Shown: positions 1 through 10,112 of the stretch, piece by piece
Position numbering within the stretch: the first letter of the stretch is position 1
Layout: the number at the start of each line of letters is the position of its first letter
IMG/VR virus record: IMGVR_UViG_3300006201_000003
Span: 128,095 to 138,206 of that record
Direction: 5' to 3' (one strand)
DNA from: a virus
Taxonomy: Duplodnaviria > Heunggongvirae > Uroviricota > Caudoviricetes
DNA length: 10,112 bases
Made by a program: the position numbers and the translations under genes
The notes under the pieces: generated by a model
The model's database searches: none
Told to the model about the DNA's origin: nothing
What the model saw: only the letters and a program-made list of their open reading frames with translations

Positions 1-1143
1 ATTACTCCGTATCTGGATGAGGTAGAACGAATCAAGCGGAGCTGTGAGGTGCGAGATTTCAAAGATCCGCAAAACAAAGGAAATAGGAAACTGGGAGATC
101 TTCACCGTCTCCTTGCTGCAAAATGCAATATCGCCAGCACCCACGCACTATTTGAGACATACACCGCCGAAACTATTGAACTAATCCGAGATGGTGCTTA
201 TAAGCTCATTTTGGATGAAGTATGCCAGGTGGCGCAGACTATCAAAATTTCCCCAAAGGATTTGAAGATGCTGCGTGCTGAGATGATCGAAGTTGGCGAT
301 GATTGTCGTGTACGGTGGGTCAAGGAAGACTATGAGGGCAGATTTGAGGATTTGCGTGATATGTGCATGACTGGTAATGTTATTCTATATAACGACTGTC
401 TGCTACTCTGGCTGTTCCCTATTGAGGTTTTTCACGCTTTCAAAGATGTCATTATTCTAACCTATATGTTTGATGCGCAGGTTCAGAAATACTACTTTGA
501 TATGAACGGCATTGAGATACAGCAAATTGGCACTATGTATGAGAATGGTGAATATCATTTTTGCGACCAACCACATATTCCAGAGTATGTGAAAACCCTA
601 CATGAGAAAATCCATATTCTCGAAGATAGCAAGCTGAACAAGATTGGTGAGCAATATGCAAGCCTATCTGCGTCCTGGTATGATAGGGCAAAGAAAGCAA
701 AGGGATCGCCACTAATCAAACAAATGCGAAATAATTTGGTTAATGTCTTTACAAATCGTTTCGCTTCTCCTACCAGCCAGAACCTATGGACTGTGTTTGT
801 TGATTATCAAGACATACTGAAAGGAAAAGGCTATACGAAAGGCTTCCTTTCATTCAACATTCGGGCAACAAACGCATACCGAAATAGGGATCATTTGGCG
901 TACTGTGTCAATGTCTTTTATCATCCTCTGTTAAAAAATTATTTCCTCGATCATGGTGTTGAGGTAAAAGAAGAGGAGTATGCGTTGGGTGAGATGATCC
1001 AGTGGATTTGGCGTTCTGCAATTCGGGATGGCAAAGAAATTTGGGTGTATATTCCGAGTAGACGTATGAGAGAATTGCTGAAGAAGTGGTTGCTTGATCT
1101 TTCTTCCTTGGAAAATGACGAACAAAATCAAGGCGGTGATTGA
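1..1143 (+). CDS. yonV: SPbeta YonV-like SF2 (DExx) helicase-like protein, 5' truncated by the window edge
   Basis: Frame is open from base 1 (ITPYLDEVERIKRS..., motif Ia-like), so the real start is upstream of the tracked GTG at 49. Walker B-like LILDEV at 205-222; ILTYMF, GYTKGF..N.RATN and QWIWRSAIRDG..YIPS.RMR match my recollection of SPbeta YonV. Walker A is not in the window. Confidence 0.75.
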   Translation: MTPYLDEVERIKRSCEVRDFKDPQNKGNRKLGDLHRLLAAKCNIASTHALFETYTAETIELIRDGAYKLILDEVCQVAQTIKISPKDLKMLRAEMIEVGDDCRVRWVKEDYEGRFEDLRDMCMTGNVILYNDCLLLWLFPIEVFHAFKDVIILTYMFDAQVQKYYFDMNGIEIQQIGTMYENGEYHFCDQPHIPEYVKTLHEKIHILEDSKLNKIGEQYASLSASWYDRAKKAKGSPLIKQMRNNLVNVFTNRFASPTSQNLWTVFVDYQDILKGKGYTKGFLSFNIRATNAYRNRDHLAYCVNVFYHPLLKNYFLDHGVEVKEEEYALGEMIQWIWRSAIRDGKEIWVYIPSRRMRELLKKWLLDLSSLENDEQNQGGD

Positions 1144-1144
1144 G

Positions 1145-1471
1145 GTGGAAGATTTCAAGGAAACAGGATGGGATCATATCTCTGGTGATAAAACCGCCAC
1201 ATTTTCTACTTCTGAAAAGAAGTGGATTAAACTCATCTGGAAATTGAAAGAGGAGTACCCAGATGCGGTTGATATTCGGTATGTAAATAAAGATGGAAGT
1301 ATTTTGGTTCATTTACCAGCTGATTGGCTGAAAATCAGGCCAAAGAAAAATAGTAACTTAACAGCAGAACAAAAAGCGGCGTCAAAAGCAAGACTTGAAT
1401 TAGCGAGACAGAAGCGTTTAGAGGATTTGAGGACAGCTGGCGCAGCGGTGACAACGGAAGGAGGTAGCTGA
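1145..1471 (+). CDS. Hypothetical phage protein (~108 aa) with basic helical C-terminus
   Basis: ORF 1094-1471. GTG at 1145 lies one base after the upstream TGA (1141-1143), with SD-like AGGCGG ~8 nt upstream; ATG 1115 is an alternative start. The stop overlaps the next start (TGATG). Confidence 0.75.
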   Translation: MEDFKETGWDHISGDKTATFSTSEKKWIKLIWKLKEEYPDAVDIRYVNKDGSILVHLPADWLKIRPKKNSNLTAEQKAASKARLELARQKRLEDLRTAGAAVTTEGGS

Positions 1472-1671
1472 TGAACACCGCAAGTCAAGAGTGTATTTGG
1501 AAAGATCAGTGTGGCATGGAGTGTCCAGGGCATTGCTCTGACTTTACGCCAGCCGATGATGCTGGAGATAATGAGGATTACTACTCCAGCGTCTTGAAAG
1601 AAAACACCGAAGAGTATCAACATATGATTAACGACTATTCTGATAGGGGGATGTTTGACAGTGAATCGTGA
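1471..1671 (+). CDS. Small Cys-rich acidic hypothetical protein (66 aa), possible metal binding
   Basis: Strong SD GGAGGT at ~1461-1466; TGATG coupling with the previous gene; C-x5-C-x3-C-x3-C cluster. Confidence 0.75.
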   Translation: MNTASQECIWKDQCGMECPGHCSDFTPADDAGDNEDYYSSVLKENTEEYQHMINDYSDRGMFDSES

Positions 1672-2008
1672 ACAACGTAGGTCTTTTAAGAAGAAACACG
1701 GAAAAACAGCACGAGAGTATGCAGCAGACAAACTTAATAAGCTCTCTCAGAAAATTGAAAATCATTTGCTGGATGGCGATAAAGTAAGATTGGATGTAGA
1801 CCGTATTGTAAGCCGTAGTGATTATGCACACACAACTGAAGAGTATAAGGAGTTTGTGGAGTCCTCTCGTGATAAGGTTTTCACTGTCCGTCTTTATCGA
1901 AAACGCAATGATGGTTTTTCTGCGATAGTCGAACTTGCTGAAGAACCTAAGTGGTTGTTCTGGTATGGTGATCTGGTTCTGGTTCAGAATGGAGGGCAGT
2001 CCTATTAA
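1661..2008 (+). CDS. Hypothetical phage protein (~115 aa), basic N-terminus MNREQRR
   Basis: GTG at 1661 with AGGGGG upstream (TTG 1655 alternative); overlaps the upstream stop; same-strand operon packing. Confidence 0.75.
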   Translation: MNREQRRSFKKKHGKTAREYAADKLNKLSQKIENHLLDGDKVRLDVDRIVSRSDYAHTTEEYKEFVESSRDKVFTVRLYRKRNDGFSAIVELAEEPKWLFWYGDLVLVQNGGQSY

Positions 2009-4826
2009 CGGTTCAGTGTATATTGTATCTGCGGATGCAAAAGATTTGTTTTTGTCTAACTATTCCAATAGCCGTTGCATAGGGTATACCGTGCGGTATA
2101 GTGGTGGAGAGAACCAGGGAGAGTTTAATACCAAACGGTTTATAAATACGCTGGATTACAGCTTGGACTTAATCAAATTGCGTGAAATCTATGAGAAGGT
2201 TTACCGCAGAATGGATTTCACATTCAGCAAACGAGGGAAGGAATTTTGCCGTCGTGTTATCAATGTGACATTCAAGTACAGCATCAAGGAGTTCAATCGC
2301 TTCTTCGATAAGACATATATCAAATATGGATACTTGCCAAGCGACGTGGAGCTTGTAGATAACATCTGTATAAAAGACGGTGAGTTGATTGCAGTGCGGA
2401 TTGATGAAACAGTAAACAATCCGGTTGCAGCGTCTGTACTTGGTTCCTTATTCGTTTTTGAAGATGGTGCTTACAAGTTGGGGAAGAATATGAAGGTTCT
2501 ATTTACTGCTGCCCAACTTCGTGACCGTCTGTATCACGATGGATTTGACTGTGACGGAATCCATTTTCAGCGGTTTAAGCGTTCTGCCGGCAGTGGACGT
2601 GTTGGCAAATGTTTGTTTATCGACGAGAAACTTTACCCGCGTATGCACAAGTGGGAGCAGTGTGGTTTACGTGTCCGTCAAGGGCAAGAAATGGATCTTG
2701 CTGGATTCGAGGCGTACATTGCATTGACATTGAGTAGCATCATCGGAACAATTCAACTTCGTCCTGAAAACTTCCTTGTAATTGATGACTTCACCAGCAC
2801 ATTCAAAGATAAGGTAATTGCTACACGTCTTGGTGACGATGGTTGGCTTTCTTCTAAACCAGAAGAGGTTGAAATTTCCAACAGCATCTGGGATGGGCAG
2901 TCTCTTATCGACAAGAGTGCTATGGGTGAGTACGGCGAACATGGTATGATTCTTTTACGTAATAGGTTTTTTAAGTCTGCTTGCTTCAACTGCAATGTCC
3001 AGAAATTCTTTACGGAACAAGGAATCACGGAAGTGTCACAGTTGAACGGGTTTACCCTTGCCCAGTCTATTGAAGAAATCAAAGTGATTACTACACCAAG
3101 CAGTATTAAATATGTCAAGTTTGGCTCGTTGGAGCAGTGGCTTCAACTGTTGGAGGAGGATGGGGATTTTGGTGTTGTCAAACATGAAAAGCCCACACAT
3201 TTCTTTGACGGTAGGATGGTGCAGATTCACTACCAGCTGTTAAATACCTTGCAGATGACGCAGGAGGACGTTGACTCTCTGGTGAGGCCGTCTCTTGAAT
3301 ATTTACAGTTGATCGAAAACGACCCTGCCGTACTTCGGTATCATATCCGATACACTGGTGGAGAAAAGCCTTTGGACGCAGCGCCTTCGACGAACGACAT
3401 CATCTATCAGATGCTGGGGGTTACGGATCTCTTCGCCCAGACGAAGCTGTACGATGACTACCGGCACGATATTTCCAAAGCGTTCAAGAAAGACATTCGG
3501 CGTGGGCATATTCTGGTGAACGGGAACTACTCTACCTTGCTTGGCAATCCGATGGAGATGCTGTTCTCCTCTATCGGACAGTTCGACGGGAAGAGCCAAA
3601 TCGGTGTTGGAAATATTTACAGTAAACATTTCTCATTTAATCAGACCATTCTGGGATCTCGCAGCCCTCATGTGACGATGGGCAATATTCTTTTAGTTAA
3701 GAATAAAGAAAACCCAGAGATTGAACACTTCTTCAATCTTACAAATGAGGTAGTGTGTGTCAACAGCATTGAGGAGAACACCCTATTTCGTCTTTCGGGA
3801 GCCGACTTCGACTCTGACACAATGCTTCTAACGGACAACCCCATTCTGATACGGGCAGCGGTGCGTAACTACCACCGTTTCCTCGTGCCTACCAGTCTTG
3901 TTGATGCCAGAAAAATTGTGCGGCACTATACCAGAGTGGATCAGGCTGATCTTGACATCAAAACATCTGTAAACAAGATCGGTGAGATTGTTAATCTTTC
4001 CCAAGAGTTGAACACGAGGCTGTGGGATGCAATGAACGGTGGAGTAGACTTCTCCGAGGTGGAGGAGTTGTACTGCGAGATCGCCCAGCTGGACGTTTTG
4101 AGCAACATCGAGATCGACAAGGCGAAGCGTGAGTACGCAGTAGATAGCATTGGTGAAATCAAACGGCTGAGGAAGAAGTACGAAATGCGTGACAATGACG
4201 GGAGGCAGATCAAACCCAACTTCTTAGGGAAAATCGCCCGCATGAAAGGCTATTACGATAGTGACCGTAAGAACTATAAGTTCCATGACACCACTATGGA
4301 CTATCTGCAACATAGCCTAAACTCTTTCCGAATGAAGTGCATTAAAAAGCCGATGCTGCCGTTCTCAGCTTTGCTGGTGCCTACGAGCGGTGTTGATCTG
4401 AGCCATTCAGTGTGGCATCCGCAGGTAAACCGCATTTTGGAAATCGTTAGGGATATGCGGACGAAGATTCAGGCGATATGGAATAGTACCAATGACGATT
4501 TGGATAACGTCAGTAAAGCGATCCTTGTGAATGAGGTGCGCCAGGAGTATCTGGACTATATCAAAAATATCAAACTTAGCCGTCATACGGCGTGTCGTCT
4601 GCTGCTGGCGATTGAGGAGCCGACCAACAAGGATATTGGCCGCACCCTGTTCTATGCTCTCTTTTCTTTGCCTAATCAGGACTTCATTGACCTGATCGAG
4701 CAGAGCCGGACACCGATCTCAATGCTGATAGAGGATGAAAATGCAGCCGGAAGCATTGAAATATACGGTCTTCGCTTCCGAAAAGACATGGTAGTTCCGT
4801 CAAAACTCGTGGATTACATCTGTTGA
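1989..4826 (+). CDS. yonO: YonO-like single-subunit phage RNA polymerase (double-psi beta-barrel, eukaryotic RdRP-like family)
   Basis: Long ORF with RdRP-family motifs in order: KRSAGSGRVGKCLF, WDGQSLI (2889), RNRFFKS (2958), RSP (3660), catalytic loop SGADFDSD (Asp triad 3804-3818). Synteny with yonV/yonK/yonJ/HU as in SPbeta. Start is ATG 1989 or ATT 2004 (see findings). Confidence 0.85.
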   Translation: MEGSPINGSVYIVSADAKDLFLSNYSNSRCIGYTVRYSGGENQGEFNTKRFINTLDYSLDLIKLREIYEKVYRRMDFTFSKRGKEFCRRVINVTFKYSIKEFNRFFDKTYIKYGYLPSDVELVDNICIKDGELIAVRIDETVNNPVAASVLGSLFVFEDGAYKLGKNMKVLFTAAQLRDRLYHDGFDCDGIHFQRFKRSAGSGRVGKCLFIDEKLYPRMHKWEQCGLRVRQGQEMDLAGFEAYIALTLSSIIGTIQLRPENFLVIDDFTSTFKDKVIATRLGDDGWLSSKPEEVEISNSIWDGQSLIDKSAMGEYGEHGMILLRNRFFKSACFNCNVQKFFTEQGITEVSQLNGFTLAQSIEEIKVITTPSSIKYVKFGSLEQWLQLLEEDGDFGVVKHEKPTHFFDGRMVQIHYQLLNTLQMTQEDVDSLVRPSLEYLQLIENDPAVLRYHIRYTGGEKPLDAAPSTNDIIYQMLGVTDLFAQTKLYDDYRHDISKAFKKDIRRGHILVNGNYSTLLGNPMEMLFSSIGQFDGKSQIGVGNIYSKHFSFNQTILGSRSPHVTMGNILLVKNKENPEIEHFFNLTNEVVCVNSIEENTLFRLSGADFDSDTMLLTDNPILIRAAVRNYHRFLVPTSLVDARKIVRHYTRVDQADLDIKTSVNKIGEIVNLSQELNTRLWDAMNGGVDFSEVEELYCEIAQLDVLSNIEIDKAKREYAVDSIGEIKRLRKKYEMRDNDGRQIKPNFLGKIARMKGYYDSDRKNYKFHDTTMDYLQHSLNSFRMKCIKKPMLPFSALLVPTSGVDLSHSVWHPQVNRILEIVRDMRTKIQAIWNSTNDDLDNVSKAILVNEVRQEYLDYIKNIKLSRHTACRLLLAIEEPTNKDIGRTLFYALFSLPNQDFIDLIEQSRTPISMLIEDENAAGSIEIYGLRFRKDMVVPSKLVDYIC

Positions 4827-4888
4827 AGTCTAACAAAAATATGCAAAAAACAGGTTATTTCGCTCGTTAAATTCTAAAATGACCTCAT

Positions 4889-4916
4889 CTAACCACCGAG
4901 AAATCTCGGTGGTTAG
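4889..4916. repeat. Perfect 12-bp inverted repeat (hairpin)
   Basis: CTAACCACCGAG-aaat-CTCGGTGGTTAG in the yonO downstream intergenic region; no adjacent U-tract. Confidence 0.8.
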
Positions 4917-5001
4917 CTCGTCAAGAATTTTGGTCATATATGAGGAAAGCGACGAATAAAATCAAAGTTTCCTCAAATCTATATGAAAAGGATGAATTTT
5001 T

Positions 5002-5235
5002 GTGATCTCGATTACCAAAGAAGAGAAAATGCTTTTGGCGAAGCTGTACCCAAACTATACGTATCCACGCACTATGAAGCAGCGTTCTAAACGCCACCAC
5101 TATTTTTGCACAGAGAGTGAAGAGTTGATGCGGGCCATTGCTCATAGTAACTCTGCTGCCGCAGATCGTGTGAAAGAGTTTGACCGGCAACACGCCTTGC
5201 GTGAGGCACGTAGGAAACAGTGCGGTGAAAACTAA
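5002..5235 (+). CDS. Hypothetical phage protein (77 aa)
   Basis: GTG with AAAGGA SD upstream; TAATG coupling to the next gene; basic/His patch RTMKQRSKRHHYFC. Confidence 0.75.
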   Translation: MISITKEEKMLLAKLYPNYTYPRTMKQRSKRHHYFCTESEELMRAIAHSNSAAADRVKEFDRQHALREARRKQCGEN

Positions 5236-5429
5236 TGGCCTTTCAGGAAAAGCGAGAGCAATATACTAATGCTATAATCGACTGCTCCGATGGAACTTTG
5301 ACTGAGTTCCATCGGGACAGTGTAAGTTCATTTAGCATTGCTGAAATCTTAAAACGATGGGATGGCGTACCCGATATTACGCTGACGATTGAACGACGGA
5401 TAAATTTGCCGCCGTCAGAAGAGAGGTGA
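5235..5429 (+). CDS. yonK: YonK-family protein (64 aa)
   Basis: Size and pattern (LTE...F.IAEIL.RWDG..ITLTI.....LP) resemble SPbeta YonK; lies directly upstream of a YonJ-like gene as in SPbeta; TAATG overlap. Confidence 0.7.
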   Translation: MAFQEKREQYTNAIIDCSDGTLTEFHRDSVSSFSIAEILKRWDGVPDITLTIERRINLPPSEER

Positions 5430-5437
5430 AGCTATTC

Positions 5438-6664
5438 GTGAACCCAAAGTATGAACGAAAAGAAGGGGAGGATCTTTATGAGTACGGTCTTCGGCTCATT
5501 GAGATTAAGATGGAACAGAAACCGGACGACCTGGATTGGGAAGATATTGTAGAAGCCGCTCAACTGGATTGTCACCGTGACAGTCTTAGAAAAGCTGCAT
5601 CTGTTACACCATATTCTGGTTATGCTGTTGCACAATATTTTAAGCGCAAATATGCTGCTGATGGACGGCCTGACAAAGAGGAGTATCTTTCTGAACTGGA
5701 TGTGAAGATTGCAGAGGCAAGAAAGGAAGCAAAGCGGTTTTTTGATCAACGGCGCGAGTTTAATAAACTGGTAGATCGGATTGGTAGATCAGAGAATTTG
5801 GAAGATCGTCTTGTTGAAGCTGCAAATGTCCTAAATGAGTCTGAGCCATTGTGTGTAGATAAGTCTGTTGTTTATACTTATGATGATAATGAAGCCGTCA
5901 TTGTGTTTGCAGATTGGCACTACGGAATGACAACAGATAATATTTGGGAACGGTATAATACAGAGGTTTGTCTTCGCCGTGTAGAGCATTTGGTAGAGAC
6001 TGCGATTGAGCGAATCAAGCTGCATAGATGTCGCAAACTGCATATCCTTCTGCTTGGCGATATGGCACATGGAGCCATTCATACCAGCGCACGAGTAGCG
6101 TCTGAAGAACTTGTTTGTGACCAGGTGATGCAAGTCTCTGAAATTATTGCTCAGGCAGTGAATGCCTTAGCGGACACAGTAGAAGAAACCGTCGTACACG
6201 CTACATACGGGAACCATCTGCGCACTGTGCAGAATAAGCAAGATAGCATCCATGCTGATAACATGGAGCGCTTGATTCCCTGGTGGCTGGAGCAGCGGTT
6301 GGGTGATAGAGACGATGTGCAATTCCCAGAGGCGGAGTATTACGAGTTCTTATATTTTAACGTGTGCGGATATCAAATCTGCGCTACACATGGCGATCTT
6401 GACAGTGTGAAAAACGCTGGTAGAACATTGAATACTCTCTTTGTAAAGAAATACGGCTCTGGAATTGATTATGTAATTCTTGCCGATAAACACCATAAGG
6501 AAGAGTTTGAAGAACTTGGAATTGACAGTATGATCGTCAGAAGCCTTTGTGGAACTGATGAATACGCAAATGGAAAGCGGTTGTATTCTACACCTGGACA
6601 ACTGATGATGGTGTTCAAACCTGGAATTGGTGCTGATGCCTACTATCAGATCAAACTTGGTTAG
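5438..6664 (+). CDS. yonJ: YonJ-like calcineurin-like metallophosphoesterase with N-terminal helical/coiled-coil region
   Basis: Motifs ADWHYG, LLGDMAHG, YGNH, THGD, ADKHH in canonical order. Start GTG 5438 (SD GAGGTG 5423-5428) or GTG 5426 (GTGA overlap with yonK stop). Confidence 0.8.
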   Translation: MNPKYERKEGEDLYEYGLRLIEIKMEQKPDDLDWEDIVEAAQLDCHRDSLRKAASVTPYSGYAVAQYFKRKYAADGRPDKEEYLSELDVKIAEARKEAKRFFDQRREFNKLVDRIGRSENLEDRLVEAANVLNESEPLCVDKSVVYTYDDNEAVIVFADWHYGMTTDNIWERYNTEVCLRRVEHLVETAIERIKLHRCRKLHILLLGDMAHGAIHTSARVASEELVCDQVMQVSEIIAQAVNALADTVEETVVHATYGNHLRTVQNKQDSIHADNMERLIPWWLEQRLGDRDDVQFPEAEYYEFLYFNVCGYQICATHGDLDSVKNAGRTLNTLFVKKYGSGIDYVILADKHHKEEFEELGIDSMIVRSLCGTDEYANGKRLYSTPGQLMMVFKPGIGADAYYQIKLG

Positions 6665-6674
6665 GAGTGATTTT

Positions 6675-6992
6675 GTGCTCAAGAACGATCTTGTCCTTGC
6701 ATTGTCTGAGATGGACTACTATAAGAACCAGGCTGGAGCTGTTATCAATGATGTGTTTCGTGTCATTGCTGAGGCGCTGACTAAGGGAGAAAAGGTAACA
6801 ATCCGAGGGTTCGGGACTTTTGAAGTGAAGAAGAGAAGGGGAAGCCTTGTTCGTGATATCCATACACGAGAGCAAAAGCGGATAGATGATTACCAGGTTG
6901 TGGTATTTCGTCCTGGTGACAACTTAAAAGACGCTGTGAAGACACAAGACCCCAACAAACTTAGCTTGCTGGCTAAAACCGAAAAAAAATAA
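6675..6992 (+). CDS. hup: HU/IHF-family DNA-binding protein (equivalent of SPbeta YonN)
   Basis: GTG 6675 with AGGAG SD; signature KVTIRGFGTFEV and VVFRPGDNLKDAV; short C-terminal extension. Confidence 0.9.
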   Translation: MLKNDLVLALSEMDYYKNQAGAVINDVFRVIAEALTKGEKVTIRGFGTFEVKKRRGSLVRDIHTREQKRIDDYQVVVFRPGDNLKDAVKTQDPNKLSLLAKTEKK

Positions 6993-6996
6993 AAAA

Positions 6997-7064
6997 ATTT
7001 TGTTCGTCGCTATTGACATCCACTGAAACCTGTGGTATAGTATGACCATAGCGACGAACAAAAT
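6997..7064. repeat. Perfect 17-bp inverted repeat flanking the promoter core
   Basis: ATTTTGTTCGTCGCTAT (6997-7013) and ATAGCGACGAACAAAAT (7048-7064), 34-bp spacer. Confidence 0.9.
7013..7041 (+). promoter_or_regulatory. Consensus sigma-A/sigma-70 promoter for the RNA array
   Basis: TTGACA (7013-7018), 17-bp spacer, extended -10 TGTG-G-TATAGT (7031-7041), upstream A-tract 6982-6997; predicted TSS ~7047-7048, ~21 nt before tRNA-Thr. Confidence 0.9.
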
Positions 7065-7068
7065 CAAT

Positions 7069-7144
7069 GCTGATGTAGTTCAGTTGGTAGAACGACTGAT
7101 TTGTAATCAGTAGGTCGCAGGTTCGACCCCTGTCATCAGCTCCA
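7069..7144 (+). tRNA. tRNA-Thr(UGU)
   Basis: 76-nt cloverleaf; GCTGATG/CATCAGC acceptor; ACTGA-TTTGTAA-TCAGT; GGTTCGAC T loop; encoded CCA. Confidence 0.95.
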
Positions 7145-7150
7145 TGTTCC

Positions 7151-7767
7151 TTGAAAACTTAATCTTTGAATCATGCTTATTACTAACTCGGTGAACAAAG
7201 TGTGTCAGCACTCCGAGGTATATGGTAATTTCGGTAGGAACTGCGAGGGATACCTTGCAGGGAGGATCGTCGTCATGCAGCGATGTAGGGCGAGGAGGCG
7301 GAAACCGCCAAGAAAAACATATTTCGCTAAGAGTTATCGCTTTGTAACGCACAGAACTTTCGGGCGCAGCAATAGACGCTCCATGTGGAGAATAAGCCTT
7401 GCAGTATATCGGGGTGGTAGCCGATTATACGGAGGTAAAACCAATAATGTGCTTCTGTCTTGATGCCGAAGAAATTCGGCTATAACGAAAGTATCTGGTT
7501 AAAGTAGCCGTAGGACAGGTTGAAAACATCTTTTCATTTTGAAAGTATGTAGACTATACAGGTCAATAATGAAATTTTCTGAATGAACGGTGAAATTTGC
7601 GGGTAGACAATCCCGTGCAGGATATGGCGCTGATGCGCTGGGGCAAGAAGTTAGGGGTCGCTCCCCGAAGCTCAGACTTGTCTCCCTGGTGGCGGAACAA
7701 CAAGGAAGATAATGGAGGTAGGGTGAAGACCCAGTAATGAGTGTGATTGAGAGATTAAGTTCTTCAA
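7151..7767 (+). ncRNA. Large structured ncRNA, probably ROOL-class (core ~7169-7748, ~580 nt)
   Basis: 5' and 3' ends pair over ~34 bp; many internal hairpins (7241-7260, 7297-7309, 7465-7480 with GAAA loop, 7654-7666, 7721-7732); lies between two tRNAs in a phage; no credible CDS. ROOL assignment rests on size and context only. Confidence 0.6.
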
Positions 7768-7791
7768 AGTAGCGAATAAAATCGCTGATAC

Positions 7792-7867
7792 GGGGCCGTA
7801 GCTCAGTTGGGAGAGCGCCTGCCTTGCAAGCAGGAGGTCGGGAGTTCAATCCTCCCTGGTTCCACCA
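7792..7867 (+). tRNA. tRNA-Ala(UGC)
   Basis: Cloverleaf; G3:U70; CCTGC-CTTGCAA-GCAGG; encoded CCA. Confidence 0.95.
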
Positions 7868-7894
7868 CGCATAGGTACTTTGACAATTTCATAT

Positions 7895-8321
7895 GGGGCC
7901 GTAAAGGATTCGACGGGGTTTTGAGAGTACAGGACTCGCAGGTAGAAGACCGCCTAAAGGCTTAAACAAAAATGAAACGACAACACTGAAACTGTCATTA
8001 TGATCCATCCCGCTTTTGCCGCTTTCATGGCTGAGAGGATTGCCGCCTGATTGGTGGAGGACTTTCCAAAACGACGTACCAGCTGGATATAGGTAAACGT
8101 CTGAGGTAAAAGATTTATCCAGCACTTGCAGTTTTTCCTTGTACTTCTGTTAAATAAAGACAAGGTGGTGGAGGTGTGCAAACCATTGTACGCCCTGGGA
8201 TAGATTTGACGGTATCGCAAGCGCCCGCTGTAATGCAACGCTGAAAAATCGTCTATTGCGTAAGAATGTCTTGTTCATGTAGGAATTTCGGACGCGGGTT
8301 CGATTCCCGCCGGCTCCACCA
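7895..8321 (+). ncRNA. ssrA: tmRNA (427 nt); predicted tag (A)DNTETVIMIHPAFAAFMAERIAA at 7979-8050
   Basis: 5' GGGGCCGTAAAGGATTCGAC and 3' GGACGCGGGTTCGATTCCCGCCGGCTCCACCA tRNA-like domain with G3:U pair, no anticodon arm; internal frame ending ...IAA-stop. Confidence 0.93.
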
Positions 8322-8474
8322 GCTGCCAGGTCGCTCCTGGCTGATGTGAGAGTAGCGCAACGCCTCACAAAGAATGATAAAGGCCGCTGAAAACTGCTGG
8401 AGGATAGTGAAGCATCAAATGATGCGTAACTGGCTGATGATAGTGTGACAATCTAAGCGACAAGCGCACAAAAT

Positions 8475-8550
8475 CTGGGTGTAGCTCAGTTGGCAGAGCG
8501 CGTGATTTGGGATCACGAGGCCGTGAGTTCGAGCCTCACCACTCAGACCA
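8475..8550 (+). tRNA. tRNA-Pro(UGG)
   Basis: CTGGGTG/CACTCAG acceptor; CGTGA-TTTGGGA-TCACG; encoded CCA. Confidence 0.95.
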
Positions 8551-8554
8551 TTTT

Positions 8555-8612
8555 GGGACACTGACAGCAATCTTAACAAAACTTTTTGGGGTAAAAAAAG
8601 AAAATGTGTTCC
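8555..8612 (+). ncRNA. ACAGCAA tRNA-like element, copy 1
   Basis: 7-bp stem GGGACAC/GTGTTCC, then TG-ACAGCAA; central hairpin 8582-8600; AAAAT before the 3' arm. Confidence 0.55.
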
Positions 8613-8615
8613 GTT

Positions 8616-8713
8616 GAGACGCTAACAGCAATTTCAAGAAATTCTATCAAATTCTACAATTTTTTAGTCTTACACAGACACCTCCAATTTTCATTTTTTC
8701 ATTGATGCGTCTC
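8616..8713 (+). ncRNA. ACAGCAA tRNA-like element, copy 2
   Basis: 7-bp stem GAGACGC/GCGTCTC (compensatory changes relative to copy 1), then TA-ACAGCAA; 84-nt AT-rich interior. Confidence 0.55.
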
Positions 8714-8729
8714 GTGAAAATCATAATAT

Positions 8730-8805
8730 TGGCTCATAGCTCAGATGGCAGAGCGCTTGACTGTTAATCAAGATGTCGCAGGTTCGATCCCTGCTGGGCC
8801 AGCCA
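8730..8805 (+). tRNA. tRNA-Asn(GUU)
   Basis: TGGCTCA/TGGGCCA acceptor, G73; CTTGA-CTGTTAA-TCAAG; encoded CCA. Confidence 0.95.
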
Positions 8806-8880
8806 GAATCTCAAAACATGACGGGGAGTTTACAGAAATAGGTGTCTACACCAGTTTCGTTTTTAGAACCGTCTATATAT

Positions 8881-8956
8881 AGCGGGGTAGAGAAGTGGTC
8901 ATCTCGCCATCCTCATAAGTTGGAAAGCGTGGGTTCGAGTCCCACCCCCGCCACCA
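8881..8956 (+). tRNA. tRNA-Met(CAU), initiator-like acceptor and D arm
   Basis: Loop CTCATAA; A1xC72 mismatch, G2-C71, C3-G70, A11-U24; lacks the three G-C anticodon-stem pairs; encoded CCA. Confidence 0.88.
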
Positions 8957-9111
8957 GGCCCGTCCTACGAACAGAGAGGAGACTGCAAACTTAATGGGAA
9001 ATGGAAATGTTCACGTTTGGCCGTGAAAACTTTAAGCAGGTTTCAAGTGAAACCGCCGCGCCACAACAGCGGAGAGTTGGCAGCATAACCAGCGCTGCGA
9101 GCTGGTTATCT

Positions 9112-9187
9112 GTGGGAATAGCTCAACTGGTAGAGCGCCGTCCTTCCAAGTCGGATGTTGCGGGTTCAATTCCCGTTTCCCACTCCA
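9112..9187 (+). tRNA. tRNA-Gly(UCC)
   Basis: GTGGGAA/TTCCCAC acceptor, U73; loop CTTCCAA; encoded CCA. Confidence 0.93.
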
Positions 9188-9190
9188 CAA

Positions 9191-9254
9191 GGGGCACTAA
9201 CAGCAACTTCACACATGGAATCAACTTTTAATTGATAGCTTAAAAATGTGTTCC
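9191..9254 (+). ncRNA. ACAGCAA tRNA-like element, copy 3, with a tRNA-Lys(UUU)-type anticodon arm and no T arm
   Basis: 7-bp stem GGGGCAC/GTGTTCC, TA-ACAGCAA, ATCAA-CTTTTAA-TTGAT at 9220-9236, then an 11-nt linker. Confidence 0.6.
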
Positions 9255-9263
9255 GTAATTTAT

Positions 9264-9350
9264 GCTGGTGTGGTGGAATTGGCAGACGCGGTGGACTCAA
9301 AATCCGCTACTGGCAACAGTGTGTGGGTTCAAATCCCACCACCAGCACCA
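9264..9350 (+). tRNA. tRNA-Leu(CAA)
   Basis: 87 nt with long variable arm (ACTG-GCAA-CAGT); loop CTCAAAA; encoded CCA. Confidence 0.95.
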
Positions 9351-9443
9351 GGAGGGCCGGTTATGGCGCATATACCGGATAGTCAAAGCGGGGTTCCCAG
9401 AGATGGTTGCAAACTTCAAAGGTAAACACCCGCCCCTCTGCCA
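9351..9443 (+). ncRNA. Putative 93-nt GCCA-ended non-cloverleaf RNA
   Basis: GGAGGG/CCCTCT stem followed by GCCA, stacked on GCGGG/CCCGC; hairpin 9357-9378; abuts the tRNA-Leu CCA. Confidence 0.45.
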
Positions 9444-9450
9444 AACAAAT

Positions 9451-9525
9451 GATGCCGTAGCCAAGATGGTAAGGCTCTGGGCTGCAACCCCAGGATCATA
9501 GGTTCAAATCCTATCGGCATCTCCA
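9451..9525 (+). tRNA. tRNA-Cys(GCA)
   Basis: GATGCCG/CGGCATC acceptor, U73; CTGGG-CTGCAAC-CCCAG; encoded CCA. Confidence 0.95.
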
Positions 9526-9528
9526 TAT

Positions 9529-9605
9529 GCGCCAATAGCTCAGTTGGATAGAGCAAGAGATTTCTAATCTCTGTGCCGTGGGTTCGAGTCCTACTTGGCG
9601 TGCCA
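9529..9605 (+). tRNA. tRNA-Arg(UCU)
   Basis: GCGCCAA/TTGGCGT acceptor; A20; AGAGA-TTTCTAA-TCTCT; encoded CCA. Confidence 0.95.
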
Positions 9606-9614
9606 ACTTAATAT

Positions 9615-9689
9615 AGGGGTGTAGCCAAGTGGTTACGGCACGGGACTTTGACTCCCGCATCACTGGTTCGAGTCCAGTCACCCCTGCCA
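9615..9689 (+). tRNA. tRNA-Gln(UUG)
   Basis: AGGGGTG/CACCCCT acceptor, G73; CGGGA-CTTTGAC-TCCCG; encoded CCA. Confidence 0.95.
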
Positions 9690-9694
9690 AATAT

Positions 9695-9771
9695 GCTCCC
9701 ATCTTCTAATTGGCATAGGAAGCCGGCCTCTCAAGCCAGCAATGCGAGTTCGAGCCTCGCTGGGAGTACCA
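9695..9771 (+). tRNA. tRNA-Glu(CUC)
   Basis: GCTCCCA/TGGGAGT acceptor; loop CTCTCAA; one C-A mismatch in the anticodon stem; encoded CCA. Confidence 0.9.
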
Positions 9772-9793
9772 ATGAAAAGAGGTGCTGTTTACG

Positions 9794-10030
9794 GTGCGGA
9801 AATCTGCTGTGGTTAAAGACGTATCTGAAAAGATTGTAAAGAAAATTCCGTCTTCTGAAAATGGGCCGGGCGTGTCCTGCACAACTAAGAATGGGCAGAA
9901 CTATCAGATCAGTCAGAATTTGGAGAAAATGAAATTTACTCTTTGGAAGGTCACAGAGAATGGCTTTATCAAGATTGCAACAGCAAATTCTCCACTTGAC
10001 CTTGATGATTTGATTCCGTGGAATGAATAG
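9794..10030 (+). CDS. Hypothetical protein (~78 aa) embedded in the tRNA array
   Basis: Fills the gap between two Glu tRNAs almost exactly; SD AGAGGTG (9778-9784) precedes in-frame GTG 9794 (GTG 9782 alternative). Confidence 0.65.
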   Translation: MRKSAVVKDVSEKIVKKIPSSENGPGVSCTTKNGQNYQISQNLEKMKFTLWKVTENGFIKIATANSPLDLDDLIPWNE

Positions 10031-10035
10031 AATAT

Positions 10036-10112
10036 GGTGCCGTGGACGAATTGGTAGAGTCACCGCCCTTTCAAGGCGGAATTTGAGAGTTCAAACCTCT
10101 CCGGCATCACCA
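10036..10112 (+). tRNA. tRNA-Glu(UUC)
   Basis: GGTGCCG/CGGCATC acceptor; CCGCC-CTTTCAA-GGCGG; encoded CCA at the window end. Confidence 0.93.

Follow-up and report, generated by a model that had tools for sequence, protein, structure and literature searches.

A full-length ROOL RNA with a boxA-headed, rRNA-type stalk near the head of a phage tRNA operon

Results

The window, a stretch of 10,112 nt (positions 128,095 to 138,206 of IMG/VR record IMGVR_UViG_3300006201_000003), carries a ROOL RNA close to the start of a phage operon that also comprises 18 tRNAs and a tmRNA. The operon's first features are:

7013 to 7041, plus strand: promoter of the sigma-70/sigmaA type, TTGACA-17-TATAGT with an extended -10 TG (11 of 12 consensus positions)
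7069 to 7144, plus strand: tRNA-Thr(UGU) with encoded CCA, an optional cassette between leader and boxA (ARAGORN, Rfam)
7145 to 7159, plus strand: boxA of the Bacillota rRNA type, doubling as the stalk's outer 5' arm (genome matches, B. subtilis consensus)
7151 to 7168, plus strand: 5' arm of the outer, processing-type stalk, pairing with 7749 to 7767 (pairing, shuffles)
7163 to 7751, plus strand: full-length ROOL RNA, RF03087 (cmscan; compensatory changes)
7169 to 7184, plus strand: 5' strand of P1 (Rfam match and pairing check)
7733 to 7767, plus strand: 3' side of both P1 and outer stalk (pairing, shuffles, compensatory changes)
7792 to 7867, plus strand: tRNA-Ala(UGC) (ARAGORN)
7875 to 7886, plus strand: second boxA-like element, ahead of the tmRNA (degenerate motif match)
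7895 to 8321, plus strand: phage tmRNA of the same operon (RF00023, 93.3 bits)

On the 20.3-kb phage contig, genes for an integrase, an HNH nuclease, a 963-aa protein of unknown family, an exonuclease and an HU-like protein come first; the RNA operon follows the gene of the HU-like protein and is succeeded by terminase and portal genes. Four IMG/VR phages were found via the 963-aa protein, and all four have ROOL and tmRNA in the same position. A blastn search of the GenBank phage set returned no named relatives. BoxA type and ROOL distribution indicate that the host is probably a Bacillota bacterium. An equivalent promoter is present in 8 of 10 close relatives, transcription would start near 7048, and in the interval from promoter to tmRNA no terminator-like site was found except the D-arm of tRNA-Thr. 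In two relatives (L003 and L004) tRNA-Thr is missing and the promoter leader passes directly into boxA, which makes ROOL the first product of their operon.

Several further elements were observed around the operon. A 23-nt inverted repeat (6997-7019 and 7042-7064; 91%, inner 17 nt perfect) brackets the promoter, and since both arms have changed together in L004 (T to C, A to G), its symmetry is under selection; the repeat could serve as an operator or else fold into a hairpin when read-through RNA is made. A small hairpin between ROOL stalk and tRNA-Ala (7772-7787) resembles the 5' leader of the operon. The tmRNA, matched by Rfam and missed by ARAGORN, has an unusually long putative tag, NDNTETVIMIHPAFAAFMAERIAA, which ends in AA; a permuted-tmRNA match at 7811-8026 was rejected as an artefact overlapping tRNA-Ala and the stronger standard tmRNA match. 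Four ACAGCAA motifs (8564, 8625, 9200 and 9980) lie in gaps between tRNAs, and two similar ORFs of 75-82 aa within the tRNA array (9782-10030 and L001:13128-13355), apparently a duplicated gene, had no PHROG match. The 963-aa protein (1935-4826; phrog_8308, unknown function) weakly matches an RdRP-like phage family around a DFDSD motif (E 0.032) and is possibly a YonO-type single-subunit RNA polymerase, although Pfam, NCBIfam and PDB gave no support.

The cmscan search of Rfam 15 matched the ROOL family (RF03087) at 7163-7751 on the plus strand with 379.2 bits (E 4.9e-88). This is 3.8 times the gathering score of 99.1 bits, and the match is full-length, covering model positions 1-574 of 574. 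An earlier note, made from the letters of this DNA, had described an ornate RNA of about 580 nt between tRNA-Thr and tRNA-Ala as ROOL-like or a new class, and had suggested cmscan against ROOL and GOLLD, with a strong ROOL match lowering the novelty. Its location and its ROOL guess were both right, the full-length match rules out a new class, and the novelty is lower as the note foresaw. GOLLD, RNase P RNA and SRP RNA, none with an Rfam match at E<=1, were likewise rejected as identities, in line with the note's remark that RNase P and SRP signatures are absent. Size and proximity to tRNAs, nothing else, speak for a new ornate class or a GOLLD relative, and against the strength of the ROOL match and the missing GOLLD match such a reading retains practically no probability; GOLLD, likewise a large cage-forming phage RNA near tRNAs, is unrelated to ROOL in sequence and fold.

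The 589-nt region folds at -194 kcal/mol, far beyond chance (z = -4.4; reached by 0 of 100 shuffles). Among 11 close relatives, 52 of the 169 predicted pairs have changed in a compensatory manner. The RNA has a length (589 nt), a closure by P1 and a multi-junction fold with covariation support that agree with RF03087. Protein coding was rejected for two overlapping ORFs, a 96-aa one on the plus strand (7173-7463) and an 81-aa one on the minus strand, which shrink to 11-56 codons in relatives; the comparison covered these two, beside which a 116-aa minus-strand ORF lies at 7499-7849. ROOL match, fold, compensatory pairs and ORF collapse together point to a non-coding ROOL RNA. We therefore regard the RNA, with near certainty, as an ordinary full-length ROOL, a known phage RNA of ~580 bases.

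For comparisons within the family, homologues were collected from IMG/VR by two patterns, one with the L18 loop fixed and one with it free, and reduced to 39 representatives at 90% identity; a clade-thinned set held 25 sequences. Shuffling takes away relatedness only in part. Bridge B1 was mapped via Supplementary Table 2 of PMC12286853. The elements inside the RNA are:

7203 to 7208, plus strand: L2 loop, whose UCA (7205-7207) is able to form bridge B1 with UGA (7584-7586) in the linker flank of an adjacent molecule
7279 to 7284, plus strand: GCGA tetraloop of the GNRA type closed by A-U, docking on the P2 receptor, C7187/U7188 (covariation)
7375 to 7390, plus strand: P7 hairpin with upstream GAC, candidate for the daisy-chain bridge B3 (C7377 with loop G7385), present here
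7414 to 7442, plus strand: L8 GGU (7416-7418) and J6/8 ACC (7440-7442), kissing bridge B4 (covariation)
7471 to 7474, plus strand: L9 GAAA loop, A-minor bridge B2 (Rfam match, mapping)
7515 to 7577, plus strand: AU-rich variable linker, unconserved in the alignment, limits approximate
7658 to 7662, plus strand: L18 loop UCGCU, with G7660-C7661 as symmetric self-kissing bridge B6, equivalent to env-120 G565:C566'

Complementarity at B1, in a test anchored on structure rather than on alignment columns, and at B4 was reached by 0 of 2000 shuffles, also in the clade-thinned 25 sequences. B4 retains three of the four pairs of env-120, and B1 comprises only three pairs here and two in some close relatives. 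B1 (UCA:UGA), B2 (GAAA) and B6 (G7660-C7661) are kept as sequence capacity only. For the adenosine stack B5, no position could be assigned to env-120 A505, as the loop is shorter here. The linker that corresponds to 7515-7577 is disordered inside the cage in the solved ROOLs (PMC12286853).

The L18 loop itself varies in an informative manner. A self-complementary dinucleotide is kept in all 39 representatives (33 GC, 6 CG), and in all 16 of those that were found without fixing the loop (10 GC, 6 CG). In six of the 39, a GACG tetraloop, whose CG is still self-complementary, replaces UCGCU. In retroviral RNA, loops with GACG are known to serve in dimer linkage (PMC516450). The GACG-loop variants (L095, L116, L118, L128, L138, L165 and L171) occupy no fewer than two or three distinct branches. 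As further variants in the family, we noted an AU dinucleotide at the place of L18 in L173, a ~23-nt insertion in the P3 arm of the ROOLs at L003:12204-12814 and L004:15149-15758, and two ROOL-motif loci each in IMGVR_UViG_3300032167_000002 (L043, L057) and IMGVR_UViG_3300045988_151883 (L015, L066); these genomes may each have two copies of ROOL, or the records may overlap.

The loop TCGCT (7658-7662) had earlier been proposed as a potential partner of AGCGA (7279-7283). Both are present and complementary over 5 bp, but a pseudoknot between them found no support: the mean Watson-Crick run between L18 and L5 was 2.28 versus 2.32 with shuffled partners across the 39 representatives, and with G-U allowed 3.97 versus 3.79, a value reached by 90 of 2000 shuffles and, after clade thinning, by 703 of 2000. 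AGCGA consists of A7279, which pairs with U7284, and the GCGA tetraloop that this pair closes; the three pairs closing the GNRA loop are intact in 99% of cells. Between the loop's third base and the P2 receptor base, the combinations are G/U in 25 cases, A/C in 3 and G/C in 1 (n=29). Such third-base/receptor covariation is the classic GNRA-receptor rule. The covariation seen here agrees with the P2 tetraloop-receptor contact described for solved ROOLs (PMC12286853). The complementarity here is perfect, and many relatives have AGUGA, which would allow the pairing with a single wobble. However, the partner loop remains GNRA in the GACG-loop relatives, the GNRA loop covaries with P2 instead, and L18 contacts L18' in cryo-EM. 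Both loops have other partners in the solved structures. We thus consider the pseudoknot very improbable. The contrast between this result and the signal at B1 and B4 is clear across the three tests, despite the residual relatedness.

Positions 7169-7184 and 7733-7748 form ROOL's P1, with 16 of 16 positions paired and exactly three G-U pairs (duplex -17.0 kcal/mol; 0 of 2000 shuffles as good). The earlier note had described precisely this helix, yet understated its extent, since it is the inner part of a stalk of ~33 bp. The stalk continues outward past a single G-G mismatch with 12 bp between 7156-7167 and 7750-7761, and its outermost 5 bp join 7151-7155 to 7763-7767. The outer stalk alone reaches -18.0 kcal/mol, unmatched by any of 2000 shuffles, and shows compensatory changes at four of its pairs among the 11 relatives. 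In comparison to known ROOLs, P1 is thus lengthened to ~33 bp and headed by boxA.

This boxA, TGTTCCTTGAAAACT (7145-7159), directly follows the CCA of tRNA-Thr and differs at two positions from the consensus of B. subtilis, whose boxA, AUGAUCUUUGAAA, binds NusB (PMC13753749). Among 120 exact matches of TGTTCCTTGAAAACT in bacterial genomes, 48 are followed by a 16S or 23S start within 260 nt, and for a further 17 the downstream sequence is too short to judge. In 12 of 12 testable operons, pairing between this element and the rRNA trailer has the geometry that is seen here with the ROOL trailer. Leaders and spacers of Bacillota rRNA operons contain an identical 15-mer with the same pairing, whereas the stalk described here encloses a phage non-coding RNA instead of 16S or 23S, and its outermost pairing (-18 kcal/mol) is weaker than the -27 to -39 kcal/mol of the rRNA operons.

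Calling boxA by the published B. subtilis consensus with at most three mismatches, we found it ahead of none of the 15 ROOLs that directly adjoin an upstream tRNA, but ahead of 20 of the other 24, against a background of 5%. The Fisher P of 1.5e-7 overstates this association because 10 of the 15 abutting ROOLs fall in one clade; nevertheless, well-supported branches force at least four changes. Two ROOLs, L065 and L132, are likely misclassified because ARAGORN probably missed an abutting tRNA. BoxA also tracks clade and CCA-encoding tRNA sets (16 of 19 with such sets versus 4 of 19); the correlation with CCA has 7 exceptions among 38, whereas the rule that tRNA-abutting ROOLs lack boxA has none. 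In the tRNA-abutting ROOLs, P1 is short, at about 11-17 bp. BoxA is present in L003 and L004 without tRNA-Thr, so it travels with ROOL, and it stays even where the closest tRNA is hundreds of bases away from ROOL. The expressed ROOL of L. salivarius has, by eye, neither boxA nor a long stalk, which makes the feature optional. A degenerate boxA motif, chosen post hoc after the data had been seen, occurs twice in 20 kb versus 0.29 expected (6 of 200 shuffles).

Discussion

The new copy belongs to a catalogued family, described by Weinberg et al. 2017 (PMC5737381), and the class itself is known and structurally solved. A view of this RNA as unexplored would be outdated: several ROOL cages have been solved by cryo-EM, and ROOLs form hollow octamers or hexamers without any protein (PMC12286853, PMC12990946). 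The env-120 ROOL is octameric even at nanomolar concentration (Kretsch et al. 2025, PMC12286853), the E. faecalis ROOL is an octamer, and that of L. salivarius a hexamer (reviewed in PMC12990946). The copy described here resembles these RNAs in length, full secondary structure and phage tRNA-island context, and appears to share with them the tetraloop/receptor contact, bridges B1, B2, B4 and B6, and a B3 candidate.

We consider it highly probable, judging by these retained contacts, that the RNA assembles into a cage. Because the RNA retains the majority of the contacts known from solved cages, and B1 and B4 covary beyond shuffles, an octameric cage is likely; the stoichiometry is suggested by analogy, since P7 is intact here and deleted in the hexamer-forming RNA of L. 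salivarius (PMC12990946). Taken jointly, the ROOL identity and the cage offer a very likely explanation of this locus. Kretsch et al. stated that L18 is too conserved for such covariance analysis (PMC12286853). The natural swap from UCGCU to GACG provides the covariation for B6 that this conservation was said to preclude, and supports selection on cage closure in vivo.

How the RNA may be made is suggested by its flanks. Host RNA polymerase would transcribe ROOL from the strong promoter at the operon head, and boxA may recruit host NusB/S10, as on rRNA operons. The ~33-bp stalk would then be cut by the host's rRNA-stalk nucleases, of RNase III or Mini-III type, which would release a stable RNA of ~570-590 nt that folds into the ROOL monomer and self-assembles via bridges B1-B6 into a hollow RNA-only cage. 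By analogy with the rRNA operons, we hold such boxA- and stalk-based processing to be moderately probable. It is rather unlikely that ROOL is instead freed by tRNA punctuation, that is by 3' trimming after tRNA-Thr and RNase P cleavage at tRNA-Ala, with boxA serving operon antitermination only. The CCA of tRNA-Thr adjoining boxA, the 15 of 39 relatives that abut tRNAs and lack boxA, and the second boxA-like element ahead of the tmRNA, whose possible pairing is weak, are in favour of such punctuation. However, boxA is retained in the relatives without tRNA-Thr and far from any tRNA, and the outer stalk carries compensatory changes.

The split between ROOLs with boxA and those abutting tRNAs suggests two maturation routes in the family. 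Many phage ROOLs might thus be rRNA mimics in their biogenesis, with boxA loading the Nus complex for co-transcriptional folding and host rRNA nucleases cutting the stalk, while other lineages repeatedly switched to tRNA-abutting release and lost boxA; we put this generalization forward tentatively, at just short of an even chance. Among the papers listed by a literature search that covered few subscription titles, none joins boxA with ROOL or GOLLD, which is weak evidence of absence.

The biological role can be addressed with more reservation. ROOL may be a very abundant, nuclease-resistant member of the phage's translation-support kit, next to tRNAs and tmRNA, and in infection or lysogeny it may offer a scaffold or decoy to host factors that bind or attack RNA. 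In L. salivarius, ROOL is as abundant as 16S rRNA, and its deletion caused no growth phenotype (PMC5643018). This scaffold or decoy role is a possibility that we regard as somewhat doubtful and nonetheless prefer over the other two proposals. The hollow cage of ~280 A and the co-transcription with 18 tRNAs could indicate a container for cargo such as tRNAs, a ribosomal subunit or proteins, as proposed by Kretsch et al. (PMC12286853). We consider a container unlikely: in the solved structures, which were assembled in vitro from RNA only, the cage holds nothing but the linker, this linker is unconserved, and ROOL is not known to have a partner. Quite unlikely is also a ribozyme or replicon-maintenance factor for which the cage would be incidental. 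Large conserved folds are often catalytic (PMC5737381), and the deletion in L. salivarius reduced megaplasmid copy number (PMC5643018), but ROOL has few invariant nucleotides (PMC5737381), the setting here is a tRNA operon, and the covarying bridges point to selection on the multimer.

As a sequence, this ROOL copy matters little, the family being catalogued and its structure solved. The distinction between boxA-and-stalk and tRNA-abutting ROOLs, by contrast, predicts the host factors that make the RNA and ties ROOL to the rRNA machinery. If rRNA mimicry in biogenesis holds true, ROOL cages would enter the ribosome-biogenesis pathway of the host, and might compete with it.

What the first reader, a model, noticed from the sequence alone, without database searches (positions are those of the whole stretch)
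8555..9254. Family of three tRNA-like 'ACAGCAA' elements: constant scaffold, variable interior
Seen: copies at 8555-8612, 8616-8713 and 9191-9254 share exactly 7-bp terminal stem + T + purine + ACAGCAA ... AT + 3' arm + GT. Stems differ by compensatory changes (GGGACAC/GTGTTCC, GAGACGC/GCGTCTC, GGGGCAC/GTGTTCC); interiors are 44, 84 and 50 nt and AT-rich. The 7 bp plus U8-R9 layout copies a tRNA acceptor, but there is no T arm or encoded CCA. I know no function for it. Inference: a processed small-RNA family acting as tRNA decoys, or as scaffold-plus-variable guide/antisense RNAs bound by one protein.
Basis: partly seen in the sequence, partly recalled or inferred. Interest (0 to 1): 0.85.

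Follow-up and report, generated by a model that had tools for sequence, protein, structure and literature searches.

The report
Phage small RNAs with Ro60-type handle
The three odd 'tRNA-like' elements are real members of a widespread, apparently undescribed family of small phage RNAs that share one conserved 'handle' and travel with a gene for a Ro60-shaped RNA-binding protein, so they are most likely that protein's partner RNAs (a viral counterpart of Y RNAs).

Summary
Three elements (8555-8614, 8616-8715, 9191-9256) lie in a phage tRNA operon, and a fourth lies just outside the window. Each has a 7-bp terminal helix, 2 nt, an invariant ACAGCAA, a variable AU-rich interior and a G-U tail.

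They are neither tRNAs nor members of any Rfam family at threshold. One weak, end-to-end match is to Dictyostelium Class I RNA (17.5 bits against a cut-off of 41.5).

The same handle occurs in 45 IMG/VR loci and beside the DUF2828 gene in 9 of 11 isolated phages, infecting E. coli, Listeria, Staphylococcus, Bacillus, Mycobacterium, Aeromonas, Campylobacter and Prevotella. The stems covary completely and ACAGCAA never changes. Six phages without DUF2828 lack it in their tRNA regions.

A DUF2828 model matches Ro60 structures best (Foldseek E 5e-10; Z 11-13). This 20-kb fragment holds no such gene. Its 91-98% identical relative carries one, with seven more handle sites directly upstream.

Best reading (about 0.6): Y-RNA-like partner RNAs, released by tRNA processing, with the handle docking on the Ro60-like ring. 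The interiors display tRNA pieces; copy 3 shows a tRNA-Lys(UUU) anticodon arm.

This scan has noted the family many times on other DNA. I found no published description.

The parts
8555..8614 (+). Copy 1 (60 nt with tail). Helix 8555-8561/8606-8612, UG, ACAGCAA 8564-8570, interior hairpin CUUUUU-GGGGUAA-AAAAAG, tail GU. It starts 4 nt after the CCA of tRNA-Pro.
   Evidence: model R1 58.8 bits (it was in the training set); Rfam RF01414 aligns end to end at 17.5 bits, below its cut-off
8616..8715 (+). Copy 2 (100 nt with tail). Helix 8616-8622/8707-8713, UA, ACAGCAA 8625-8631, 84-nt interior, tail GU. It starts 1 nt after the tail of copy 1.
   Evidence: R1 39.8 bits, E 1.4e-6, not in the training set; orthologues in L006 and L033, and related long forms in L011 and L041 whose 4-bp inner hairpin differs at paired positions
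9191..9256 (+). Copy 3 (66 nt with tail). Helix 9191-9197/9248-9254, UA, ACAGCAA 9200-9206, anticodon-arm look-alike AUCAA-CUUUUAA-UUGAU at 9220-9236, tail GU. It starts 3 nt after the CCA of tRNA-Gly and ends 7 nt before tRNA-Leu.
   Evidence: R1 54 bits (it was in the training set); orthologues in L006, L011, L017, L030 and L041 keep the hairpin, and L030 has the loop CUGUUAA
8475..8550 (+). tRNA-Pro(UGG), the upstream neighbour of copy 1 in the same transcription unit.
8730..8805 (+). tRNA-Asn(GUU), the downstream neighbour of copy 2. Cleavage at its 5' end would define the 3' trailer of copy 2.
   Evidence: the processing step is inferred
9112..9187 (+). tRNA-Gly(UCC), the upstream neighbour of copy 3.
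9264..9350 (+). tRNA-Leu(CAA), the downstream neighbour of copy 3.

Best explanation
The elements are genes for small non-coding RNAs of a phage family built like Y RNAs.

The constant 'handle' consists of the 7-bp helix that joins the two ends, then U-A, single-stranded ACAGCAA-YUU, an A-A-U before the 3' strand and a G-U tail. It is the docking site for a phage-encoded Ro60-shaped protein of family DUF2828/DUF7788. The variable interior is displayed and often imitates a piece of tRNA; copy 3 shows the anticodon arm of tRNA-Lys(UUU).

In this phage the copies sit inside the tRNA operon. They are probably transcribed with the tRNAs and set free by the enzymes that cut out the neighbouring tRNAs. 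The protein gene lies elsewhere in the genome, about 40 kb away in the closest relative, where seven more handle sites sit directly upstream of it.

The particle most likely acts in the conflict over host and phage tRNAs or RNA decay. It could offer tRNA look-alikes to host enzymes or defence nucleases, or tether such factors to the ring.

Shown here:
- the family, its covarying helix and the invariant ACAGCAA;
- its linkage to DUF2828 genes;
- the Ro60 fold of DUF2828 (a prediction).

Inferred: expression and processing of the RNAs, physical binding to the protein, and the decoy or tether role.
For: 1. The family is real and works at the RNA level.
- 45 IMG/VR loci carry it.
- In an alignment of 39 elements from more than 20 phages, all 7 helix pairs change on both sides: 85 double-change cells against 23 +/- 5 in shuffles.
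- The helix contains 37 G.U and 5 U.G pairs, which would be mismatches on the other strand.
- Every real copy is on the tRNA strand.
- Between this contig and G001, an inner hairpin of copy 4 shows a compensatory G-C to A-U change, and G.U pairs become G-C in copies 1 and 3.

2. It is linked to DUF2828.
- 24 of 42 handle-bearing IMG/VR records carry the gene, although most records are fragments. The background is 711 of 50,697 isolated phage genomes, 1.4%.
- In G001, G003, G005, G007 and G023, clusters of 3-7 ACAGCAA sites lie directly upstream of the gene on its strand.
- Closed handle elements lie within about 2 kb of the gene in SUSP2, Bas63, List-36, Appletree2, Staphylococcus phage 6ec, KoopaTroopa, LAh_6, F374 and probably Lak-B5.
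- Appletree2 and LAh_6 have no tRNA within 3.5 kb of the gene.
- Five complete phages with large tRNA arrays, plus T4, have neither the gene nor the element in the regions I scanned.

3. This contig is 91-98% identical to G001 over the tRNA array, and G001 has orthologues of all four copies plus the gene.

4. The top 12 PDB matches of the DUF2828 model are all Ro60/TROVE, aligned over most of the model: Foldseek E 5e-10 to 2e-4 and Z 13.1, 12.6 and 11.4. Swiss-Prot matches are Ro60 of frog, mouse, human and Deinococcus.

5. Some family members enclose a T arm, an acceptor-like hairpin and a D arm, in that order (Bas63, SUSP2, KoopaTroopa). I read this as the YrlA-type layout described in PMC4201824.

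6. Literature. Bas63 gp130, which I confirmed is DUF2828, resembles Ro60 and counters the Ppl defence. Its authors guessed that Y RNAs hide among the adjacent tRNAs (PMC11482910).
Against: - No DUF2828 gene is on this 20-kb fragment. Its presence in this phage is inferred from a close relative.
- Nothing here shows that the RNAs are expressed, what their ends are, or that they bind the protein.
- Bas63 gp130 alone, moved into T7 or onto a plasmid, countered Ppl (PMC11482910). At least that activity does not need these RNAs.
- The handle has none of the sequence features of known Ro60 binding sites. There is no CGAA motif and no bulged helix, and the Rfam scans returned no YrlA match (E<=1 in the window, E<=0.1 in three related loci).
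- Two DUF2828 loci gave no clear element nearby: Erwinia pEa_SNUABM_44 and Vibrio Va3.
- Three records rated 87-100% complete lack the gene, though those ratings may be too high.
- The structural model is of middling confidence (pLDDT 74.9).
Confidence: 0.6

Rival explanations
1. The RNAs are real and belong to the DUF2828 gene neighbourhood, but the handle is read by something else. Candidates are an RNA-repair or tRNA-modifying enzyme encoded nearby, a processing nuclease, or a host protein such as an RRM or Hfq-type binder. The Ro60-like protein would then work on other RNAs.
For: - gp130 works without these RNAs in T7 (PMC11482910).
- In G001 the gene is followed by a cysteine-desulfurase-type aminotransferase, a P-loop kinase of the AAA_33/KTI12 type and a PAPS-reductase-domain protein. 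List-36 has an RtcB-type ligase 1.3 kb downstream.
- The only protein shown to bind the look-alike Dictyostelium Class I RNA directly is an RRM protein, Rnp1A (PMC7919456).
Against: DUF2828 is the only gene seen next to the elements in all the lineages I looked at. The other neighbours differ from phage to phage. Gene-adjacent, same-strand small RNAs are the known arrangement for Ro60 and Y RNAs (PMC4201824, PMC12135203).
Confidence: 0.2
2. The elements are processing punctuation or decayed tRNA genes of the tRNA operon. On this view they are acceptor-stem-like hairpins that guide RNase P, RNase Z or RNase E cuts, or relics, and have no function of their own in trans.
For: - They sit 1-4 nt after a tRNA 3' end or after another copy.
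- The helix is 7 bp long, with U at -1 in 42 of 57, G at +1 in 50 of 57, and G-U after the helix. From my own knowledge, these suit RNase P and RNase Z.
- One relative (L013) encloses a true T arm.
Against: - ACAGCAA is invariant in phages of four bacterial phyla while the stems change freely. Relics would not show that.
- The elements occur next to DUF2828 where no tRNA is near.
- They are absent from the tRNA regions of six phages without DUF2828.
- Their 5' leaders (UUUU, GUU, CAA) differ from the UAU/AAU leader of the tRNAs here.
Confidence: 0.08
3. The elements are guide or antisense RNAs. The constant handle loads a protein, and the variable interior base-pairs with host or phage transcripts.
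For: The layout is a constant scaffold with a variable interior. The interiors differ strongly between copies.
Against: The interiors fold into hairpins that are kept between related phages, one with a compensatory change. Many are anticodon-arm look-alikes rather than open strands. They are AU-rich and of low complexity. I did not search for targets because the host is unknown.
Confidence: 0.07
4. The elements are DNA-level repeats, such as miniature mobile elements or recombination sites with terminal inverted repeats.
For: They have 7-bp inverted termini around an AT-rich interior, occur in several copies per genome, and include a tandem pair (copies 1 and 2).
Against: The helix holds 42 wobble pairs that would be A.C mismatches on the other strand. 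Orientation always follows the tRNAs or the DUF2828 gene. There are no target-site duplications and no transposase nearby. Interior hairpins are conserved.
Confidence: 0.02

Closest known systems
Ro60 (Rsr/TROVE) with Y RNAs: bacterial YrlA/YrlB, mycobacteriophage YrlA, Thermus phage phiLo Ro60 with Yrl1/Yrl2 (PMC4201824, PMC12135203; Rfam RF02553)
   Same: - Small RNAs whose two ends pair in a stem.
- They are encoded in one to several copies next to, and on the strand of, a ring-plus-vWA protein.
- Some members carry a tRNA-like module in the T arm, acceptor, D arm order.
- The protein here is predicted to have the Ro60 fold.
   Different: - The protein belongs to another sequence family (DUF2828 + DUF7788) and has no sequence-level match to any solved Ro60.
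- The RNA handle is a short 7-bp helix plus single-stranded ACAGCAA, not a long bulged helix with a CGAA-type motif.
- The Rfam scans returned no YrlA match.
- The copies in this window lie far from the protein gene, inside a tRNA operon.
Dictyostelid Class I RNAs (Rfam RF01414; Kjellin et al. 2021, PMC7919456)
   Same: The design is almost the same:
- about 60 nt, low G+C, and a conserved G at the 5' end;
- a short terminal stem that covaries;
- directly after the stem, a conserved single-stranded motif that ends in ACAGCAA (Rfam consensus CCUUACAGCAAU against C-U-R-ACAGCAA-Y here);
- a variable remainder;
- a 3' end of C plus (U)GU.

The Rfam model aligns copy 1 from first to last position.
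   Different: - The score is far below the family's cut-off (17.5 against 41.5 bits), and copy 3 gives no match.
- The stem is 7 bp, not 6.
- These are phage genes in a tRNA operon, not nuclear genes with a DUSE promoter.
- The known direct binder in Dictyostelium is the RRM protein Rnp1A.
- Common descent is not shown.
Phage T4 species 1 and species 2 RNAs (rnaC, rnaD)
   Same: They are stable small RNAs of unknown function, encoded inside a phage tRNA cluster and, from my own knowledge, matured with the tRNAs.
   Different: The T4 RNAs have no ACAGCAA handle with a closing 7-bp helix (no model hit). T4 has no DUF2828 gene.
T-armless or armless mitochondrial tRNAs
   Same: Copy 3 has a 7-bp acceptor-like helix, a 2-nt spacer, an anticodon-arm-like hairpin and a short 11-nt replacement where the variable and T arms would be.
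   Different: There is no D stem, because ACAGCAA-YUU stands in its place, and no CCA although every tRNA of this contig encodes one. Copies 1, 2 and 4 have no anticodon-like loop. The constant part is shared with RNAs that clearly are not tRNAs.

Membership tests
ACAGCAA-handle small RNAs that accompany DUF2828 genes in phages (no name, not in Rfam 15) | Terminal 7-bp helix joining the 5' and 3' ends, with covariation | tested here: met
   Copies 1-3 pair 7/7. In the alignment of 39 members, all 7 pairs change on both sides. The rows were chosen for pairing, so the percentage paired is circular, but the double changes are not.
ACAGCAA-handle small RNAs that accompany DUF2828 genes in phages (no name, not in Rfam 15) | Invariant ACAGCAA 2 nt after the 5' strand, followed by Y-U-U; A-rich run and G-U tail at the 3' side | tested here: met
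   model R1 scores copy 2, which it had not seen, at 39.8 bits
ACAGCAA-handle small RNAs that accompany DUF2828 genes in phages (no name, not in Rfam 15) | A DUF2828 (Ro60-fold) gene in the same genome | tested here: inconclusive
   There is none on the 20-kb fragment, which is rated 15% complete. The gene is present in G001, which is 91-98% identical over the tRNA array, with seven handle sites directly upstream.
ACAGCAA-handle small RNAs that accompany DUF2828 genes in phages (no name, not in Rfam 15) | Expressed as discrete small RNAs | not testable with these tools
Y RNA / YrlA (Rfam RF02553) | Match to the Rfam model | tested here: not met
   No YrlA match appeared among hits at E<=1 in the window or at E<=0.1 in three related loci
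Y RNA / YrlA (Rfam RF02553) | Encoded within a few kb of a TROVE-domain Ro60 gene on the same strand | tested here: not met
   No such gene is on the contig. The family's partner is DUF2828, which has the Ro60 fold but is not in the Pfam TROVE family.
Y RNA / YrlA (Rfam RF02553) | tRNA-like domain with T and D arms | tested here: not met
   Copies 1-3 have neither arm. Other members of the handle family do.
Dictyostelid Class I RNA (Rfam RF01414) | Score at or above the Rfam gathering cut-off | tested here: not met
   Copy 1 scores 17.5 bits against 41.5, with E 0.58 in a 181-nt search. Copy 3 has no match.
Dictyostelid Class I RNA (Rfam RF01414) | Short terminal stem plus the conserved motif ending in ACAGCAA next to the 5' strand; variable remainder; about 60 nt | tested here: met
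   the description of the class is in PMC7919456
Dictyostelid Class I RNA (Rfam RF01414) | DUSE promoter about 60 nt upstream; found in Dictyostelia only | tested here: not met
   The elements lie 1-4 nt behind a tRNA or another copy, in a phage
tRNA (Rfam RF00005) | Cloverleaf with D and T arms, found by tRNA finders | tested here: not met
   ARAGORN and the Rfam tRNA model find 12 tRNAs in the window but none of the three elements
tRNA (Rfam RF00005) | Encoded CCA end, as in all tRNAs of this contig | tested here: not met
   All 18 tRNAs end in CCA; the elements end in G-U

The most novel reading that the evidence does not exclude
The phage ACAGCAA-handle RNAs and the Class I RNAs of Dictyostelium are the same kind of RNA, either by descent or by transfer between bacteria or phages and the amoebae that eat them. 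If so, the orphan Class I RNAs would also work through a Ro60-shaped (DUF2828-type) protein. The DUF2828 family, which is also present in plants and other eukaryotes, would then be a second, unrecognised branch of Ro60/Y-RNA particles across life.
Probability: 0.1. Interest if true: 0.85.

Novelty: new variant of a known kind. Interest (0 to 1): 0.65.

Why it matters
Ro60 and its Y RNAs are a textbook RNA-surveillance particle. In bacteria and phages only the TROVE branch has known partner RNAs. DUF2828 proteins occur in about 1.4% of sequenced phages, including well-studied ones: Felix O1 relatives, the Listeria phage List-36 (a Pecentumvirus) and some mycobacteriophages. One of them, Bas63 gp130, was recently shown to defeat a bacterial defence system. 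Its RNA partners have only been guessed at.

A simple, recognisable handle (7-bp helix plus ACAGCAA) would allow three things:
- annotating these RNAs in many phage genomes, where some now lie under spurious ORFs;
- testing directly what the particle binds;
- asking why phages display pieces of tRNA, for instance as baits for anticodon nucleases.

This window adds that members can be scattered in the tRNA operon, tens of kilobases from the protein gene. The near-identity of the handle to Dictyostelium Class I RNAs also offers a concrete lead for an RNA class whose mechanism has been open for twenty years.

Tried and rejected
- Rfam 15 scan of the whole window at E<=1, and of the elements alone at E<=10. 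Nothing reached threshold; the only hit was the sub-threshold Class I match.
- tRNA reading: rejected.
- blastn of the region against isolated phages found only the flanking tRNAs.
- Integron attC sites, CRISPR repeats, self-cleaving ribozymes and terminators: considered from the sequence and dropped, because their signature motifs or U-runs are absent. Only the Rfam scans tested this formally.
- Sequence search of the DUF2828 protein against PDB chains gave no match at E<=10. Only the fold comparison shows the Ro60 likeness.
- A YrlA match in related loci that hold T and D arms: none at E<=0.1.
- T4 rnaC/rnaD as relatives: no handle.
- Whether Dictyostelium has a DUF2828 protein: the AlphaFold cluster search hides organisms, Swiss-Prot showed none, and the Avesson 2011 paper is not held. 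The question stays open.
- Folding of the other non-tRNA spacers gave no significant structure signal, with z-scores of -0.6 to -1.9.
- Complex prediction was not used, because it takes no RNA chain.
Full report
**Where the window lies**

The window is bases 3000-13111 of a 20,322-bp IMG/VR phage fragment rated 15% complete. The fragment carries an integrase, an HNH nuclease, an HU-like protein and a terminase. It also carries one long RNA operon on the + strand. That operon holds 18 tRNAs that all encode CCA, a ROOL RNA (window 7163-7751, 379 bits) and a tmRNA (7895-8321, 93 bits).

**The observation**

A fourth copy lies outside the window, between tRNA-Ser and tRNA-Lys (contig 14189-14256). 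Minimum-energy folds close the 7-bp terminal helix in all four. ACAGCAA is left fully unpaired in three; in copy 3 three of its bases pair. ARAGORN and the Rfam tRNA model do not call them.

**A real family, not chance**

- I scanned IMG/VR with a pattern taken only from the 5' side (GRGRCRCTRACAGCAAYTT). It returned 45 loci.
- In 43 of the 45 matched loci a perfect 7-bp partner strand followed 52-106 nt downstream, nearly always with G-U after it.
- A looser scan of these loci gave about 50 distinct elements, most of them inside or beside tRNA arrays and on the tRNA strand.
- Over 0.5 Mb of fetched DNA, 80 of 179 distinct ACAGCAA sites close 7/7 in the canonical register. Registers 19-29 nt further upstream close in 6-9% of cases. 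A reversed control core occurs only 50 times and closes twice.
- The consensus over 57 distinct members is: U-rich leader (U at -1 in 74%), G-R-G-R-C-R-C, U, A, ACAGCAA, Y-U-U, A-rich interior, A-A-U, G-Y-G-U-C-Y-C, G, U.
- The helix contains 37 G.U and 5 U.G pairs. These would be mismatches on the opposite strand, so the structure belongs to the tRNA-sense RNA.

**Formal covariation and a model**

MAFFT aligned 39 elements from more than 20 phages, with both helix strands in register. All seven pairs show changes on both sides. There were 85 double-change cells against 23 +/- 5 in shuffles, and a covariation score of 0.91 against 0.33; sliding the partner by 1-3 columns destroys the signal. 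The rows were picked for perfect pairing, so the 100% paired figure is circular. The double changes are not.

A covariance model built from this alignment (R1) finds copy 2, which it had not seen, at 39.8 bits (E 1.4e-6). It finds no further copy in the contig. It finds nothing at E<=1 in the T4 tRNA region or in the tRNA arrays of five other phages.

**Comparison with known RNA families**

No Rfam 15 family reaches its threshold. The one suggestive match is RF01414, Class I RNA of Dictyostelium. It aligns copy 1 from model position 1 to 56 at 17.5 bits (cut-off 41.5; E 0.58 in a 181-nt search). The Rfam consensus reads GaUcuCCUUACAGCAAU...GagAuCUG.

Kjellin et al. describe the class as 42-65 nt, with a 6-bp covarying stem joining the ends, an 11-nt conserved unstructured motif next to the 5' strand and a variable remainder. 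They also report a fully conserved 5' G and a CUGU end, and say the class is confined to dictyostelids (PMC7919456). The design is therefore almost the same, but membership is not shown.

**The lead to a protein**

A look-up of this scan's earlier notes showed that other windows had led agents to pair 'stem plus ACAGCAA' RNAs with a Ro60-like protein of family DUF2828. I treated this as a lead and tested it on my own data.

- *This contig.* It has no such gene.
- *IMG/VR records.* Of 42 handle-bearing records, 24 have the gene although most are fragments. Seven of the ten rated at least 87% complete have it. In the collection of isolated phages only 711 of 50,697 genomes (1.4%) have it.
- *Position.* In five records (G001, G003, G005, G007, G023) a cluster of 3-7 ACAGCAA sites lies directly upstream of the gene on its strand.
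- *The closest relative.* G001 is 117 kb and 91-98% identical to this contig over the tRNA array. It holds orthologues of all four copies at 15.0-17.6 kb. It holds the DUF2828 gene at 60.3 kb, with seven handle sites at 58.9-60.2 kb.

**Isolated phages**

| Phage | Host | Closed handle elements near the DUF2828 gene |
|---|---|---|
| SUSP2 | E. coli | 3 |
| Bas63 | E. coli | 2 |
| List-36 | Listeria | 3 |
| Appletree2 | Mycobacterium | 2 |
| 6ec | Staphylococcus | 3 |
| KoopaTroopa | Bacillus | 4 |
| LAh_6 | Aeromonas | 3 |
| F374 | Campylobacter | 2 |
| Lak-B5 | Prevotella | probably 1 |
| Va3 | Vibrio | unclear |
| pEa_SNUABM_44 | Erwinia | none within 3.5 kb |

- The stems are quite different from phage to phage (AGACCGT, AGGAATC, TGAGCGC, AAGACAC, TAGACAC, GGATTAC and others), while ACAGCAA never changes.
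- Appletree2 and LAh_6 have no tRNA within 3.5 kb of the gene, and phage 6ec has only one tRNA, 1.4 kb beyond the elements. The elements therefore follow the gene, not tRNA arrays.
- In the reverse test, five complete phages with large tRNA arrays, plus T4, have no DUF2828 gene. The tRNA regions I scanned in them have no handle element.

**What the protein is**

The G001 protein (519 aa) matches Pfam DUF2828 and DUF7788. It has only faint hits to vWA models and no sequence match to any solved structure. An AlphaFold2 model built from 37 homologues (pLDDT 74.9) was compared with three libraries.

- *PDB, Foldseek.* The top 12 matches are all Ro60/TROVE: Thermus phage phiLo, Xenopus, human and Deinococcus, with E from 5e-10 to 2e-4.
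- *PDB, alignment-based search.* The top three are Ro60 proteins at Z 13.1, 12.6 and 11.4, spanning residues 34-509 for the best match.
- *Swiss-Prot models.* The best matches are Ro60 of frog, mouse, human and Deinococcus, then telomerase p80.

Some GenBank records already call these genes 'Ro-like RNA binding protein'.

**Published knowledge**

- Chen et al. found YrlA-type Y RNAs only next to TROVE-domain proteins (PMC4201824).
- The phiLo study concerns a TROVE Ro60 with two CGAA-type Y-like RNAs (PMC12135203).
- A preprint on phage Bas63 reports that gp130 resembles Ro60 and counters the Ppl defence system. [quoted passage not shown]
- I confirmed that bas63_0130 is a DUF2828 protein. I also found two unannotated handle RNAs in the tRNA array behind it. 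One lies partly under the annotated ORF bas63_0137, on the opposite strand.
- A full-text search for DUF2828 gave five unrelated papers. I found no description of the RNA family.

**What the interiors show**

- Copy 3 holds AUCAA-CUUUUAA-UUGAU (9220-9236). Its loop is identical to the anticodon loop of the contig's own tRNA-Lys. Orthologues in five related phage groups keep this hairpin, and one has CUGUUAA, an Asn-type loop.
- Hairpins of 5 bp with a Y-U-NNN-R-N loop occur in 16 of 57 members against 0.9 +/- 0.95 in shuffled interiors. Related sequences inflate that count; about eight types are independent.
- Copy 1 has a U-run/A-run hairpin with a G-G-containing loop. A similar hairpin stands in the short elements of Bas63 and SUSP2.
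- Between this contig and G001, copy 4 shows a G-C to A-U compensatory change in its first inner hairpin. G.U pairs in the outer helices of copies 1 and 3 become G-C.
- Other family members enclose a T arm, an acceptor-like hairpin and a D arm, in that order. I read this as the layout described for YrlA. The Rfam tRNA model also hits three 114-118-nt stretches upstream of the G001 gene that span ACAGCAA sites.

**Likely mechanism**

*Shown:*
- a conserved RNA-level handle with a variable interior;
- tight genomic coupling to a protein predicted to have the Ro60 fold;
- tRNA-piece mimicry in part of the family.

*Inferred:*
- The copies in this window are transcribed with the tRNAs and freed when the neighbouring tRNAs are cut out. 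The U at -1, the G at +1 and the G-U after the helix would suit RNase P and RNase Z; that rests on my knowledge of those enzymes, not on a test here.
- The handle docks on the Ro60-like ring, as Y RNA stems do.
- The displayed interior engages enzymes or defence nucleases that recognise tRNA parts, as bait or as tether.

The genes behind DUF2828 in G001 are a cysteine-desulfurase-type aminotransferase, a P-loop kinase of the polynucleotide-kinase/KTI12 type, a PAPS-reductase-domain protein and a weak RNA-ligase-like OB fold. List-36 has an RtcB-type ligase nearby. Both fit a tRNA repair or modification setting, as in bacterial rsr-yrlA-rtcB operons.

**Cautions**

- The gene is not on this fragment.
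- gp130 can act without these RNAs against one defence system.

**Verdict**

The decoy idea is plausible for copy 3. The guide idea is unsupported.
- The thing is best filed as a new variant of the Ro60/Y-RNA kind, with a different protein family and a different RNA handle. The literature and Rfam copy I could search do not describe it.
- This scan has met it repeatedly on other DNA. This window adds that members can be scattered through a tRNA operon far from the protein gene.

Noticed in passing
window 7163-7751 (+): A full-length ROOL RNA (Rfam RF03087, 379 bits, E 5e-88) lies between tRNA-Thr and tRNA-Ala in the same operon as the handle RNAs.
   Followed up: no
window 7895-8321 (+): A phage-encoded tmRNA (Rfam RF00023, 93 bits, model 1-374) stands right after tRNA-Ala. 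ARAGORN did not report it.
   Followed up: no
window 9772-10035 and contig 13112-13359 (L004:113-360): Two spacers between tRNAs hold similar small ORFs (about 70-80 aa; shared stretches such as KIVKKIP and FTLW). The second stretch (contig 13112-13357) is missing from the near-identical L033 and from G001, so it is a recent insertion or deletion.
   Followed up: partly
L004:593-934 (contig 13592-13933): A 342-nt G+C-rich spacer between tRNA-Thr(CGU) and tRNA-Tyr has no long ORF and no Rfam match at E<=1. Its fold z-score is only -1.3. It may be another structured RNA.
   Followed up: partly
window 8957-9111 and 9351-9450: Two further non-tRNA spacers share the motif TGCAAACTT(A/C)A. The second is closed by GGAGGGC/GCCCCTC. 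No Rfam match, and the fold statistics are weak.
   Followed up: partly
window 7069-10112 and L004:1-1341: All 18 tRNAs encode CCA, and nearly all are preceded by TAT or AAT at -3 to -1. This uniform leader is not shared by the handle RNAs.
   Followed up: no
L075:3249-3401 (Bas63 record 82748-82900): The annotated ORF bas63_0137 lies on the opposite strand within a 126-nt handle RNA (L075:3282-3407) that encloses a T arm and a D arm. The ORF is probably spurious.
   Followed up: partly
L082:233-6177 (G001 61.9-67.9 kb): Behind the DUF2828 gene of the sister phage lie a class-V aminotransferase (cysteine desulfurase type), an AAA_33/KTI12-type kinase, a PAPS-reductase-domain protein and a weak RNA-ligase-like OB fold. 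Together they may form a tRNA thiolation or repair island.
   Followed up: partly
L056:1575-1688, 1902-2016, 2022-2139 (G001): Three 114-118-nt stretches match the Rfam tRNA model end to end (43-52 bits). Each spans an ACAGCAA site. They lie directly upstream of the DUF2828 gene.
   Followed up: partly

What the first reader, a model, noticed from the sequence alone, without database searches (positions are those of the whole stretch)
9191..9255. T-armless tRNA-Lys(UUU) mimic inside ACAGCAA copy 3
Seen: 7-bp acceptor-like stem, 22 nt (canonical ~19-21), a perfect 5-bp stem with loop CTTTTAA (9220-9236), only 11 nt in place of the variable and T arms, then the 3' strand and G. No canonical tRNA-Lys is in this window. 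Copy 1 has a hairpin at the same offset (8582-8600). Known: CUUUUAA is the tRNA-Lys(UUU) loop, the target of PrrC and PARIS AriB, and T-armless tRNAs are known from nematode mitochondria. Inference: a decoy for anticodon nucleases or LysRS/modification enzymes, or a minimal tRNA.
Basis: partly seen in the sequence, partly recalled or inferred. Interest (0 to 1): 0.75.

Follow-up and report, generated by a model that had tools for sequence, protein, structure and literature searches.

The report
Lysine-anticodon bait on phage Y-like RNA
A 65-base RNA gene hidden between the tRNA genes of a gut phage is not a stripped-down tRNA but a conserved "handle", genetically tied to a Ro60-shaped ring protein, that displays a copy of the lysine tRNA anticodon arm, most plausibly as bait for host enzymes that cut that tRNA (untested).

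Summary
The sequence is as described, and the tRNA-Lys(UUU) anticodon-arm mimicry is real. Across 133 non-redundant short relatives, 56 carry an anticodon-type hairpin (17 expected) and 12 carry CUUUUAA (0.09 expected). Stems covary. Lys(UUU) makes up 36% of strict mimics against 3.6% of neighbouring tRNA genes.
The "T-armless tRNA" reading fails. There is no D arm and no encoded CCA. In sister RNAs the same helix plus G is closed by a loop inside a full tRNA that has its own acceptor stem. The genome also has a normal tRNA-Lys(UUU) 1.15 kb past the window.
The element belongs to a widespread family (7-bp helix, NN, ACAGCAA, cargo, G) with no Rfam match and no paper found. It travels with DUF2828 (14/15 near-complete phages, 0/14 controls), which folds like Ro60; a 90%-identical phage has seven handles just upstream of that gene.
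Best reading: a Y-RNA-like partner displaying bait for PrrC-type nucleases; AriB is less likely. Binding, expression and decoy function are untested. The scan found this family before on other DNA (63 notes, 57 genomes), and those notes gave the DUF2828 lead.

The parts
9191..9255 (+). Whole small RNA gene (ACAGCAA-handle family, copy 3) with a tRNA-Lys(UUU) anticodon-arm cargo
9191..9197 (+). Handle helix P1, 5' strand (pairs with 9248-9254); not an acceptor stem
   Evidence: All 7 pairs covary across 336 members; closed by a loop in grafted forms
9198..9206 (+). NN + ACAGCAA single-stranded box; inferred docking site of the DUF2828 (Ro60-fold) protein
   Evidence: 302/710 ACAGCAA sites are closed by a perfect 7-bp helix against 0-3% for scrambled cores; linkage to DUF2828; binding inferred
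9216..9219 (+). 5' strand of accessory helix P2 (9216-9218 with 9240-9242) plus an unpaired A equivalent to tRNA A26 (9219); weak in this copy (two G-U pairs, not predicted by energy)
   Evidence: P2 in fixed register in 41/58 Lys members against 6-12 in nulls, A26 in 54/58; double changes at all 3 pairs; pair probability 0 in this copy
9220..9236 (+). Anticodon stem-loop mimic: 5-bp stem, loop C32 U33 UUU A37 A38, A31-U39 pair as in clostridial host tRNA-Lys
9237..9247 (+). 3-nt bulge (like a variable loop), 3' strand of P2, A-rich linker; no T arm
9248..9255 (+). P1 3' strand and the conserved G; no encoded CCA follows
   Evidence: G in 281/302 without any scoring bonus; CCA 0/336
8555..8613 (+). 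Family copy 1; cargo is a U/A hairpin, Pro-like loop in the ortholog
8616..8714 (+). Family copy 2; 84-nt cargo, folds well (z -3.5), no clear anticodon loop
9112..9187 (+). tRNA-Gly(UCC) ending in CCA 3 nt before the element; its processing would free the 5' end (inferred)
9264..9350 (+). tRNA-Leu(CAA) starting 8 nt after the element; RNase P cleavage would free the 3' end (inferred)
7013..7041 (+). Sigma-70-type promoter (11/12 match) at the head of the stable-RNA operon that contains the element
   Evidence: consensus match only

Best explanation
9191-9255 is a small non-coding RNA of a widespread phage family built from a handle (7-bp helix, two bases, ACAGCAA, and a G after the 3' strand) and a swappable tRNA-derived cargo (shown). 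Here the cargo is the anticodon arm of tRNA-Lys(UUU), in the family usually stacked on a second short helix through an A26 and a 2-4-nt bulge, which would copy the anticodon end of the tRNA L-shape (shown by covariation; geometry inferred). The RNA is probably cut out of the tRNA operon transcript when the flanking tRNA-Gly and tRNA-Leu are processed (inferred). The handle docks on the phage DUF2828 protein, a Ro60-fold ring, as Y RNAs dock on Ro60 (linkage and fold shown; binding inferred). The protein would protect the RNA and present the loop as a non-translating bait that soaks up anticodon-directed host defence nucleases of the PrrC/RloC type, sparing the real tRNA-Lys pool during infection (inferred). 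The paired ends would hold a nicked RNA together.
For: Anticodon-type hairpins in 56/133 non-redundant short cargos against 16.8+-3.7 in shuffles; 7-nt loops enriched 32 against 8.4; G37 follows G36 as in real tRNAs, p=3e-4. CUUUUAA 12 against 0.09. Lys(UUU) is 36% of strict mimics against 3.6% of tRNA genes in the same loci, p=7e-10, and it is the best-known nuclease target. Stem covariation: 62 double-changed cells against 18 in shuffles. DUF2828 in 38/48 handle-bearing records (14/15 near complete) against 0/44 (0/14) tRNA-Lys-selected controls, and in 8/8 near-complete records with a Lys mimic. In G001 (90% identical to the window) all 8 pattern matches lie in the tRNA array or within 1.5 kb upstream of DUF2828, and that upstream stretch holds seven handles. 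The AlphaFold model's 13 significant PDB matches are all Ro60/TROVE. PrrC binds and cleaves isolated modified Lys anticodon stem-loops (PMC1950546).
Against: No RNA-level evidence, and binding to DUF2828 is not shown. The window's own contig (15% complete) lacks DUF2828. PrrC's cues include base modifications, and it is unknown whether this RNA is modified. AriB needs D-loop and other contacts. Many cargos mimic tRNAs with no known nuclease, and over half of short cargos have no anticodon loop. One to a few bait RNAs must compete with an abundant host tRNA. Records are related, so the counts overstate independence.
Confidence: 0.48

Rival explanations
1. Sensor or gate rather than sponge: same particle, but cleavage (or loss of modification) of the displayed Lys loop reports that the host has launched a tRNA attack. 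It switches the Ro60-like ring, for example by opening its cavity or recruiting host PNPase or an RNA ligase.
For: Y RNAs act as gates and tethers for Ro60, and phage phiLo Ro60-Yrl recruits host PNPase (PMC4201824, PMC12135203). Each phage carries a panel of different anticodons, like a sensor array. A few copies suffice for sensing. Ro60/TROVE is linked to RNA repair in jumbo phages (PMC7824862).
Against: No effector is known. No RtcB or Rnl1 and no convincing Rnl2-type ligase in the closest relatives G001, G009 and G002, although G110 and G113 have ligases.
Confidence: 0.22
2. Adaptor for the translation machinery: the loop recruits lysyl-tRNA synthetase, U34/A37 modification enzymes or ribosomes paused at AAA codons to the Ro60-like particle, to re-route or inhibit them.
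For: The loop keeps U33, UUU and A37-A38 plus A26 and a stacked helix, which such enzymes read (general tRNA knowledge). tmRNA and ROOL lie in the same operon.
Against: It does not explain the tenfold excess of Lys(UUU) as simply as nuclease pressure does. Some siblings have A instead of U33, which would spoil decoding. Inhibiting these enzymes would hurt phage translation.
Confidence: 0.15
3. Relic: a handle-bearing permuted tRNA-Lys that lost its T, acceptor and D arms by deletion; only the handle matters and the loop is a leftover.
For: Long siblings are permuted or grafted tRNAs that keep an anticodon loop next to the handle. Copy 1's loop is labile among orthologs. P2 is decayed to G-U pairs in this copy.
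Against: The loop recurs on covarying, otherwise unrelated stems in distant phages. The stem differs from the phage's own tRNA-Lys arm. There is a strong Lys excess.
Confidence: 0.08
4. A functional minimal (T-armless or armless) tRNA-Lys that gets CCA, is lysylated and decodes AAA.
For: 7-bp terminal helix, U8-A9-like start, 5-bp stem with a perfect Lys loop, and overall length like nematode mitochondrial tRNAs.
Against: No D stem (4/59), no T loop (1/59), no encoded CCA in an array whose tRNAs mostly encode it. The same helix and G serve all cargos, including ones with no anticodon, and occur loop-closed inside tRNAs with their own acceptor stem. Bacterial EF-Tu needs the T arm (PMC4013460). 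A normal tRNA-Lys(UUU) is in the same operon.
Confidence: 0.03

Closest known systems
Bacterial and phage Y RNAs (YrlA/YrlB, Yrn1; Rfam RF02553) with Ro60/Rsr; Thermus phage phiLo Ro60-Yrl (PMC4201824, PMC12135203)
   Same: RNA with paired 5'/3' ends and an adjacent conserved single-stranded box, encoded next to a Ro60-fold protein gene. Long siblings have YrlA's T arm - closed acceptor stem - D arm order.
   Different: The box is ACAGCAA, not GNCGAA(N)G (0/336). The partner is DUF2828+DUF7788, 11-18% identical to Ro60 and without a TROVE Pfam hit. YrlA mimics the D/T/acceptor part, whereas this RNA mimics only the anticodon arm. No Rfam hit.
Class I RNAs of dictyostelid amoebae (Rfam RF01414; PMC7919456)
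   Same: About 60 nt, short terminal stem with covariation, adjacent 11-nt motif whose five most conserved positions (T3, C6, C9, A10, A11) all match here, variable interior.
   Different: Eukaryotic genes with a DUSE promoter, 6-bp stem, no tRNA cargo reported. The Rfam model does not hit the window even at E 5. Homology is unproven.
T-armless and armless mitochondrial tRNAs of nematodes (PMC4013460)
   Same: Terminal 7-bp helix, anticodon arm, short 3' connector instead of a T arm.
   Different: Those keep the D arm (T-armless type), are CCA-tailed and charged, and use a special EF-Tu. Here there is no D arm, the helix is a family handle, and the connector pairs as P2.
Phage tRNA-Lys(UUU) that counters PARIS/AriB (T5; PMC11464382) and PrrC-T4 tRNA repair
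   Same: Same target tRNA and the same phage tRNA-array setting.
   Different: T5 supplies a cleavage-resistant working tRNA; this would be a non-working, host-like bait. No RNA decoy for anticodon nucleases was found in the papers searched.

Membership tests
T-armless mitochondrial-type tRNA | D arm retained | tested here: not met
   No D stem in copy 3; 3 or more pairs in register in only 4/59 Lys members
T-armless mitochondrial-type tRNA | Terminal helix is an acceptor stem with a discriminator base | tested here: not met
   The same helix and G occur closed by a loop inside tRNA bodies that have their own acceptor stem and frame cargos with no anticodon
T-armless mitochondrial-type tRNA | Unpaired TV-replacement loop | tested here: inconclusive
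   The 11-nt length fits, but in 41/58 relatives it pairs with the 5' linker; not predicted to pair in this copy
T-armless mitochondrial-type tRNA | CCA end, aminoacylation, EF-Tu binding | not testable with these tools
   CCA is not encoded (0/336); post-transcriptional addition and charging need experiments
tRNA-Lys(UUU) anticodon arm | 5-bp stem, 7-nt loop Y32 U33 UUU R37, unpaired purine 26 | tested here: met
   host arms share the loop, A26 and A31-U39 but differ at the outer pairs
YrlA-type Y RNA | Encoded near a Ro60 ortholog | tested here: inconclusive
   The linked DUF2828 has the Ro60 fold, but no TROVE Pfam hit and sequence E 0.13 to phage Ro60. In G001 this copy's ortholog is about 43 kb from the gene, while other handles are adjacent. 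Absent from the window's partial contig.
YrlA-type Y RNA | GNCGAAN0-1G Ro-binding motif near the 5' end | tested here: not met
   0/336 members
YrlA-type Y RNA | tRNA-like T-acceptor-D domain | tested here: not met
   Absent in this RNA; present in long siblings
YrlA-type Y RNA | 5' and 3' ends paired into a stem | tested here: met
YrlA-type Y RNA | Physical binding to the Ro60 protein | not testable with these tools
   Needs EMSA or pull-down
Dictyostelid Class I RNA | Short terminal stem plus adjacent 11-nt motif with T3, C6, C9, A10, A11; 42-65 nt | tested here: met
   5/5 positions in copy 3; T3 in 223/336 members; the other four are required by my search
Dictyostelid Class I RNA | Match to the Rfam model RF01414 | tested here: not met
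   No hit up to E 5
Dictyostelid Class I RNA | DUSE promoter about 60 nt upstream, amoebal genome | not tested
   Not searched; the setting is a phage tRNA operon

The most novel reading that the evidence does not exclude
Phages encode an RNA 'sponge' against tRNA-cutting immunity: a Ro60-like ring loaded with a panel of anticodon-arm baits, led by Lys(UUU). It would be the RNA counterpart of protein sponges for immune signals, and its handle may share ancestry with amoebal Class I RNAs.
Probability: 0.35. Interest if true: 0.85.

Novelty: new variant of a known kind. Interest (0 to 1): 0.6.

Why it matters
tRNA-Lys(UUU) is the commonest known target of antiphage nucleases. The known phage answers are resistant tRNAs and repair enzymes. 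A protein-mounted RNA bait would be a third strategy. The anticodon spectrum of the baits (Lys far ahead, then Cys, Asn, Ser, Thr, Glu, Ile) would be a readout of which tRNA attacks phages face. The family also gives a large uncharacterised protein family (DUF2828) a candidate RNA ligand, extends Y-RNA biology to a second binding code, and offers a lead for the unexplained Class I RNAs of social amoebae. All of this is directly testable with a 65-nt transcript and one protein.

Tried and rejected
Rfam at E up to 5: nothing on any copy. Paper searches for the motif, permuted phage tRNAs, DUF2828 and phage tRNA decoys found no description; the library is incomplete. Expression: no RNA holder listed; the four runs laid were contigs, probably DNA, so nothing follows about expression. 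Idea that phages keep a host-like A31-U39 bait while their real tRNA-Lys avoids it: true in this lineage (real arm C31-G39), but 10/16 against 36/81 controls is not significant, p=0.27; many mimics were also selected by a pattern that forced A-U. G3-U70 alanine identity: not conserved in orthologs. RtcB/Rnl repair partner in the closest relatives: not found. DUF2828 in the window's own contig: absent, but the contig is 15% complete. Self-splicing or intron reading: no BHB or ribozyme core seen, and the handle exists in both permutations, which fits a docking module better (not tested further). One scan failed through wrong spacing.

Full report
Setting. The window is part of a 20-kb linear virus contig with terminase and portal genes downstream. 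From a sigma-70-type promoter at 7013-7041 runs a stable-RNA operon with ROOL, tmRNA and 12 tRNAs in the window and 18 on the contig, the last being a canonical tRNA-Lys(UUU) at G000 14265-14340. The finding lies between tRNA-Gly (ends 9187) and tRNA-Leu (starts 9264).

Observation. Every coordinate given is right. The terminal helix is firm (pair probability 0.99) and the anticodon-like hairpin moderately so (0.5-0.64). The loop on a 5-bp stem arises in 2 of 20,000 shuffles of the cargo. Independent assemblies hold the same DNA, and the listed differences fall outside the loop. Two points need correcting: the genome does have a normal tRNA-Lys, and the 22-nt stretch forms no D arm. Copy 1's best hairpin has a non-anticodon loop, although its ortholog in L002 has a Pro(UGG) loop.

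The family. Pattern scans of viral, metagenome and genome collections gave 336 distinct elements of one plan: 7-bp helix, two free bases, ACAGCAA, a variable cargo, the closing strand, G. All seven pairs covary. Without any scoring bias, 302 of 710 ACAGCAA sites in these loci are closed by a perfect 7-bp helix (0-3% for scrambled cores), and G follows in 281. None encodes CCA. Cargos are short hairpins, circularly permuted tRNAs (anticodon loop, T arm, loop-closed acceptor stem, D arm: the YrlA order) or whole tRNAs. A third form has the handle closed by a loop and grafted between the D arm and anticodon loop of a full tRNA with its own acceptor stem; in several such cases the conserved G is the first loop base. 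So the helix is not an acceptor stem and the G is not a discriminator. Rfam has no match and no paper describing the family was found.

Is the anticodon mimicry selected? Yes. Among 133 non-redundant short cargos not chosen for their loop, 56 have a YU-NNN-R loop on at least 4 of 5 pairs (shuffles 16.8+-3.7) and 30 on 5 of 5 (3.9+-2.0). Seven-base loops alone are enriched (32 against 8.4), G37 follows G36 as in real tRNAs (p=3e-4), and CUUUUAA occurs 12 times against 0.09 expected. Lys(UUU) is 12 of 33 strict mimics but only 3.6% of 901 tRNA genes in the same loci. In 30 aligned Lys members the structure shows 62 double-changed cells against 18 in shuffles and beats all slid registers; the loop and the A-U pair next to it were forced by my patterns in most of these rows, and the rows are related. 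An A precedes the stem in 54/58, and a second helix stacks there, with a 2-4-nt 3' bulge, in 41/58 (nulls 6 and 12). This would imitate the anticodon-on-D-helix arm of tRNA (inference). In this copy the second helix is only U-A, G-U, G-U and is not predicted to form; relatives have G-C pairs there. Clostridial host tRNA-Lys arms share the loop, A26 and A31-U39 but not the outer pairs. The phage's own tRNA-Lys has C31-G39, but this contrast is not significant family-wide.

The partner. Earlier scan notes pointed to DUF2828; I tested this. It is present in 38/48 handle-bearing virus records (14/15 near complete) and in 0/44 control records chosen only for a tRNA-Lys gene (0/14), in 8/8 near-complete records with a Lys mimic, and in 5/5 bacterial genome assemblies with one (possibly prophage). 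The window's contig is too partial to show it. G001, 90% identical over the window, encodes a 519-aa member with seven handles in the 1.7 kb upstream; its other pattern matches lie in the tRNA array. The AlphaFold model (pLDDT 80) matches only Ro60/TROVE structures at E below 0.001, best TM 0.56 to Thermus phage Ro60. The RNA lacks the Y-RNA motif (0/336) described in PMC4201824. So it probably works like a Y RNA but is not a YrlA. Its signature also matches the five most conserved motif positions of amoebal Class I RNAs (PMC7919456); homology is unproven.

Mechanism. Shown: handle, cargo, selection on the Lys loop, linkage to a Ro60-fold gene. Inferred: release by processing of the flanking tRNAs, binding of the handle by DUF2828, display of the loop. 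For the purpose I favour bait for anticodon nucleases (0.48). PrrC recognises mainly the anticodon stem-loop and cleaves isolated modified ones (PMC1950546), and the Lys excess matches the best-known target. AriB is a weaker candidate because it also reads the D loop and other parts (PMC12409363). Rivals are a cleavage sensor or gate (0.22), an adaptor for synthetase, modifiers or ribosomes (0.15), a relic (0.08) and a working minimal tRNA (0.03; bacterial EF-Tu needs the T arm, PMC4013460). No RtcB or T4-type ligase was found in the closest relatives, so a recycle-by-repair step has no local support. There is no evidence on expression either way.

Verdict. Real, conserved and apparently unpublished; a new variant of the Ro60/Y-RNA kind rather than a T-armless tRNA. 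The scan has met the family in at least 57 genomes before. Interest 0.6.

Noticed in passing
G000 14189-14255 (L148:1290-1356), just past the window: A fourth handle RNA with two hairpins (z -3.9), sitting directly before the real tRNA-Lys(UUU); conserved in L002.
   Followed up: partly
L428:561-625 (G001, upstream of DUF2828); also L010:7152, L038:3485: Handle RNAs with a perfect anticodon-like stem but loop C-A-NNN-AA (A instead of U33), one with the UUU anticodon: an arm that could not decode normally.
   Followed up: no
L428:820-1950 (G001): Several tRNA bodies with the handle grafted into the anticodon arm, called intron-containing tRNAs by ARAGORN; likely mis-annotated as introns in other phage genomes.
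   Followed up: partly
window 7163-7751 and 7895-8321: ROOL RNA (379 bits) and tmRNA at the head of the tRNA operon.
   Followed up: partly
window 1935-4826: 963-aa protein (phrog_8308, unknown function) with a GADFDSD motif, recalling single-subunit phage RNA polymerases such as YonO (from memory, not tested).
   Followed up: no
window 6997-7064, 4946-4963, 7766-7783, 1112-1129: A 23-bp inverted repeat brackets the operon promoter, and its half-site (GCGACGAAYAAAATC-like) recurs before other genes: possible operator or phage promoter element.
   Followed up: no
window 8322-8474, 8806-8880, 8957-9111, 9351-9450: Other long, GC-rich spacers between tRNAs that look like further structured RNAs; two share a TGCAAACTT word. 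No Rfam match.
   Followed up: no
window 9782-10030 and L148:229-456: Two paralogous small ORFs (82 and 75 aa, no Pfam or PHROG hit for the first) inside the tRNA array.
   Followed up: no
L009:1968, L024:1207: Orthologs of copy 1 switch the loop from a Pro(UGG)-type to an AAG-G type, keeping G37 after G36.
   Followed up: no
L388, L392, L395, L396, L384, L394: Lys-loop handle RNAs in tRNA clusters of bacterial assemblies (Lachnospiraceae, Sarcina, Dialister, Ruminococcus); the five genomes tested all encode DUF2828. Chromosomal or prophage origin not resolved.
   Followed up: partly
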